A stretch of DNA of 55,179 nucleotides, from positions 1-55,179 of the forward strand of contig DATAHR010000139.1 of the NCBI GenBank assembly GCA_036263035.1, read 5' to 3'. Below the pieces are notes generated by a model that saw nothing but the letters and a program-made list of their open reading frames with translations, was not told the origin of the DNA and did not search any database. Below are positions 1-55,179 of the stretch, piece by piece (position 1 is the stretch's first letter; each line of letters starts with the position of its first letter). Source of the stretch: Gaiellales bacterium. GTDB taxonomy: Bacteria > Actinomycetota > Thermoleophilia > Gaiellales > JAICJC01. A program made the translations under genes and the position numbers.

Positions 1-827
1 TCACCCAGCATGTCGCGCGGCTGTCCGAGGCAATTGCGACGCTGCTGGTTCCGCACGAATTGCGCGATCACCCCGAGGCCGGACCGCTGGTGAAGAGCGG
101 CGCGGCGATCGCTTTCAATAATATCTCGTTTAAATACCCGGGCGGGTTGCAGGTGTTCCAGAATTTCAGCCTTCGGCTGCAGCCGGGCAAGCGTGTCGGG
201 CTGGTCGGCCAGTCGGGCGGCGGCAAGTCGACCCTGGCGAAGCTGATCGCGCGGTTCTACGACCCGAGCAGCGGGGCCGTGCGCGTCGACGACATCGACC
301 TGCGGGACGTCCAGCTCGGCAGCTACAGGCGCCAGCTGGGAGTAGTGCTGCAGGATCCGTTCCTGTTCTCGGGCACGATCGCCGACAACATCCGCTTCGC
401 GCGGCCGGACGCCACCGACGAGCAGGTGCGCGAGACGGCGGCCGCGGTCGGCGTCGACCGGATCGCCGCGCGGCTGCACGGCGGGCTCGACCACCAGGTG
501 CACGAGGGCGGCGCCGGCCTGTCGGCCGGTGAGCGCCAGCTGATCTCGATCGCCCGCGCGCTGCTCGCCGATCCCCGCATCCTGATCCTGGACGAGGCCA
601 CATCGAACATCGACCGCCCCACCGAGATCCAGATCGAGCGCGCGCTCGATCGGCTGCTGCGCGGCCGCACGTCGGTGATCATCGCGCACCGCCTGGCAAC
701 CGTCCGGCGGGCCGACGAGATCCTGGTCGTCGACCACGGCCGTATCATCCAGCGCGGCACGGAGCGCGAGCTGCTGGCCGAGGACGGCCCGTTCCGCCGC
801 CTCGCGCACGACCTCCGTGCCGTGTAG
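1..827 (+). CDS. ABC exporter, C-terminal ATP-binding domain (5' end outside window)
   Basis: Frame is open from the window edge. Walker A GQSGGGKST, ABC signature LSAGERQ, Walker B ILILDEATS, H-loop IIAHR. Stop TAG 825-827. Confidence 0.9.
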   Translation, partial: TQHVARLSEAIATLLVPHELRDHPEAGPLVKSGAAIAFNNISFKYPGGLQVFQNFSLRLQPGKRVGLVGQSGGGKSTLAKLIARFYDPSSGAVRVDDIDLRDVQLGSYRRQLGVVLQDPFLFSGTIADNIRFARPDATDEQVRETAAAVGVDRIAARLHGGLDHQVHEGGAGLSAGERQLISIARALLADPRILILDEATSNIDRPTEIQIERALDRLLRGRTSVIIAHRLATVRRADEILVVDHGRIIQRGTERELLAEDGPFRRLAHDLRAV

Positions 828-838
828 GCTCGCCGGCC

Positions 839-1801
839 ATGCCGGCTGCCGATTCCATGCCGCTCGTTCACCTGTCGGAGGCGGAGGTCGCCGCCGCCCT
901 GCCGCCGCCGCTCGAGGCCGTGGCGATGGCCCGGCGGGCGCTGATCGCCCTCGCCGACGGCTCCGCCCAGCTGCCGCCGAAGCCGTCCGTGCACGCGCGT
1001 GAGGGGGTTCTGGCCAACGCCATGCCGGCCTACCTGGCCGATGGTGACCTGCTCGGGCTGAAGTGGATCGCTGCCTACCCGACCAACGCCGACCTGGGCC
1101 TGCCGACGCACCTCGGACTGGTTGTGCTGTCTGACGCGGCAACGGGAATGCCCACCGCCGTCATGGACGCGGCGGCGCTGACGGGATCGCGCACGGCGGC
1201 GGTGTCGGGCGCGTGCATCCAGGCGCTTGCGCCGCCGCGTCCGGGCCACGTCGCGATCACCAGCGCAGGAGTGCAGGCGCGCACGCACCTGCTCGTGCTC
1301 GAGGCGCTCGGCATGGAGAACGTCACGGCCGTCGCCCGCCGTCCGGAGTCCGCGCAGGCGCTCGGGTCGTGGGCAGAGCAGCACGCGCCCGGGATCTCGC
1401 TCAGCTGCGTCACGACGGCCGAAGAGGCGGTCGACGGCGCGTCGGTGGTCGTCACGGCGGTGCCGATCGGTACTGACGGCGCGCGCCTCGATCCGGGGTG
1501 GCTCCGCGACGACGCCCTGCTCCTGCCGATCGACTACGCGACCTCGATCGGTGCCGACATCGCCAACGACGCGGCCCTCTACTCCGACGACGTCGGTCAG
1601 CTGCTGCGCTACCGGGAATCAGGCTCGTTCCCGAGCTATCGCGATCCCGACGGCTACTGCGGCGACGCGATCCGGGCCGAGCGACCGGAGGGGCGGGTCG
1701 TGTGCCAGAACCTCGGCAATGGCGCAGCCGACCTGATCTTCGCCGACTACGTGCTGCGCTCGGCCGTCGAGGCCGGATCGGGCAGGGAGCTGCCGCGATA
1801 G
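839..1801 (+). CDS. ornithine cyclodeaminase / mu-crystallin family protein
   Basis: 320 aa. Family-typical N-terminal region (LPPKPSVH..., LGLKWIAAYPTN), TGSRTAAVSG and a Rossmann-like segment. TAGGCT lies 8 nt upstream of the ATG. Confidence 0.8.
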   Translation: MPAADSMPLVHLSEAEVAAALPPPLEAVAMARRALIALADGSAQLPPKPSVHAREGVLANAMPAYLADGDLLGLKWIAAYPTNADLGLPTHLGLVVLSDAATGMPTAVMDAAALTGSRTAAVSGACIQALAPPRPGHVAITSAGVQARTHLLVLEALGMENVTAVARRPESAQALGSWAEQHAPGISLSCVTTAEEAVDGASVVVTAVPIGTDGARLDPGWLRDDALLLPIDYATSIGADIANDAALYSDDVGQLLRYRESGSFPSYRDPDGYCGDAIRAERPEGRVVCQNLGNGAADLIFADYVLRSAVEAGSGRELPR

Positions 1802-4146
1802 GGCGAGAGCCCGAACCGCGAGAGCGCCCACACCGCCCCCACCCCGCACCCCACCATCACCAGCACGGCCCAGAACCCGGGCACCGTGAGCGCGAAGAAC
1901 TGCCGCAGGGCCGGCGTGCCGAGCACCAATAGGTAGCCCGCCCCCAGTGACGCGGCCAGCGCCACCACCAGGCCCGCGTAGCGGGGGCTGCGCTGCATCC
2001 GCTCTGCGTCCAGCACCAGCAGGAGGTAGAGGCCGATCGCCACGTACACCGTCACGGCCGCCGTGCGCGCCTCGGTGTCGGAGTGCCCGCGCACATCGCC
2101 CACGGCCAGGTAGGCGATGAGGGTGGCGGCGCCCATCACGGCACCGGCCGGCAGCGCGAAGCGGAGCACGCGCCGCACGAACCCGCCGGTCTCGGGGATG
2201 CCGCTCGCCGGCCCCAATGCGAGCACGAAGCCGGGAACGCCGACCGTGAAGGTGGCGGCGAGCGAGAGATGGCGGGGAAGCAGCGGGAACTCGCCCGTCC
2301 AGAGGCCGAACGTGGCGATCACAAAGGCGGCGAACACCGACTTGGTGACGAACAGCTTCGCCACGCGCTGGACGTTGCCGATGATGCGCCGCCCCTCGGC
2401 GACGGCGTCGGGGATGGCACCGAACCGGTCGGACACGAGCACCGCGTCGGCGACGCTCTTTGCGAGCTGCGTGCCGCTGCCGAGCGCCACGGCCAGCCTG
2501 GCGCTCTTCATCGCGGGCACGTCGTTGACGCCGTCGCCAATCATGGCAACGTACGCCCCCTTCTGCCGCAGCGCCTCGATCAGGCGGCGCTTGTCCTCGG
2601 GCCTCAACCGCGCGAACACGGTGGTGGTCGAGGCGACCGCAGCCAGCTGCTCCGCGTCCTGCGGAAGGCTCGATCCGTCCACCGCTTCCTCGCCGACGCG
2701 TATGCCGACGCGATCTGCAACCGCCGCCACGGTGGTGGGTGAATCGCCCGACATCACCTTCACCTCGACGCCCTGGTCGTAGAGGAAGGCGATCGTGTCC
2801 CGCGCATCGTCCCGCAGCCGCTCCTCGAGAACGACCAGCCCCAGCGGCTCCAGCGCAGGCGGCCGGTGGTCGCGGTCGTCGGTCTCGACGCCGCCCGGCG
2901 CGAGGCCGAAGGCGAGCACCCGCCGGCCGGTGCGCTCGTGCTCGACCGCCTGGGGTGGCTGCGCGCCGGCGAGGAGGACGTCGGGCGCGCCCAGCACCAG
3001 CCATGTCCCGTCCAGGTCGAGCGCGCTCCACTTCCACCGCGACGAGAACGGCACCTCGCCGGCAGCCGGTTGCGCCTCACCGGGCAACCCTGCCGCGACG
3101 GCGTCCAGCGTGGCGTTCCGCGAGCCCGCGCTCGCGGCGTAGGACGACAGCTGCGCCCGCAGATCGGCCTCGTCCGCCCCGCCCAGCGGGATCAGCTCGC
3201 GCAGCTCGAGCGTGCCGTCCGTGAGCGTCCCCGTCTTGTCCAGGCACACCGTGTCGACATTGGCCAGCGACTCGATCGCGTTCATGTACTGCACGAGCAT
3301 TCCGCGCCGGGAGAGGCGGACCGCGGCCACCGCGAAGGTGAGGCTCATCAGCAGCACGAGCCCCTCGGGGATGAGCGTGACGATGCCTGCTGTGGCCGTC
3401 GCGGCGGCCTCGCGAAACGGCGTGTGACGCCGGACGAGCGTCCAGATCAGCGCCGCGCCGAGGGGGATCATGACGGCCACCATCAGCCGTAGGAGCTGGT
3501 TGATCTGCTGCTCCAGCGGCGAGCGTTCGGCCGTGTTCGCGCGGGCGGTGCCGAGCAGGCGCCAGGCATAGCTGTCCGGCCCGGTGGCGGTTACGACGTA
3601 GGAGCCGCTGCCCTCGACGCAGTAGGAGCCGGAGAGGACGCGGTCGCCGCCATCGTGGGCAACCGGCAGCGACTCGCCGCTGAGCGCCGACTCGTCGAGC
3701 ATCATCCCCACCGAGGAGACGACCTCGCCGTCGGCCACGACCTGATCCCCGCTTCGCAGGTTCACGAGATCGCCGTCGACGATCTGGCCCATCTCGAGCG
3801 ACTCCTCCGCGCCGTCCCTGACGACGCGGGCCTGCGGCTGCACCAGCAGCGCGGCGCGGTCGAGCACCCGTTTTGCGCGCAGCTCCTGGATGATGCCGAT
3901 GGCAGTGTTGGCAACGAGGATCCCGGCGAACAGGCCGTCCGCCGGCCGGCCCGCCGCCAGGATCAGCACGAAGAAGGCCGCCAGGATCAGGTTGAACAGC
4001 GTGAGCGTGTTCGACCTGACGATGCTGGCGACCGAGCGGCTCGACGGCGGCGGCGGCAGATCCCCTCGCGCCGCCAGGCGGCGAGCTGCCTCCTCCCGGG
4101 TCAGCCCGGCCGCTGCAGCCGGGGGCGCCTGCGCCTCCTGGGTCAC
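1747..4146 (-). CDS. cation-transporting P-type ATPase
   Basis: 799 aa. SGES actuator motif, PEGL, phosphorylation site DKTGTLT, hinge [12 protein letters not shown], multiple TM helices. GTG start. Confidence 0.9.
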
Positions 4147-4152
4147 CGGGTC

Positions 4153-4162
4153 AGTGTAGTGT
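4153..4162. promoter_or_regulatory. overlapping divergent -10 boxes: TACACT for the ATPase (minus strand), TAGTGT for purE (plus strand)
   Basis: The intergenic spacer is only 23 bp (4147-4169). TAGTGT 4157-4162 is 7 nt before ATG 4170. TACACT (reverse complement of 4153-4158) is 6 nt before GTG 4146. This geometry fits leaderless mRNAs. Confidence 0.35.
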
Positions 4163-4169
4163 CCGCCCC

Positions 4170-4670
4170 ATGAGCGACACGGCCGCGCCGATGGTGGGCG
4201 TCATCATGGGATCGCGCTCGGATTGGGACACCATGCGGCATGCGGTCGAGACGCTCGAGCAGCTGCGGGTGCCCTGCGAGCACCGGGTCGTCTCGGCGCA
4301 TCGCACCCCGGATCTGCTCTTCGAGTACGCCTCGTCGGCACGTGAGCGCGGGCTTCGAGTGCTGATCGCGGGGGCCGGAGGCGCGGCCCACCTGCCGGGT
4401 ATGGCTGCGGCGAAGACAAGCCTTCCCGTGCTCGGCGTGCCCGTGCAGTCGAAGGCGCTTTCGGGCATCGACTCGCTGCTCTCGATCGCCCAGATGCCGG
4501 CAGGTGTCCCCGTCGGAACGCTCGCGATCGGACGCGCCGGCGCGGTGAACGCGGCGCTGCTTGCGGCATCAATCCTGGCGATCGAGGACGAGGGCATCCG
4601 CCGGGCGCTCGACGAGTTCCGCGCCGGCCAGACGGACGAGGTGCTTGCCCACCCGGATCCGTCGGCGTGA
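4170..4670 (+). CDS. purE: N5-carboxyaminoimidazole ribonucleotide mutase
   Basis: [16 protein letters not shown] and [10 protein letters not shown] motifs. 166 aa. Confidence 0.9.
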
Positions 4671-5755
4671 CCACGGTCGGGTTCCTGGGAGGCGGGCAGC
4701 TCGCCCGGATGATGGCGCTGGCCGGGATCCCGCTCGGGATCGCCTCGAGCTTCCTCGACCCCGCCGCCGACGCGTGCGCCGGCGTTGCGGGCGAGCTGAT
4801 CGTCGACGCCTATGACTCGCCGGAGGGGCTCGACCGGCTCGCAGCGAGCGCGGACGTGGTGACGTTCGAGTTCGAGTCGGTGCCGGCCAGCTCGGCCGAG
4901 CGGCTGGCCTCGCGGGTGGCGGTGCATCCGCCGCCGCGGGCGCTGGAGGTGGCACAGGATCGGCTGTTCGAGAAGCGGCTGTTCGAGCAGCTGGGCATCG
5001 AGGTGACCGGGTTCCTCGCGATCGACTCACAGCAGGAGCTGGATGCGGCCGGCCGGGCGGGCGTGCTGAAGACGCGGCGGCTCGGATACGACGGCAAGGG
5101 CCAGCGGGTGCTCGAGGGCGCGGGCGACGCCGAGGGCGCATTCGACGACCTCGGTGGCGTGCCGCTGCTGCTGGAGGATCTGGTGGCGTTCGACCGGGAG
5201 CTGTCGGCCATCGCCGTGCGCGGCCGCGACGGGGAGGTTCGCTGCTACCCGCTGGTGGAGAACCATCACGCGGACGGCATCCTGCGCGTCACCCACGCGC
5301 CTGCCCCCGGCCTGACACCGGAGCTGCAGGCGCTCGGCGAGCGGTACGTGACGGCGGTGCTCGAGGAGCTCGAGTACGTCGGCGTGCTCGCGCTCGAGCT
5401 GTTCCAGGCCGGGGACCGGCTGCTGGCCAACGAGATGGCCCCGCGGGTGCACAACTCCGGGCACTGGACGATCGAGGGTGCACAGACCAGCCAGTTCGAG
5501 AACCACATGCGGGCGGTGTGCGGACTGCCGCTTGGAGACGTGTCGGCCAGGGGCGAGTCGACGATGGTGAACCTGATCGGTGCCGTTCCCGACGCGGACG
5601 CGGTGCTGGCGGTCGACGGCGCGCATCTGCACCTCTACGGCAAGGCGCCGCGCCCGGGCCGCAAGGTCGGCCACGTGACCGTCACGAGCGGCGGCGACTG
5701 GCGTCGGATAGCGGAGCTGGCCGGTGCCCCGGCCGGCACCACGGCGGCCCGCTGA
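4667..5755 (+). CDS. purK: N5-carboxyaminoimidazole ribonucleotide synthase (ATP-grasp)
   Basis: [10 protein letters not shown]-terminus, ATP-grasp body, GTGA start/stop overlap with purE. Confidence 0.9.
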
Positions 5756-5784
5756 GCGGCCGTCAGGGCGCCGCCGCCGTACCT

Positions 5785-5963
5785 GTCACGCCGCGGTCAC
5801 AGAACGGTCACGCCCACCCGACAGGTGTTGGTCTCCAATAATTCGGGTGCGCGGCGCGTTCCGCTCAACGAGGCCGGTTGCGCGTCACGGATGTGTGACG
5901 GAAGCGCAACGGTCGCACGACAGGAGTCGGGCACCGTGTCGGGCGCCGTTACGGGTGCGTGAC
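5785..5963 (+). promoter_or_regulatory. conserved non-coding module, copy 1: (GTCAC)x3, 25 nt, AATAAT, 41 nt, GTCAC/GTGAC/GCAAC
   Basis: GTCAC at 5785, 5796 and 5807. 15-mer GGTCACGCCCACCCG at 5806-5820. 17-mer CTCCAATAATTCGGGTG at 5833-5849. Second triad at 5884, 5895 and 5906. It matches the reverse complement of 39475-39642 block by block with identical spacing. Confidence 0.6.
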
Positions 5964-5977
5964 GATTCCGTGAGCGG

Positions 5978-6121
5978 TCAGCGTGAGAACAGCCCGCGGC
6001 CGAGGAAGCCGGCCACGAGCGCGACCAGCAGCGCGATCAGGATCACCCACAGGGCGATCTTGATGGCACCGATCACACCCACGATCAGGATCAGCAGCAG
6101 AAGCAGAAGTAGCCAGATCAT
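5978..6121 (-). CDS. small hydrophobic membrane protein (47 aa), hypothetical
   Basis: Not in the supplied track (under 60 aa). ATG 6121, TGA 5978. Translation MIWLLLLLLLILIVGVIGAIKIALWVILIALLVALVAGFLGRGLFSR. Third codon positions are almost all G/C, as in real genes here. The SD is weak. Confidence 0.45.
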   Translation of the reverse strand: MIWLLLLLLLILIVGVIGAIKIALWVILIALLVALVAGFLGRGLFSR

Positions 6122-6184
6122 GCGCGGTCTATACCCCGCAGACGACGCGACTCACACACGTCGCCGGACGGTATCCTTGTCCGA

Positions 6185-7384
6185 ATGGCAGACATCGGCT
6201 TCGACGACGTAACCAAGATCTATGACGACGGCACCCGGGCCGTGAACTCCGTCGACCTGACCATCGATGACGGCACCCTCATGGTGCTCGTCGGGCCGTC
6301 CGGCTGCGGCAAGACCACGCTGCTGCGCATGGTGGCAGGGCTCGAGGAGATCACCGACGGCGAAATCCGGATCGGCGATCGGGTGATCAACGACGTGGAG
6401 GCGAAGAACCGCGACCTCGCGATGGTCTTCCAGAACTACGCGCTCTACCCGCACATGACGTGCTACGACAACATGGCGTTCGGCCTGAAGCTGCGGAAGG
6501 TTCCGAAGAAGGAGATCGACCGCCGCGTCCGCGAGACGGCGAAGACGCTGGGGCTCGAGGACCAGCTGCGCAAGAAGCCGAAGGCGCTCTCGGGCGGCCA
6601 GCGTCAGCGCGTGGCCATGGGCCGCGCCATCGTCCGCGAACCGAAGGCGTTCCTGATGGACGAGCCGCTGTCGAACCTCGACGCCAAGCTGCGAGTCCAG
6701 ATGCGCACGGAGATCTCGCGGATCCAGCGCGAGCTCGGCGTGACCATGATCTACGTCACGCACGACCAGACCGAGGCCATGACCATGGGCGACCGCGTGG
6801 CCGTCATGAACCGGGGCGTGCTGCAGCAGGTCGACAACCCGCAGGAGATGTACGACCGGCCGGCCAACCTGTTCGTGGCCGGGTTCATCGGCTCGCCCGC
6901 CATGAACATGGTGGAGGCGGACCTCGTCCGGGGCGACGGGGGCGCCGCCGCGGAGTTCGGCGGCGTCCGGCTGCCCATTCCCGAGCAGGTGTTCCAGGAG
7001 CGGACGGGGCTGTCCGGCTATGTCGGCAAGCGCGTGGCCCTCGGCATCCGGCCCGAGGACATCGAGGATCCCGAGCACGCCAGCCGGCGGATCGAGGGAG
7101 CCGACCTGCCGGTGACGGTCGAACACCGCGAGGCGATGGGGTCAGAGGTGTACGTTCACTTCGACGTCGAGGCGCCGCCGGTCGTCACGGACGACACGCG
7201 GGACCTGGCCGCGGACGCCGACCTGCTCGACGAGATCGAGCAGGAGGCGGACAGCACGAGGACGGCGTTCGTCGCGCGGCTGAACCCGCGCACGTCGGCG
7301 GCGCTGGGACAGCCGATCCGGCTCCAGGTCGACACCAACCGAGCGCATTTCTTCGATCTCCAGACGGGGAACGCGATCCGGTAG
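6185..7384 (+). CDS. sugar-type ABC transporter ATP-binding protein (MalK/UgpC/MsiK-like), no cognate permease adjacent
   Basis: Walker A GPSGCGKTT, LSGGQRQR, FLMDEPLSNLD, C-terminal MalK-type regulatory domain. TATCCT lies 7 nt upstream of the ATG. Confidence 0.9.
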   Translation: MADIGFDDVTKIYDDGTRAVNSVDLTIDDGTLMVLVGPSGCGKTTLLRMVAGLEEITDGEIRIGDRVINDVEAKNRDLAMVFQNYALYPHMTCYDNMAFGLKLRKVPKKEIDRRVRETAKTLGLEDQLRKKPKALSGGQRQRVAMGRAIVREPKAFLMDEPLSNLDAKLRVQMRTEISRIQRELGVTMIYVTHDQTEAMTMGDRVAVMNRGVLQQVDNPQEMYDRPANLFVAGFIGSPAMNMVEADLVRGDGGAAAEFGGVRLPIPEQVFQERTGLSGYVGKRVALGIRPEDIEDPEHASRRIEGADLPVTVEHREAMGSEVYVHFDVEAPPVVTDDTRDLAADADLLDEIEQEADSTRTAFVARLNPRTSAALGQPIRLQVDTNRAHFFDLQTGNAIR

Positions 7385-7495
7385 CGTCGTCAGCGGGGCT
7401 CGGGGCCACGCGGCGTGGCGCCAGGCCTGCGACGAGGGGTGCGACCGCTTCCGCCGTGGCTACAGCTCGATCCGGCCGTTGTAGTCTCCGGCGCC

Positions 7496-8329
7496 ATGGG
7501 TCATGTCGGCGTCTGCGGATCGATGAACATGGACGTCTTCGCGTACGTCGAGCGACTGCCGCGGCCGGGCGAGACGCTCACCGGCGACCGGCTGCTCTAC
7601 GCGCCGGGCGGCAAGGGCGCGAACCAGGCGGTGGCGGCCGCGCGCCTCGGTGCGACCGTGTCGTTCCATGCCGCCTGCGGGCGGGACGGCTTCGGCGATC
7701 GCCTGGTCGCCTCGCTGGAGGAGGACGGCATCGACATGACGGGCGTGCGCCGCGTGGAGGACGCCACCGGCGTCGCGATGATCCTCGTCGACCGCGAGGG
7801 GGAGAATGAGATCGTCTTCGTGCCGGGTGCCAATGGGCACGTGACGGCGCCGCCGGCAGACGACCGAGTCGACGTCTGGGTGACACAGGCGGAGATCCCG
7901 GCAGCGGCAGCGAAGGGTGTGCTCGACGCCGCCCGCGCGACCGGGGCCCTGGCGATCGTCAACCCGGCCCCGGCCGGCCGGCTCCCGGCCGATCTGGTTG
8001 CCAGGTTCGACATCGTGGTGGTCAACGAGACCGAGCTGGACGCACTCGGAGGCAACCACGCTCCGACGACGATCCTGACGCTTGGGCGATCAGGCGCGCG
8101 CGTGATGCCGGACGGTCCGGAGCTGCCGGCATTCCCGGCAGATGTCGTCGACACCACCGGCGCCGGCGATGCGCTCGTCGGCGGGCTGGCCGCGGGCCTG
8201 GCTCAGGGCATGCCGGTGCCGGACGCCTTGCGACTGGGCATGGCGGCAGCATCCCTTGCCGTGGAGCACGAGGGGTGCCAGCCGGCGATGCCGCAGCGTC
8301 ACGTCGTCGACCGGCGGCTGGCCGGCTGA
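7496..8329 (+). CDS. rbsK: ribokinase (PfkB family)
   Basis: GSMNMD, GGKGANQAVAAARLG, C-terminal DTTGAGDA. Start moved to ATG 7496, with TAGTCT 8 nt upstream. Confidence 0.8.
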   Translation: MGHVGVCGSMNMDVFAYVERLPRPGETLTGDRLLYAPGGKGANQAVAAARLGATVSFHAACGRDGFGDRLVASLEEDGIDMTGVRRVEDATGVAMILVDREGENEIVFVPGANGHVTAPPADDRVDVWVTQAEIPAAAAKGVLDAARATGALAIVNPAPAGRLPADLVARFDIVVVNETELDALGGNHAPTTILTLGRSGARVMPDGPELPAFPADVVDTTGAGDALVGGLAAGLAQGMPVPDALRLGMAAASLAVEHEGCQPAMPQRHVVDRRLAG

Positions 8330-8340
8330 GAGGTCCGAGG

Positions 8341-9255
8341 GTGGCGACCCCGATCATCCTCGACTGCGACCCCGGACACGACGATGCGATCGCGATCATG
8401 CTCGCCCTGGCCAGCCCGGAGGTCGAGCTGCTGGGCGTGACGGCGGTTTCCGGCAACGCGCCGCTGCACCACACCCGGGCCAACGCGATCCGTGTCCTCG
8501 ACCACCTGGGGCGCCCGGACATCCCCGTCGCCGCCGGCGCCGACCGTCCGCTGGTTCAAGACCCGTTCACGCCGGGCGACGTGCACGGCCCGACAGGCAT
8601 GGACGGGCCTGACCTGCCGCCGGCCGGCCGCGAGCCGGTCGCCGCCCATGCGATCGACCTGATGGCCGAGCTGGCGCTCGCGCCTGGCGGGCCCGTCACG
8701 CTGGTTGCGACCGGCCCGCTGACCAACGTGGCGCTGTTCGTCGCCCGGCATCCCGACGCCGCGGCGGCGCTCGACCGGGTGGTGTTCATGGGCGGAGCGA
8801 TCGGGCTCGGCAACGTCACACCCGCGGCCGAGTTCAACATCTGGGCCGATCCTGACGCGGCCCGGCGAGTCTGCATCAGCGGGCTGGACGTCACGATGGT
8901 GGGGCTGGACGTCACCCATCATGCGCTGTTCACGCCCGAGCAGACGGAGGCAATCCGTGGGCGGGGCATCGCGGGGCGGCTGACTGCGGAGCTCGTCGAC
9001 TATTACGCGCGGTCACACCCACACATGTCCGGCACCCCGATCCACGACGCCGTGGCAGTCGCCCAGGTGATCGACCCCTCGCAGCTGACCGTGGAGCACT
9101 GCCACGTCGACGTCGACTGCGGGCCGGTCAGCCGCGGGCGGACGCTCGTCGACCAGTTCCACATCACGGGACGGGAACCGAACGTTCACGTGGCGACGGC
9201 CATCGACCCCGGGTTCACGGACTGGATGGCAGAGCGGATCGCCTCGCTCGGCTGA
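8341..9255 (+). CDS. inosine/uridine-preferring nucleoside hydrolase family protein
   Basis: N-terminal aspartate cluster ILDCDPGHDDAIA. GTG 8341 follows the rbsK stop. Confidence 0.85.
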   Translation: MATPIILDCDPGHDDAIAIMLALASPEVELLGVTAVSGNAPLHHTRANAIRVLDHLGRPDIPVAAGADRPLVQDPFTPGDVHGPTGMDGPDLPPAGREPVAAHAIDLMAELALAPGGPVTLVATGPLTNVALFVARHPDAAAALDRVVFMGGAIGLGNVTPAAEFNIWADPDAARRVCISGLDVTMVGLDVTHHALFTPEQTEAIRGRGIAGRLTAELVDYYARSHPHMSGTPIHDAVAVAQVIDPSQLTVEHCHVDVDCGPVSRGRTLVDQFHITGREPNVHVATAIDPGFTDWMAERIASLG

Positions 9256-9266
9256 ACCACTCGGGC

Positions 9267-9500
9267 ATGGCTCATCGCCCGGCCGGGTACGCCAAAGCTT
9301 CCCGACAAGGTGGTGCACCAATGACCGATCTTCCAGGCGCCGAGACGACGGGCGACGACCGCGAGGAGCGGATTCGCCGGCGCGCGTACGAGATCTCCCA
9401 GCAGGAGGACGCCGGCTCGCCCGAGGAGAACTGGCAGCGCGCGGAGCGCGAGCTGGACCAGTTCGAGGGCGACGGCGGCAGCATCGCGCTCGACGGCTGA
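9267..9500 (+). CDS. small DUF2934-like protein
   Basis: RIRRRAYEISQQ...ENWQRAERELD pattern typical of DUF2934. The start may be the internal ATG 9321. Confidence 0.5.
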   Translation: MAHRPAGYAKASRQGGAPMTDLPGAETTGDDREERIRRRAYEISQQEDAGSPEENWQRAERELDQFEGDGGSIALDG

Positions 9501-9723
9501 GCCGATCGCGCGTGCGCCGTCCGGGGCTCCCACCAGGCGCGACGGCGCACGCCACCTCCGCCGGGTGAAGGGCAGCCGGTGGCACCGCGGGCCACGCAAG
9601 TGGGAGCCAGGCACACGGTGCACTTCTCACCATACGAGCGGCTCGGCCGGCGTCAAGATGACGCCCGCGAGCGGATCGCGAAAGGGGCGTTTCTCGACCG
9701 CCGCGGCCGGGCACCTGTCTCTC

Positions 9724-10173
9724 ATGCAGCTTGTGCTCGATCGAAGCTTTGCCGCGGTCCCGGAGTCGATCGGCATCGTTCGCCGAGAGGCCGTCGCTGT
9801 CTACGAGAACGGCGGCGGCGATCCATCCCTCACCGGCGATGTCGCGCTGGCAGTGACCGAGGCCACCGCCAACGCCATTCGCCACGCGTATCCGCATCGG
9901 GGCGACGGCCGCATGACCGTGCGCGGCTGGTTCGAGGAGGGACTGTTCATCGTCCAGGTGCTCGACCGGGGCGTCGGCATCGACACCCCCACGCGCGACC
10001 CCGGCTCCCATCTCGGGATCGCGCTGATCGAGCAGCTCGCCGACGCCCAGTTCGCGATGCGGGAGGGCGGCGGCACGGAGGCGCGGCTCGCCTTCCCCCT
10101 CGTAGCCGACGCACGGCCCGCGGAGCGGCTCGCGCCGCTGCCCGCATGGACAGCGCTGCAGCTCGCGGGCTAG
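9724..10173 (+). CDS. anti-sigma regulatory factor-like Ser/Thr kinase (RsbW/SpoIIAB-type HATPase)
   Basis: N-box-like TEATANAIRHAY, then VQVLDRGVGI. About 150 aa from ATG 9724 (alternative start ATG 9658). No STAS or sigma partner is adjacent. Confidence 0.6.
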   Translation: MQLVLDRSFAAVPESIGIVRREAVAVYENGGGDPSLTGDVALAVTEATANAIRHAYPHRGDGRMTVRGWFEEGLFIVQVLDRGVGIDTPTRDPGSHLGIALIEQLADAQFAMREGGGTEARLAFPLVADARPAERLAPLPAWTALQLAG

Positions 10174-10177
10174 GTAG

Positions 10178-11311
10178 CTAGCCGCGCTCCACGCTCAGCT
10201 CCGGCTCGAGGCCGAGCAGGACGCCGATCCGTCCCGCCTCCTGCTGGAGCGCCGCGCGGGCGACCCGCTTCGTCAGGGTGACCCGCATCTCCAGCCTTCG
10301 GCCGCGCTTCGCCCGCTCCCACAGGCCCGCTGCGACCCCGTCGACCATCACGAAGCGAACACCGGCCGGGCCCTCGTAGCGGCCTCGGCCATGTGCCGCC
10401 ACCAGCGCCCGCACGGCCTGCGGCACCAGCCTGGCGCGGTCGCGGCTGCCCATCACGTAGGCGTCGTACTCGGGTAGCAGCCGCACACCACCGGAGCCGG
10501 CGGCAAACGCGTCGTCGCCGCGCAGCACGAAGGCCTCGCGGCCGTCCACCGCCACCTCGCTGAGCTCGTCCGCGAGGCGGGCGAAGAGGTCACGACATGC
10601 GGCGACCGGGAGCGCCCCGCCGCCGAACCACTCGCTGAAATCCGCCGGCGCGGCCGGGCCATACGCGTGCAGGAACCGGCGGCACGCCTCGGCCAGGGCA
10701 GCGTCCTCGTCCGCGGGCCTCCAACCGTCCACCCACTGGTCGGGACGCGCCAGCGTGATCCTCGCCCCCTGCGGCGGCCCCTGGCAGAGATCCTCGAGGA
10801 AGAAGGCGAAGCCGGACCGGAGGCGGTCGCGATGCCTCCTGCCCGCACGGCTCGCGACGGCGTCCGCAAGCTCGTCCCGGCGGAGGCACCGCCCGTCGAG
10901 GGCATCCCACACGGCCGCGCGCATCTCTGCCGCCTCCTCCGCAGTGAGGCCGGGATGCAGCTTCCCGGCCGGATCGCGCCAGGGCGGCAGACTGCCATCG
11001 CCGCCCGTGGTCACAGCCCGGCGCGCGGCCATCCACAGCGCCACGTCTCCCGCCGGATGCAGGTGCAGCGTGCCGCGGATCGTCCACGCCTTAACCAGCT
11101 CACGCGTTTCCCACATCGCCGCCCGCACGTCCGCCTGCCGCAGCCCGTCGATGCGCGCGGCGAGCTGCTGCTCGGTGGACGCCTGCACCTGCGCCTGAAG
11201 GCCGCACACGGCCCGCGCGACGTCGATCGCCGAGCCGGCGGACGCACGCTCGAGCAGGTGCGACCGCTGCAGCCGCCGCCTGAAGGCCTGCTGCCACCCG
11301 ATCGCGGTCAT
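10178..11311 (-). CDS. winged-helix DNA-binding domain protein, AlkZ/YcaQ-like (DUF1006)
   Basis: 377 aa. N-terminal ...AVCGLQAQ... motif and WTIRGTLHL, typical of this family. Confidence 0.7.
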   Translation of the reverse strand: MTAIGWQQAFRRRLQRSHLLERASAGSAIDVARAVCGLQAQVQASTEQQLAARIDGLRQADVRAAMWETRELVKAWTIRGTLHLHPAGDVALWMAARRAVTTGGDGSLPPWRDPAGKLHPGLTAEEAAEMRAAVWDALDGRCLRRDELADAVASRAGRRHRDRLRSGFAFFLEDLCQGPPQGARITLARPDQWVDGWRPADEDAALAEACRRFLHAYGPAAPADFSEWFGGGALPVAACRDLFARLADELSEVAVDGREAFVLRGDDAFAAGSGGVRLLPEYDAYVMGSRDRARLVPQAVRALVAAHGRGRYEGPAGVRFVMVDGVAAGLWERAKRGRRLEMRVTLTKRVARAALQQEAGRIGVLLGLEPELSVERG

Positions 11312-11450
11312 CGGCTGCGAAGGCTAGAGCATCCCTACGCCGTCCCTCGAACGGGGGATGCCCGGGTCGAAAACCAGTGCCACGCTTCCTTCCGGTCTAG
11401 GTGCAAGGAGTTTCAACACGGCTGCCGTATCTGCAAGGGTGAGGAGGCAC

Positions 11451-12917
11451 GTGGGCGAGCCAAGCATCGGCCTCGTCGCCCGTTCGGGCAGGGCGGGCGA
11501 GAGGCTGCGCTGGGTCGTGCGGCTGCCCGGCTGGCTGCGCGTCGGCCTGCTGGCCGACGCCGAGGCCGTGCGGCGAATCACCGCGTTCACGCTCTACTGC
11601 CTGTTTGTCCCGCTCGCATTCCTGCTCGAGCTGGTGAGCGGCGGCGCCACCGACCATCCGGCGCTCGTCGCGGCCACCACCGTCTTCCTTGTGGCACAGG
11701 CTGCTGCGACGTGGCTGATCCGGCCGATGCCCGATGCAGGCTGGCTGTTCCTGATCGCGGCCATCCCCGCGTCGTTCGTCGCCTACGCGTACGCAAGCAT
11801 CACCGCCGGGGAGGCGCTCAGCATCGTGCTGGTGGTGCCGGTGGCCTGGGTGGCCGTCTTTCTGTCCGTGCGGATGGTGACCGCGTCGGTGACCCTGAAC
11901 GCGCTCGCGCTCGCGTGGCCCGCGCTCGTGGAGAGCACGGCCGGGCACTGGCTGACGTTCGCCGTGCGCGGCCTGACGCTCGCCGTGATCGCCTTTGCCC
12001 TGCACCTGCTCGTGGTCGCCCTGCGCCGGGCGCAGCACCAGGCCGAGCGGCGTGCCGACCTCGATGCGGCGACGGGCCTCGTCTCCCGCGCCCGCATGCT
12101 CGACATCCTGGACACGGTTCCGCTCGACAGGGCTCGCTCAGCCGGCGTGATCGTGCTCGACATCGACCACTTCAAGCAGGTCAACGACCGGTACGGCCAC
12201 CTTGCCGGCGATCAGGCGCTCCGCGACGTCGCGCAGGTGCTGCAGGTTGTTGTCCGCGAAGACGACGTCCTCGCCAGATGGGGTGGCGAGGAGTTTCTGC
12301 TCCTGCTGCCGGGCATCGCGGAGCACGAGCTCGCGGCGGCCGCGGAGAAGCTGCGCAAGGCGGTCGAGGATCATCCGTTCCTGCTCGAGGGCGCCCGAGT
12401 GGCGCTGACCATCTCGGTGGGCGCCGCAGCCGCGCGGCCCGGGGCGGCAATGCGGACGGTGGTCGCAGCTGCCGACGACGCGCTCTATCAGGCGAAGCGC
12501 GCCGGCCGAAACCAGACGGTGGTCGCACGGCCGCGAGTGAACCACATCGCCGTCCGCGGCGTGGAGCAGCTCGACGCCGCGCGGCGGGCGGTCGAAGAGG
12601 CGGCGCACCGTGCCGCGCTCCCGGCCGATCAGACGCTGGACGCGGTGATCGCGGTCAGCGAGGCCTGCATGCGGCTGCTCCCCGAGGACGGCTGCGACGC
12701 GGAGCTGGCGGTGACGATCCACGACCGTCCCGAGACCTTCACGATCCTGGTGGAGGATCGAGCCGGCCGCCGGCGGACGCCGCGAACCGACGACCTGAAC
12801 GTCGCCATCCTCGGCCGGGTGGGAGATGAGATCCGGTTCGACGAGCGGGACGCCGTCAGCGAGGTGCGCATCGTCTTTGCGAAGGCCGAGGCCGGCGCCC
12901 CGGTTCACGTGGCTTAA
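11451..12917 (+). CDS. membrane diguanylate cyclase (GGDEF) with extra C-terminal domain
   Basis: DIDHFKQVNDRYGHLAGD and RWGGEEFLLLL. Multi-TM N-terminus. Start placed at GTG 11451 after GAGGAGG, because upstream DNA is lower in GC. The last 130 aa lie beyond the GGDEF domain. Confidence 0.8.
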   Translation: MGEPSIGLVARSGRAGERLRWVVRLPGWLRVGLLADAEAVRRITAFTLYCLFVPLAFLLELVSGGATDHPALVAATTVFLVAQAAATWLIRPMPDAGWLFLIAAIPASFVAYAYASITAGEALSIVLVVPVAWVAVFLSVRMVTASVTLNALALAWPALVESTAGHWLTFAVRGLTLAVIAFALHLLVVALRRAQHQAERRADLDAATGLVSRARMLDILDTVPLDRARSAGVIVLDIDHFKQVNDRYGHLAGDQALRDVAQVLQVVVREDDVLARWGGEEFLLLLPGIAEHELAAAAEKLRKAVEDHPFLLEGARVALTISVGAAAARPGAAMRTVVAAADDALYQAKRAGRNQTVVARPRVNHIAVRGVEQLDAARRAVEEAAHRAALPADQTLDAVIAVSEACMRLLPEDGCDAELAVTIHDRPETFTILVEDRAGRRRTPRTDDLNVAILGRVGDEIRFDERDAVSEVRIVFAKAEAGAPVHVA

Positions 12918-12974
12918 CACAAACGGCGTCGCAGGACAACACGCCGTCAATGTCGCTCTACTACTGTGAGTAGC

Positions 12975-13130
12975 ATGATCACAGTTCTCACAACCGCGCT
13001 GGTCGGTGCGACCGCGCTTCTGCTGGGTAAGCTCAGTGACCCCGTCAGCCGCGACCTCGACACGATGCGCGCGCAGACGGATCTGCGAAACGTGATGACG
13101 CCGCTGTTCGGCGGCCAGTCTGATCGCTAG
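12975..13130 (+). CDS. possible small protein (51 aa) with N-terminal TM helix
   Basis: ATG 12975 to TAG 13130. MITVLTTALVGATALLLGKLSDP.... GC-rich third positions. Below the track threshold, and I see no homology. Confidence 0.3.
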   Translation: MITVLTTALVGATALLLGKLSDPVSRDLDTMRAQTDLRNVMTPLFGGQSDR

Positions 13131-13175
13131 CAGCTCGAGCTCGACATCAGCCGAACCACACGACGGGTACGGGTC

Positions 13176-14504
13176 CTAGCCGGGCCGGCGCTCTGAATGG
13201 CGCTTGCCGGAAGCGCGTCCGTCGCCCGACCGCTCCGGACTCCGGCGCTCCACGGCTCCGCGCAGGGCGCGTGAGGCCGACCTGGGGCTCCCGCCGACTG
13301 CGCGCGCCAGGCCGCGCGCCCGGCGCGGGATGTCCGGCACGCCTCCCAGCGTGGGCAGAAGCAGCATCGCGCCGATGAGGCAGACGCCCGCCGACAGCAG
13401 GTAGACGCCCTGCGCCCCCACCCACTCGACCAGGGGTGCGCCGAGCGCGAACGACAGCGACATCGTCCCCAGCACCACGGCATCGAGAGCCGCCGACACG
13501 CGCGAGCGCACGTGATCGGGGGTGCGCCGCTGGATGATGTTCTGCGCGGCGACGACACCGAAGGCGTCGAACAGCCCCGCCACCGCCATGCCGGCCAGCA
13601 CCGGCCAGAACACGGGCGTCAGGCCGACGACCGCGAGGCCTCCCGCGATCGCAACCAGGCCGCCCACCACCGCGGGTCGCTCGGCACGGCGAGACAGGCC
13701 GCGCCCGAGCAGCGCGCCGACCACGCCGCCGCCGTCCCAGAAGACGGCGATCAGTCCGTACCCGGTGGAACCGACGGCGAACTGCTTCGCGAGCACCACC
13801 TCGGCCACGATCACGGGCCCGATGCCGGCCATGACAAGAGCCCAGGAGACGGTCAGGAGGCGCATCCACGGATCGCGGAGCAGCATGCGGTAGCCGTCCA
13901 TGCTGCTGCCGGCGTGCTCCGCCGGCGCGGCGGTGCGGAACCGGCCCTCGAGGCGCCAGACGAGGGCCGCCGCGCCGGTCAGCGCAACCGCGCTCGCGGC
14001 GAAGACGCCGGCCGGACCGATCACCGCCAGCAGCAGTCCGCCGACGCCGGGGCCGAGCATGAAGCCAGCGCTCTTCCAGGCGCCGGCAAGGCTGTTGGCG
14101 CTGCCGAGGTCGTCGTCGTCGACCAGGTTCGGGATCGCGCCCTGCACTGCCGCAGAGAGCGCGCCCTGCGTCGAGGCGGCCGCGATCATCACCATCACGA
14201 TCGGCGTCAGCCAGCCGAGCAGCGAGAGCGGCACGCACAGGGCGAAGCCGGCAGCGGCGATCAGCGCTGACACGAGCACGACCTGACGGCGGTCGTGCCG
14301 ATCCCCGAGGTGGCCGGAGAATGGCGAGAGCACGGTCGAGACGCCGAAGACAGCGAGCATGGCGCCGGAGACCCACCAGGACGAGCCGCTCAGCTCGTAC
14401 AGCCGCCAGATGAGGGCGGTCATGGCCGCGCCGCGGCCGGCGTACGCGACGCCCTGCGCTACGGCCAGGCGAGTGACGGGTGTGTTGATGCGATCGAGAG
14501 TCAT
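13176..14504 (-). CDS. MFS transporter
   Basis: 442 aa and about 12 TM helices. The loop GHLGDRHDRRQV resembles the MFS D-R-x-G-R-R motif. Confidence 0.8.
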   Translation of the reverse strand: MTLDRINTPVTRLAVAQGVAYAGRGAAMTALIWRLYELSGSSWWVSGAMLAVFGVSTVLSPFSGHLGDRHDRRQVVLVSALIAAAGFALCVPLSLLGWLTPIVMVMIAAASTQGALSAAVQGAIPNLVDDDDLGSANSLAGAWKSAGFMLGPGVGGLLLAVIGPAGVFAASAVALTGAAALVWRLEGRFRTAAPAEHAGSSMDGYRMLLRDPWMRLLTVSWALVMAGIGPVIVAEVVLAKQFAVGSTGYGLIAVFWDGGGVVGALLGRGLSRRAERPAVVGGLVAIAGGLAVVGLTPVFWPVLAGMAVAGLFDAFGVVAAQNIIQRRTPDHVRSRVSAALDAVVLGTMSLSFALGAPLVEWVGAQGVYLLSAGVCLIGAMLLLPTLGGVPDIPRRARGLARAVGGSPRSASRALRGAVERRSPERSGDGRASGKRHSERRPG

Positions 14505-14738
14505 GATTGAGGGCAGGGTCGTACGCGGAACCCGCGTCCGGCTGGACGTCTGGGTGAGCCCCTGCTGGGGCTATCGGCGTACCCCGCCATAAAGTTGAAC
14601 GATCAACGGAGCAGATCTATTCCCAACGCGTAGACAGGCCACGTCGTCCCATCCGGCAACGCATTTCCGCGAAGGCAGACAGCACTGCCATGCGTGATCC
14701 GGGTAGGGTTGGCACTGGCCCCTAGCGCGGAGGTTGTC

Positions 14739-15017
14739 ATGAGCATCGTCGTCCGGTTCCATCCGAAGAACCTCACCGCCGAGCAGTACGACGCCGTAAT
14801 ACGTCGCGAAGAGTCCACCGAGACGTATCCGCCAGATGGTAGGGAGTACCACGTCTGCTTCGGCAGGGATGGCGACCTGCAGGTCAGCGAGATTTGGGAC
14901 TCTCTTGAGCACCTCCAAGCCTACGGCCCAATCCTGATGCCGATGCTCGCAGACGCGGGGATCGAGTTCTCGGCGGATCCGGACGTCTTTGAGGTTCACA
15001 GCATCGTCCGGCGCTGA
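14739..15017 (+). CDS. small ABM-like (ferredoxin-fold alpha+beta barrel) protein, hypothetical
   Basis: 92 aa from ATG 14739, with GGAGG 5 nt upstream. The pattern ...LTAEQYDAV...H.C....G.L.V.EIWDS.EHLQAY... resembles antibiotic-biosynthesis-monooxygenase-type proteins. It sits in a lower-GC islet. Confidence 0.5.
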   Translation: MSIVVRFHPKNLTAEQYDAVIRREESTETYPPDGREYHVCFGRDGDLQVSEIWDSLEHLQAYGPILMPMLADAGIEFSADPDVFEVHSIVRR

Positions 15018-15098
15018 GGCGAAGAAACAGGAACCGCATGGCTAGGCGCCAAACGTCGTGGTTGACGCGAACCTACGGGGTGTCGTCCGTATGTGAGG

Positions 15099-15171
15099 AG
15101 CCGGGAGCGGGACTCGAACCCGCGGCCGTTCGCTTACAAGGCGAGCGCTCTACCAGCTGAGCTATCCCGGC
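15099..15171 (-). tRNA. tRNA-Thr (anticodon UGU)
   Basis: Reverse complement reads GCCGGGA-TA-GCTC-AGCTGGTA-GAGC-G-CTCGC-CTTGTAA-GCGAA-CGGCC-GCGGG-TTCGAGT-CCCGC-TCCCGGC-T. This gives a 7-bp acceptor stem, D and T arms, and U33-UGU-A37 in the anticodon loop. Confidence 0.9.
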
Positions 15172-15210
15172 GCCCGGCCGATTCTACCGATCTCGATCTC
15201 GACTGGAGGG

Positions 15211-15879
15211 TCAGGCCGACACGCGGCGCGACTGGAGGTGCGCCAGCACCTTGCGCTTGACGCGCTGGAGGGCGTTGTCGACCGTCTTCGGATCGCAATC
15301 GAGCAGCTCGCCGATCTCCTCGTAGCTGCGCCCCTCCAGGTAGCACGTCAGCACCTGGGACTCGAGCCCCGAGAGCGCCGTGCTCAGGCAGCCGAGCAGG
15401 CTCTGGAGCTCCTCGGTCGAGATCACGCAGCTTGCGGGATCGTCGACGGCCGGCCCGGGCAGGGCGTCTCCGAGCGTGCAGTCGGCCTCCGACTCCTGCC
15501 CTGCAGGCGTGTGGCTGAAGGAGACGTAGCTGTTCAGCGGTGCGTGCTTGAACCGCGTGGCGGTCTTGATCGCCGTGATGATCTGCCTGGTTATGCAGAG
15601 TTCGGCGAACGAGCGGAACGACGTGTCCTTGTCGGCACGGTAGTCCCGAACCGCCTTGTACAAGCCGACCAGGCCCTCCTGGATGAGGTCGTGCGAGTCG
15701 CCGCCTGCCAGGAAGTAGGAGCTCGCCTTCAGCCGCACGAACCCCTCGTAGCGGCGAATGATGGTGTCCATCGCCCGCTCGTCGCCGTTGCGCGCAGCGG
15801 CGATCACCGCCACCTCCCCCGTGTCGCGCCACACCCGAGGGTGCACCTGCCTCGCCAGCGCTGCGTTCGACCTAGACAC
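15211..15879 (-). CDS. sigma-70 family sigma factor, SigH-like by sequence and position
   Basis: Region 2 DLIQEGLVGLYKAVRDY. Region 4 HTH SYEEIGELLDCDPKTVDNALQRVKRK. GTG start with GGAGG 6 nt upstream. It follows yacP, as sigH does in Bacillus. Confidence 0.85.
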   Translation of the reverse strand: MSRSNAALARQVHPRVWRDTGEVAVIAAARNGDERAMDTIIRRYEGFVRLKASSYFLAGGDSHDLIQEGLVGLYKAVRDYRADKDTSFRSFAELCITRQIITAIKTATRFKHAPLNSYVSFSHTPAGQESEADCTLGDALPGPAVDDPASCVISTEELQSLLGCLSTALSGLESQVLTCYLEGRSYEEIGELLDCDPKTVDNALQRVKRKVLAHLQSRRVSA

Positions 15880-15979
15880 CCTGCACCTCCGACCGGGAAG
15901 AGGTTCCGATCACTCGAAACGGGACGAATGACGACGTCATAACCGTGAAGCTGAACGTCAAGTACAACTTGAGGCTGGG

Positions 15980-16007
15980 AGCATAGCGCCCAGATCGGCG
16001 TTGTCAA
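15980..16007 (-). promoter_or_regulatory. candidate housekeeping-type promoter for the sigH-like gene (TTGACA-N16-TATGCT)
   Basis: On the minus strand, TTGACA is the reverse complement of 16002-16007 and TATGCT is the reverse complement of 15980-15985. It lies about 100 nt upstream of GTG 15879. Confidence 0.35.
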
Positions 16008-16032
16008 GCTCGGATTTCCCCTGCACGTCGGG

Positions 16033-16515
16033 CTATTGCCCGCGGCGGAGCCGCTCGAGCGCGTCGCGCACAGCGTCGTCGACCGACTCCGCGACGGTGA
16101 ACCGCTGCCGCGCGGCCGGCGTTGACGGCGCCTCGGCCGATGGAGCGGCGCCCAGCCGGTCGACGTACTCCCGGGCGCTCATGGCCTGCACCCCGCCTCG
16201 CTGCGCGACGTGCCTCAGCACCGTGTCGGACGAGATCACGGTCACCTCGTGGTCGTGCTGGCTGCGGTGGGCCAGCCGCTCGATCACCGTGTCCGCTGTC
16301 TCGCTCCCGGCGAACCGGATCCGCGTCGTCCCAACTGCGGTCTCGCGCCCGTGCCCGTCGAAGACCAGCACCACGCTGATGCCGGCCCGGGCGGCGTGGT
16401 CGACCGCAGCAGTCACCAGTCCCGCCCGCACCTGCTCGTAGTCGTCGGCGCCGCCGCGCACGTGGGCCACGTTGTCGCCGTCCACGATCCAGAGGGTGGG
16501 CGACTCGTCAGGCAC
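16033..16515 (-). CDS. yacP: NYN-domain protein (YacP/Rae1-like ribonuclease)
   Basis: LWIVDGDNVAH..., VVLVFDG, TADTVIERL. Conserved position between rlmB and the sigH-like gene. Confidence 0.8.
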   Translation of the reverse strand: MPDESPTLWIVDGDNVAHVRGGADDYEQVRAGLVTAAVDHAARAGISVVLVFDGHGRETAVGTTRIRFAGSETADTVIERLAHRSQHDHEVTVISSDTVLRHVAQRGGVQAMSAREYVDRLGAAPSAEAPSTPAARQRFTVAESVDDAVRDALERLRRGQ

Positions 16516-17212
16516 CGCGACGCTGCCTGACCGCTTCGAACACCAGCACCGCGGCCGCCGTGCTCACGTTCAGCGACTCGACACGGCCGCGCATCGGGAT
16601 CGACGCGACCGCGTCGCAGGAGCGGCGCACGCGCGGCCGCAGGCCGCGGCCCTCGGCTCCGAGCACGAAGATCGTCCCGTCCCTGTAGTCGTGGCGATCG
16701 TATGCCTCGTCGTCCCCGGCCAGGTCGGCCGCGTACGTCCAGAGGCCCGGGCGCCGTGCCGCGAGCAGCGTCTCTGCCAGGTTCTCGACACGCGCGATCG
16801 GCAGGTGCTCCACGGCACCTGCGGAGGCACGTGCCACCGCGGCTGTCACGCCAGCCGATCTGCGGCGGGTGATCAGCAGCCCGTCCGCGCCCGCCGCCTC
16901 GCACACCCGGGCGATGGCACCCAGGTTGTGCGGGTCGGTGACCTCGTCGAGGGCCGCCAGCAGGGCGCGGTCGCGGCCCACCAGCTCCGCCGGGTCGGCG
17001 TAGGGATACGGCCCCACCTCGGCCACGACTCCCTGGTGGTCGGGGCTGCCGGCCAGCTCGGCCAGCCGCTCGGGCGGCTCGACCACCGTCGCGCGGGGCA
17101 GCCAGTCCAGCTGCTCGGCCGCGCGGCGCGTGGCGTGCACCGCCAGCACCTCGCGACGCCCCCGGAGCGCCTCGCGCACCGGATGCGTGCCGTACACGAC
17201 CTCCCCGCTCAT
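16508..17212 (-). CDS. rlmB: 23S rRNA 2'-O-ribose methyltransferase, TrmH/SpoU family (RlmB/YacO-like)
   Basis: SpoU-type C-terminal motifs (PHNLGAIARV, VLGAEGRGL, IPMRGRVESLNVS). ATGA overlap with the cysS stop at 17209-17212. Confidence 0.85.
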   Translation of the reverse strand: MSGEVVYGTHPVREALRGRREVLAVHATRRAAEQLDWLPRATVVEPPERLAELAGSPDHQGVVAEVGPYPYADPAELVGRDRALLAALDEVTDPHNLGAIARVCEAAGADGLLITRRRSAGVTAAVARASAGAVEHLPIARVENLAETLLAARRPGLWTYAADLAGDDEAYDRHDYRDGTIFVLGAEGRGLRPRVRRSCDAVASIPMRGRVESLNVSTAAAVLVFEAVRQRRGA

Positions 17213-18504
17213 GCCCGGTAGAGCGCGGTGCCGTCGGGCGTGTCGCGCACCTCCCACCCGGCCGCCTCGATCTCGTCGCGAAGGGCGTCGGCACGGGCGA
17301 AGTCGCGGCCTGCGCGTGCCTCGTCCCGCTCACGCGCCTTCGCCACGAGCTCCGCGGGCGCGTCCGGCTCCTCGGCGAGTGAGCCGAGCCCGAGCACGCC
17401 CAGCACCTCGGCCACCGTTCCGGACGCCTCCGGCGGAGCGTCGAACAACAGGGCCAGTGCGCGGGGCGTGTTGAAGTCGTCGTCGAGCGCGCCGGCGACG
17501 GCCTCGCGGAGCGCGTCATCGGTGCCGCCGGTGCCGTCGCGAAGCCGGTTGCGGAGTGTGCCCGCCGCGGCGCGGGCCTGCTCGAGCACCTCGTCGGTGT
17601 AGTCGATCGGCGCGGTGTAGTGGCCGCGCAGGAAGAACATGATCAGGGTCTCGGCGCCCCACCGGTCGAGCGCCGCATGCAGCGGCTCGATGTTGCCGAC
17701 CGACTTCGACATCTTCTCGCCGCCGAGGCGCAGCATCCCGTTGTGGGCCCACACGTGCGCGAAGCGCCGGCCGGCCGCCTGCGACTGGGCGATCTCGTTC
17801 TCATGATGGGGGAAGATGAGGTCGCGGCCGCCGCCGTGGACGGCGAACTCACGCCCCAGCCACCGCTCCGCCATCGCCGAGCACTCGATGTGCCAGCCTG
17901 GCCTGCCCCTCCCCCACGGCGAGTCCCAGGCCGTGTCCTCGTCCGGCTTGGTCGCCTTCCACAATGCGAAGTCGAGGGGGTCGCGCTTGTGCTCCCCGCC
18001 CTCGGTGTCGCCGCCGTCGCGGAGCTGGTCGGTGCGCTGGTTGGACAGCTGTCCGTAGCGGTCGAACGTGGCGACGGCGAAGTAGACGTCGCCGTCCGCC
18101 TCGTAGGCGTGCCCACCTGCGATCAGCTCCTCGATCAGCCCGATGATCTCGCCCACCGTCTCGGTCGCCCGCGGTTCACGGTCGGGACGGCCGAGCCCCA
18201 GGCGGTCGGTGTCGGCTATGTAGGCGTCGGCCATCTCCCGCGCGAAGCCGTCCGAGGGCACGCCCGCCGCCGCCGCGGCGACGTAGATCTTGTCGTTGAT
18301 GTCGGTGATGTTCTCGACCAGCGTCACGCGCTGGTTCCCCCACTCGAGGTAGCGCTTCATCAGCATCGACACCACGAAGGGCCGCGCGTTTCCGATGTGG
18401 ATGCGGTTGTAGACCGTCGGCCCGCAGAAGTACATGCCGATGCTTCCGTCCGGCCCCGGCTCGAGCTCGCGGGTCTCTCTGGTGAGGGAGTCGCGGAGCC
18501 TCAT
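17209..18504 (-). CDS. cysS: cysteinyl-tRNA synthetase
   Basis: HIGN (RIHIGNARP), KMSKS (GEKMSKSVGN), 431 aa. ATGA overlap with the upstream gene. Confidence 0.95.
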   Translation of the reverse strand: MRLRDSLTRETRELEPGPDGSIGMYFCGPTVYNRIHIGNARPFVVSMLMKRYLEWGNQRVTLVENITDINDKIYVAAAAAGVPSDGFAREMADAYIADTDRLGLGRPDREPRATETVGEIIGLIEELIAGGHAYEADGDVYFAVATFDRYGQLSNQRTDQLRDGGDTEGGEHKRDPLDFALWKATKPDEDTAWDSPWGRGRPGWHIECSAMAERWLGREFAVHGGGRDLIFPHHENEIAQSQAAGRRFAHVWAHNGMLRLGGEKMSKSVGNIEPLHAALDRWGAETLIMFFLRGHYTAPIDYTDEVLEQARAAAGTLRNRLRDGTGGTDDALREAVAGALDDDFNTPRALALLFDAPPEASGTVAEVLGVLGLGSLAEEPDAPAELVAKARERDEARAGRDFARADALRDEIEAAGWEVRDTPDGTALYRA

Positions 18505-19616
18505 GCAGCCCGCCGGATCGCCTCGTCACGCGGCAGCGCCGCCAGCACCGCCCACAGCTCGGGCCCACGCTCGCGGCCGGTCAGCGCCACGCGGGCCTCG
18601 CGCAGTGGCACACCGGCGCTGCGCAGCTCGTCCACCAGCGCGCGGGCGTCCTGCTCCGACAGCCGGTCCGGATAGCGACCACGAATTGTTGCCAGCTCAG
18701 GCACCGGATGCGGCTCCGGCGGCTGGGAGACGCAGGCGACGAGGTCGGCGGCCTCCGCGAGCGTGTGGGCACCGCGAAGCGCGGGTGCCAGCGCGGTGAC
18801 GAGGGCCGGGTCGGCGCCCGGCGCGAAGGCTGTCACCCGCTCCGCCAGCTGCTCCGGCGGCAGCGCGGCCAAGTGCGCCGTCGACAGGGCGCGCAGGCGG
18901 GACGGCTCGAGCACGATCTCCCCGCGCGCGAGGCGCGACTCGTCAAACCGCGAGACCAGCTCGTCCCAGCCCATCACGTCGCCCGGCCCGGACGTGGCGA
19001 CGAGCGCAAGCAGATTGACCACCGCCTCCGGCGGGTAGCCCTCCGCGCGCAGCGACGCGATCGACGAGGCGCCGGCCCGCTTCGAGAGCTTGCCGCCGTC
19101 CCCCTCCTGCACCAGAGCGTGGTGCATGAACTCGGGTGGCTCGGCGCCGAGCGCGCGGATCGCCGCGACCTGGAGCGCCGTGTTCGGCAGGTGGTCGTTG
19201 CCTCGGATGACGTGGGTGATGCCGAAGTCGACGTCGTCCACGGCGGACGCCCACCGGTAGGTCGGCCGGCCGTCGGAGCGGACGATCACGAACTCGCTCG
19301 CGCCAGGCGCGGACAGCCACACGGCGCCGTCGCGGGTGTAGGCGCCCTGCGCGGTTGCCGCCGCGTCGAGGTGACGTGCACGGCGGTCGCTCTGGCGAAC
19401 GGGGCCTTCGTCCCACTCCAGGCCGAGCCACCGCAGGTCGCGCTCGATCTCCTCCTGCGCGCCGGGGAGCTCGCGCTCGTCGTCGGTATCGTCGATGCGC
19501 AGGAGCACGGTGCCGCCGTGCTTGCGTGCGAACAGCCAGTTGGCGACGGCGGTGAGCGTGCTCCCGAGATGCAGGGAGCCGGTCGGGCTGGGAGCGAAGC
19601 GAACCTTCGGCGACAT
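18501..19616 (-). CDS. gltX: compact glutamyl-tRNA synthetase-like protein (371 aa)
   Basis: RFAPSPTGSLHLGS (HIGH-type), DDTD, RSDGRPTY, KLSKR (KMSKS-type), C-terminal RVALTG...GPEL as in GluRS. It is syntenic with gltX-cysS but much shorter than canonical GluRS. Confidence 0.75.
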   Translation of the reverse strand: MSPKVRFAPSPTGSLHLGSTLTAVANWLFARKHGGTVLLRIDDTDDERELPGAQEEIERDLRWLGLEWDEGPVRQSDRRARHLDAAATAQGAYTRDGAVWLSAPGASEFVIVRSDGRPTYRWASAVDDVDFGITHVIRGNDHLPNTALQVAAIRALGAEPPEFMHHALVQEGDGGKLSKRAGASSIASLRAEGYPPEAVVNLLALVATSGPGDVMGWDELVSRFDESRLARGEIVLEPSRLRALSTAHLAALPPEQLAERVTAFAPGADPALVTALAPALRGAHTLAEAADLVACVSQPPEPHPVPELATIRGRYPDRLSEQDARALVDELRSAGVPLREARVALTGRERGPELWAVLAALPRDEAIRRAA

Positions 19617-19620
19617 CGGC

Positions 19621-19977
19621 CTACGCTAGCAAGCGGGCGCGGGCCGCCTGCAGCAGCGCCTCGCGCAGCCCGGGACGCTCGGCGATCAGCGCGCGGATGG
19701 CCGAGCCCGGGACGACCAGCAGCCGGGCCGGCTGGTCGACGATCACACTGGCTGTGCGCGGCCGGCCGTCGAGCATGGCAGCCTCGCCCAGCAGGGCGCC
19801 TTGGCCGAGCTCGCCGATACGGCGGCCGCCGCGGGTGACGACGACGGTGCCGCTGAGCACGACGAACAGCGAGCCGCCGGTCGCACCCTCGCGCACGAGC
19901 ACCTGGCCGGGCTCGGCGTCCTGCTCCTGGCCGGCGTCGACCAGGGCCTGCCAATCCTGGGGATCGATCGGCTCCAT
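19621..19977 (-). CDS. stand-alone cyclic-nucleotide-binding domain protein
   Basis: 118 aa. Phosphate-binding-cassette-like GELGQGALLGEAAML.GRPRTASV. The stop is 4 nt before the gltX start. Confidence 0.75.
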   Translation of the reverse strand: MEPIDPQDWQALVDAGQEQDAEPGQVLVREGATGGSLFVVLSGTVVVTRGGRRIGELGQGALLGEAAMLDGRPRTASVIVDQPARLLVVPGSAIRALIAERPGLREALLQAARARLLA

Positions 19978-20050
19978 CGGGCGATTCTCGCACGGCGGAG
20001 AGGCTCACGACCCCGTCTCAGAGCGTAACGATTGTGCAACTCCGAGGTCC

Positions 20051-20083
20051 GTGACGAAAAAGTGCCCGGCACTTTTCCGTCAC
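20051..20083. repeat. 33-bp near-perfect palindrome, copy A of a dispersed element
   Basis: GTGACGAAAAAGTGCC-C-GGCACTTTTCCGTCAC, with 15 of 16 positions pairing. A stretch of about 30 nt is nearly identical to 44052-44082. Confidence 0.8.
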
Positions 20084-20124
20084 CGGGCGGCGTCGGCGGC
20101 GGGCCGCGTCATACTCCCGGGCCT

Positions 20125-21228
20125 ATGGAAGCTGGTGCCCAGCCCGCGCGCCGGATCAGGGCCGCCGTCACGCACGAGTTCGGCGGGCAGCTGACGATCG
20201 AACAGCTCGATCTGCGCCCGCCGCGTCCTGATGAGATCGGCGTCCGGATCACCGCCTGCGCCATCTGCCACAGCGACATCAGCTACATGGACGGCGCCTG
20301 GGGCGGCCACCTCCCCGCCGTCTTCGGCCACGAGGTGGCCGGCGTCGTCGACGAGCTTGGCCAGGGGATCGACGAGGTGGCCGTCGGGGATCCCGTCGTC
20401 GTCACCCTCATCCGCTGGTGCGGCCGGTGCCCGACCTGCGCCGCCGGCCTGCCCGGCCTCTGCGAGAACCGGTCACGGCTCAACGACCTGTCCCACTCGC
20501 CCCTCACGCTCGGCGGCGCTCCGGTGCACCAGGGCCTGCGCTGCGCTGGGTTCGCCGAGCGAGCCGTCGTCCACACCTCGCAGGTCGTGCGGGTGCCCGC
20601 CCAGATCCCGCCTGAGCAGGCCGCCCTGCTCGCGTGCGGCGTCATCACCGGCGTCGGCGCCGTCCTCCACACGGCCGGTGTCCGCACCGGTGCCGCCGCG
20701 GCCGTGGTCGGGCTCGGCGGTGTCGGGCTGAACGCCGTCCAGGGCTGCGTGCTGGCCGGGTCGCCGCTCATCCTCGGCATCGACCCGGTGGAGAGCAAGC
20801 GCCGCTCTGCCGCCGCCTTCGGCGCCACGCACACCGCCGAGCCGGCCGCGGCGCGAGAACGCGCACTGGAGCTGACCGCGGGCCGCGGCCTCGACCTCGT
20901 CGTCGTCACCGCTCCCTCCGCGTCGGCGGTCGAAGGCGCCGTTGCCATGCTGGCCGACGCCGGTACCGCAGTCCTGGTCGGCCTGCCCTCCGGGACGACG
21001 GTCGCGCTCGATCCGGAGGTGATCGCTGAGCGCGGGCTCCGCATCGTGGGGAGCAAGGTCGGCTCCGCCAGGCCACACGCCGACGTCCCGCACCTCGCGC
21101 ACCTGAACCTCGCCGGCCGGCTGCAGCTCGAGCCGCTGATCACCCATCGCTTCGACCTCGACCAGATCAACGACGCGATCGCCACCGCCCGCGCGGGCGA
21201 GGCGCTGAGGGTCGTCGTTGTCCCCTGA
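20125..21228 (+). CDS. zinc-dependent alcohol dehydrogenase family protein
   Basis: CAICHSD...GHE catalytic Zn ligands, structural Zn CGRCPTCAAGLPGLC, GLGGVG nucleotide fold. Start moved to ATG 20125. Confidence 0.85.
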   Translation: MEAGAQPARRIRAAVTHEFGGQLTIEQLDLRPPRPDEIGVRITACAICHSDISYMDGAWGGHLPAVFGHEVAGVVDELGQGIDEVAVGDPVVVTLIRWCGRCPTCAAGLPGLCENRSRLNDLSHSPLTLGGAPVHQGLRCAGFAERAVVHTSQVVRVPAQIPPEQAALLACGVITGVGAVLHTAGVRTGAAAAVVGLGGVGLNAVQGCVLAGSPLILGIDPVESKRRSAAAFGATHTAEPAAARERALELTAGRGLDLVVVTAPSASAVEGAVAMLADAGTAVLVGLPSGTTVALDPEVIAERGLRIVGSKVGSARPHADVPHLAHLNLAGRLQLEPLITHRFDLDQINDAIATARAGEALRVVVVP

Positions 21229-22333
21229 CGAGACGCGCATTGCCAGCGTCGAGTCGTTCGCGACCGAGGACGTCGCGCTCGTCCGCGTCCGCACGCGCGA
21301 CGGCGCTGAAGGCTGGGGACAGGTGGCGCCGTACAACGCCGACATCACCGCGCGCGTGCTGCACCGCCAGGTCGCGCCGCACGCGCTCGGCTGGGACGCC
21401 GATGAGCCGGAGGCCCTCGGTCGGGCGATCCTGGAGCGCGAGTTCAAGTTTCCGGGCTCCTACGTCTGCCGTGCGCTCGGCGGCCTCGACACGGCGCTCT
21501 GGGATCTCCGCGCCAAGCGGGCGGGCGTGCCTGTCTGCGAGCTGGCCGGGGGCTCCCCGCGGCCGCTCGCGGCCTACGCGTCGAGCATGCGCCGCGATAT
21601 TACGCCCGAGGACGAGGCACGCCGCCTGGCGGAGCTGCAGCAGGAGCACGGCTACCGGGCGTTCAAGGTGCGCGTCGGCGCGGAGAACGGGCACGACGGG
21701 GACGAGTGGCCCGGCCGCACGGAGCAGCTGATCCCGGCGGTGCGCGCGGCGGTCGGCGACGACGCCCGCCTGCTGGTGGATGCCAACAGCTGTTACACGC
21801 CCGAGCGGGCGATCGAGGTGGGACGGATGCTCGAGGCGCACGGGGTCGTGCATTACGAGGAGCCCTGCCCGTACTGGGAGCTCGAGTGGACGGCGCGGGT
21901 GGCCGCCGCGCTCGACCTCGACGTCACGGGTGGCGAGCAGGACTGCCTGCTTCCGACGTGGCGGCGCATGTTCGAGCTGCATGCGCTTGACGTCGCCCAG
22001 CCGGACGTCTGCTACGTGGGCGGATTCACCCGGGCGCTGCGGGTGGCCGAGATGGCTGCCGAAGCAGGCATCCCGGTCGTGCCGCACTCGGCGAACCTCA
22101 CCCTGGTGACCGTGTTCTCGCTGCATCTGATGTGCGCGATCCCCAACGCCGGGCCCTACATCGAGCTCTCGATCGAGGACGACGACTACTACCCCTGGCA
22201 GCGCGGGCTGTTCCGCGAGGAGCCGACCGCGACCGACGGCCTCGTCGACACGCCCCGCGGCCCGGGATGGGGCGTCGACATCGAACCCGCCTGGCTGGAG
22301 CGGGCGGAGCACCGGATCACGGCAGCCGAGTAG
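21218..22333 (+). CDS. enolase-superfamily enzyme (mandelate racemase / muconate lactonizing family)
   Basis: N-terminal capping domain, FKVRVG, metal-ligand pattern LLVDANS ... YEEP ... GGEQD. Confidence 0.85.
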   Translation: MSPDETRIASVESFATEDVALVRVRTRDGAEGWGQVAPYNADITARVLHRQVAPHALGWDADEPEALGRAILEREFKFPGSYVCRALGGLDTALWDLRAKRAGVPVCELAGGSPRPLAAYASSMRRDITPEDEARRLAELQQEHGYRAFKVRVGAENGHDGDEWPGRTEQLIPAVRAAVGDDARLLVDANSCYTPERAIEVGRMLEAHGVVHYEEPCPYWELEWTARVAAALDLDVTGGEQDCLLPTWRRMFELHALDVAQPDVCYVGGFTRALRVAEMAAEAGIPVVPHSANLTLVTVFSLHLMCAIPNAGPYIELSIEDDDYYPWQRGLFREEPTATDGLVDTPRGPGWGVDIEPAWLERAEHRITAAE

Positions 22334-22339
22334 CGTACG

Positions 22340-23146
22340 GTGATGCCGATCGCCTCTCGCCGCCTGGGCCGAAGCGGGCTCGAGATCCCCGTGATCGGCA
22401 TCGGCTCCTGGCAGACGTTCGACGTCGGGCCCGAGAGCCAGGCCGACGTGAATGCGGTGCTGGCCGCGGCGCTCGAGGCGGGCACGACGCTGATCGACAG
22501 CTCGCCGATGTACGGACGCTCGGAGGAGCGGATCGGCGCGGCGCTCGGCTCGCTGCCGGGCGAGCCACTGGTCGTCACCAAGATCTGGGCGGACACGGCC
22601 GAGGAGGGACGCCGCCAGTTCGAGCGGCACCTCCGGCTGTACGGCGGGCCGATCCTGCTCGAGCAGATCCACAACCTGCGCGCATGGAGGCAGCAGCTGG
22701 AGTGGCTGGAGCAGGAGCGCGACGCCGGGCGGGTGCGGCTGATCGGCGCCACGCACTACTCCCCGAGCGCGTTCGACGAGCTTGCCGCGGTGATGCGGAC
22801 GGGCCGCATCGACGTCATCCAGATCCCATACAACCCGATCGAGCGAGAGGTGGAGCGGACGATCCTGCCGCTTGCGCAGGAGCTCGACATCGGGGTGCTC
22901 GTGATGCGTCCCTTCTCCCAGCGGGCGCTGATCCGGGCGGTCGACGAGCGCGCGCTCGCCGAGCTCGGGGCCGGCACGTGGGCACAGGCGCTGCTGAAGT
23001 GGATCCTGGCGGACGAGCGGGTTTCGGTGCTGCTGCCGGCGACGTCGTCGCCCGCTCACGCCCGAGACAACGCCGCCGCCGGGGCACCGCCGTTCCTGGA
23101 CGCCGACGGCCGGCGCGTGGTCGAGCGGCTCGCCGGCGTGGGCTGA
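22340..23146 (+). CDS. aldo/keto reductase
   Basis: RRLGRSGLEIPVIGIGSW N-terminus and an AKR-like barrel length of 268 aa. Confidence 0.8.
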   Translation: MMPIASRRLGRSGLEIPVIGIGSWQTFDVGPESQADVNAVLAAALEAGTTLIDSSPMYGRSEERIGAALGSLPGEPLVVTKIWADTAEEGRRQFERHLRLYGGPILLEQIHNLRAWRQQLEWLEQERDAGRVRLIGATHYSPSAFDELAAVMRTGRIDVIQIPYNPIEREVERTILPLAQELDIGVLVMRPFSQRALIRAVDERALAELGAGTWAQALLKWILADERVSVLLPATSSPAHARDNAAAGAPPFLDADGRRVVERLAGVG

Positions 23147-23881
23147 TCAGCGGTCCGGCAGTGCGGCGACCAGCTCATCGTGCACCCGGCCGTTCGAGCT
23201 GACGAGCTGACGGCCGGCGCCGGCCGGCTCGCCGCGCGGCCCGGACACGCGGCCGCCCGCCTCCTCGACGATCGGCGCGACCGCCGCGACGTCCCAGTGC
23301 GACAGGGCCGCGTCAACGGCCGCGTCGAGGGCGCCCGCGGCGACGAGCATGTGCTGCCAGAAGTCCCCGAACCCGCGGGCATGCCAGACCAGGGGCTCCA
23401 GCGCGGCCAGGTCGTCGCCGTGTGCGCAGGAGACAGCCGCCCGGGAGAGGGCTTCCGTCTCGGACACCTGGATCGGTTCGCCATCGCAGAACGCCCCTGC
23501 GCCCCGCTCCGCCCACCAGCGGTGGCCGAGGGCGGGAGCCGAGACGACCCCGCAGACCGCGACGCCGTCGCGCTCGAGCGCGATCAGCGTCGCCCACACC
23601 GGGATCGCGCGGGCGAAGTTGCGAGTGCCGTCGATCGGGTCGAGCACCCACCGTGCGCCTCCGTCGGTCGCACCATGCTCCTCGCCCAGCACGCCGTCCT
23701 GCGGCCGCTCGGCCGCCAGCCTGCCGCGCAGCGCCTGCTCGACGGCGTGGTCGGCGTCGGTCACCGGGCTGCTGTCGGACTTGGCGGTGACGCGCAGATC
23801 GTTCGCGCCGAACCGCGGCATGCTCACTGAGTCGGCGAGATCGGCGAGGTCGAGCGCGAGCGCGAGGTCGTCAGAGGGCAC
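23147..23881 (-). CDS. hisN: inositol-monophosphatase-fold protein, histidinol-phosphatase (HisN)-like
   Basis: TPVTDADHAVE, LGEE, LDPIDGTRNF, VWATLIAL and WD motifs, close to actinobacterial HisN. Confidence 0.7.
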   Translation of the reverse strand: MPSDDLALALDLADLADSVSMPRFGANDLRVTAKSDSSPVTDADHAVEQALRGRLAAERPQDGVLGEEHGATDGGARWVLDPIDGTRNFARAIPVWATLIALERDGVAVCGVVSAPALGHRWWAERGAGAFCDGEPIQVSETEALSRAAVSCAHGDDLAALEPLVWHARGFGDFWQHMLVAAGALDAAVDAALSHWDVAAVAPIVEEAGGRVSGPRGEPAGAGRQLVSSNGRVHDELVAALPDR

Positions 23882-23903
23882 CTCGCAAGCCTATGCGGTC
23901 GGG

Positions 23904-24848
23904 TCAGGCCGCGGTCAGCTCGACCGGCCGCACCGTCACGTCGATCAGGTCGCCGGCGCGGACGACGGTCGCCGTCTGCGGCCGGTCGATCGCCTCGCCG
24001 GACAGCAGCCGTTGCAGATCCTCGGTGCGCTCGACGGGGTCGCCGTTCAGGGCGACGACGATGTCCTCGGAGCGAAGCCCGGCGGCAGCCGCGGGGCTGC
24101 CCGGCGCGATGTCGATCAGCTCGACGCCTGCGGAGCGCCCGAGCACCGAGGCGGCGCGCGGCGGCAGCGGCCGCGGGGCGGCGCCGACGCCGATGTATGC
24201 CCGGCGCACGCGCCCGTCGCGCATCAGCGAGCCGATCAGCGCGCGGGTGTGGTCGTTGATGGGGACGGCGAGGCCCAGGCCCGCCCCCGCGAGCGCGGTG
24301 TTGATGCCGACGACGCCGCCGTCCGTCGTCGCGAGCGCGCCGCCGGAGTTTCCCGGGTTGAGGGTGGCGTCGGTCTGGATGACGTTGTCGATGATCCGCA
24401 TCGTGCCCCCCGACCGGGCGGGGAGCGAGCGGCCGAGCGCGGAGACGACGCCGGCTGTCACGGAGCCGGCGAAGCCGTGGGGGTTGCCCACAGCGACGAC
24501 GAGCTGGCCGACGCGCAGCGTGGAGGCATCGCCCAGCTCGGCCGGGATCAGCCCGGCGTCGCGGACGCCGATGACGGCGAGGTCGCTGAAGGGGTCACGG
24601 CCGACCACCTCGAAGCGGAACTCGCGTCCGTCGGGGAAGGAGGCGGTGCCGTTGCGCGTCGAGGCGGGAACGACGTGCGCATTGGTGACCAGGCGGTCGT
24701 CCGCGATCACCACAGCCGAGCCACCCGCCTCGCGCGTACGCGGGCCCGCACCGAGCCGCACGCGCAGGCTGGCAACGGACGGCGAGACGCGCTCCACGGC
24801 GCCGATCACGGCCTGGGAGTAGGCATCGAGCGGACTCAGCTCTGGCAT
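23904..24848 (-). CDS. S1C (HtrA/DegP-like) serine protease with PDZ domain
   Basis: Catalytic TNAHV, D, GNSGGAL. C-terminal PDZ (GSPAAAAGLRSEDIVVALNG). Confidence 0.85.
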   Translation of the reverse strand: MPELSPLDAYSQAVIGAVERVSPSVASLRVRLGAGPRTREAGGSAVVIADDRLVTNAHVVPASTRNGTASFPDGREFRFEVVGRDPFSDLAVIGVRDAGLIPAELGDASTLRVGQLVVAVGNPHGFAGSVTAGVVSALGRSLPARSGGTMRIIDNVIQTDATLNPGNSGGALATTDGGVVGINTALAGAGLGLAVPINDHTRALIGSLMRDGRVRRAYIGVGAAPRPLPPRAASVLGRSAGVELIDIAPGSPAAAAGLRSEDIVVALNGDPVERTEDLQRLLSGEAIDRPQTATVVRAGDLIDVTVRPVELTAA

Positions 24849-24885
24849 ACGAGCAGGGTAGCCAGAGGCGCAAGCGCCGAGCCGG

Positions 24886-24914
24886 CAGGGAGGGGGACCG
24901 CGGCCCCCTCCCTG
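24886..24914 (-). terminator. GC-rich hairpin downstream of the secreted-protein gene
   Basis: CAGGGAGGGGG (24886-24896) pairs with CCCCCTCCCTG (24904-24914). 11-bp stem, 7-nt loop, no clear U-tract. Confidence 0.5.
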
Positions 24915-24924
24915 CGCGGATGGC

Positions 24925-26004
24925 CTAACAGAGCGGAGAGGGTGAGGTGAACGTCCCCAGGTAGGTGTAGCGGCCGCGAATGCCGATCGACGGCGTCTGG
25001 TGGGCGAACCAGGACAGGAACGCCTCGTCCTGCGGGTGGTAGCCGTTCACCGTGAAGGACACGCCGACCAGCGGGTCGCCCGACTCGAGCACGTTGCTGC
25101 ATCCGTACTGGGGAGCGAGCGGTGACTGCCAGACGGGCACGACGTTGTCGACGAACGGATCGTTCATCCACTCGGACAGCTCATGAGAGAGGGCGTTGAT
25201 GTCCTCGGCGAAGGTGGCGTTCGGGTTGTCCACATGCGCGAGCGCGTTCTCGGATCCGTAGTCGGCGAACATCGACGTCTGCACCTGCCGGTTGCCGCTG
25301 CCGTTCCGCGACGACGTTGCGCCGTGGAACCCGCCGACGCAGCAGGCGGCGGGGGTCTTGAAGTCGAGCATGACGTCGTGGGTGAGCAGGATCGGCAGCG
25401 TGCGGGCGCTGACGTGCAGGCCGTTGATGATGCGGCCGTAGCGGCCCGCGAACCATGAGTAGTTGACCAGGCCGAGCCGCTTCAGCGCGACGTGATTCCC
25501 GAAGGTCGTGCCGGCCGCGATGACGGTGCCCTGGTTCGAGGGCACGTCGATGGTGACCGTCGGCATCACCGTCGGGCTGCTGAGCAGCACGTGGTAGCCG
25601 GGATGCAGCCTGCGCCAAAACTCTGCTCGCTGGATGGCGTCGCCGTACTGCGTGAAGCCCGACAGGAAGTGCGCACGCTGCCAGATCGGCGAACGGATCG
25701 CCTCGGGCACGATGGTGCCCGCATTGAACACCGACCCGTCGGCGAACACGAACCGCAGTGGAACGACCTCGTTCGCGATGCGTGTGGTCGCGCCGGACGT
25801 GAACGGGCTGGTGCCGACCATCTGGTAGGGGTAGGTGACCCCGCCGTACGTGAACGAGCTGCTGAAGTACGGGATGGTGGTGCCCGAGTGGTTCGGCGCG
25901 GAGCCGAGCGTCGTGAACGGCTTGACCGCGGCGCCGGCCGGTGCGGCAGCGGCGAGCAGCGCGATCAGCGCGATCGCGACCAGTCCGGTGAGTCTGGCTT
26001 TCAT
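24925..26004 (-). CDS. secreted hypothetical protein
   Basis: ATG 26004 preceded by GGAGGGGG. Signal peptide MKARLTGLVAIALIALLAAAAPAGA. I recognise no family, only an HELSEW motif. Confidence 0.6.
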   Translation of the reverse strand: MKARLTGLVAIALIALLAAAAPAGAAVKPFTTLGSAPNHSGTTIPYFSSSFTYGGVTYPYQMVGTSPFTSGATTRIANEVVPLRFVFADGSVFNAGTIVPEAIRSPIWQRAHFLSGFTQYGDAIQRAEFWRRLHPGYHVLLSSPTVMPTVTIDVPSNQGTVIAAGTTFGNHVALKRLGLVNYSWFAGRYGRIINGLHVSARTLPILLTHDVMLDFKTPAACCVGGFHGATSSRNGSGNRQVQTSMFADYGSENALAHVDNPNATFAEDINALSHELSEWMNDPFVDNVVPVWQSPLAPQYGCSNVLESGDPLVGVSFTVNGYHPQDEAFLSWFAHQTPSIGIRGRYTYLGTFTSPSPLC

Positions 26005-26053
26005 CAGTGTCCCCCTCCACATGGATCAGACTTCCGGCTGGCACGGTACCCCT

Positions 26054-26075
26054 GCCCTGACAGGATCGTCAGGGC
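26054..26075 (-). terminator. hairpin directly after the stop of the 26077-26646 gene
   Basis: GCCCTGAC-aggatc-GTCAGGGC, 8-bp stem. Confidence 0.4.
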
Positions 26076-26076
26076 A

Positions 26077-26646
26077 TCAACGCGAACCGTCACCCGCGGC
26101 GGGCTCCCACTCCGCGGGTGCGGGCGCTGAGCCGCCGGATGCCAGAGCCGCACGTACGGCCAGGAACACGAGGGCGCACACCTGCCACACCGCAGTAAGG
26201 AGCAGGATTGCGCTCGCGAACAGCAAACCGCCTTCGACCTGGCCGTCAGCTGACAGGCCGACGGCGGCCCATATTCCAGTCGCAGCGGAGAACGCTGCGA
26301 CGGAGCTCGCCAGGCTGGTGACCCGATGGAACCTTCGCACCCTGGCCGCGACCATGCCGCCGACGCTCACGAGGATCAGCGTGGCGATCGCCCAGGGACG
26401 CGCCGCTCGCGAGATCGACTTCGACTCGTCTACCACACCGTCCACGGGCTCGGCGACGCCCGGGCCCTGGTGGATGACAGGGTCGGCACCGAGCACGATC
26501 CCGACCCCGCTGGTCGTCGCCTGCGTACCGCCCTCGCAGGAGGAGACCGAGAAGAACGGCAGGCCGAAGCACAACGCGACCGCCAGGAACGGTGAGCAGC
26601 GAAGTGCTCTGACCCAACCCGACATCGGCTTTCGTTCGTCGTCCAT
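26077..26646 (-). CDS. hypothetical membrane protein or lipoprotein
   Basis: 189 aa. N-terminal hydrophobic segment ending in the lipobox-like VSSC. Further TM helices at the C-terminus. Confidence 0.55.
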   Translation of the reverse strand: MDDERKPMSGWVRALRCSPFLAVALCFGLPFFSVSSCEGGTQATTSGVGIVLGADPVIHQGPGVAEPVDGVVDESKSISRAARPWAIATLILVSVGGMVAARVRRFHRVTSLASSVAAFSAATGIWAAVGLSADGQVEGGLLFASAILLLTAVWQVCALVFLAVRAALASGGSAPAPAEWEPAAGDGSR

Positions 26647-26740
26647 GACGCCAGTGTGCAGCGGCGATACACACGTGGCGTCGGGGATGTCCCTCGGGTG
26701 TCGGTTCCCGGATGGCCGGCCGGGGCAGTAGCGTGCGCCG

Positions 26741-27517
26741 ATGATGGCGATCAGTGCGCACGCGGGTCAGACCGCCCTCCTGGCCTGGTATGGGGAGCAC
26801 CGCCGCGACCTGCCCTGGCGCCGCACCCACGACCCGTACGCCATCCTCGTCTCCGAGGTGATGCTCCAGCAGACGCAGGTGTCGCGGGTCGTCCCCCGGT
26901 ACCTGGAATGGCTCGAGCGGTGGCCGACCGTGGAGGCACTGGCCGCCGCCTCGCCGGCCGACGTCATCCGCGCCTGGGCCGGACTCGGCTACAACCGGCG
27001 GGCGGTAAACCTCCACCGCTGCGCGCAGGAGGTCGCGCGTCGCGGCGAGTTCCCGCGCGACCCCGCCGAGCTGCGGAAGCTGCCCGGCCTCGGCCCCTAC
27101 ACCGCAGCAGCCATCGCCTGCTTCGCCTTCGGGACAGAGGTGGCAGCGCCCGACGTCAACGCGCGCCGGGTGCTCGGCCGCGCGTTTGGCGACCCCGATC
27201 TGCCGCCTCCCGAGGGCCGCGCCTACGACTGGAACCAGGCGCTGTTCGACCTCGGCAGCACGATCTGCATCGCGCGCCGTCCGCGGTGCGCGGCCTGTCC
27301 GCTGGCGGGCTCGTGCCCCTCGGCCGGGATGACGTTCGCCCCGGAGCGGAAGCAGTCGCCGTTTCACGGCTCATTTCGCCAGCGCCGAAGCGCTGTGCTG
27401 AAGCGCCTTGTCGCCGGGCCGCTGGACGTGTCGGAGCTGGACGGCGAGGCGCTGGCCGCGCTGGTGAAGGACGGCCTCGCCGTTGTCGACGGCGACATCG
27501 CGGCGCTGCCCGTTTAG
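26741..27517 (+). CDS. mutY: MutY-like adenine DNA glycosylase (HhH-GPD, 4Fe-4S), short form
   Basis: LLAWY..HRRDLPWR, EVMLQQTQV, LPGLGPYTAAAI, DVNARRV, cluster C-x6-C-x2-C-x5-C (CIARRPRCAACPLAGSC). Only about 60 aa follow the cluster. Confidence 0.8.
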   Translation: MMAISAHAGQTALLAWYGEHRRDLPWRRTHDPYAILVSEVMLQQTQVSRVVPRYLEWLERWPTVEALAAASPADVIRAWAGLGYNRRAVNLHRCAQEVARRGEFPRDPAELRKLPGLGPYTAAAIACFAFGTEVAAPDVNARRVLGRAFGDPDLPPPEGRAYDWNQALFDLGSTICIARRPRCAACPLAGSCPSAGMTFAPERKQSPFHGSFRQRRSAVLKRLVAGPLDVSELDGEALAALVKDGLAVVDGDIAALPV

Positions 27518-28206
27518 CGCCCGGCCAGCAGCCGGTCGACCAGGTCGGGCAGGTCGTGCAGCGACGCGATCTCGCCGTCCGGCCGGGCACCGGGCGGAGC
27601 GCCGACGCCCGAGCGGTTCAGCCACACCGCCAGCATGCCATACGCCTGGGCGCCCTCCACGTCGGTCACCATCTCGTCGCCGACGTGCACCCAACGCGCC
27701 GGATCCCGGCCCACCAGTTCCACCGCCCGCCGGAACGGCGCGGCGGCCGGCTTCGCCTCGCCCACCTCCTCGGCGTGAACGGTGAACGCGAACCGGGCCG
27801 CGAGCGGCAGCCGCTCGAACGGGAAGTTGCCGTTGGTGATGGCCCCGACGATGTGCCCGCGGCGCAGCAGCTCGTCGACCACCGGCTCCACATCCGAGTG
27901 CACGCCCACCACCCGGGCTCGGGCCGCCAGCAGCTCATCCGCCAGCCACTCTGCCAGCTGGGCGTCGTGATGCCCCACGGAGCGGAGCGCCCGACGCATC
28001 GACTCGCGCCGCAGCTCCTCCAGCGTCCCCTGCATCTCCTGCCCGACCAGCTCCCGGTGGCGGTGCAGATCCTCGACGGTCAGGCGGCCTTCGAGCTGGG
28101 GATGATGCCGCTCGAGCGACTCGATCGCCGCCGCCATCGCGCCCTCCATCATCGGCCCGAACTCCCACAGTGTGCCGTCGAGGTCGAAGGAGACGACGCC
28201 GGTCAT
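27514..28206 (-). CDS. HAD-superfamily hydrolase
   Basis: Motif I FDLDGTLW. Start at ATG 28206, in ATGA overlap with the ispF stop. Confidence 0.8.
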   Translation of the reverse strand: MTGVVSFDLDGTLWEFGPMMEGAMAAAIESLERHHPQLEGRLTVEDLHRHRELVGQEMQGTLEELRRESMRRALRSVGHHDAQLAEWLADELLAARARVVGVHSDVEPVVDELLRRGHIVGAITNGNFPFERLPLAARFAFTVHAEEVGEAKPAAAPFRRAVELVGRDPARWVHVGDEMVTDVEGAQAYGMLAVWLNRSGVGAPPGARPDGEIASLHDLPDLVDRLLAGR

Positions 28207-28700
28207 GCGGCTGCGCTGGGACCCCGCACCAGCGCGACCGCCTGGCATGCCGCTCCCTCCCCGCGCCCGACGAAGCCGAGCATGTCGGTGGTCGACGCAC
28301 GAACAGTCACGCTGTCGCGCTCCACGCCGAGCGCGGCCGCGAGCGACGTTCGCATCGCGTCACGATGCGGCGAGAGCCGCGGCTCCTGCATCACCACGAC
28401 GGCGTCGACGTTGACGATGCTCCAGCCCTGCGCCTCGAGCGAGCTCCAGGCGCGCCGCAGCAGCTGGATGCTGGAGGCGCCCTCGAGCGCCGGGTCGTCC
28501 GACGGGAACAGCGCACCGATATCCTCGCCGCCGCAGGCCCCGAGCAGTGCGTCCGTGACCGCGTGACAGACGAGGTCGGCGTCCGAGTGGCCTGCCAGGC
28601 CGCGGTCGCTCGGGATCTCGACCCCTGCGAGGATCAGCCGGCGGCCGTCCGCGAAGGCGTGCGCGTCGAAGCCGATCCCCACCCGCATGCCCTCGGTCAT
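28203..28700 (-). CDS. ispF: 2-C-methyl-D-erythritol 2,4-cyclodiphosphate synthase
   Basis: GIGFDAHAF, GHSDADLVCHA, length 165 aa. Confidence 0.95.
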   Translation of the reverse strand: MTEGMRVGIGFDAHAFADGRRLILAGVEIPSDRGLAGHSDADLVCHAVTDALLGACGGEDIGALFPSDDPALEGASSIQLLRRAWSSLEAQGWSIVNVDAVVVMQEPRLSPHRDAMRTSLAAALGVERDSVTVRASTTDMLGFVGRGEGAACQAVALVRGPSAAA

Positions 28701-29395
28701 CCGGCCGCTCCCGCCAGCCGCTCCCTGGCTCGCTCGAGATCGGCCGCGGTCGTGATCTTGATGTTGTCCGGTTCGCCGGAGACGACCGCGACGGAGCCGC
28801 CCGACGCCTCCACCAGCGACGCGCAGTCAGTGGCCGCGGCGATCACCTCGGGCGGCTGGGCATACGCCCGGCGAAGCGTCGCCGCCGTGAACGCCTGAGG
28901 GGTCTGCACGGCGACCAGCTGCGACCGGTCGGGGGTCTCGGCCACGCGGCCGCCCTCGACCCGCTTGATCGTGTCGGCCACCGGCACGCCCGGCACCGCG
29001 CCGTCGGCATCGCCCAGGGCTGCCAGCACCGCGGAGACGAGCTCGGCGGATGCGAACGGCCGCGCCGCGTCATGCACGAGGATCAGGTCGGTGTCGTCCG
29101 GCACCTCGGCCAGGCCCGCCGCGACGGAGTGCGACCGGGTGGCGCCGCCCGCCACCGCCGCGGTCACCTTCCCGGCCGCGAGGTCATCGGCCAGCAGGGA
29201 GGCCGGCTCCTCCCAGCCCTCGGGCACCACCAGCACGACCCCGTCGATCGCCGGGTGCTCCTCGAGCAGCTCCACGGAATGGGCCAGCAGCACCCTGTCG
29301 CCGAGCGCCACGAACGCCTTCGGCCGGTCGGCGCCGAGCCTGGCACCGTCGCCCGCACCGACGACGATCGCCCACGCCGAGAGCAGGTCGGCCAC
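28697..29395 (-). CDS. ispD: 2-C-methyl-D-erythritol 4-phosphate cytidylyltransferase
   Basis: VVGAGDGARLG N-terminal nucleotide-binding loop. VHDAARPF. 4-nt overlap with ispF. Confidence 0.9.
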   Translation of the reverse strand: MADLLSAWAIVVGAGDGARLGADRPKAFVALGDRVLLAHSVELLEEHPAIDGVVLVVPEGWEEPASLLADDLAAGKVTAAVAGGATRSHSVAAGLAEVPDDTDLILVHDAARPFASAELVSAVLAALGDADGAVPGVPVADTIKRVEGGRVAETPDRSQLVAVQTPQAFTAATLRRAYAQPPEVIAAATDCASLVEASGGSVAVVSGEPDNIKITTAADLERARERLAGAAG

Positions 29396-29399
29396 TGGC

Positions 29400-30458
29400 T
29401 CAGCCGCCGTCGTCGGCGATCTTCGTGAAGATGATCTTGCCCGACGGCTGCTGGAGCACCGACGTCACCTGCACACCCAGCGTCTCCCCGATCCGCTCGC
29501 GGGCGCGCTCGACCACGACCATCGTGCCGTCGTCCAGATAGCCAACGCCCTGGTTCTGCTCCTTGCCCTCCTTGATCAGGAGCACGTCCAGCCGCTCGCC
29601 GGGCAGCACCGCCGGCTTCAGCGCGTTCGCGAGGTCGTTGACGTTCAGCACCTGGACATCCTGGATCTGAGCCAGCCGGTTCAGGTTGAAGTCGGTCGTC
29701 AGGATCGCCATGCCGCGCTCCTTCGCGAGCTTCAGCAGCTTCGCATCGACGTCCGGCACCTGCGGGAAGTCCACGTCCGGTGTGGCAACGCTGACGTCGC
29801 TGCGCAGGTCCTGGACGACCTGAAGCCCCCGCCGGCCGCGCGCTCGCTTCAGCGGATCGGCCGAGTCGGCCACCTGCTGCAACTCCTTCAGCACGAACTC
29901 CGGAACCACCAGCTCGCCCCCGAGGAAGCCCGTACGGACGATGTCGGCGATGCGGCCGTCGATGATGGCGCTGGTGTCGACCAGCGTGGAGCTGCCGTTC
30001 GAGCCGCGCTCGCCGTCCGCATCTCCGAGCGAGTGGACGCCCACCAGGCGAAGGATGCCGCGGTGCTTGCGCGCGGCCGTGAAGGCGAACAGGTACCCGA
30101 GCACCAGCACCATCGGCAGGAGCACCCAGTTGCCGATATATGGCAGCGCATGCACCGGCAGGTACAGAAGCGCTGACACCAGCAGGCCCACCAACAGGCC
30201 AATGGCGCCGACCGTCAGCTCACCGGCGCTGCGAGATTGTGTTGCCCGTTCGATTCTCTTGAACCCGCGCGCGAGTCCCTTCCCGACGAGCCCGCCGACC
30301 ATCCAGCCGACGGCGAACGCGAGGAAGACGATGATGCCGAACGTGGCGTACGCGTAAGAAGACGAATCGAAACGGTTGACCAGATCTAAAGAACGGCCAG
30401 CGTATACGGCACCAAGCGCACTCAAGAGAGACAGGACGATTCGTGAGACGAGAATCAT
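29400..30458 (-). CDS. yacL: membrane-anchored PIN/TRAM-domain protein (YacL-like)
   Basis: N-terminal TM helices, PIN core (LVDTSAIIDGRI), C-terminal TRAM-like beta domain. Conserved position upstream of ispD. Confidence 0.85.
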   Translation of the reverse strand: MILVSRIVLSLLSALGAVYAGRSLDLVNRFDSSSYAYATFGIIVFLAFAVGWMVGGLVGKGLARGFKRIERATQSRSAGELTVGAIGLLVGLLVSALLYLPVHALPYIGNWVLLPMVLVLGYLFAFTAARKHRGILRLVGVHSLGDADGERGSNGSSTLVDTSAIIDGRIADIVRTGFLGGELVVPEFVLKELQQVADSADPLKRARGRRGLQVVQDLRSDVSVATPDVDFPQVPDVDAKLLKLAKERGMAILTTDFNLNRLAQIQDVQVLNVNDLANALKPAVLPGERLDVLLIKEGKEQNQGVGYLDDGTMVVVERARERIGETLGVQVTSVLQQPSGKIIFTKIADDGG

Positions 30459-30546
30459 CGCCTGCTCCTCCTCAGGAGGCGGTCATGTGGTCCGTCCGCC
30501 GGCTGGGCCCGCAAGCCTCCGGCGCCGAACCAGGGTTAAAGCGCGT

Positions 30547-31041
30547 CTAGGCGCGGGCCTTGCGGGCCGCGCCGATCTCCTCCAGCACCTCCTCGAGGTA
30601 CTCGCGCGCTTCCTCCTCCTCCATGCCCTTGGCATACATCAGCTCCGAGGCGAGGATGCGCTTGGCCTTCGAGAACATCTGCTTCTCGCCCGTGGAGAGG
30701 CCCTTTTCCTGGTCACGCTGCGCCAGATTGCGGACGACCTCCGCGAGCTCGAAGATGTCCCCCGTCTTCATCTTGTCCCGGTTGTGCTTGAACCGGCGGT
30801 TCCAGTTCTTCGGCATCTTGGTGCCGTCACCGCCCAGCACACCGAGCACCTCGTCGACCGTTTCCTCGCCGATCACCTTGCGCAGACCGGCCCGGTCCGC
30901 GCTGTCGGACGGGATCATCACGGTCATATCGTTGTGGATGATCTGGATGGTCAGGTATTCGCGTCCGTCACGCTCTTCCTTCTTCACGATCGTGCCCGCG
31001 CCGTGATGCGGGTACACGACCTTGTCCCCAACTTCATACAC
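30547..31041 (-). CDS. carD: CarD/CdnL-family RNA-polymerase-binding regulator
   Basis: VYEVGDKVVYPHHGAGTIV Tudor-like N-terminus. 164 aa from GTG 31041, with GGAGGAGG upstream. Confidence 0.9.
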   Translation of the reverse strand: MYEVGDKVVYPHHGAGTIVKKEERDGREYLTIQIIHNDMTVMIPSDSADRAGLRKVIGEETVDEVLGVLGGDGTKMPKNWNRRFKHNRDKMKTGDIFELAEVVRNLAQRDQEKGLSTGEKQMFSKAKRILASELMYAKGMEEEEAREYLEEVLEEIGAARKARA

Positions 31042-31251
31042 GTGACGTCTGACCTCCTCCGCCGTGGGACCGGCAGTTTTTGTACCCCAAGAGGGGTAAA
31101 TGATATCAGACCACGCCTCTGAGGGCGAGCCGGGGCGAGCATGCGGAACCGCTCGCAACAACCGGTGGTACTAACGGAAACCAGTATTTCTAGGCATTAG
31201 CCGTTATCTACCTAATGCGTATCATCCTGACCGCGCGTTAGGATATCGCAC

Positions 31252-31755
31252 ATGCTTGCGTTGGAACTCTGCGACCCCTCCGTCGACGGGGACCTCGCCG
31301 ACCCCACGGCCGCGGGACGCTGGCTCCGCACCCACGGGCTGCGGGCCGACCTCAACGCCGACAGACTGGCAGATCTGCGGACACTGCGAGACGCGATCGA
31401 CGCGCTGCTGCGCGCCGCCGCCGCCAACACCGCTCCCCCGGCGAGCGCCCTCGACGAGCTGAACGCGCGCAGCGCCGCGGCGGCGGCCTGCCTGCAGCTG
31501 AACTGGCCGGCGGCCGGGGTGCCGCGGATGTGGCTGAGCACCCCCGGCGGGCCGGAAGCCTCGGCGCTGGGAGCGGTCGCACGGTCGGCAATCGAGCTGC
31601 TCTCGGGCCGCGACCGGGAACGGCTGCGCGTCTGCGGCGCGCACGGCTGCGAGCGCCTGTTCATCGCCGCCACTCCGCGCCGGCGGTGGTGCTCACCTGC
31701 CTGCGGCAACCGCGTCCGGGTCGCCCGGCACGCGGCTCGCCGAGCCGCCGGCTGA
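31252..31755 (+). CDS. CGNR zinc-finger (ABATE-type) protein
   Basis: C-terminal C-x4-C ... RRWCSPACGNRVRVARH. TAGGAT lies 7 nt upstream of the ATG. Confidence 0.85.
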   Translation: MLALELCDPSVDGDLADPTAAGRWLRTHGLRADLNADRLADLRTLRDAIDALLRAAAANTAPPASALDELNARSAAAAACLQLNWPAAGVPRMWLSTPGGPEASALGAVARSAIELLSGRDRERLRVCGAHGCERLFIAATPRRRWCSPACGNRVRVARHAARRAAG

Positions 31756-31810
31756 CAGCCGAGGGATGAACCCGACGCCGCCGCGTCGCGACCGGCGCAC
31801 CATCCAGTCC

Positions 31811-32824
31811 ATGCGGCTCCGACTCGTGATCGTCGTCATCGCAGCCACCGCGCTCGGCGCAGGGTGCACCGCGGCTGCCCCGCCGACACGGGAAGCCCGC
31901 CTGGGAACGCTGCCGGATCGCGGGGCGGTGCTCTACTCGTGGTCGTCCGACGGGTTCCTCCTTTCGATCGAGAGCAGCGCGGTCAGGGGTCGGCAGCCGT
32001 ACCAACGCGCACAGATGACACAGACAGACCACCGGCAGGTGCTCCACGTGGCGCAGGACGGCCGCGCGGTGGTGATCAACGACTACCACGAGGACGGCCG
32101 CCAGGGGACGTACGTACGCTGGTCATCCCAGGGTCACATCCACACCGGCCGGCTGCTGCGGATCCCCGTCTCTGCTGCCGAGATCTCACTGTGCGGATCG
32201 CGCGCTGTCGTCTACGCCGCCGCCGACGGTGTGGTGACTCGTCACCTGCCAGGCAGAGCGCGGCCGATCAGCGCACCTGTCCGGCCTGCGCTGATCGAGT
32301 GCTCTCCGCGGGGGTGGATCGCAGCGCTGAACGGGCATGGAGACCTGATGATCGGATCCGAGGATGGGCTGTCCACGATCGACCCTGGAATGCGACTCAC
32401 CGGCCTTGAATGGTCGCCTGACGGCGCACGGTTGGCGGCGTGCACGGAAGCGGGAGACCTCGTGCTCCTGTCGGCCGACGGAACGCTGGAGTCGACCGTT
32501 GCCCGAACCGGCGTGCCCTGCCAGCCAGCATGGTCGCCGGACGGAAGGCGTCTCGCCTTCACCCGGGCCGGTCGCCTGCTCGTTACCTGCTCGTGCGGCG
32601 GTGAGCCGCACGTCGTGACTGCGGACGTCGGCGCGACCAGCCCGGTGTGGTCGCCAGCCGGAACGGCGATCGCGTACGGCGAGCTGTTCGCCGGCGTCAG
32701 TGCCGTCGTGTATTCGACGCGCCGGACTGTCGTCGTGGCCCATGACGGCTTTCCGTTGGCCTGGTTGGATCCCTCCGCCGCGCGCCGCGCATCCGCGCTG
32801 GCCGATTCCTACCCCTGCTGCTAG
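31811..32824 (+). CDS. lipoprotein with TolB-like (PD40) beta-propeller repeats
   Basis: MRLRLVIVVIAATALGAGC lipobox. Repeats WSPDGARLA, WSPDGRRLAF and WSPAGTAIAY. Confidence 0.7.
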   Translation: MRLRLVIVVIAATALGAGCTAAAPPTREARLGTLPDRGAVLYSWSSDGFLLSIESSAVRGRQPYQRAQMTQTDHRQVLHVAQDGRAVVINDYHEDGRQGTYVRWSSQGHIHTGRLLRIPVSAAEISLCGSRAVVYAAADGVVTRHLPGRARPISAPVRPALIECSPRGWIAALNGHGDLMIGSEDGLSTIDPGMRLTGLEWSPDGARLAACTEAGDLVLLSADGTLESTVARTGVPCQPAWSPDGRRLAFTRAGRLLVTCSCGGEPHVVTADVGATSPVWSPAGTAIAYGELFAGVSAVVYSTRRTVVVAHDGFPLAWLDPSAARRASALADSYPCC

Positions 32825-33915
32825 AGGTTGAGGTAGCGATCGACCAAGTTCTGCTCCTGAAGGCGGCGGAGCCCCTCCCGGATCTCGCGAGCGCGGACGG
32901 AGCCGACGCCGTCGACCTCCTCCAGCTCCTCCACCGACGCCCGAACGAACGCCTCGAGCCCGTTGAAGTAGCCCACCACGTGGTCGACGACGTGCTCGGG
33001 CAGCCGCGGGATCTTCGACAGCACCCGGTACCCCCGCGGGGCAACCGCGTAGTCCATCGGGTTGACGGTGCGCGGGTATCCCAGCGCGGCGGCCAGCTCG
33101 TCGAACTCCAGCAGCTGCTGATCGGGCAGGGAGGCGAGATGCGACAGCACCCGGTCGGCCCCGCCTGTCGCCTCGTAGATCTCGTAGTCGCGGATGAGTG
33201 CGAGCTTGTCGGCCGGCACCCACTCGGTCATCTCGTTCAGCTGGATCTTGATCAGGCGGCCCTCGACCCCCAGCTCGACCACGTTGCGCTCGATCTCGTC
33301 CACCATGCGCGTGGTCATCTCCGCGCGCTGCACCGCTGTCAGGACGTCGTCCAGCATGACGGCGCTCTGGAACTCGAGCGCGGTCAGCCGCGTCGAGATC
33401 TGCTCCAGCCGGGAGCGGTAGGTGTCGAGCGTCGTGAGCGCCTGGTTCGTCTTGGCCAGCACGGCCGGGATCTCCTCGAGCTGGTAGCGCGAGTCGCCCA
33501 CGTACACGGTGACGACGTCGCGCTGCTGGCTGATGGACACCGCCAGCGCCCCGGTCTGCTTCGCGACGCGCTCGGCGGTGCGGTGCCGCGTGCCCGTCTC
33601 GGCCGACGGGATGGTGGGATCCGGCATCAGCTGGACGTTGGCGTACACGATCCGGGTCGCGTTCGAGTTGAGGATGATCGCCCCATCCATCTTCGCCAGC
33701 TCGTAGAGCAGGTAGGGCGAGAAGGCCTGGTCGAGCCGGATCCCGCCCGAGAACAGAAACGACAGCTCGGCCGGCTCGCCGATCACGATCAGGGCGCCCT
33801 CGCTGCCGCGCAGGATGTCGTTGATCCCCTGCCGCATGGTCGTTCCCGGCGCGATCCGCCCGAGCGCATCCATCAGCTTGGGATCCTGCCGGGGGTCGGA
33901 CACCACGTCGCTCAC
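32821..33915 (-). CDS. disA: DNA integrity scanning protein / diadenylate cyclase
   Basis: IAPGTTMRQGINDILRGSEGALIVIG, DGAII, TRHRTAER, C-terminal HhH. GTG 33915 in GTGA overlap with the radA stop. The track ORF is over-extended. Confidence 0.9.
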   Translation of the reverse strand: MSDVVSDPRQDPKLMDALGRIAPGTTMRQGINDILRGSEGALIVIGEPAELSFLFSGGIRLDQAFSPYLLYELAKMDGAIILNSNATRIVYANVQLMPDPTIPSAETGTRHRTAERVAKQTGALAVSISQQRDVVTVYVGDSRYQLEEIPAVLAKTNQALTTLDTYRSRLEQISTRLTALEFQSAVMLDDVLTAVQRAEMTTRMVDEIERNVVELGVEGRLIKIQLNEMTEWVPADKLALIRDYEIYEATGGADRVLSHLASLPDQQLLEFDELAAALGYPRTVNPMDYAVAPRGYRVLSKIPRLPEHVVDHVVGYFNGLEAFVRASVEELEEVDGVGSVRAREIREGLRRLQEQNLVDRYLNL

Positions 33916-35252
33916 GCGAATGCCTCCTCGATCGCCTGCTGCACGGTGGCGGCCGTACGGACGGCAACGCCTGCGACCGAAACGGTACCAGGCGGAGCGA
34001 GCGCCTCGCGGGAGCCGAGCTTGGCCGCCTCCCGCAGCCGGCGCTCGGCCTGACCGACCACACGCACGCCTCCGGTGAGGCCGATCTCGCCGAAGCAGGC
34101 AAGGCCGTCGCGCGGCGGAACGCCGCGATGGGCCGACACGATGGCGATCGCGACCGCCAGGTCGGCGGCCGGCTCGTCGACGCGGACGCCTCCGGCCACG
34201 TTGACGAAGATATCGCTCGCGCCGAGCGCGACGCCGGCATGCCGCCCCAGCACTGCGACGATCATCGAGAGCCGGTTGCGGTCGATGCCAGTGGCTGCGC
34301 GGCGGGGCATGGCGAGATCGCTGGGAGCGACCAGCGCCTGCAACTCGAGCAGGATCGGCCGACTGCCCTCGATCGCCGGCAGCAGCACGGAGCCCGGGCC
34401 GGCCGGCCCGTCGCACGCGAACGCGGCGGACGGGTCGGAGACGGGCTCGAGCCCGCGATCCGTCATCTCGAAGATGCCGATCTCGTTCGTCGAGCCGAAC
34501 CGGTTCTTGACCGCGCGGAGTACGCGCAGAAAGCGGTAGCGGTCGCCCTCCAGCTGCAGTACGGCGTCGACCAGGTGCTCGAGCACGCGCGGGCCGGCGA
34601 CGGCGCCCTCCTTGGTGACGTGCCCGACCAGCACGATCGTGACGCCGTGCCCCTTTGCCACGCGGAGCAGGCGGTCGGCCGCCTCGCGCACCTGGGCCAC
34701 GCTCCCGGCCGCGGACGAGAGCTCTGCCGAGCAGAGCGTCTGCACGGAGTCGATCACGCACACCTCCGGGCGGACGGCCGCGATCGTCTCGCACACCGTC
34801 TCGAGCTCGGTCTCGGCCAGGATCGCGATGTGGTCGACGGCTCCGATGCGCTCCGCCCGCATCCGCACCTGCGCGGGGGATTCCTCTCCCGAGACCAGCA
34901 GCGTCGAGCGGCCGGCCTGGCCGATCGCACCCAGCGCCTGGAGCAGCAGCGAGCTCTTGCCGACTCCGGGCTCACCGCCGACCAGGACGAGCGAGCCGGA
35001 GACGAGGCCGCCGCCGAGCACCCGGTCGAACTCCGCGCTCCCGGTGGAGATGCGGCGGGCGCCGTCGAGCTCGACCTCAGCCAGCGGCCGCGGCTCCCGG
35101 CGCGCGGGACGCTTGGCGCCGTTCGCGGCGGCCCGCTCGCGCACCTCCTCGACCAGCGTGTTCCACTCGCCGCAGCCGGTGCAGCGACCGAGCCAGCGCG
35201 GGCTCTCAAAGCCGCAAGCGGTGCAGGTGAAGGCGGTAAGGGTGCGTGCCAT
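33912..35252 (-). CDS. radA: DNA repair protein RadA
   Basis: Zinc finger CTACGFESPRWLGRCTGCGEWNT, Walker A GGEPGVGKSS, KNRFG, Lon-like C-terminus. Start ATG 35252. Confidence 0.95.
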   Translation of the reverse strand: MARTLTAFTCTACGFESPRWLGRCTGCGEWNTLVEEVRERAAANGAKRPARREPRPLAEVELDGARRISTGSAEFDRVLGGGLVSGSLVLVGGEPGVGKSSLLLQALGAIGQAGRSTLLVSGEESPAQVRMRAERIGAVDHIAILAETELETVCETIAAVRPEVCVIDSVQTLCSAELSSAAGSVAQVREAADRLLRVAKGHGVTIVLVGHVTKEGAVAGPRVLEHLVDAVLQLEGDRYRFLRVLRAVKNRFGSTNEIGIFEMTDRGLEPVSDPSAAFACDGPAGPGSVLLPAIEGSRPILLELQALVAPSDLAMPRRAATGIDRNRLSMIVAVLGRHAGVALGASDIFVNVAGGVRVDEPAADLAVAIAIVSAHRGVPPRDGLACFGEIGLTGGVRVVGQAERRLREAAKLGSREALAPPGTVSVAGVAVRTAATVQQAIEEAFA

Positions 35253-35301
35253 GGAGGGCCCACTAGTGTGGCAGCGGCCGCGGACGCCGCCCGGCTCGCG
35301 G

Positions 35302-38300
35302 CTATTCCGTGGAGACGCCCTGATCACCCTGCATCCCGACCGGCACGACGGCGCGGAAGCACCAGCGGGCGTCGCGGCGCAGGCGGGCTGCCTCGGCCGC
35401 CTCGGCCGGCTGCCCCGATGCGCGCAGCTCCTGTTCGTATGCGCCGAGCAGCTCCCCGACGTCCCGCTCTCCGTCGGCGTCGAGGGGCTCGAGGGCCACG
35501 CGCGCAGCAGCGGCGAAGCGCCGGCGGATGGCCGTCTCGTCCAATCCACGCTCCGGCTCGTGGCGCAGATAGACCACGCCGCCCGTCATGCCCGCGAAGG
35601 CCCACGGCCCGACGTCGCCGAGCACCACGGCCCGGCCGGCGGTCATGTACTCGAATGCGAAGCCCTTGATCTGCGCCGCGGCCGCCGCCGGCCGCGACCG
35701 CACCGGCCAGCGCGGCTCGCCGCCGATCACCATGTCGGCGCCGGACAGGCGGATGCCTGCGCGGGCGTCGGCCTCTCCCTGCACGATCAGCAGGCCCTCC
35801 TGCGCGCCATACGCGAACCCCTTCCCCACGTGGCCGCCTCGCAGCACGCCGTCGGCATCCGGCGCCTTGAGGACGACCACGCGAGCGCCGCACGCGCCCT
35901 TCGCCGTTCCATCCTGCGCCCCGCCGCGCACGCGCACCGAGAGCCCCGCCGGCGCGAATGCCGCGAGCCCGGAGCCGGCCACGCTGCCGGTTGCCACGTC
36001 GACCTCCGCCGTGCGGGCGTCGAACCCGGGCTCGAGCACGGTCTGCGCGAAGGCGGTGAGCAGCGCACGATCGCTGCCCGACGCCACCGCCGGCAGCTGC
36101 ACGACCTGCTCCCGTGCCGCCCGCAGCCTGCCGGCCAGGACATGCGTGAGCGCCGGCGTGCGGCAGCCGGGCCGGCGGGGGCGCGACGGTGCGGCCGGCT
36201 CCAGCATCGGCGCGAGGTCGATCCGGTCGCGGCCGCGAGCCTGCACCAGCAGGTCCGACCTGCCCACCAGCTCCTGCGCCGAGGAGCCGCCGAGGCCGGC
36301 GACCAGCCGTCGCAGCTCGGCGGCCGTCTGGTCGAAGAAGCGCCACAGCCTGGTCACACCGTCCGCGGGCTCGACGGGTGTGAACCGCTTCAGACCGCGC
36401 GCCGCGGCCTCGTTCTCGTCCTCGATCTGCGTGGCGATGCCGACGTGGCAGGTGTCCGCCTGGCACGCTCGGCAGACGGTACAGCCGAGGGCGACCATCG
36501 ACATGGTGCCGAAGCCGGTCCGGTTGGCGCCGAGCAGCATGAGCTTGAGGACGTCAGCCGCGGTGCGGACGCCGCCGTCGGCCCACAGCTCGACACCGTC
36601 GCGGAGCCCGGCCTCGCTGAGCGCCCGGTGGGCGAGCACGAGGCCCAGGTCGCTGGGCAGGCCGGCGTGTCGCAGCGCGTGGCGCCGCGCGGCGCCGGTG
36701 CCGCCGTCGTAGCCCGACAGCGTGATCACGTCCGCGCCGGCCTTGGCGATGCCGACGGCGATGGTGCCGATGCCGCTGACCACGGGCACCTTCACGCCGA
36801 CGCGCACGTCCGGGTTGCTCGCCCGCAGCTCCTCGACGATCTGGGCCAGGTCTTCGATCGAATAGAGGTCGTGGTTGTTCGACGGGGAGATCAGGTCGAC
36901 GCCGGGCGAGGCGGACCGGGCGGCGGCGACGCGGGCGGTGACCTTGCTCCCCGGCAGGTGGCCGCCCTCCCCCGGCTTCGCGCCCTGGCCGATCTTGATC
37001 TCGATCATGCGGCAGGACGCGAGCATGCGGGCGTTCACGCCGAAGCGGCCGCTGGCCACCTGCTGCGCGCGGTTGCGCGGGCTCCAGCCGATCAGCTCGG
37101 GCAGCTCGCCGCCCTCGCCGTTCATCGCGATGATGTCGAGGCGGGTCGCGGCGGCGAGGTAGGCGCGAAAGGCCGCCTCGCCCTGGGAGCCGAAGGACAT
37201 GGCGCTGATCACGAAGGGCAGCGCGTGGTCTCCGACCCGCAGGTCGACAGACTCCGGGTCGCGTGCCGGACGTGTGCGCAGATCGAGCAGATGGCGGAGC
37301 GCCACCGGGTGCTCACGCTCGACATCCGTTGCCTGATCGGAGAACGAGACGTAATCGCCGCGGCCGTCGGCAACCGCGCCGGCCGCCTTCCACAGCTTCG
37401 GCGCCATCCGGAAAACCTGGCGGGGGCGGTCCGCCCGCGCCGGCCGGCGCGGCGGCAGGCTGCCCGGCAGCAGCGCGGGACACGGGAACTCCCGGGCCGC
37501 GTCGGGGTGCAGGCCGATCGAGGCGAAGGCCGGGCCGTAGCCGGCAAGCTCGTGCGTGCCCATCGTGGAGAGCACCTTCTCGAGGCCCTTCTCGAGCGCC
37601 GCCTGCAGCCGCCGCCAGCGCGCCGGCCCGGCCAGCGACCAGAGCGCGTAGGGCTCGACCGCGGCGGCGCCGGTGCCGAGTGCGACGGCGATGTCGTGCA
37701 GGTTGCGGAGGCCGCCGGCCGCCAGCGCGACGGATGCGCGCCGGTGCAGCCTGCGGTCGCGCAGCCGGCGGGTGACCATTGCCAGCGCCAGGTGCGGGTC
37801 GAGGTCGGCGCCGAGCCGGTCGTCGAGCAGGATCAGCGCCGCGCCGTCGAGGACGGCCGCCTCCGCGGCGTCGGCGACGTCGTGGCGGAGAGGCAGGCGG
37901 AGCCAGGGCAGGCCGTCGGGCGAGGGCAGCAGCGGGGAGTCGAGCTGCCACATGGACGCGGGCGCCCCCGGCGCGGGACGCCGGCCGGCGAGCCCGCGGA
38001 GGGAGAACTGCTCGCGCTCGCGATCGCGGTCGATGGCCGGATTGGTGACGACGGCGACCTCCTCCTTGAAGTGATCGGAGACGGTTGCGCCGTCGTCGAA
38101 CACGGCCAGCGGGCCGTCGTAGCCGAGGGAGCCGATCGGCTCCTCACCGGTGTCGGCCATGGACTCGAGCATGGCCAGGTCGTCGCGGGTAAAGGCGTGG
38201 TCGGCCGGCTCGACCGGGGCAAAGGCGGGGCGGCCGAGGCGGGGGCGGGTGAACCGCGAGCGGCGAGCCGCGCCGGCCAGGGACGTCGAGAGGGAGGGTT

Positions 38301-39378
38301 GACGAGCCCCCGGCCGGCGCAGATCGATCAGCACCCGCTCACCGGGTGCAAGCGGTGCGGGCTCGTCGTCGAGCTCGCTGACGTTGAGCACGCCCGGCTC
38401 CGACGACAGCCACAGCTCGCCGGGCGTGCGCATCCGCCAGAGCGGGCGCAGCCCGAGTCGGTCGACCGCGGCGCAGAGCGTGTCACCGCTGCGGGCGAGC
38501 AGGGCGGCGGGCCCCTGGGCGACGGGGCCGATGACGGCGCGGTGGTAGCGGTCGAGGGGCGTCGCGGGGCGGACCGGCGGCAGCAGCATGGCGAGCACCT
38601 CGGCCAGGTTGAGGCCGCGGTCGAGCAGGAGGGCGACCAGCAGGTCGAGGTCCTGGGTATCGCTCGCACCCGGGAGAGGGCCGGCGCCGAGGCCGGGCAG
38701 CTCGAGGCGCAGCCGGCGGATGGTGTTGATCTCGCCGTTGTGGGCGATGCGACCGAAGGGCTGCACGCGCTCGAAGGCGGGGAGCGTGTTGGTGGAGTAG
38801 CGGCTGTGGGCGACGGCCACGCGGGTGCCGAACAGCGGGTGCTGGAGGTCGCGGGCGAACGCGGTCAGGGTGCCGGGGTCGCCGAGCACCTTGTAGACGC
38901 AGCTGCTTCGAGAGAGGGAGGCGACGTGGATGCCGGCGCGCTCGAGCGCAAGCCACGCCTGCAGGAGCGAGGCATCCTCGGGGACGAGCAGGGCCGCCTG
39001 CCAGAGCGCCGGCGTGCCATCGCGGCCGTCTGGGCCGATCGCAGAGGGGTCGACGTCCTGCTCGAGCAGGGCCAGCAGCTCGAGCCCGGTCGCGCGGAGT
39101 GCCTGCTCCGGGTCCTCCGCGGCCAGGTGGGCAACCGCGAAGGCCCGGCTGTCCACGACGTCGCTTCGCAGGCGGTCGCGCCAGAGCCTGCGGGGGATAT
39201 CGACCTGGACGCCGCAGCCGTCGCCCTCACCGCCCGTGCCGCCGGCACGGTGCGCCATTCGCTCGAGCGCAGCCACCGCGTGGCGCAGAGGCCACGCCGA
39301 GGCGCGGCCGTTGCGGGCCACCACCGCGGCAAGCGCACAGGCGTCGTGCTCGGGCTGAGCTGTCCGGTTCGTCGGCAA
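35302..39378 (-). CDS. gltB: glutamate synthase large-subunit-like protein (1358 aa)
   Basis: Ntn amidotransferase Cys in PEHDACA. FMN domain (ISPSNNHDLYSIEDL, GYDGGTGA). 3Fe-4S motif GCTVCRACQADTCHVGIATQ. C-terminal GXGXG-type domain. TTG start, and no gltD adjacent. Confidence 0.9.
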   Translation of the reverse strand: MPTNRTAQPEHDACALAAVVARNGRASAWPLRHAVAALERMAHRAGGTGGEGDGCGVQVDIPRRLWRDRLRSDVVDSRAFAVAHLAAEDPEQALRATGLELLALLEQDVDPSAIGPDGRDGTPALWQAALLVPEDASLLQAWLALERAGIHVASLSRSSCVYKVLGDPGTLTAFARDLQHPLFGTRVAVAHSRYSTNTLPAFERVQPFGRIAHNGEINTIRRLRLELPGLGAGPLPGASDTQDLDLLVALLLDRGLNLAEVLAMLLPPVRPATPLDRYHRAVIGPVAQGPAALLARSGDTLCAAVDRLGLRPLWRMRTPGELWLSSEPGVLNVSELDDEPAPLAPGERVLIDLRRPGARQPSLSTSLAGAARRSRFTRPRLGRPAFAPVEPADHAFTRDDLAMLESMADTGEEPIGSLGYDGPLAVFDDGATVSDHFKEEVAVVTNPAIDRDREREQFSLRGLAGRRPAPGAPASMWQLDSPLLPSPDGLPWLRLPLRHDVADAAEAAVLDGAALILLDDRLGADLDPHLALAMVTRRLRDRRLHRRASVALAAGGLRNLHDIAVALGTGAAAVEPYALWSLAGPARWRRLQAALEKGLEKVLSTMGTHELAGYGPAFASIGLHPDAAREFPCPALLPGSLPPRRPARADRPRQVFRMAPKLWKAAGAVADGRGDYVSFSDQATDVEREHPVALRHLLDLRTRPARDPESVDLRVGDHALPFVISAMSFGSQGEAAFRAYLAAATRLDIIAMNGEGGELPELIGWSPRNRAQQVASGRFGVNARMLASCRMIEIKIGQGAKPGEGGHLPGSKVTARVAAARSASPGVDLISPSNNHDLYSIEDLAQIVEELRASNPDVRVGVKVPVVSGIGTIAVGIAKAGADVITLSGYDGGTGAARRHALRHAGLPSDLGLVLAHRALSEAGLRDGVELWADGGVRTAADVLKLMLLGANRTGFGTMSMVALGCTVCRACQADTCHVGIATQIEDENEAAARGLKRFTPVEPADGVTRLWRFFDQTAAELRRLVAGLGGSSAQELVGRSDLLVQARGRDRIDLAPMLEPAAPSRPRRPGCRTPALTHVLAGRLRAAREQVVQLPAVASGSDRALLTAFAQTVLEPGFDARTAEVDVATGSVAGSGLAAFAPAGLSVRVRGGAQDGTAKGACGARVVVLKAPDADGVLRGGHVGKGFAYGAQEGLLIVQGEADARAGIRLSGADMVIGGEPRWPVRSRPAAAAAQIKGFAFEYMTAGRAVVLGDVGPWAFAGMTGGVVYLRHEPERGLDETAIRRRFAAAARVALEPLDADGERDVGELLGAYEQELRASGQPAEAAEAARLRRDARWCFRAVVPVGMQGDQGVSTE

Positions 39379-39474
39379 GGAGGTAGTGAATCATATGAGT
39401 CGTCACAACGCAACTTGTGAAACACTTGTTACGACTCGCGAGCGTTCCGTGACCAACGAACACGTCCCGAACGG

Positions 39475-39642
39475 GTCACAGCGGCCGTAACGGTGTCAAA
39501 GACCCCACGTGCGGTCGTGACGGCGGCGTGACTCACCTGTGACACGCGAGGCCCCAACCAGAGCCAAACCGCTTCCTCACCCGAATTATTGGAGTCAAAG
39601 CCCCACCGGGTGGGCGTGACCGTGGCGTGACGGTTTCGTGAC
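39475..39642 (-). promoter_or_regulatory. conserved non-coding module, copy 2, upstream of gltB
   Basis: On the plus strand, GTGAC at 39517, 39528, 39539, 39616, 39627 and 39638, all in 11-bp register. ATTATT at 39585-39590. 17-mer at 39578-39594 and 15-mer at 39607-39621, both identical to the reverse complement of copy 1. Confidence 0.6.
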
Positions 39643-39750
39643 GGGTTGGCCGGCGCCGAAATCGCACGCGGATCGTTACGTCGTCGTTGCGGGATCGAGA
39701 CGTTCGGCGCCTGCGGTCGAGCGCCTGTCGCCGCCGTGCTCGCCGGGGCG

Positions 39751-39870
39751 CTACTTCCCCCTGAGCCGGTTCCACCACTCCCGGATGCGCTCGCCCAGCG
39801 GGCGCTTCGGGCGCGGCGGCTGCACCGGCTCGTGCATCCCGCTCGGCTCGTTGAGAGGTTCCTCGCTCAT
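39751..39870 (-). CDS. possible small protein (39 aa)
   Basis: MSEEPLNEPSGMHEPVQPPRPKRPLGERIREWWNRLRGK. Third positions are almost all G/C. It lies 16 nt downstream of the RpiR-family gene. I see no homology. Confidence 0.3.
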   Translation of the reverse strand: MSEEPLNEPSGMHEPVQPPRPKRPLGERIREWWNRLRGK

Positions 39871-39886
39871 GTGACAGACGGTACCC

Positions 39887-40765
39887 CTAGTACGTGCCGA
39901 ACTGCTTCCACAAGCGCTCGGCGAGATCCCGCCTCTTGCTGACCCGGCCCGACCGCGCCGCGATCGCCGCCGCGAGCGCCTCGATCAGCACGATCCCCGG
40001 AGCCGCCGTGTCGAACTCCCCCGCCTCCGCCGGCGCGCAGGCCAGCACGTGCGTCGCCAGATCGGCGCCCGGAGCCATCAGGTCGTCGGTCACCAGCACC
40101 ACCGGCGCGCCCGCCTCGTGAAAGCTCTGGATCACCTGCTTCGTCACCCTCGCATAGCGACGGAACGTGAACGCGACCAGGCGATCGCCGGGCTCCAGGT
40201 CGATCAGCTGATCGGCGATGCCGGGCTCGCCGGCGGCGATCGGCCACGTGTTCGAGAGCAGCGGGTTCAGCAGGTAGTACGCGTACTCCGCGAGCGCCGC
40301 CGACTTGCGGTGGCCGAAGATGCCGATCTTGCCGCTCCCCTTCGCGAGCAGCGCCACCGCTGCCGCGAACTGCTCGCGATCCACCCCTCCGCGCATCGCC
40401 TCCAGATCCGCCCGCGCGCGCGTCGCCACGGCGTCGACCATGTCGCCGCGTCCGCTCTCCTCCCGCACGACGGACAGCCGCGCCACCGCCTCACCGCGGA
40501 GTGCCTCATGCAGCTCCGCGAACCCCGAGAAGCCGACACGGTTCGAGAACCGGACCACCGCCGCCTTGCTGACCCCCGTCTGCGCCGCCAGCGACTCCGC
40601 CGTCTCGAACGGCGCATGGGCAGGATGGTCGAGCAGGTGGTGCGCGATGCGCCGGTCGTTCGGCGAGAGCTGATCCAGGTGCCGCCGGATGCGGTCGGCG
40701 ACGGAGGTCACGGAGCCACGCGGTCGGACATCGCGCTGCATGTTAACGACGAGAGGGCGCCCCAA
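39887..40765 (-). CDS. MurR/RpiR-family transcriptional regulator (HTH + SIS)
   Basis: N-terminal HTH (AESLAAQTGVSKAAVVRFSNRVGFSGF) and a SIS domain (GKIGIFGHRKSAALA). The start may be the internal ATG 40741. Confidence 0.85.
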   Translation of the reverse strand: MGRPLVVNMQRDVRPRGSVTSVADRIRRHLDQLSPNDRRIAHHLLDHPAHAPFETAESLAAQTGVSKAAVVRFSNRVGFSGFAELHEALRGEAVARLSVVREESGRGDMVDAVATRARADLEAMRGGVDREQFAAAVALLAKGSGKIGIFGHRKSAALAEYAYYLLNPLLSNTWPIAAGEPGIADQLIDLEPGDRLVAFTFRRYARVTKQVIQSFHEAGAPVVLVTDDLMAPGADLATHVLACAPAEAGEFDTAAPGIVLIEALAAAIAARSGRVSKRRDLAERLWKQFGTY

Positions 40766-40802
40766 ACGGGACGCCCTCTCGCGTACATCGGGTCGGGGGC
40801 CG

Positions 40803-43355
<2,553 letters not shown>

Positions 43356-43731
43356 CCTCGTGCCCCCTTTCCTGTCGCTCGTCGATAATGAAGTCTGATG
43401 ATGTGAAATGCCCCGACCGCGGCCCGTCAAGTCGCGTGCCGCGGGGCACGATCTGTCTGACGGTCCGTCCGGGGAGTGAGACCAGGCAAGTATACCACCC
43501 GGCCCTGCCGGGCCCTTCTCGCGCCGGCCGGTTCGTGGCCGTGTATTCGGCGTGTGCGAAGCGTCTCTTGAGAGGCAGTTTTGGAGCCCGCGAACAGGGG
43601 AGCCGTCAGACCCCGCCGCAGCCGGCGGCCGGGTCGGCGCGCCGGATCGTCTCGGAGGAGGCCAGGGTCACGTGTGCGTCATCACCGTGGCGCTCGTCAA
43701 AGCGGAGACGCTCGGGTAGTCTCTGCCGCCG

Positions 43732-43905
43732 ATGACGATGACCGGCTGGCAACGCTCCGCCCTGATGGCACTTCCCGCCGCGATCGTGTTGACCATCATC
43801 CTCGCGCTCTTCAACGTCGCCGGGATCGTCGGGTTCGTCCTCGCCTTCATAGTCTGCTTCATCGTGATCCAGGCGTACCGCTCTCGCACCGGGCGTGCGA
43901 CGTGA
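43732..43905 (+). CDS. small two-TM membrane protein (57 aa), hypothetical
   Basis: MTMTGWQRSALMALPAAIVLTIILALFNVAGIVGFVLAFIVCFIVIQAYRSRTGRAT. Below the track threshold. Preferred over the antisense 100-aa ORF 43668-43970. Confidence 0.45.
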   Translation: MTMTGWQRSALMALPAAIVLTIILALFNVAGIVGFVLAFIVCFIVIQAYRSRTGRAT

Positions 43906-44051
43906 GATCGATCTGACTCGACGAACCCGCGCTGGCGAAAGCCTGCACTGAGGGCCGACATCGCCGCCACGCTGGCGGCGCCGCCCGGGGCAGCGCCGTT
44001 TCCGTTGCCAAGCCGATACGACGGTGCCGGTCGTGCACCAATCGCGGGGGG

Positions 44052-44080
44052 GACGGAAAAGGGCCCGGCACTTTTCCGTC
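44052..44080. repeat. palindrome copy B, a possible bidirectional terminator after lysS
   Basis: GACGGAAAAG-GGCCCGGCA-CTTTTCCGTC, with 10 perfect outer pairs plus 3 inner pairs. It lies 10 nt beyond the lysS stop, between convergent genes. Confidence 0.7.
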
Positions 44081-44089
44081 ACCCCAGCG

Positions 44090-45559
44090 TCAGGGCGCGC
44101 CGGGCTCTTGCCGCGGCCGCATCGCCGGGAACAGGATCACCTCGCGGATCGACGGCCGGTTCAGCAGCACCATCATCAGCCGGTCGATGCCGATCCCGAC
44201 GCCACACGTCGGCGGCATCCCGTACTCCAGCGCCAGCAGGTAGTCCTCATCCATCGGCTGGGTCTCCTCGTCGCCCATCGCCGCCGCCCGCCGCTGCTCC
44301 TCGAAGCGCGCCCGCTGCTCGACCGGATCGTTCAGCTCGCTGTAGCCGTTACCGAGCTCCATGCCGTTGCAGAGCGGCTCGAACCGCTCCACCAGCGACG
44401 GATCGCCGGCCTTACGCTTCGAGAACGGCGACAGCTCGACCGGGTAGTCGACGATGAACACCGGCGTCGTCGTCCGCGCCTCGACGAAGTGCCCGAGCAG
44501 GTGGTCGACCGCGTTCGCCCACGTGTGGTCGCCGGACGTGTCCAGTCCCTGCTCCTGCATGAACCGCACCAGCCGGTCGCGGTCGCGATCGGCCAGCGGG
44601 TCGATGCCCGCCTCCTCGATGATCGCCTCGCGGAGCGTCCTCCGCGGCCACGGCGGCGACAGGTCGATCTCGCATCCCACCGCCGTGCCCGCACGCGAGA
44701 CCACCTGCTCCACCAGCGCCATACCGTCGCGGTAGTCCGCATACGCCTGGTACCACTCGAGCATCGTGAACTCCGGGCTGTGCTTGAAGCTGACGCCCTC
44801 GTTGCGAAAGTCCTTCCCCAGCTCGTAGACCCGATCGAGGCCGCCCACGATCAGCCGCTTCAGGTACAGCTCGGTGGCGATGCGCAGGTAGAGCGTGCGC
44901 TCGTACTCCTCCGACTCGGTTGTGAACGGCCGGGCCGCGCCGCCGCCGTAGATCGGCTGCAGGACGGGCGTCTCCACCTCGACGAACCCGGCCTCGTCGA
45001 GCGTGGCGCGGATCGCCGTGATCGCGCGCGATCGGGCGACCGCGTCGCGGCGGGACTCCTCGCTCGTGATCAGGTCGACGTAGCGGTGCCGGTAGCGGAG
45101 CTCGGTGTCGGTCAGCCCGTGCCACTTCTCGGGCAGCGGCCGCAGGCACTTCGCGAGCAGCTGCCACGCCTCGACCCGTATCGACAGCTCGCCGCGGCGG
45201 CTCTGGAACACCTCGCCGTCGACGCCGATCACGTCACCGAGGTCGAGGTCGCGGAACGCCTCGTAGTCGGGCGTGGCGTCGGCCGTCGCGTGCAGCTGGA
45301 TGCGCGCGGCGCCGTCGTCGAGATCGAGGAACTGTGCCTTGCCGTGGCCGCGGCGGCCCATGATCCGCCCGGCGACGCGCACCCGCTCCCCGGTCTCGGC
45401 ACCGGCCTCGAGGCCCTCGTAGCGCGACCGCACCTCCGCGATCGGCACCCGGCCCTCGAAGCTGTTTGGGTACGGCTCGGTTCCGCCGGCCCGCAGCTCG
45501 TCGAGCTTGGCCAGGCGGTCGCTTCGGATCTGCTGCTCGGCGTCCTGCGGCTCGGTCAT
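44090..45559 (-). CDS. lysS: lysyl-tRNA synthetase, class II
   Basis: 489 aa. N-terminal OB anticodon-binding domain. Class II motifs (FRNEG, GGLDRVYELG, GIGIDRL). Confidence 0.95.
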   Translation of the reverse strand: MTEPQDAEQQIRSDRLAKLDELRAGGTEPYPNSFEGRVPIAEVRSRYEGLEAGAETGERVRVAGRIMGRRGHGKAQFLDLDDGAARIQLHATADATPDYEAFRDLDLGDVIGVDGEVFQSRRGELSIRVEAWQLLAKCLRPLPEKWHGLTDTELRYRHRYVDLITSEESRRDAVARSRAITAIRATLDEAGFVEVETPVLQPIYGGGAARPFTTESEEYERTLYLRIATELYLKRLIVGGLDRVYELGKDFRNEGVSFKHSPEFTMLEWYQAYADYRDGMALVEQVVSRAGTAVGCEIDLSPPWPRRTLREAIIEEAGIDPLADRDRDRLVRFMQEQGLDTSGDHTWANAVDHLLGHFVEARTTTPVFIVDYPVELSPFSKRKAGDPSLVERFEPLCNGMELGNGYSELNDPVEQRARFEEQRRAAAMGDEETQPMDEDYLLALEYGMPPTCGVGIGIDRLMMVLLNRPSIREVILFPAMRPRQEPGAP

Positions 45560-45571
45560 CGGCCGCGGAGT

Positions 45572-46048
45572 CTACGCGGCCTTGATGCTCATGATCTGGA
45601 GCTTGATGGAACCGCTCGGCGCGGCCACCTCGACCACGTCGCCTTTCTTGTGGCCGAGCACGGCCTTGCCGACCGGCGATTCGTTCGACAGCCGGTTGTT
45701 CGCGGGGTCGGCCTCGGCCGAGCCGACGATCTCGTACTCGTCGGTCTCGCCGTCGTCGACGTACTTGACCTTGACCTTGGAGCCGATCGACACCACGTCC
45801 TTGGGGATGTCCGTCGTGTCGATCACGCGAGCCCCGCGGAGCTGCTCCTTCAGGCGGGCGATGCGGTTCTCGAGCAGCGCCTGCTCGTTCTTGGCGTCGT
45901 CGTACTCGGAGTTCTCGGAGATGTCCCCGAACTCGCGGGCGGCCTTGATCCGGTCGGCGACCTCGCGGCGCTTGACCGTTTCGAGCTCCTCAATCGTCGC
46001 CTTCAGCTTGTCGTACCCGGTCTGGGTGAGGATGACGTCTTTCTCCAC
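45572..46048 (-). CDS. greA: transcription elongation factor GreA
   Basis: ILTQTGYDKLKATIEEL..., ENSEYDDAK, C-terminal FKBP-like domain. GTG 46048 with AGGGGA upstream. 12 nt before lysS. Confidence 0.9.
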   Translation of the reverse strand: MEKDVILTQTGYDKLKATIEELETVKRREVADRIKAAREFGDISENSEYDDAKNEQALLENRIARLKEQLRGARVIDTTDIPKDVVSIGSKVKVKYVDDGETDEYEIVGSAEADPANNRLSNESPVGKAVLGHKKGDVVEVAAPSGSIKLQIMSIKAA

Positions 46049-46253
46049 GACAGTTCCCCTGGTGGTGTGATCGCGGAACCGTGCCGGAACCGCACGACTA
46101 CGTGCATACGCGGCGCCCACCGGAAACCGCACATTTGCAGCGGTTTTCCCCGGCCGACACCGCGGAACGCCGGATTGTACCCGCGGCCCGCACGTCCCGT
46201 CAACCAGCGCGTGACATGCAGCACGAACTGCAGGCTCGGGTACCCTTCGCCGC

Positions 46254-47321
46254 ATGCCCGGCCTCTCCTCCTCCTGGCGCATCCGCGACGTCGAGATCCC
46301 CTCACGCATCGTGCTCGCACCCATGGCGGGCGTGTCCGTCCAGGCCTTTCGCCGCCAGGGCCGCCGCTTCGGGGCGGGGCTCGTCTGCAGCGAGATGGTC
46401 TCGTCCTGCGGCCTCTCCTACGGCAACGAGCGCACGCTCGGCTACCTGCGCATCGCCCGCGACGAGCACCCGCTCGCGGTGCAGATCTTCGGCTCGGAGC
46501 CGGATCGGATGGCGGAGGCGGCGGAGATGGTCGTGGACGCCGGCGCGGACATCGTTGACATCAACTTCGGGTGCCCGGTGCGCAAGGTGACGAAGACCGG
46601 CGCCGGCGCGAGCGCGCTCGAGGATCACGACCTCGCCTGCCGGCTGGCCGGCGCCGTCGTCGACGCCGTCGACGTGCCCGTGACCGTGAAGATGCGCAGG
46701 GGCGTCCGTAACGGCTCGCGAACGGCGCTCGAGCTCGGGCCGAAGCTGGAGGCGGTCGGCGTGGCCGCCCTGACGCTGCATCCGCGCAGCGCCCAGCAGA
46801 TGTATACCGGGACCGCCGACCACGCCCTCACCGCCGAACTGGTCGAGCGCGTGTCGGTGCCCGTGATGGCGTCCGGCGACATCACCGACGGCGCCACCGC
46901 CGAGCGCGTGCTGGCCGAGACCGGCGCCGCGGCGGTCATGATCGGCCGCGGCGCTCAGGGGCGCCCCTGGGCGCTGCGCGAGATGGCGGACGGCGGCGCC
47001 CAGCAGCCGAGCCGCGCAGAGGTGGTGGCGGAGCTCGTCCGGTTCATGCGCGAGGTGGTGCGGGAGATGGGCGAGGAGCGATCGGTCGGGTTCCTGCGCA
47101 AGTTCTACGGCTGGTACCTGCGCGGCCTGGACGGTGCGAAGGAGCTACGGGTGGTGCTGACCCAGGCTCCATCGGTCGAGCTGGCCGAGGCGATGCTGCT
47201 CGACGCCTGCCCGGAGGCGCTGCCGCTGGTGGCCGACGCGGAGGCCGAGCTGGCGGCGCTGCCGGACGCCGACAGCGACCGCACGCTCGACCTGCCGATC
47301 TCGATCTACGGCGGCGGGTAG
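46254..47321 (+). CDS. dus: tRNA-dihydrouridine synthase
   Basis: LAPMAGVS, VQIFG, DINFGCPVRKV, TLHPRS. TACCCT lies 7 nt upstream of the ATG. Confidence 0.9.
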   Translation: MPGLSSSWRIRDVEIPSRIVLAPMAGVSVQAFRRQGRRFGAGLVCSEMVSSCGLSYGNERTLGYLRIARDEHPLAVQIFGSEPDRMAEAAEMVVDAGADIVDINFGCPVRKVTKTGAGASALEDHDLACRLAGAVVDAVDVPVTVKMRRGVRNGSRTALELGPKLEAVGVAALTLHPRSAQQMYTGTADHALTAELVERVSVPVMASGDITDGATAERVLAETGAAAVMIGRGAQGRPWALREMADGGAQQPSRAEVVAELVRFMREVVREMGEERSVGFLRKFYGWYLRGLDGAKELRVVLTQAPSVELAEAMLLDACPEALPLVADAEAELAALPDADSDRTLDLPISIYGGG

Positions 47322-47373
47322 CGGCGACGCCCCCGCCGTGGCGAACCGGCGAGGGCGTCGGCCACGGCAGTGA

Positions 47374-47751
47374 TCACGCGACGCGAGTGCGGCGCCCGCG
47401 GACTGTGACTGCGCCAAGGAGGATCAGGGCCAGTCCGAACGCGCTGAACGCGCCGATGCCCGCCGACGTCCAGTCGAAGCCGCTGCTCGTCCCGAGGATC
47501 ACGACAGGCGGCGACACCGCAACCGTGCCGCCATGCTCGCTGCTCGGACGCACCGGCACGATCAGCGGCCCGTTGGTCGAGCTCGGCGAGCCGTGCTCGG
47601 TGCTGTGCAGCACAGGGACGATCAGCCGCTCCGCGCCTGAGCTCTGCCCGGCGCTCTGCGCGGGCACGTGATCTGCCCACGCCGACGGAACCGACAACGC
47701 GGTCACGGCGAGCCCCAGCACCACAATCCGGATGACGATCGATCGACGCAT
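47374..47751 (-). CDS. small secreted, C-terminally anchored protein with His-containing repeats
   Basis: Signal peptide MRRSIVIRIVVLGLAVTALSVPSAWA. Repeats LIVPVLHSTEHGS and LIVPVRPSSEHGG. C-terminal TM helix plus RGRRTR tail. Confidence 0.55.
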   Translation of the reverse strand: MRRSIVIRIVVLGLAVTALSVPSAWADHVPAQSAGQSSGAERLIVPVLHSTEHGSPSSTNGPLIVPVRPSSEHGGTVAVSPPVVILGTSSGFDWTSAGIGAFSAFGLALILLGAVTVRGRRTRVA

Positions 47752-47885
47752 CTTCGCTCCTTGTCCGGCGGCCACAGGATGCAGCCGCGATGGGCGGATG
47801 GTGCGGGCGCTCGGTAACGGATCGGTCACCGACCGGCCATTTTGCGGCTGGTTCCGCGGAATTCGGCGTGATACGTTCGCCGCGG

Positions 47886-50800
47886 ATGGAGCCGCTGACC
47901 TTCGGCATCCTCGGGCCGCTCCAGGCCCACCGCGGCACCGAATCGCTGCCGGTCGGCTCCGGCCGGCAGGCGGAGCTGATGGCGCTGCTCGTGACGCGCC
48001 GCAACACGGCCGTTCCGACCGAGCGCCTGATCGACGACCTGTGGGACGGCCGACCGCCGGACACCGCGGCCAAGATCGTCCAGAACGCGGTTTCCGGCCT
48101 TCGTCGCGCGCTTGGAGACGAATCCGGGGCCGTGCTCGTCACCCAGGGGCGCGGCTACATGCTGGTCACCCCCGCGGGTGGCACCGACGTCGACCGTGCC
48201 GCGGAGCTGCTCGAGCAGGGACGCGCCGAGCTGGCGGCGGGCAACGCCGATGGGGCCGCACGCACGTTGCGAGCGGCGCTCGCTCTCTGGCGCGGGCCGC
48301 CGCTGCCCGAGGTCGCGTACCGATCGTTCGCGCGCGATGAGATCGCGCGTCTCGACGAACTGCGGCTCGTCGTTCTGGAGGAACGGATCGCGGCCGACCT
48401 CGCCCGTGGCGAACGGGCGGAGCTCGTGCCCGAGCTCGAACAGCTCGTGGCCCGCCACCCACTGCGGGAGGGCTTCCGAGGGCAGCTGATGCTTGCGCTC
48501 TACCGGGCAGGCCGCCAGGCGCGGGCCCTGCAGGTGTACAGCGAAGGCCGCATCGCGCTCTCCGAGGAGCTCGGGATCGAGCCCGGCGAGAACCTGAAGC
48601 GCCTGGAGCGGGCAATCCTCGATCACGACCCGGATCTGGACGGGCCGTCGCGGCCCAGGGCGCTTCCCGTCGTCCGCGGCCGGGAGCGGCTGGCGCTGGC
48701 CGCCGGGGCGATCCTGCTGGCAGCGGCCGCAGCCGCCGCGGTGTGGATGTCACAGTCGGGCGCAGCCCCTGCCGTCACGGTGGGCGGGAACTCGATCGGC
48801 CTGATCGATCCGGCGTCGGGCCGGATCCTTGCCGACTTTCCGGCCGGCGATGCACCGAGCAAGGTCGTGACCACGGGTGACGCGGCCTGGGCCCTGAGCG
48901 AGAACGATGGCACCGTCACGCGCATGGATCTCACCACGGGCAGGCGACGCACGTACCGGCTGACCGCAGGACGCGCGGCGGACATGGTGCTGGGCGGCGG
49001 CTGGCTATGGATCAGCGTCGTCGGCAACGCGCCCGCGGGAAACGGTGCGACAGCCGACGTGGTGCGCCTCGACCCGGACACGATGACGGACGAGGGAACC
49101 GTCCCGCTTCCGGGAGCAGGGGCGGTGGGCGATCCGGCGCCGCTGGCCTACTCGGCCGGCGAGGAGACGCTGTGGGCCGCCGCCTTCGGCGACCTGAGCG
49201 CGATCAACCCGATCACGCGCCGAAGAACACCGGCCGCACACGATGTCGATGCCGGCGCACTGGCGAGCGGCCTCGGTGCGGTGTGGGCAACGCCAGCGGA
49301 GAGCTCCGATCCCCGCCTCTCGCGCATCGACCCGGCGACCGGGCGCGTACAACGCATCGCGCTTCCCGTTCAATCCACCGGATCGCTGGCCGTGGCTGGA
49401 GATGCGGTCTGGGTCGCGGATCCGCTCAGCGGCGACGTGTGGCGCGTCGACCCCGCCGCGGCCGGGTGGCCCCAGCGCATACCGGTGGGCATGTCGGCGC
49501 TCGGCGTCTCGCCGGCCGGCACCGGCGTCTGGGTCGCGGACGGCGTTTCCGGAACGATCGCGCGCATCTCGTCCCACGACGGACGTCTGGCGGTCGACCG
49601 CTTTCCGATCGGGGAGACACCCCGTTCGGTGGCCGCGGGCACGGCCGGCGCTCTGGTGGCGGTGGCGCCGGGCGGTGGCCCGCCGGCGCTGACGGGGAGC
49701 GTGCCGTTGCACGGCCTGCCCTCCGCCGACTGCGGGCCGCTGCTGCACGGCACGGGCGAGCCACAGCGCCTGATCGCAGCGGATTTCCAGCTTGGAGGGG
49801 TCCTGGCGTCTGCAACCTTGCCGATGCGCCAGGCGATCGTCTACACCCTGCGGCAGCGCGACTTCCGGGCCGGGTCGTACCGAGTCGGGTTCCAGGCCTG
49901 CGACGACACAGGCGAAGACGGGTACTGGGATGGCCAACGGTGCGCAAGCAATGCCCGGCGGTTTGCGCACACCCCCGAGCTGATCGGGCTGATCGGGCCG
50001 TTCAACTCGGGCTGTGCCAAGGAGGAGCTGGCACTGCTCAACAGGGCTGGGCCGCTTGCGGTGATCTCGCCGTCAGCGTCGTATCCCGGGTTCACACATG
50101 CCGGGCCCGGGACCCGGCCGGGAGAACCGGCAATCTACCGGCCGAGCGGCGTCACCGGCTTCGCGCGGGTGATCCCGAGCGATGACATGGAGGGCATCGC
50201 CCTCGGCCAGCTCGCAATCCAGCTCGGGCTGCGCCATGTGTACGTGTATCGCAATCCCGACAACGACTACAGCGCTGCTGTCGGCGCCGCGTTCGCCCGG
50301 ACGGCCCGGTCAGCCGGCATCCGGGTGCTCGACTCGCCGTCGTATGCGTGGCGCGCAGATCTGGGCCGGCGGCTTCGGGACCGGGGGTTCGATGGTGTCG
50401 TCATCGCCGACACGCTCGACACGACGACCGGGCGGATCATCCGCGAGACAGGCAAGGGCAGTCCCGGCCGTCCACTGACCCTGCTCGCCGGTGCATTCAT
50501 CATGGTCGCAGGGGGTGACCTGGCCGACGCCGTGGGCGAGCGCGGGACCGGCATGTACGTGGCCTGGGAGGGCGTCTCCAACCCGCTCCGCCAGCTGCCG
50601 CCCGCGGGAACGCGGTTCGCCCGCACGTTCTCCGCGACCCAGCCGAACGCGGACATCGGCTTCTACACCCCCTACGCCGCACAGGCTGCCGAGGTGCTCC
50701 TGAAGGCCATCGCGAGCTCGGACGGGAGCCGTGCGTCCGTGTCACGGGAGCTCCTGCGCGTGCGGATCAGGGACGGCATCCTCGGCCCGGTGCAGTTCGC

Positions 50801-50912
50801 AAGCAACGGTGACATGACGATCAACCGGCTGCCGATCCTCCGCTTCAACTCCGACGCTCCCTACTCGCCGTCGGTGTATCAGCTGATCCGCGTAGCGCCG
50901 GCAGCGGACTGA
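47886..50912 (+). CDS. membrane-spanning SARP (wHTH + BTAD) regulator with extracytoplasmic beta-propeller-like and periplasmic-binding-protein (LivK-type) domains
   Basis: N-terminus ILGPLQA...RLIDDLW and BTAD (ALWRGPPL, ARHPLREG). One TM helix (LALAAGAILLAAAAAAAVWM). Repeated ...VWVAD... strands. C-terminal type-1 PBP-like region (IGLIGPFNSGCAKE). Start ATG 47886. Confidence 0.8.
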   Translation: MEPLTFGILGPLQAHRGTESLPVGSGRQAELMALLVTRRNTAVPTERLIDDLWDGRPPDTAAKIVQNAVSGLRRALGDESGAVLVTQGRGYMLVTPAGGTDVDRAAELLEQGRAELAAGNADGAARTLRAALALWRGPPLPEVAYRSFARDEIARLDELRLVVLEERIAADLARGERAELVPELEQLVARHPLREGFRGQLMLALYRAGRQARALQVYSEGRIALSEELGIEPGENLKRLERAILDHDPDLDGPSRPRALPVVRGRERLALAAGAILLAAAAAAAVWMSQSGAAPAVTVGGNSIGLIDPASGRILADFPAGDAPSKVVTTGDAAWALSENDGTVTRMDLTTGRRRTYRLTAGRAADMVLGGGWLWISVVGNAPAGNGATADVVRLDPDTMTDEGTVPLPGAGAVGDPAPLAYSAGEETLWAAAFGDLSAINPITRRRTPAAHDVDAGALASGLGAVWATPAESSDPRLSRIDPATGRVQRIALPVQSTGSLAVAGDAVWVADPLSGDVWRVDPAAAGWPQRIPVGMSALGVSPAGTGVWVADGVSGTIARISSHDGRLAVDRFPIGETPRSVAAGTAGALVAVAPGGGPPALTGSVPLHGLPSADCGPLLHGTGEPQRLIAADFQLGGVLASATLPMRQAIVYTLRQRDFRAGSYRVGFQACDDTGEDGYWDGQRCASNARRFAHTPELIGLIGPFNSGCAKEELALLNRAGPLAVISPSASYPGFTHAGPGTRPGEPAIYRPSGVTGFARVIPSDDMEGIALGQLAIQLGLRHVYVYRNPDNDYSAAVGAAFARTARSAGIRVLDSPSYAWRADLGRRLRDRGFDGVVIADTLDTTTGRIIRETGKGSPGRPLTLLAGAFIMVAGGDLADAVGERGTGMYVAWEGVSNPLRQLPPAGTRFARTFSATQPNADIGFYTPYAAQAAEVLLKAIASSDGSRASVSRELLRVRIRDGILGPVQFASNGDMTINRLPILRFNSDAPYSPSVYQLIRVAPAAD

Positions 50913-50928
50913 TCGCTACGCTGCCGCG

Positions 50929-51204
50929 ATGCCGCGCGCCACACATGTCGTCCGCATCGAATACTGCGTCCCCTGAGGGGCGACGCCGAACGCCGCCGGT
51001 CTGGCGGCGAAGATCATCGGCGGGTGGGGCCCGCTGCTGACCGTGCTCGAGCTGGTGCCCGGCACCGGCGGCATCTTCGACGTGCACGTCGATGACGAGC
51101 TGCTGTTCACCAAGCAGATGATCGGCCGCTACCCCGAGCCGGACGACGTGCTGCCGCTGCTCCGCGAGCGGATCGGCGACGAGGTGCTGGACGAGGGCGC
51201 CTGA
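50929..51204 (+). CDS. Rdx-family (SelW/SelT/SelH-like) selenoprotein, in-frame UGA at codon 16
   Basis: Absent from the ORF track. MPRATHVVRIEYCVP-U-GATPNAAGLAAKIIGGWGPLLTVLELVPGTGGIFDVHVDDELLFTKQMIGRYPEPDDVLPLLRERIGDEVLDEGA. TGA 50974-50976 occupies the second position of the CxxC/CxxU redox motif. The frame stays open to TGA 51202-51204, with GC-rich third positions throughout. Confidence 0.75.
50991..51009 (+). promoter_or_regulatory. SECIS-like hairpin downstream of the in-frame UGA
   Basis: CGCCGCC-GGUCU-GGCGGCG. 7-bp stem. The apical loop starts with GG and begins 21 nt after the UGA. Confidence 0.55.
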
Positions 51205-51217
51205 CCTCCGCCGCGGC

Positions 51218-51607
51218 ATGCCTGACCACACGCTGATCAACCTGGACGATGTGAAGGACTCGGCGCCGGGATTCGGCCTGGGCGAGGTGCATGAGGCCCA
51301 CTTCGCGACCGGGCCGCTCCAGACCGATCAGCTCGGCGTAGCGTTCTACCGCATGCGCCCGGGGGCGGCCCAGCCGTTCTCCCACCGCCACGAGCGGCAG
51401 GAAGAGGTCTACGTGCTGCTGGCAGGCACCGCCACCGCCCACATCGGCGACGAGGCGGTGGCGATGCGGGCCCGGGACGCGCTGCGCGTCACCCCGACCG
51501 CCGTGCGCTGGTTCGAGGCCGGCCCGGAGGGCGCGGAGCTGCTCGCCGTGGGCGCGCGGCTGGCCTCGGGCGGCGCGAACGACGCCGAGATGTTCATGCC
51601 GCGCTGA
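51218..51607 (+). CDS. cupin-domain protein
   Basis: Cupin motif region FSHRHERQEEVYVLLAG ... GDEAV. 129 aa. 13 nt after the selenoprotein gene. Confidence 0.75.
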   Translation: MPDHTLINLDDVKDSAPGFGLGEVHEAHFATGPLQTDQLGVAFYRMRPGAAQPFSHRHERQEEVYVLLAGTATAHIGDEAVAMRARDALRVTPTAVRWFEAGPEGAELLAVGARLASGGANDAEMFMPR

Positions 51608-51660
51608 CGACCGAGGGAGCGCGGCTTGCGGAGCCGTCTCGAGCGGCGGATGATTCCCGC

Positions 51661-52236
51661 ATGTCGGAGCAGACGACACTCTGGCCGGACGACGCGATCA
51701 AGCAAGCGCTGACCGATATCAGCCTCCCCGCCGGAATCGTTGATCGCAACGGAGTGCTTCGCTGGTGCAACAGGAGGTCGATCGAGCTGTTCGGCGACCA
51801 CCGCGGCATGCGCTACCCGGACGTGGTCGCGCCCGAGTCGAAAGCCTGGACCGAGCTGGCCCTCGCTCGCGTGCTGGTGGGCGGTCAGCGCACGCTTGAC
51901 TGGCGCACGACGGTGGTCGACCGGCACGGCCGCAAGCTTCCCGCGGAAGTTCACGCCGTTGCGCTGCACGACGGCGACGCGCTGATCGGCGTGTTCGGGT
52001 TCACCAAGATCGACCACGAGCGCGCGGGAGCGGGAGAGCCGGCCCGGCCGCTGACGCCCCGCCAGCTCGAGGTGCTCCGTGCGCTGGCCGACGGCGCGAC
52101 CACTCGGCAGATCGCGGAGTCGCTCGGCATTGCGACCGAGACGGTGCGGAACTACGTGCGCGGGATCCTGCGCGCGCTCGACGTGCACTCGCGGCTGGAG
52201 GCCGTTCTCGAGGCACGCCGCCTCGGCCTGGTGTGA
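51661..52236 (+). CDS. PAS-LuxR family transcriptional regulator
   Basis: PAS-like N-terminus. C-terminal LTPRQLEVLRALADGATTRQIAESLGIATETVRNYV HTH. Confidence 0.85.
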   Translation: MSEQTTLWPDDAIKQALTDISLPAGIVDRNGVLRWCNRRSIELFGDHRGMRYPDVVAPESKAWTELALARVLVGGQRTLDWRTTVVDRHGRKLPAEVHAVALHDGDALIGVFGFTKIDHERAGAGEPARPLTPRQLEVLRALADGATTRQIAESLGIATETVRNYVRGILRALDVHSRLEAVLEARRLGLV

Positions 52237-52240
52237 GCCG

Positions 52241-53014
52241 TCAGGCCTTCCCGCCGGCCCGCTGCCAGATCAGCCGCAGCCCCTCGAGCGTCAGCCACGG
52301 CTCGACCCGGTCGACCGTGTCGCAGTGCGGCGCGACGACGGTGGCCAGCCCGCCAGTGGCGATCACGCTGGGGCGCCCGCCCAGCTCGGCGGCGAACCGC
52401 CGCACCAGCCCGTCTACCAGCCCGGCGTAGCCGAAGATGGCTCCGGACTGCATGTTCTCGGCGGTCGTGCGCCCGATCGCCCTGTCCGGCGCGCGCAGCT
52501 CGATCTGGAACAGCCGCGCCGCGCGCTCTCCGAGCGCTTCCACCGCGACCTGCAGGCCTGGCGCGATGGCGCCGCCGAGGAAGGCGCCGTCGGCGGAGAC
52601 GGCGTCGAAGTTGATGGCGGTGCCGAAGTCGACGACGACCAGCGGCCCGCCGGCCAGGGCCAGCGCGGCCACACAGTTCGCGATCCGGTCGGGTCCGACC
52701 TCCGGCGGGTTCTCCACCCGCAGCTCGAGCCCGTGGTCGGTGGCCGGCCCGACGATCAGCGCCTCGTGGCCGAGGTGCACGCTCGCAGCCTGGCGGAGCG
52801 CCTCCGCCAGCTGAGGGACACCGCTCGACGCGACCGTCGCGGTCACATCGGCAAACCCGCGGCCGCGCACGGCGAGCAGCCCCTGCAGCTCGACCGCGAC
52901 CTCGTCGGCCGTGCGCCCGCGGACGCTCGCCGTGCGCCAGTGCTCGGCCAGCCGGTCACCGTCGTACAGGCCGACAACCGTCTGGGTGTTCCCGACGTCG
53001 ATCGTCAGTAGCAA
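52241..53014 (-). CDS. coaX: type III pantothenate kinase
   Basis: MLLTIDVGNTQTVVGLY, VVVDFGTAINFD, ATGG. Confidence 0.9.
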   Translation of the reverse strand: MLLTIDVGNTQTVVGLYDGDRLAEHWRTASVRGRTADEVAVELQGLLAVRGRGFADVTATVASSGVPQLAEALRQAASVHLGHEALIVGPATDHGLELRVENPPEVGPDRIANCVAALALAGGPLVVVDFGTAINFDAVSADGAFLGGAIAPGLQVAVEALGERAARLFQIELRAPDRAIGRTTAENMQSGAIFGYAGLVDGLVRRFAAELGGRPSVIATGGLATVVAPHCDTVDRVEPWLTLEGLRLIWQRAGGKA

Positions 53015-53020
53015 CGCGGC

Positions 53021-53359
53021 TCAGTCGTCCGTCAGCTCGAACCCGCGCGGGAGCGTCGTCTCGATATCGTCATCGGTCTTCAGCTCTTCGATCGTGACGT
53101 CCTGCGTGGTGTGAACCTCGGTGCGCGGGATGATCCGGGTCGGCCGGCTCTTGTCCCACACCCACACGTCCGTCATCAGCAGCCGGGCGAACGGGTAGGC
53201 CGCCTGGTCGTTGCGCTCGACGGTGATCTCGTTGCAGAGGTAGGTCGCCTCCGCGGTGAGCACGCAGTACTTGAAGAGGCCGAACACGGTGGCGTACTCG
53301 CGCTTGAGACGCAGCTCCAGCTCGGCGTCGTATTCCTCGAGATCGTCGATGTGAGACAT
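53021..53359 (-). CDS. DUF2469-like conserved actinobacterial protein
   Basis: DLEEYDAELELRLKREY...GLFKY...TDVWVWD pattern typical of DUF2469. 112 aa. Confidence 0.7.
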   Translation of the reverse strand: MSHIDDLEEYDAELELRLKREYATVFGLFKYCVLTAEATYLCNEITVERNDQAAYPFARLLMTDVWVWDKSRPTRIIPRTEVHTTQDVTIEELKTDDDIETTLPRGFELTDD

Positions 53360-53398
53360 GACGCGAAGTTTACGCCTTGTACGGGGGTGCTTCCCGTC

Positions 53399-54061
53399 CT
53401 AGACCAGGAAGGGCACCAGCCGCTTCGTCCGCTGGGAGTAGGCCTGGTACTCCGGGAACTCGGCGGTGAGCGAACGCTCCTCGTACCGCGTACGGGCAAG
53501 CTGGAGGGCGACGCACACCACCCACACGGCCATAGCGAGGGCAAATCGTTTCGTGCCGAGCGCCACGCCCAACGCAGCCACCAGCTCGCCCAGGTAGAGC
53601 GGATGCCGGACAAACCGGTACGGGCCCCGCGTGACCAGGCCCCGAACGTCAGGCAGGACACCGAAGCACCGGCCGAGCACGGCCACGGACACAAGCGCGA
53701 AGATGAGGCCGCCGGCCAGCAGCACCGAGCCCACCGTGACCCGAGCTCCGCCACCGGCGTCCTCGCCCAGCGCCCCGAGCACGATCACGGCACCCTGCGC
53801 GGCGAAGGCGACGGCGACGGCGACCCGATCGGTCGTCCGGCGCACAGGCACGGGGCGGAGCAGGACGAGGGTGGCGAACATGAACCACAGGGCGGCACTG
53901 AGCAGCTGGTGGATTAGGGTGGATTGCGAGTCGGCGATGATGGCGGACCGCAGGTTGAGCGCTCCGACCGCGGCGAACAGCGCGGCGGGGAGCAGCCGGG
54001 CCGCAGCCCGATAGAGCGATCCACGTGACTCCACGACGACTACATCGGCCGGTCGGCCCAC
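53399..54061 (-). CDS. isoprenylcysteine carboxyl methyltransferase (ICMT)-family membrane protein
   Basis: GPYRFVRHPLYLGELV and YEERSLTAEFPEYQAY motifs. The start is uncertain (GTG 54061 or GTG 54034). The track start at 54112 lies inside the MITE-like element. Confidence 0.7.
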   Translation of the reverse strand: MGRPADVVVVESRGSLYRAAARLLPAALFAAVGALNLRSAIIADSQSTLIHQLLSAALWFMFATLVLLRPVPVRRTTDRVAVAVAFAAQGAVIVLGALGEDAGGGARVTVGSVLLAGGLIFALVSVAVLGRCFGVLPDVRGLVTRGPYRFVRHPLYLGELVAALGVALGTKRFALAMAVWVVCVALQLARTRYEERSLTAEFPEYQAYSQRTKRLVPFLV

Positions 54062-54073
54062 GGTCGTGAGCCT

Positions 54074-54388
54074 AGATGATTGATCGATATCTCCGTGAAG
54101 TCCAAGGCGCAAGGCGGAGCCTTGCGCCGGTCACGAGCGATCTGCGATCACGCAGATCGCGAGTGGGCGAGAACCGAGCCTGGCCAGGTGCAAGGCGGAT
54201 GCCTTGCACCGGTCATGAGCGATCTGCGATTACGCAGATCGCGAATGGCAGGGAGCGTCAATATCGGGAATATTGGCGCGACCGAGGACGCCGCCAGGCG
54301 ACGGTTCGCAGCCGTAGCCACCCACACCGTCTCGAACCCTCTACCTCTCGCAGCGGCCAGGCACGCAAGAGATATCGATCAATCATCT
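54074..54388. mobile_element. MITE-like non-autonomous element, 315 bp, perfect 20-bp terminal inverted repeats
   Basis: AGATGATTGATCGATATCTC at 54074-54093 is the exact reverse complement of 54369-54388. Inside are two 82-bp tandem units, each with two 10-bp-stem hairpins. It has no coding capacity. It lies between the folK stop and the ICMT-gene start. Confidence 0.6.
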
Positions 54389-54390
54389 GG

Positions 54391-54888
54391 CTATACGGGC
54401 CGGACGCCCTGGGCGGGAAGGGCCCGGAGCAACTCGCCCACGGTGCTGTCCCCAAGCGGCAGCTCCGGATCGAGATCCGCAAGCGGCCGCAGGACGAACT
54501 CGCGCTCGTGCGCCCGCGGATGCGGCAGGGTGAGCCGGTCGTCGGCGCTGGTCACCCCTTCGTACCAGAGCAGGTCGAGGTCGAGCGTGCGCGGTCCCCA
54601 GCGCACCGTGCGTTCGCGGTGGAACTCGGCCTCGATCGCCAGCAGGCCGTCGAGCAGGGCCGCGGGCTCGAGCGTCGTATCCAGCAGCACCACGGCGTTC
54701 AGGAAGGCCGGCTGATCCTCGTACCCGACCGGATCGGTCTCATACACGGGTGAGGCAGCCATTACGGCGCCCAGCCCGGCCAGCCTCGCGGTGGCGCTTC
54801 GCAGGACGGCCGGCGAATCACCCAGGTTGCTCCCCAGACCGATGTACGCGCGGTTCCCCCGGAAGGGTGGATTTGATGACATTTCCAT
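54391..54888 (-). CDS. folK: 2-amino-4-hydroxy-6-hydroxymethyldihydropteridine pyrophosphokinase
   Basis: AYIGLGSNLGD, SPVYETDPVG, FLNAVV, PRTLDLDLL, LPHPRAHEREFVL. Confidence 0.9.
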   Translation of the reverse strand: MEMSSNPPFRGNRAYIGLGSNLGDSPAVLRSATARLAGLGAVMAASPVYETDPVGYEDQPAFLNAVVLLDTTLEPAALLDGLLAIEAEFHRERTVRWGPRTLDLDLLWYEGVTSADDRLTLPHPRAHEREFVLRPLADLDPELPLGDSTVGELLRALPAQGVRPV

Positions 54889-54983
54889 AATGGTTTCCTC
54901 ACATGTGGCCGATGCATGAAAGACCGGGGTCGATGATTTGCGTTGGCGGCCCCGAAGCTCCCATATCCGTCAAGGAAGGTGCC

Positions 54984-55179
54984 ATGTCGACCCTCATGGA
55001 ACTGACCATCGTGCTCCTCCTGTGCCCTGCCGCGCTGGCCGCGTGGTTCGACGCACGGTATCCGAGCCTCCGCCCGTCCGACCTGCGTCGCACGGCGCTG
55101 CACCTGGGAGTGACCGGCCTGGTCGCCTTCGTGCTGCTTCGCCCGGCCCTGCTCGGCATCGCCATGGTGCTGCACGGCT
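54984..55179 (+). CDS. hypothetical membrane protein (3' end outside window)
   Basis: ATG 54984 preceded by AAGGAAGG. MSTLMELTIVLLLCPAALAAWF... is hydrophobic. The frame is open to the window end. Confidence 0.4.
   Translation, partial: MSTLMELTIVLLLCPAALAAWFDARYPSLRPSDLRRTALHLGVTGLVAFVLLRPALLGIAMVLHG

Follow-up and report, generated by a model that had tools for sequence, protein, structure and literature searches.

Much of the unexplained conservation of non-coding DNA in bacterial genomes stems from interspersed repeat families, and so far no such family has been described for the Gaiellales or Thermoleophilia, which are abundant uncultured soil actinobacteria. Well characterized families (e.g. 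REP/BIME, ERIC, BOX, Correia and MITEs) occur in many copies, lie strictly between genes, are lineage-specific and modular, and fall into genome-specific subtypes. The actinobacterial MIRU are intergenic tandem units of 50–100 bp found at tens of loci in unit numbers that vary between strains, restricted to operon junctions and to one orientation, and they carry overlapping small ORFs. Repeated non-coding units can also be sites for protein assembly, as in parC of plasmid R1, a single plasmid locus beside parMR, in which two clusters of 11-bp direct repeats flank a core with an AT-rich -10-like element and are bound cooperatively by ParR, giving one nucleoprotein complex. Shorter arrays serve response regulators, and PHO boxes share the sequence G(G/T)TCAY. 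In the MtrA box, 9-nt direct repeats are separated by a 2-nt spacer, GTCACAgcg or nGTnACc (PMC4285127, PMC6265350), and the GlnR box reads gTnAc-n6-GaAAc or GTnAC-n6-GTnAC (PMC10704036). Operators for MtrA, GlnR, PhoP and AfsQ1 are built from 11-bp direct repeats with a gTnAC or GTCACA core (PMC6265350, PMC4285127, PMC10704036), can form arrays of two to several units in both orientations, and are short, evolving locus by locus before the genes of a regulon.

Here we describe two intergenic stretches within a window of 55,179 nucleotides (the whole stretch of DNA that was analysed) from a Gaiellales (Thermoleophilia) soil organism, whose nearest named proteins come from Gaiellales MAGs. Both stretches belong to a lineage-specific, dispersed family of intergenic repeats in a sub-lineage of the Gaiellales, and the existence of this family is close to certain. 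It is previously undescribed, and its ~200-nt elements are scattered among unrelated genes of a few soil actinobacteria in this order, all of them uncultured; literature searches on the core sequence and on Gaiella repeats gave nothing relevant. The family has the 11-bp direct repeats, the box core and the arrays in either orientation that mark response-regulator operators, but its boxes sit within a homologous 200-nt cassette together with extra invariant blocks, at dozens of unrelated intergenic sites, and its members do not form a functionally coherent regulon with promoter-proximal, in-sense sites, as operators do. It likewise shares all the listed traits of the well characterized interspersed repeats, but shows no REP-type palindrome, which would be an imperfect one of 20–40 nt (palindrome tests were at or near shuffled values), no clear terminal inverted repeats beyond mirrored ends in a subset of members, and no target duplications or recent copies, and instead has phased 11-nt direct repeats at rigid spacing. 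Unlike MIRU, it has an essentially fixed number of two units, no limit to junctions or to one orientation, no overlapping small ORFs, and no sequence similarity to them. With parC it has in common two clusters of 11-bp direct repeats and an AT-rich core, but the family occupies dozens of sites on chromosomes, none of them close to partition genes, and matches neither plasmids nor phages; an iteron origin of a plasmid or phage, likewise a single locus on a replicon beside rep or par genes, fits no better. The family is unusual among repeat families in three respects: the conserved parts resemble neither hairpins nor transposon ends but transcription-factor boxes at rigid helical spacing, it is old, and it stays at orthologous loci although its filler is randomised.

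Anatomy of the window copies and of the family

Copy 1 lies 3' of purE-purK, with the purK stop (5755) on one side and the 3' end of a 47-aa ORF on the other; copy 2 is flanked by the rpiR stop (39887) and by the proximal promoter of a gltB-like gene (start 39378). Their features are as follows.

5785–5965, plus strand: module copy 1, two direct units, each of ~99 nt
5785–5811, plus strand: copy 1, triad 1, GTCAC at 5785, 5796 and 5807 (11-nt period)
5828–5847, plus strand: copy 1, unit-A core TTGGTCTCCAATAATTCGGG, the TTGGTC subtype of the family core TTTGACTCCAATAATTGGG, with AATAAT at 5837–5842
5861–5873, plus strand: copy 1, CCGCTCAACGAGG, equivalent to the family block GGCTCAACCAgG
5884–5910, plus strand: copy 1, triad 2, GTCAC at 5884, GTGAC at 5895 and GCAAC at 5906
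5927–5935, plus strand: copy 1, unit-B core TCGGGCACC (family form TTTGACACC)
5948–5963, plus strand: copy 1, right-end boxes, GTTAC at 5948 and GTGAC at 5959
39462–39642, minus strand: module copy 2, two direct units
39616–39642, minus strand: copy 2, triad 1, minus-strand GTCAC at 39642, 39631 and 39620
39580–39599, minus strand: copy 2, unit-A core TTTGACTCCAATAATTCGGG
39517–39543, minus strand: copy 2, triad 2, minus-strand GTCAC at 39543, 39532 and 39521
39492–39500, minus strand: copy 2, unit-B core TTTGACACC
39464–39479, minus strand: copy 2, right-end boxes, GTGAC at 39479–39475 and GGGAC at 39468–39464

Each copy is thus an internal direct repeat of a ~99-nt unit (triad, filler and TTTGAC(T/A)CC-like core), and the right-end boxes of copy 1 are sites in inverted orientation, of a kind found at the right end of many family members. 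Read on the plus strand, the boxes of copy 2 are GTGAC at 39638, 39627, 39616, 39539, 39528 and 39517. Copy 1 (5785–5965, plus) and copy 2 (39642–39462, minus) can be aligned without gaps, with 117 of 181 bases identical, and no inverted repeat in the window is longer than the one that the pair forms (81 nt at 77%). Common to both are a 15-mer (5806–5820 and 39621–39607) and a 17-mer (5833–5849 and 39594–39578) separated by 12 differing bases, and the gaps on the two sides of AATAAT, 25 nt and 41 nt, are equal in the two copies. In the 55-kb window, GTSAC-N6-GTSAC is confined to the two module loci, and the triad pattern with up to two mismatches gave 8 matches against 0.82 expected, 7 of them inside modules. 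The coordinates, gaps and shared 15-mer and 17-mer given in the original prediction were all correct on re-check, and phased GTSAC sites were seen nowhere else in the window. The proposed 7x11 offset, which would place all six sites on one face of the helix, fared less well: triad starts in the window copies lie 99 nt (9x11) apart, the family period is mostly 98 nt, so that this geometry is a trait of the window copies and not of the family, and 99 bp in any case amounts to 9.4 turns at 10.5 bp per turn.

Further members were collected by two pattern scans. The genome scan covered one genome per species, with a query that combined site 2, site 3 and CTCCAAYAAT, spaced as observed, and returned 29 stretches, of which 24 loci (25 matches) fell within five Gaiellales MAGs: BP_420 (9 loci), SMAG_U987 (8), MFD08700.bin.3.300 (4), BP_418 (2) and Co_metawrap_1954 (1). 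The 5 remaining matches, in unrelated phyla, lacked any other family feature and are chance matches. The metagenome scan, for site 3 plus TTTGACTCCAATAAT, added 38 soil stretches, and pooling both scans with near-duplicates removed left 59 non-redundant modules. Since ~80 kb of sequence from Gaiellales relatives with an MsiK 80–87% identical contained no module, the family is confined to a sub-lineage. GCA_036403155.1 (L005) is one example of a Gaiellales genome that is free of the repeat.

In most members the module consists of two direct units of 98–99 nt. Each unit carries a triad of cGTCAC boxes at an 11-nt period, then 16 nt of variable filler, after which come the core TTTGACTCCAATAATTGG and the GGCTCAACCA block. 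The consensus unit reads cGTCACaannC GTCACannnC GTCACgCCC - N~12 - TTTGACTCCAATAATTGGG - N~15 - GGCTCAACCAgGC - N~12, followed by the next triad. Boxes and core are near-invariant and their spacing is rigid, whereas the filler is randomised in sequence at fixed length; from its first base through the core, a length of at least ~58 nt, the unit aligns ungapped between modules, and unit 1 has few gaps beyond this point, placed in the later filler and near the GGCTCAACCA block. The near-invariant core TTTGACTCCAATAATTGG has a palindromic centre, CCAATAATTGG, present at the centre of the AT block in most relatives, to which the window copies add one C. Variants of AATAAT (AACAAT, AATAGT, AATTGT) retain A2 and T6 of the -10 hexamer. 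The family box logo is cGTCAC(a/g), and at box offsets 0, 11, 22, 98/99, 109/110 and 120 relaxed matches were present in 41, 51, 59, 41, 33 and 17 of the 59 modules, respectively, against 0/59 at control offsets. A unit period of 98 nt was found in 17 of 22 arrays and one of 99 nt in 3, both window copies being among the 3. The second unit usually ends with TTTGACACC followed by inverted boxes (GTGAC-N6-GTGAC or GTTGC), and otherwise with a second AT core and the tail GGGTCGCCGGATTGCGGTATTGAC. Reverse sites at offsets 162 and 173 are present in 10–15 of the 59 modules, and only in these is the left end GCAAC/GTCAC-N6-GTCAC mirrored by GTGAC-N6-GTTGC at the right end. Arrays contain one or two cores, and this can differ at the same locus (two units in L039, one in L049). 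The filler types after box 3 (GGGGAGTG, CATGAGTG, GGTGGGGC and GACAGGTG) follow the genome and not the locus, with GGGGAGTG and CATGAGTG in BP_420, and GGTGGGGC together with the TTGGTC subtype in SMAG_U987. An unrelated ISL3 element, the sole transposase found, is inserted into one module.

Placement among genes and the promoter reading

The genes next to the 59 family members are functionally unrelated, and include those for an NAD-epimerase, BacA, an E1 dehydrogenase, RecQ, DedA, an MBL-fold protein, an ABC ATPase, a LuxR-PBP protein, a GGDEF protein, PGI and a glycosyltransferase, while the 3' ends adjoining modules include those of PBP_2, AI-2E transporter, GntR, amidohydrolase, RecG and cNMP-binding genes. 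Gene calls near modules were heuristic (GC3-based ORFs, a subset confirmed by Pfam), with orthologues collapsed by hand; on this basis ~31 loci comprised 19 co-directional gaps (11 with the module in the same sense, 8 in the opposite sense), 6 divergent gaps and 6–7 convergent gaps, and the background in the same DNA is 63% co-directional, 18% divergent and 19% convergent. One module (L017) lies between two 3' ends that are Pfam-confirmed on both sides, and copy 1 would be another such case if the hydrophobic 47-aa ORF (5978–6121, minus strand) is real. The orientation of family modules is not tied to genes. Because convergent gaps are occupied and there is no preferred sense, the modules do not behave as promoter or 5'-UTR elements would, and it is close to certain that they are placed regardless of the direction or function of the neighboring genes.

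These observations bear directly on the original prediction of a promoter under a GlnR/PhoP-type regulator for gltB or for the ABC ATPase. The link to the OmpR/PhoB class stands as far as the box motif and the 11-bp period go, both of which match that class, but the gene-specific GlnR/PhoP promoter is not supported: neighbors of the 59 members have no common function, gap types occur at background frequency with modules in both orientations, and the gltB-like gene has an invariant proximal promoter of its own, kept in an orthologue that has no module. Copy 2 sits inside a conserved block (clpC-rpiR-[module]-gltB-like-radA-disA), and the separate proximal element of the gltB-like gene, GTAAC-N6-TTCAC plus TATGAT, is invariant in 6 of 6 orthologous loci and likely is the real regulatory site of this gene. 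The ABC ATPase gene downstream of copy 1 (MsiK/UgpC-like, start 6185) has its own TATCCT-N7-ATG promoter. It was found again with its context in JGI soil contigs; the synteny of msiK-like orthologues is unconserved and relatives are without the module, so this locus yields no phylogenetic footprint.

In its more general form, the promoter reading makes each unit an activator-dependent promoter, in which an OmpR/PhoB-type regulator would bind triad 1 at about -62, -51 and -40 and AATAAT would serve as the -10, with the transcript running forward into the downstream gene or being a small RNA itself. The geometry of triad 1 is that of a class II activator position, the hexamer variants keep the two positions A2 and T6, a co-directional gene follows the module at about half of the loci, and the box motif fits GlnR and MtrA, with gltB being a known GlnR target in other actinomycetes. 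However, the strongest conservation, TTTGACTCC, would then lie in the -35/-10 spacer, the promoter scan was empty, and neither a terminator nor RNA structure accompanies the units. Nor does this reading accommodate the 8 co-directional loci with an opposite-sense module, the 6–7 modules between convergent genes, the lack of a functional theme among downstream genes, or the separate promoters of the gltB-like gene (retained also in L011, which has no module) and of the msiK-like gene, and we regard it as unlikely.

Conservation, age and proposed function

Many modules occupy orthologous loci across genomes, with flanking genes 75–92% identical at the DNA level. Against flanking genes 80–90% identical, filler identity is 0.46–0.48 between orthologues, hardly more than the 0.41–0.43 between paralogues, and boxes and core reach 0.85–0.97 between orthologues, where core conservation is partly inflated by ascertainment, as both the AT core and site 3 were demanded by the scan patterns. 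Access to the gltB locus came via protein homology, which makes it free of this pattern bias; here, in the window and in L035, L009 and L010, boxes 2, 3, 4 and 5, GACTCCAAYAAT and TTTGACACC are kept and the filler differs, while at the same locus the module is half-deleted and decaying in L008 and absent from L011. An all-against-all blastn comparison detected a single inter-locus paralogue pair (79%), which points to an old family that has not moved recently. These comparisons show that the family is old and retained at orthologous loci, and the combination of old paralogues, randomised filler, intact motifs and fixed spacing argues for selection at each locus. On this side the original prediction held well, in that further copies and orthologous conservation both exist, the window pair, with its diverged filler and fixed spacing, is not a recent duplication, and the diverged filler at unchanged spacing points to selection on a protein-DNA architecture.

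As doubtful as the activator-dependent promoter, in our estimate, is the reading that the modules are MITE-like relics or a slowly active non-autonomous element, whose boxes would be transposase sites and whose conservation would reflect the needs of transposition. Such an origin would suit a multi-copy, strictly intergenic family with background-like placement, random orientation and filler types that track the genome, as well as the subset of members with a right-end GTGAC-N6-GTTGC inverse to the left-end GCAAC-N6-GTCAC, and the missing module in L011 and half-deleted one in L008. It fits poorly with the two units being direct and not inverted, with the lack of near-identical paralogues beyond the one pair at 79%, and with the orthologous copies, in which intact cores amid saturated filler require selection in place. 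No target duplications were seen in alignments and flanks, nor any associated transposase, and in the empty-site comparison the sole indel between the near-identical contigs L066 and L072 was in the downstream gene, not at the module. By blastn against plasmids and phages the module had no match, and two IMG/VR matches proved unrelated, one of them a chance match in phage coding DNA and the other a GGTCACC iteron region.

Our preferred explanation, to which we give about an even chance as a whole, is a lineage-specific repeat kept by selection that acts as DNA, as a multi-site platform for docking proteins. We infer that the elements act as double-stranded DNA and not as RNA. Each would be a rigid platform for one or more sequence-specific DNA-binding proteins, with the phased boxes bound head-to-tail by a winged-helix response regulator of the MtrA/GlnR/PhoP class, and the AT-rich palindromic core providing a second binding or bending site. 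The outcome would be independent of orientation: the platform could titrate a global regulator or concentrate it locally, act in long-range regulation or insulation, or structure the chromosome, rather than serve the adjacent gene as its own promoter. That the box-binding protein would be of the MtrA/GlnR type is suggested by the box sequence, and gTnAC is too short to single out one regulator, as GlnR, MtrA, PhoP and AfsQ1 all fit.

A more specific version of the docking platform, drawn by analogy and in our view improbable, is a domesticated cassette, maintained by selection at dozens of chromosomal sites, in which phased response-regulator boxes (MtrA/GlnR/PhoP class) and the palindromic AT core might assemble a cooperative complex like that of ParR on parC, functioning in either orientation as a regulator sink, an insulator/enhancer or a chromosome-structuring site. 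If so, a portable array of sites could serve this deep-branching actinobacterial lineage to rewire a global regulon or to buffer it. More broadly, the old age of the family, its retention at orthologous loci and its randomised filler imply a host-level function that is independent of neighboring genes, and, if a response regulator does bind, the family would show arrays of binding sites spreading as a cassette. For the annotation of MAGs, the boxes should not count as evidence of GlnR/PhoP control of adjacent genes.

RNA, promoter and coding tests

In searches of Rfam with the window and 16 family loci, at both gathering and E-value thresholds, tRNAs alone reached threshold; the msiK motif was included, and the best match in 5700–6250 had E=1.1 (13.9 bits). 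RNAalifold on 21 units gave -0.33 kcal/mol with 0 compensatory pairs and no consensus fold, and MFE z-scores were weak and alike on both strands (about -1.0 and -1.2). Exchange of arms between the copies revealed no partner-specific complementarity (z = -0.7 and -0.5). Two candidate structures were rejected, namely a CACCCG/CGGGTG hairpin around AATAAT with filler palindromes (mean stem 4.1 bp vs 3.3 bp shuffled, most loci individually non-significant), and a hairpin or terminator anchored at TTTGACACC, the unit-B core (mean 3.9 bp vs 3.6 bp shuffled). Scans of the window for sigma-70 promoters and intrinsic terminators detected none. The suggestion that the module might be a small-RNA gene family thus found no Rfam match, the msiK motif among those checked, and no consensus fold, covariation or terminator.

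A small-RNA reading can also be framed on the opposite strand, where TGGTTGAGCC would supply a -35 (TTGAGC), AATTAT 18 nt later the -10, and the modules would be stand-alone genes for an RNA with GUGAC repeats every 11 nt, e.g. a protein sponge. Under this reading the GGCTCAACCA block would be explained as the -35, the AT core as the -10 and the conserved GGAGTCAAA as the start region, and random orientation together with occurrence in convergent gaps suits independent genes. Both hexamers, however, match the consensus at 4/6 positions only, many copies have GCCCAA so that the -35 becomes TTGGGC, the spacer of the window copies is 19 nt, the promoter scan was empty, and there is neither a terminator, a strand-specific folding signal nor covariation, nor a match to an Rfam family, so that we consider it still less likely than the forward promoter or the MITE-like element. 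Least credible, and almost negligible in our assessment, are promoters for ECF41-type sigma factors (consensus TGTCACA-N16±1-CGTC; PMC3426412) formed from box 1 and the start of box 3, since cGTCACA-N15-CGTC does occur wherever C precedes box 3, but the window copies read GTCAC(G)...GGTC and not CGTC, T rarely precedes box 1, the three-fold repeat and invariant core are left unexplained, ECF41 regulons are reported as a single operon, and orientation relative to genes is random.

A coding role for a 99-nt (33-codon) unit was rejected as well, given the period of mostly 98 nt, an in-frame TAA in one frame, and block-wise conservation. Among other motifs compared, sites for sigma-54, SigB/SigF, BldD, BldM, DnaA, CRP, HspR (HAIR), PafBC and IHF all misfit in spacing or sequence.

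The palindromic nature of the AT core puts a -10-like hexamer on both strands (AATAAT and AATTAT), and since the variants keep A2 and T6, a promoter might arise from the AT core on either strand. The reverse reading TTGAGC-N18-AATTAT covers a larger share of the conserved blocks than does the forward reading, but both hexamers are weak.

The gltB-like gene and its proximal promoter

39390-39432, minus strand: proximal promoter of the gltB-like gene
35302-39378, minus strand: glutamate-synthase large-subunit homologue (gltB-like)

Between module copy 2 and its coding region, the gltB-like gene has a proximal promoter with two 11-nt units in tandem, GTAAC (39432-39428) and TTCAC (39421-39417), followed on the 3' side by TATGAT (39395-39390), 11 nt upstream of the TTG start (39378). 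No Shine-Dalgarno sequence was found upstream of this start. The tandem units are similar to the M. smegmatis GlnR box (t/gTAAC-n6-Gc/aAAC), and the promoter is unchanged across six orthologous loci, including one (L011) that is without the repeat module. The encoded protein is short, with 1358 aa vs. approximately 1500 aa, and retains all four domains, and the gene is followed by radA-disA, not gltD. A distinct subfamily, 1320-1360 aa in length, is seen in soil Gaiellales.

The AT core of the module in relatives

L045 38-1474: ISL3-family insertion sequence, transposase domains confirmed by Pfam
L021 1-560: single module unit, ending directly after CCAATAATT

In two stretches from outside the window the module is interrupted or truncated at its AT-rich core. 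In L045, an ISL3 element with perfect terminal inverted repeats of 24 bp (GGCGGTCCTGTTGTTGGTGTGGGT) is inserted exactly in the AT core, with an 8-bp target duplication (CAATAATT), and the core appears to be a favoured insertion target within this GC-rich DNA. The single unit in L021 gives way past its end to an operator-like AT-rich region and then a MarR-family gene; this unit, stopping right after CCAATAATT, shows that truncation at the AT core can occur.

Genes beside module copy 1

5978-6121, minus strand: 47-aa ORF, hydrophobic nearly throughout (MIWLLLLLLLILIVGV...)
6160-6187: start region of the MsiK/UgpC-like ATPase

The 47-aa ORF has module copy 1 on one side and the ABC ATPase gene on the other, and carries a gene annotation in two JGI contigs; its search against Pfam returned no match. 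Any forward-sense transcript leaving copy 1 would be antisense to this ORF. The ATG of the ATPase is preceded at 7 nt by TATCCT and by no Shine-Dalgarno sequence, an arrangement of the leaderless type. The neighbourhoods of this gene in relatives are quite different.

Other repeats and a SARP/AfsR-type regulator

Two 48-nt copies (54119-54166 and 54201-54248; 92% identical, 82 nt apart), each with a perfect 10-bp hairpin (GCGATCTGCG-ATCA-CGCAGATCGC), lie in the interval that separates folK (HPPK) from a gene for a PEMT/ICMT-like methyltransferase, and bear no relation to the GTCAC family. Within clpC, a 135-nt direct repeat (42985-43119 and 43210-43344; 76% identical) represents the duplicated Clp_N domains. 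Direct repeats of 11-bp period are also recognised by SARP/AfsR-type regulators, of which the window encodes a large one (47736-50909, plus strand; Trans_reg_C and BTAD). An unrelated IMG/VR viral contig (L080, 360-600) harbors GGTCACC iteron clusters in both orientations, with three iterons at an 11-nt period; this region is probably a replication origin.

What the first reader, a model, noticed from the sequence alone, without database searches (positions are those of the whole stretch)
54074..54388. MITE-like element with perfect 20-bp TIRs and two internal hairpin-pair units that show a compensatory base change
AGATGATTGATCGATATCTC (54074-54093) and its exact reverse complement (54369-54388) bracket 315 bp. 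The element lies 2 nt from the folK stop. It overlaps the ORF-track start of the ICMT-family gene, so that start is probably spurious. Inside are two tandem units with an 82-bp period. Each unit has hairpin A (unit 1: GGCGCAAGGC-gga-GCCTTGCGCC, 54106-54128; unit 2: GGTGCAAGGC-ggat-GCCTTGCACC, 54187-54210). Each also has hairpin B (GCGATCTGCG-atca or atta-CGCAGATCGC, 54137-54160 and 54219-54242). Hairpin A differs between units by a C-to-T change in the left arm, matched by a G-to-A change in the right arm, so pairing is preserved. A third, AT-rich hairpin CAATAT-cggga-ATATTG lies at 54259-54275. The element is rich in GATC and contains ClaI-like and EcoRV-like palindromes. I see no coding capacity, no transposase and no clear target-site duplication. 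It could be a non-autonomous transposon. It could also be a structured regulatory or RNA element bounded by a long-range 20-bp stem.
Basis: seen in the sequence. Interest (0 to 1): 0.65.

Follow-up and report, generated by a model that had tools for sequence, protein, structure and literature searches.

The report
Modular hairpin MITE with IS982-type ends
The 315-bp element is one copy of a small, gene-less mobile DNA repeat (a MITE) present in about 70 copies in this uncultured soil actinobacterium (Gaiellales); it uses the ends of an IS982-family insertion sequence and carries two optional hairpin cassettes, so it is a new family of a well-known kind of element, not a dedicated regulator of folK or its neighbour.

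Summary
A perfect 20-bp inverted repeat (54074-54093 / 54369-54388) bounds 315 bp that contain two hairpin-pair units and a central AT-rich hairpin.

It is not single-copy. The window's 3.07-Mb draft genome holds about 70 elements with the same outer terminus, AGATGATTGAT. They come in quantised lengths of about 200, 257, 315 and 376 bp, which is a 200-bp core plus 0 to 3 copies of a cassette that adds 57 bp.

The family occurs in 13 of 16 same-genus genomes and in other Gaiellales. Its termini match, over 15-24 nt, the ends of about 1-kb IS982-family insertion sequences found in related genomes. None was found in this genome.

Five clean empty sites in sister species show insertion at the TA of a pre-existing (N)TAG, usually a stop codon. 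The element's tips carry stop codons in all three frames.

This copy is species-specific. It entered the last codons of folK. The real start of the ICMT-family gene is GTG at 54034.

Both hairpins of the cassette, and the core, show strong compensatory covariation. The cassette keeps a tandem G·A mismatch in 44 of 49 variants.

Verdict: a new member of a known kind (an IS982-derived MITE). The structured, modular interior is unusual and its function is unknown.

The parts
54074..54388 (.). Whole MITE copy (subfamily i): 201-bp core plus two 57-bp-net cassettes
   Evidence: Paralogues at 94-98% identity: C258:1332-1646, C164:17698-, C100:199-574.
54074..54093 (+). Left terminal inverted repeat AGATGATTGATCGATATCTC. 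The outer 11 nt are shared by the whole family and the outer 15-17 nt by IS982-family insertion sequences of related genomes.
54369..54388 (-). Right terminal inverted repeat (exact reverse complement of the left one)
54104..54165 (+). Cassette 1: hairpin A (54106-54128), linker, hairpin B (54137-54160, extended stem 54132-54165 with a tandem G·A internal loop). It replaces the 5 nt TGGAC of cassette-free copies.
   Evidence: (joint 54103>54166 with TGGAC between)
54166..54185 (+). 20-nt core segment GGCGAGAACCGAGCCTGGCC between the two cassette sites; present in cassette-free copies
   Evidence: C86, C208, C129
54186..54247 (+). Cassette 2: hairpin A (54187-54210), linker, hairpin B (54219-54242, extended to 54247). 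Sits after core GGC(A/C)AGG and replaces AC.
   Evidence: (joint 54188>54248 with AC between)
54255..54279 (+). Central AT-rich hairpin GCGTCAATAT-cggga-ATATTGGCGC, the most conserved block of the family. The motif ATATCGGGAATAT has 68 hits in the genome with at most 1 mismatch.
54280..54368 (+). Right half of the core. It holds the conserved block GACCGAGGACGCC, then the right arms of the covarying long-range helices, then a variable stretch.
54391..54888 (-). folK (HPPK). Its stop TAG is 2 nt from the element. Its C-terminus is about 5-6 codons shorter than, and different from, that of orthologues.
53399..54034 (-). ICMT-family membrane protein gene. The likely true start is GTG at 54032-54034 (VESRGSLYR aligns with MDSHASLHR of a same-genus genome). 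The ORF-track start at 54112 lies inside the element and is spurious.

Best explanation
**What it is**
- The feature is a copy of a non-autonomous DNA transposon (a MITE).
- The family has about 70 copies in this genome and is widespread in uncultured soil Gaiellales (Thermoleophilia, Actinomycetota).

**How it moves (inferred)**
- Its 17-24-nt termini are those of about 1-kb IS982-family insertion sequences.
- It is therefore most likely moved in trans by that DDE transposase.
- The transposase would bind the two inverted termini and insert the element at the TA of a (N)TAG site. The filled site then reads ..(C)T|AG..element..CT|AG.., which is equivalent to a TA or CTAG duplication.
- In a 71% G+C genome, TAG stop codons supply most such sites. 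The tip CTAGATGATTGA also carries TAG, TGA and TGA in the three frames. Insertions at gene ends therefore do little harm and persist.

**Interior**
- The interior is unrelated to the insertion sequence.
- It is a 200-bp long imperfect hairpin with conserved unpaired blocks.
- It also carries 0-3 copies of a two-hairpin cassette that adds 57 bp. The cassette is found only inside this family.

**This copy**
- It has two cassettes.
- It inserted in this species' lineage into the last codons of folK, replacing its C-terminus.
- It now separates folK from the ICMT-family gene.

**Shown versus inferred**
- Shown: multi-copy family, module structure, similarity to insertion-sequence ends, empty sites, bias towards stop codons, covariation.
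- Inferred: mobilisation by the IS982-type transposase. No cognate transposase was found in this 88%-complete genome, so the copies here may currently be immobile.
- Unknown: how cassettes are gained, and whether the folded interior serves transposition (as single-stranded DNA) or the host (as RNA).
For: **Multi-copy and modular**
- The 315-bp query gives 70 matching segments on about 40 contigs.
- About 70 clusters combine terminus, central-hairpin and cassette motifs.
- Among 122 complete elements, lengths are quantised at about 200 (58 elements), about 257 (36), about 315 (7) and 376 (1).
- All 44 cassette copies in the genome lie inside family elements.

**Distribution**
- The family is present in 13 of 16 same-genus genomes, 4 of 8 genomes from other genera of the family, and 3 of 16 from other families of the order.
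- Record titles name Gaiellales or Thermoleophilia soil MAGs.

**Autonomous relatives**
- IS982-family transposases score 147-182 bits on NF033520 against a cut-off of 130. They occur in 22 of 301 genomes of the order.
- The insertion sequences are 966-1012 bp, and every copy for which a terminal repeat was resolved has CTAG at both ends.
- L266 has CTAGATGGTTGATCGAT and L264 has CTAGATGCTTGATCGG. Both resemble subfamily i, to which this element belongs.
- L254 and L255 have CTAGATGATTGATGCCACGGCGC on the left and ..GAGTCGTGGCATCAATCATCTAG on the right. This is the same left/right asymmetry as MITE subfamily ii.
- L253 has CTAGATCGTTGATTCCATAT, resembling subfamily iii.

**Target site**
- The flank logo from 120 elements gives C 76% at -2, T 67% at -1, A 61% at +1 and G 63% at +2. 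No repeat exists outside this palindrome.
- Five clean empty sites in G015 and G013 (for the elements on contigs C152, C108, C18, C7 and C51) have a single (N)TAG exactly at the junction.

**Gene ends**
- Of 63 element sides that face a gene's 3' end, 33 have the stop codon TAG formed by flank T plus element AG. Nine use the TGA at positions 4-6 and six use the TGA at positions 8-10.
- Contexts are 13 convergent, 21 tandem and 2 divergent.

**This copy**
- It is absent from the orthologous junction in same-genus genomes and metagenome contigs.
- It is present at this junction in three independent soil or root metagenomes.
Against: - No IS982-family transposase, or any other candidate partner, was found in the window's own genome. 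The genome is only 88% complete, and insertion sequences often drop out of MAGs.
- No insertion sequence was found whose ends match all 20 nt of this subfamily's TIR. The best match covers 15-17 nt.
- MITE-to-insertion-sequence similarity is confined to the terminal 20-34 nt. The MITE is therefore not a simple internal deletion of the insertion sequences seen.
- Only 28% of elements have CT..AG intact on both sides.
- This copy's flanks are CT/GG, and the orthologous site in relatives has no TA.
- Whether the duplication is 0, 2 (TA), 3 or 4 (CTAG) bp cannot be decided from sequence, because the site is palindromic.
- No transposition event was observed. No empty allele appeared in population data.
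Confidence: 0.85

Rival explanations
1. The element is primarily a host-serving structured RNA or single-stranded DNA element, for example an intercistronic or 3'-end stability, processing or termination signal. It spread because it is useful. The inverted termini would then be just the closing stem.
For: - Covariation is strong. In the cassette, 24 pairs are 95.7% canonical, 9 pairs change on both sides, and the covariation score is 0.228 against 0.079 for shuffles and at most 0.04 for slid controls.
- A tandem G·A internal loop is kept in 44 of 49 cassette variants while its flanking pairs covary.
- In the core, 53 pairs are 97.4% canonical and 25 covary across subfamilies.
- Folding z-scores are -11.6 and -9.9.
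- Elements sit mostly just downstream of genes.
- The interior is better conserved than the flanking dinucleotides.
- Contigs of a family copy occur in one rhizosphere metatranscriptome.
Against: - The termini are those of IS982-family insertion sequences.
- Insertion is at (N)TAG, with sister species showing empty sites.
- There is no orientation bias relative to the flanking gene's transcription (8 same, 6 opposite).
- Both strands fold about equally well.
- No Rfam family matches. The best hit is rsmX at 22 bits against a 56-bit cut-off.
- There is no promoter-like or terminator-like site.
- Palindrome-templated repair can produce compensatory changes without selection.
- The RNA evidence is a few contigs without strand information, and DNA carry-over is possible.
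Confidence: 0.1
2. It is a MITE mobilised by an IS630/Tc1-mariner-type transposase, like RUP of Streptococcus pneumoniae. The reason would be that insertion at TA within CTAG is the classic IS630 target.
For: - The CTAG/TA target preference fits. IS630 is known, from my own knowledge of the literature (Tenzen and Ohtsubo), to prefer TA in CTAG.
Against: - DDE_3 (PF13358) transposases are absent from the window's genome and from the MITE-rich long-read relatives G011, G006, G012 and G019.
- The few copies found in G004, G010 and G038 have no terminus resembling GATGATTGAT.
- IS982-family insertion sequences with matching termini and the same CTAG ends do exist.
Confidence: 0.03
3. It is a REP/BIME- or IS200/IS605-type palindromic element moved as single-stranded DNA by a Y1 HUH enzyme (RAYT/TnpA). 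The hairpins would be the recognition signals.
For: - The element has a mosaic, modular make-up and strong hairpins.
- It leaves no duplication outside a short palindromic site.
- All 49 cassettes in complete, orientable elements share one orientation, which would suit a strand-specific mechanism.
Against: - Long terminal inverted repeats identical to the ends of DDE insertion sequences are not a feature of REP or IS200/IS605 elements.
- The insertion site is symmetric (CTAG), not located 3' of a fixed tetranucleotide.
- No RAYT was searched for or seen next to copies.
Confidence: 0.02

Closest known systems
IS982-derived MITE of the Cardinium endosymbiont cOegib (about 240 bp, derived from ISCca4; PMC9769881)
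   Same: - A short element without a transposase gene, bounded by inverted repeats very like those of an IS982-family insertion sequence.
- Many copies, presumed to be maintained by the parental insertion sequence in trans.
   Different: - Here the parental-type insertion sequences were found only in other genomes of the order.
- Similarity to them is limited to 15-34 terminal nucleotides.
- The interior is a conserved, covarying multi-helix fold with optional cassettes.
- The host is a free-living, high-G+C soil actinobacterium.
BOX elements of Streptococcus pneumoniae (boxA-boxB(n)-boxC) - from my own knowledge
   Same: - Modular: fixed end modules plus a variable number (0 to several) of a short internal module.
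- Strongly folding, intergenic and multi-copy.
   Different: - BOX boxB units repeat in tandem at one position. Here the cassette sits at five or more different positions of the core, each time replacing 2-5 nt.
- There is no sequence similarity.
- The termini here match a known insertion-sequence family.
RUP (S. pneumoniae), Correia/NEMIS (Neisseria) and Nezha (cyanobacteria) MITEs with a TA target - from my own knowledge
   Same: - Size of 100-300 bp, terminal inverted repeats, insertion at TA.
- Intergenic or gene-end location, long hairpin fold, and possible co-transcription with neighbours.
   Different: - Those are linked to IS630- or Tc1-type transposases, or to an unknown one. Here the matching insertion sequences are of the IS982 family.
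- The tips here supply stop codons in all three frames.
- The cassette system is not described for them.
REP/BIME mosaic elements of enterobacteria - from my own knowledge
   Same: - A mosaic of short palindromic modules.
- Location after genes.
- Covariation that preserves hairpins.
   Different: - REPs lack long terminal inverted repeats and are moved by RAYT (Y1) enzymes.
- None of that is seen here.

Membership tests
MITE (miniature inverted-repeat transposable element) | Short (under about 600 bp) with no coding capacity | tested here: met
   - The element is 315 bp.
- Family lengths of 79-393 bp vary by single nucleotides.
- Only chance ORFs typical of G+C-rich DNA cross it.
MITE (miniature inverted-repeat transposable element) | Terminal inverted repeats | tested here: met
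   - The TIR is a perfect 20 nt.
- The outer 11 nt are conserved in 120 elements.
MITE (miniature inverted-repeat transposable element) | Multiple dispersed copies in the genome | tested here: met
   About 70 elements on separate contigs.
MITE (miniature inverted-repeat transposable element) | Insertion polymorphism with a defined target or duplication | tested here: met
   - Five clean empty sites in sister species have a single (N)TAG.
- The window's own copy is absent from relatives.
- The length of the duplication (0, 2 or 4 bp) is formally ambiguous because CTAG is a palindrome.
- This copy itself has imperfect flanks (CT/GG).
MITE (miniature inverted-repeat transposable element) | An autonomous element with matching ends | tested here: met
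   - IS982-family insertion sequences in related Gaiellales share 15-24 terminal nucleotides with the three MITE subfamilies.
- None was found in the window's own genome.
IS982-family-derived element | The partner transposase belongs to the IS982 family | tested here: met
   - NF033520 scores of 147, 147 and 181.8 bits against a cut-off of 130.
- Pfam DDE_Tnp_1 and DDE_Tnp_1_3 also match.
IS982-family-derived element | The interior derives from the insertion sequence by deletion | tested here: not met
   No similarity beyond the terminal 20-34 nt. The interior is of separate origin, or has diverged beyond recognition.
IS982-family-derived element | Actual mobilisation by that transposase | not testable with these tools
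   This needs a transposition assay.
IS630/Tc1-mobilised MITE (RUP-like) | An IS630-family insertion sequence with matching ends in the same lineage | tested here: not met
   PF13358 is absent from the window's genome and from MITE-rich relatives. The copies that do exist lack the terminus.
REP/BIME or IS200/IS605-type palindromic element | No long TIRs; insertion 3' of a fixed short motif; a Y1 enzyme | tested here: not met
   - Long TIRs are present and the target is the symmetric CTAG.
- A Y1 enzyme was not searched for.
Any described RNA family (Rfam 15) | A match at or above the gathering score | tested here: not met
   The best match is rsmX at 22.1 bits against 56 (E = 0.09).

The most novel reading that the evidence does not exclude
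**The reading**
- The 57-bp-net two-hairpin cassette, and perhaps the conserved core, would be a selected nucleic-acid module in its own right.
- It could be a strand-specific single-stranded DNA or RNA structure bound by a protein.
- It would propagate from site to site within this MITE family by a mechanism of its own, for example microhomology- or hairpin-templated copying at ..AGG sites.

**Evidence that does not exclude it**
- Hairpin A covaries.
- Hairpin B has an invariant CGATCTGCG/CGCAGATCG core.
- A tandem G·A loop is conserved in 44 of 49 variants.
- Flanking pairs covary.
- The cassette occurs only inside this family: all 44 copies in this genome, at five or more different positions of the core.
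- All 49 cassettes in complete, orientable elements share one orientation relative to the core.

If true, this would be a parasite-within-a-parasite, or a functional payload carried by the MITE.
Probability: 0.15. Interest if true: 0.6.

Novelty: new member of a known kind. Interest (0 to 1): 0.35.

Why it matters
**Annotation**
- These elements break contigs. Many copies sit at contig ends.
- They create false gene starts, such as the 54112 start of the ICMT gene.
- They rewrite gene C-termini, as in folK here.
- Recognising the family will improve annotation of Gaiellales MAGs, a very abundant but uncultured soil lineage.

**Biology**
- The family is a clear case of a MITE that outnumbers and outlives its IS982-type parent.
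- It shows how a transposon can target overlapping or single TAG stop codons in a high-G+C genome while restoring the stops from its own tips.
- The covarying interior and the movable cassette offer a tractable case for asking why MITE interiors are structured.

None of this changes the general picture of bacterial MITEs.

Tried and rejected
1. **Known RNA family.** Rfam found nothing above noise.
2. **Plasmid-borne relatives.** None were found.
3. **Autonomous element in the window's genome.**
   - Pairs of termini 400-4000 bp apart were only neighbouring MITEs, with one exception.
   - The exception is a 3.2-kb stretch on C245 flanked by two inverted 87-bp half-elements. It carries ordinary genes (PPK2-like, permease, VIT-like) and is not a transposase locus.
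   - The same scan over 96 loci from relatives found nothing.
5. **IS630 partner.** Rejected.
6. **Population-level empty alleles.**
   - Logan contigs of seven soil or root metagenomes gave none at this site or on contig C127.
   - The contigs break inside the repeat. The joints seen are other family members lacking cassettes.
7. **A direct repeat outside the CTAG palindrome.** None was found for repeat lengths of 2-6 nt at any offset.
8. **Free-standing copies of the cassette.** None exist.
9. **Promoter or terminator consensus.** None was found.
10. **Orientation bias relative to transcription.** None was found: 8 versus 6.
11. **Metatranscriptomes.** They gave only a few unstranded contigs, from another copy.
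12. **The cassette as a simple insertion with its own repeats or duplication.** The boundaries show replacement of 2-5 nt after ..AGG. There are no terminal repeats, so the mechanism remains unexplained.

Full report
**1. The observation**

- The 20-nt arms at 54074-54093 and 54369-54388 are perfectly complementary (I1). They are the only matches in the 55-kb window even with 3 mismatches allowed, against 0.00 expected.
- Hairpins A and B, their two copies 82 bp apart, the C/T and G/A paired difference, and the AT-rich hairpin are all confirmed.
- folK (54391-54888, minus strand) ends 2 nt from the element.

**2. It is one copy of a large, modular family**

Copy number:
- The window is contig C139 of a 3.07-Mb, 270-contig MAG that is 88% complete and 70.7% G+C.
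- The 315-bp query hits 70 segments on about 40 contigs.
- The exact or near-exact 20-mer TIR occurs 30 times.
- A motif census gives about 70 elements sharing the outer terminus AGATGATTGAT.
- Many copies lie at contig ends, so the true number is probably higher.

Subfamilies differ after nucleotide 11:
- (i) ..TCGATATCTC, which includes this element.
- (ii) ..TTCCACGGCGCC on the left and ..TTCCACGACTCC on the right. This is the most numerous subfamily.
- (iii) AGATCGTTGATTCCATATCGCC.

Lengths of 122 complete elements, from this genome plus related loci, are quantised:
- About 200 bp: 58 elements.
- About 257 bp: 36 elements.
- About 315 bp: 7 elements.
- 376 bp: 1 element.
- A few are short remnants of 79-126 bp.

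The increment is a 62-nt cassette that replaces 2-5 nt of the core, for a net gain of 57 bp. The cassette consists of hairpin A, the linker GGTCAYGA, and hairpin B.
- In this copy the cassettes are at 54104-54165 and 54186-54247.
- The 20 nt between them belong to the core and are present in cassette-free copies such as C86:32800-33000.
- The '82-bp tandem repeat' is therefore two cassettes at two neighbouring sites.
- The two cassettes belong to two site-specific lineages. Site 1 carries GGCGCAAGGC/GCCTTGCGCC in C139, C258 and C100. Site 2 carries GGTGCAAGGC/GCCTTGCACC in C139, C164, C258 and C52.
- All 44 cassette copies in the genome lie inside family elements.
- Cassettes occupy five or more different core positions.
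- All 49 cassettes in complete, orientable elements have the same orientation relative to the central hairpin. Of these, 25 lie before it and 24 after it.

**3. Distribution**

- The family is present in 13 of 16 same-genus genomes, 4 of 8 genomes from other genera of the family, and 3 of 16 from other families of the order.
- A pattern from the central hairpin (ATATCGGGAATAT N5 CGACCGAGGACGC) hits more than 76 contigs. Almost all are labelled Gaiellales, Thermoleophilia or 'uncultured Actinomycetes' soil MAGs.
- The plasmid collection has nothing similar.
- A full-text literature search finds no paper on transposable elements of Gaiellales.

**4. Autonomous relatives: IS982-family insertion sequences**

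How the lead was followed:
- IS630-type transposases (PF13358) were tried first because of the CTAG target. They are absent from the window's genome and from MITE-rich relatives. The few copies present lack the terminus.
- Earlier notes of this scan included one that called the family 'IS982-type'. I tested that claim.
- NF033520 finds an IS982-family transposase in same-genus G015.
- Using that protein as query, 22 of 301 genomes of the order have relatives.

I then extracted the inverted repeats around these genes.
- The insertion sequences are 966-1012 bp.
- Every copy for which a terminal repeat was resolved begins and ends with CTAG.
- Several have termini that match the MITEs:

| Locus (genome) | Terminus | MITE subfamily it resembles |
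|---|---|---|
| L262 (G027) | CTAGATGATTGATTCC | ii |
| L254 (G194), L255 (G267) | CTAGATGATTGATGCCACGGCGC.. left; ..GAGTCGTGGCATCAATCATCTAG right | ii (same left/right asymmetry, 23-24 nt each side) |
| L266 (G200) | CTAGATGGTTGATCGAT | i (this element) |
| L264 (G075) | CTAGATGCTTGATCGG | i (this element) |
| L253 (G173, same taxonomic family) | CTAGATCGTTGATTCCATAT | iii |

- The transposases pass the curated IS982 cut-off, scoring 147-182 bits against 130. They also match DDE_Tnp_1.
- MITE-to-insertion-sequence similarity is restricted to the terminal 20-34 nt.
- The window's own genome has no such transposase.
- An IS982-derived MITE has been described once before, in Cardinium (PMC9769881).

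**5. Target site and gene context**

Flanks:
- In 120 elements the flanks read C (76%) and T (67%) before the element, and A (61%) and G (63%) after it.
- Background frequency is about 15% for each of A and T.
- No direct repeat exists outside this palindrome.

Empty sites:
- I concatenated the joined flanks of 13 elements that lie between convergent genes and searched the genus.
- This gave contiguous, 85-91% identical empty sites in G015 and G013.
- In five clean cases (C152, C108, C18, C7, C51) the relative has a single CTAG, TTAG or GTAG exactly at the junction. The filled site has ..T|AG..element..CT|AG...
- This equals insertion with duplication of TA (or of CTAG). The palindrome makes the length of the duplication formally undecidable.
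- In C152 the empty site shows two convergent genes whose stop codons overlap in CTAG. After insertion each gene keeps a TAG.

Genome-wide context:
- Of 63 element sides that face a gene's 3' end, 33 have the stop codon formed by flank T plus element AG.
- Nine end at the TGA at element positions 4-6, and six at the TGA at positions 8-10.
- The tip (C)TAGATGATTGA therefore holds stops in all three frames.
- Contexts are 13 convergent, 21 tandem and 2 divergent.
- Orientation relative to transcription is unbiased (8 versus 6).

Persistence:
- One orthologous filled site exists. The C238 element in this genome is 237 bp, and G013 has a 42-bp remnant at the same site with the same atypical end.
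- This shows that copies persist through speciation and decay by internal deletion.

**6. This copy**

- The orthologous folK-ICMT junction lacks the element in same-genus G015 and G013 and in the closest metagenome contigs.
- There, folK runs 5-6 codons further, ending ..QGVRAVQATLR* or ..QGVRATGTSLM*.
- In the window folK ends ..QGVRPV*, with TAG 2 nt before the element. Without that TAG the frame would stop at the element's TGA.
- The insertion therefore replaced the folK C-terminus.
- The orthologous site has no TA, and this copy's flanks are CT/GG.
- The ICMT-family gene starts at GTG 54032-54034. Its VESRGSLYR aligns with MDSHASLHR in G015. The start is 39 nt from the element, so the 54112 start is an artefact of the open frame running into the element.
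- Junction contigs identical to the window occur in three independent soil or root metagenomes, so the insertion is fixed in the sampled populations. These contigs span 53600-54101 and 54359-54600.

**7. Structure**

Folding:
- Both strands fold far better than shuffles, with z-scores of -11.6 and -9.9.

Cassette (49 distinct variants, alignment A1):
- The 24 proposed pairs are 95.7% canonical, against 87.0% for shuffles.
- Nine pairs change on both sides.
- The covariation score is 0.228, against 0.079 for shuffles and at most 0.04 for slid controls.
For example, pair 3/26 is GC, CG or UA; pair 10/19 is GC, UA or CG; pair 36/61 is GC or CG.
- The inner part of hairpin B (CGATCTGCG / CGCAGATCG) hardly varies.
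- A tandem 5'-GA/5'-GA mismatch within its extended stem is kept in 44 of 49 variants while the pairs on both sides covary.
- The opposite strand would carry TC/TC at that position.

Core (57 cassette-free elements of all subfamilies):
- RNAalifold gives 53 pairs that are 97.4% canonical.
- Twenty-five pairs covary.
- The fold is a terminal stem, a second stem, and a long inner helix. The inner helix encloses conserved unpaired blocks (AAGGATCGAGGGAGG and CGACCGAGGACGCC) and the central AT hairpin. A variable stretch follows.

What this means:
- Covariation of the termini is expected for any transposon.
- Covariation of the inner helices and the cassette points to selection for hairpin formation in a single strand, either DNA during transposition or replication, or RNA.
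- Alternatively it reflects palindrome-templated repair. I cannot separate these.
- There is no Rfam match and no promoter-like or terminator-like site.
- Metatranscriptome support is weak.

**8. Verdict**

- The element is a member of an undescribed, IS982-type MITE family of Gaiellales. This is an ordinary kind of selfish DNA.
- It has an unusually conserved, modular interior.
- What remains unexplained is how the cassette is gained, always in one orientation, only inside this family, and replacing a few nucleotides after ..AGG.
- It is also unexplained what keeps the folded interior and its G·A motif conserved.

Noticed in passing
G000 contig C245:1512-4726 (locus L136:513-3727): Two 87-bp half-elements (terminus to central hairpin) in inverted orientation flank 3.2 kb. 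That stretch carries a PPK2-like gene, an amino-acid/polyamine-type permease and a VIT-family gene. It could be a split element, an inversion between two copies, or a composite arrangement.
   Followed up: partly
G000 contig C171:7204-7243: A solo subfamily-i terminus (AGATGATTGATCGATATCTC, followed by a degenerate inverted copy) lies about 110 nt upstream of a sigma-70-family sigma factor gene.
   Followed up: no
window 54391-54420 (folK 3' end): folK in this genome has a shortened, altered C-terminus (..QGVRPV*) compared with orthologues (..QGVRATGTSLM* or ..QGVRAVQATLR*), as a result of the insertion.
   Followed up: yes
L147 (metagenome contig Ga0066662_10000657), downstream of folK: In this close relative (folK 87% identical) the ICMT-family gene is reduced to a short remnant ORF. 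folK is followed almost directly by the homologue of the window's 53021-53359 gene.
   Followed up: no
L244 (G198:C98) and L233 (G015:C92): Some IS982-family copies have inverted repeats that extend beyond CTAG into the flank (GCGCTACTAG.. on both sides in L244; CCTAG.. in L233). This suggests insertion into palindromic sites or into another repeat.
   Followed up: no
G013:C112 (L309) versus G000:C238:5935-6171: An orthologous insertion is shared by two species, 237 bp here and a 42-bp internally deleted remnant in G013. Both have the same atypical ..CATCA/..CGTCA end. Elements therefore persist across speciation and decay by deletion.
   Followed up: partly
window 54074-54093 and 54137-54160, 54219-54242: The TIR and hairpin B are rich in GATC, and the TIR contains ATCGAT and GATATC. 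Whether DNA methylation modulates transposase binding, as Dam does for some enterobacterial insertion sequences, was not examined.
   Followed up: no
core block next to cassette site 2, window 54180-54190: The first arm of the cassette (TGCAAGG) directly repeats the core block (G)GCAAGG that precedes cassette site 2 in some copies (for example C258: GGCAAGGTGCAAGG). It also resembles the conserved core block GCGCAAGGA. This hints that hairpin A arose by local duplication and palindromisation of core sequence.
   Followed up: no
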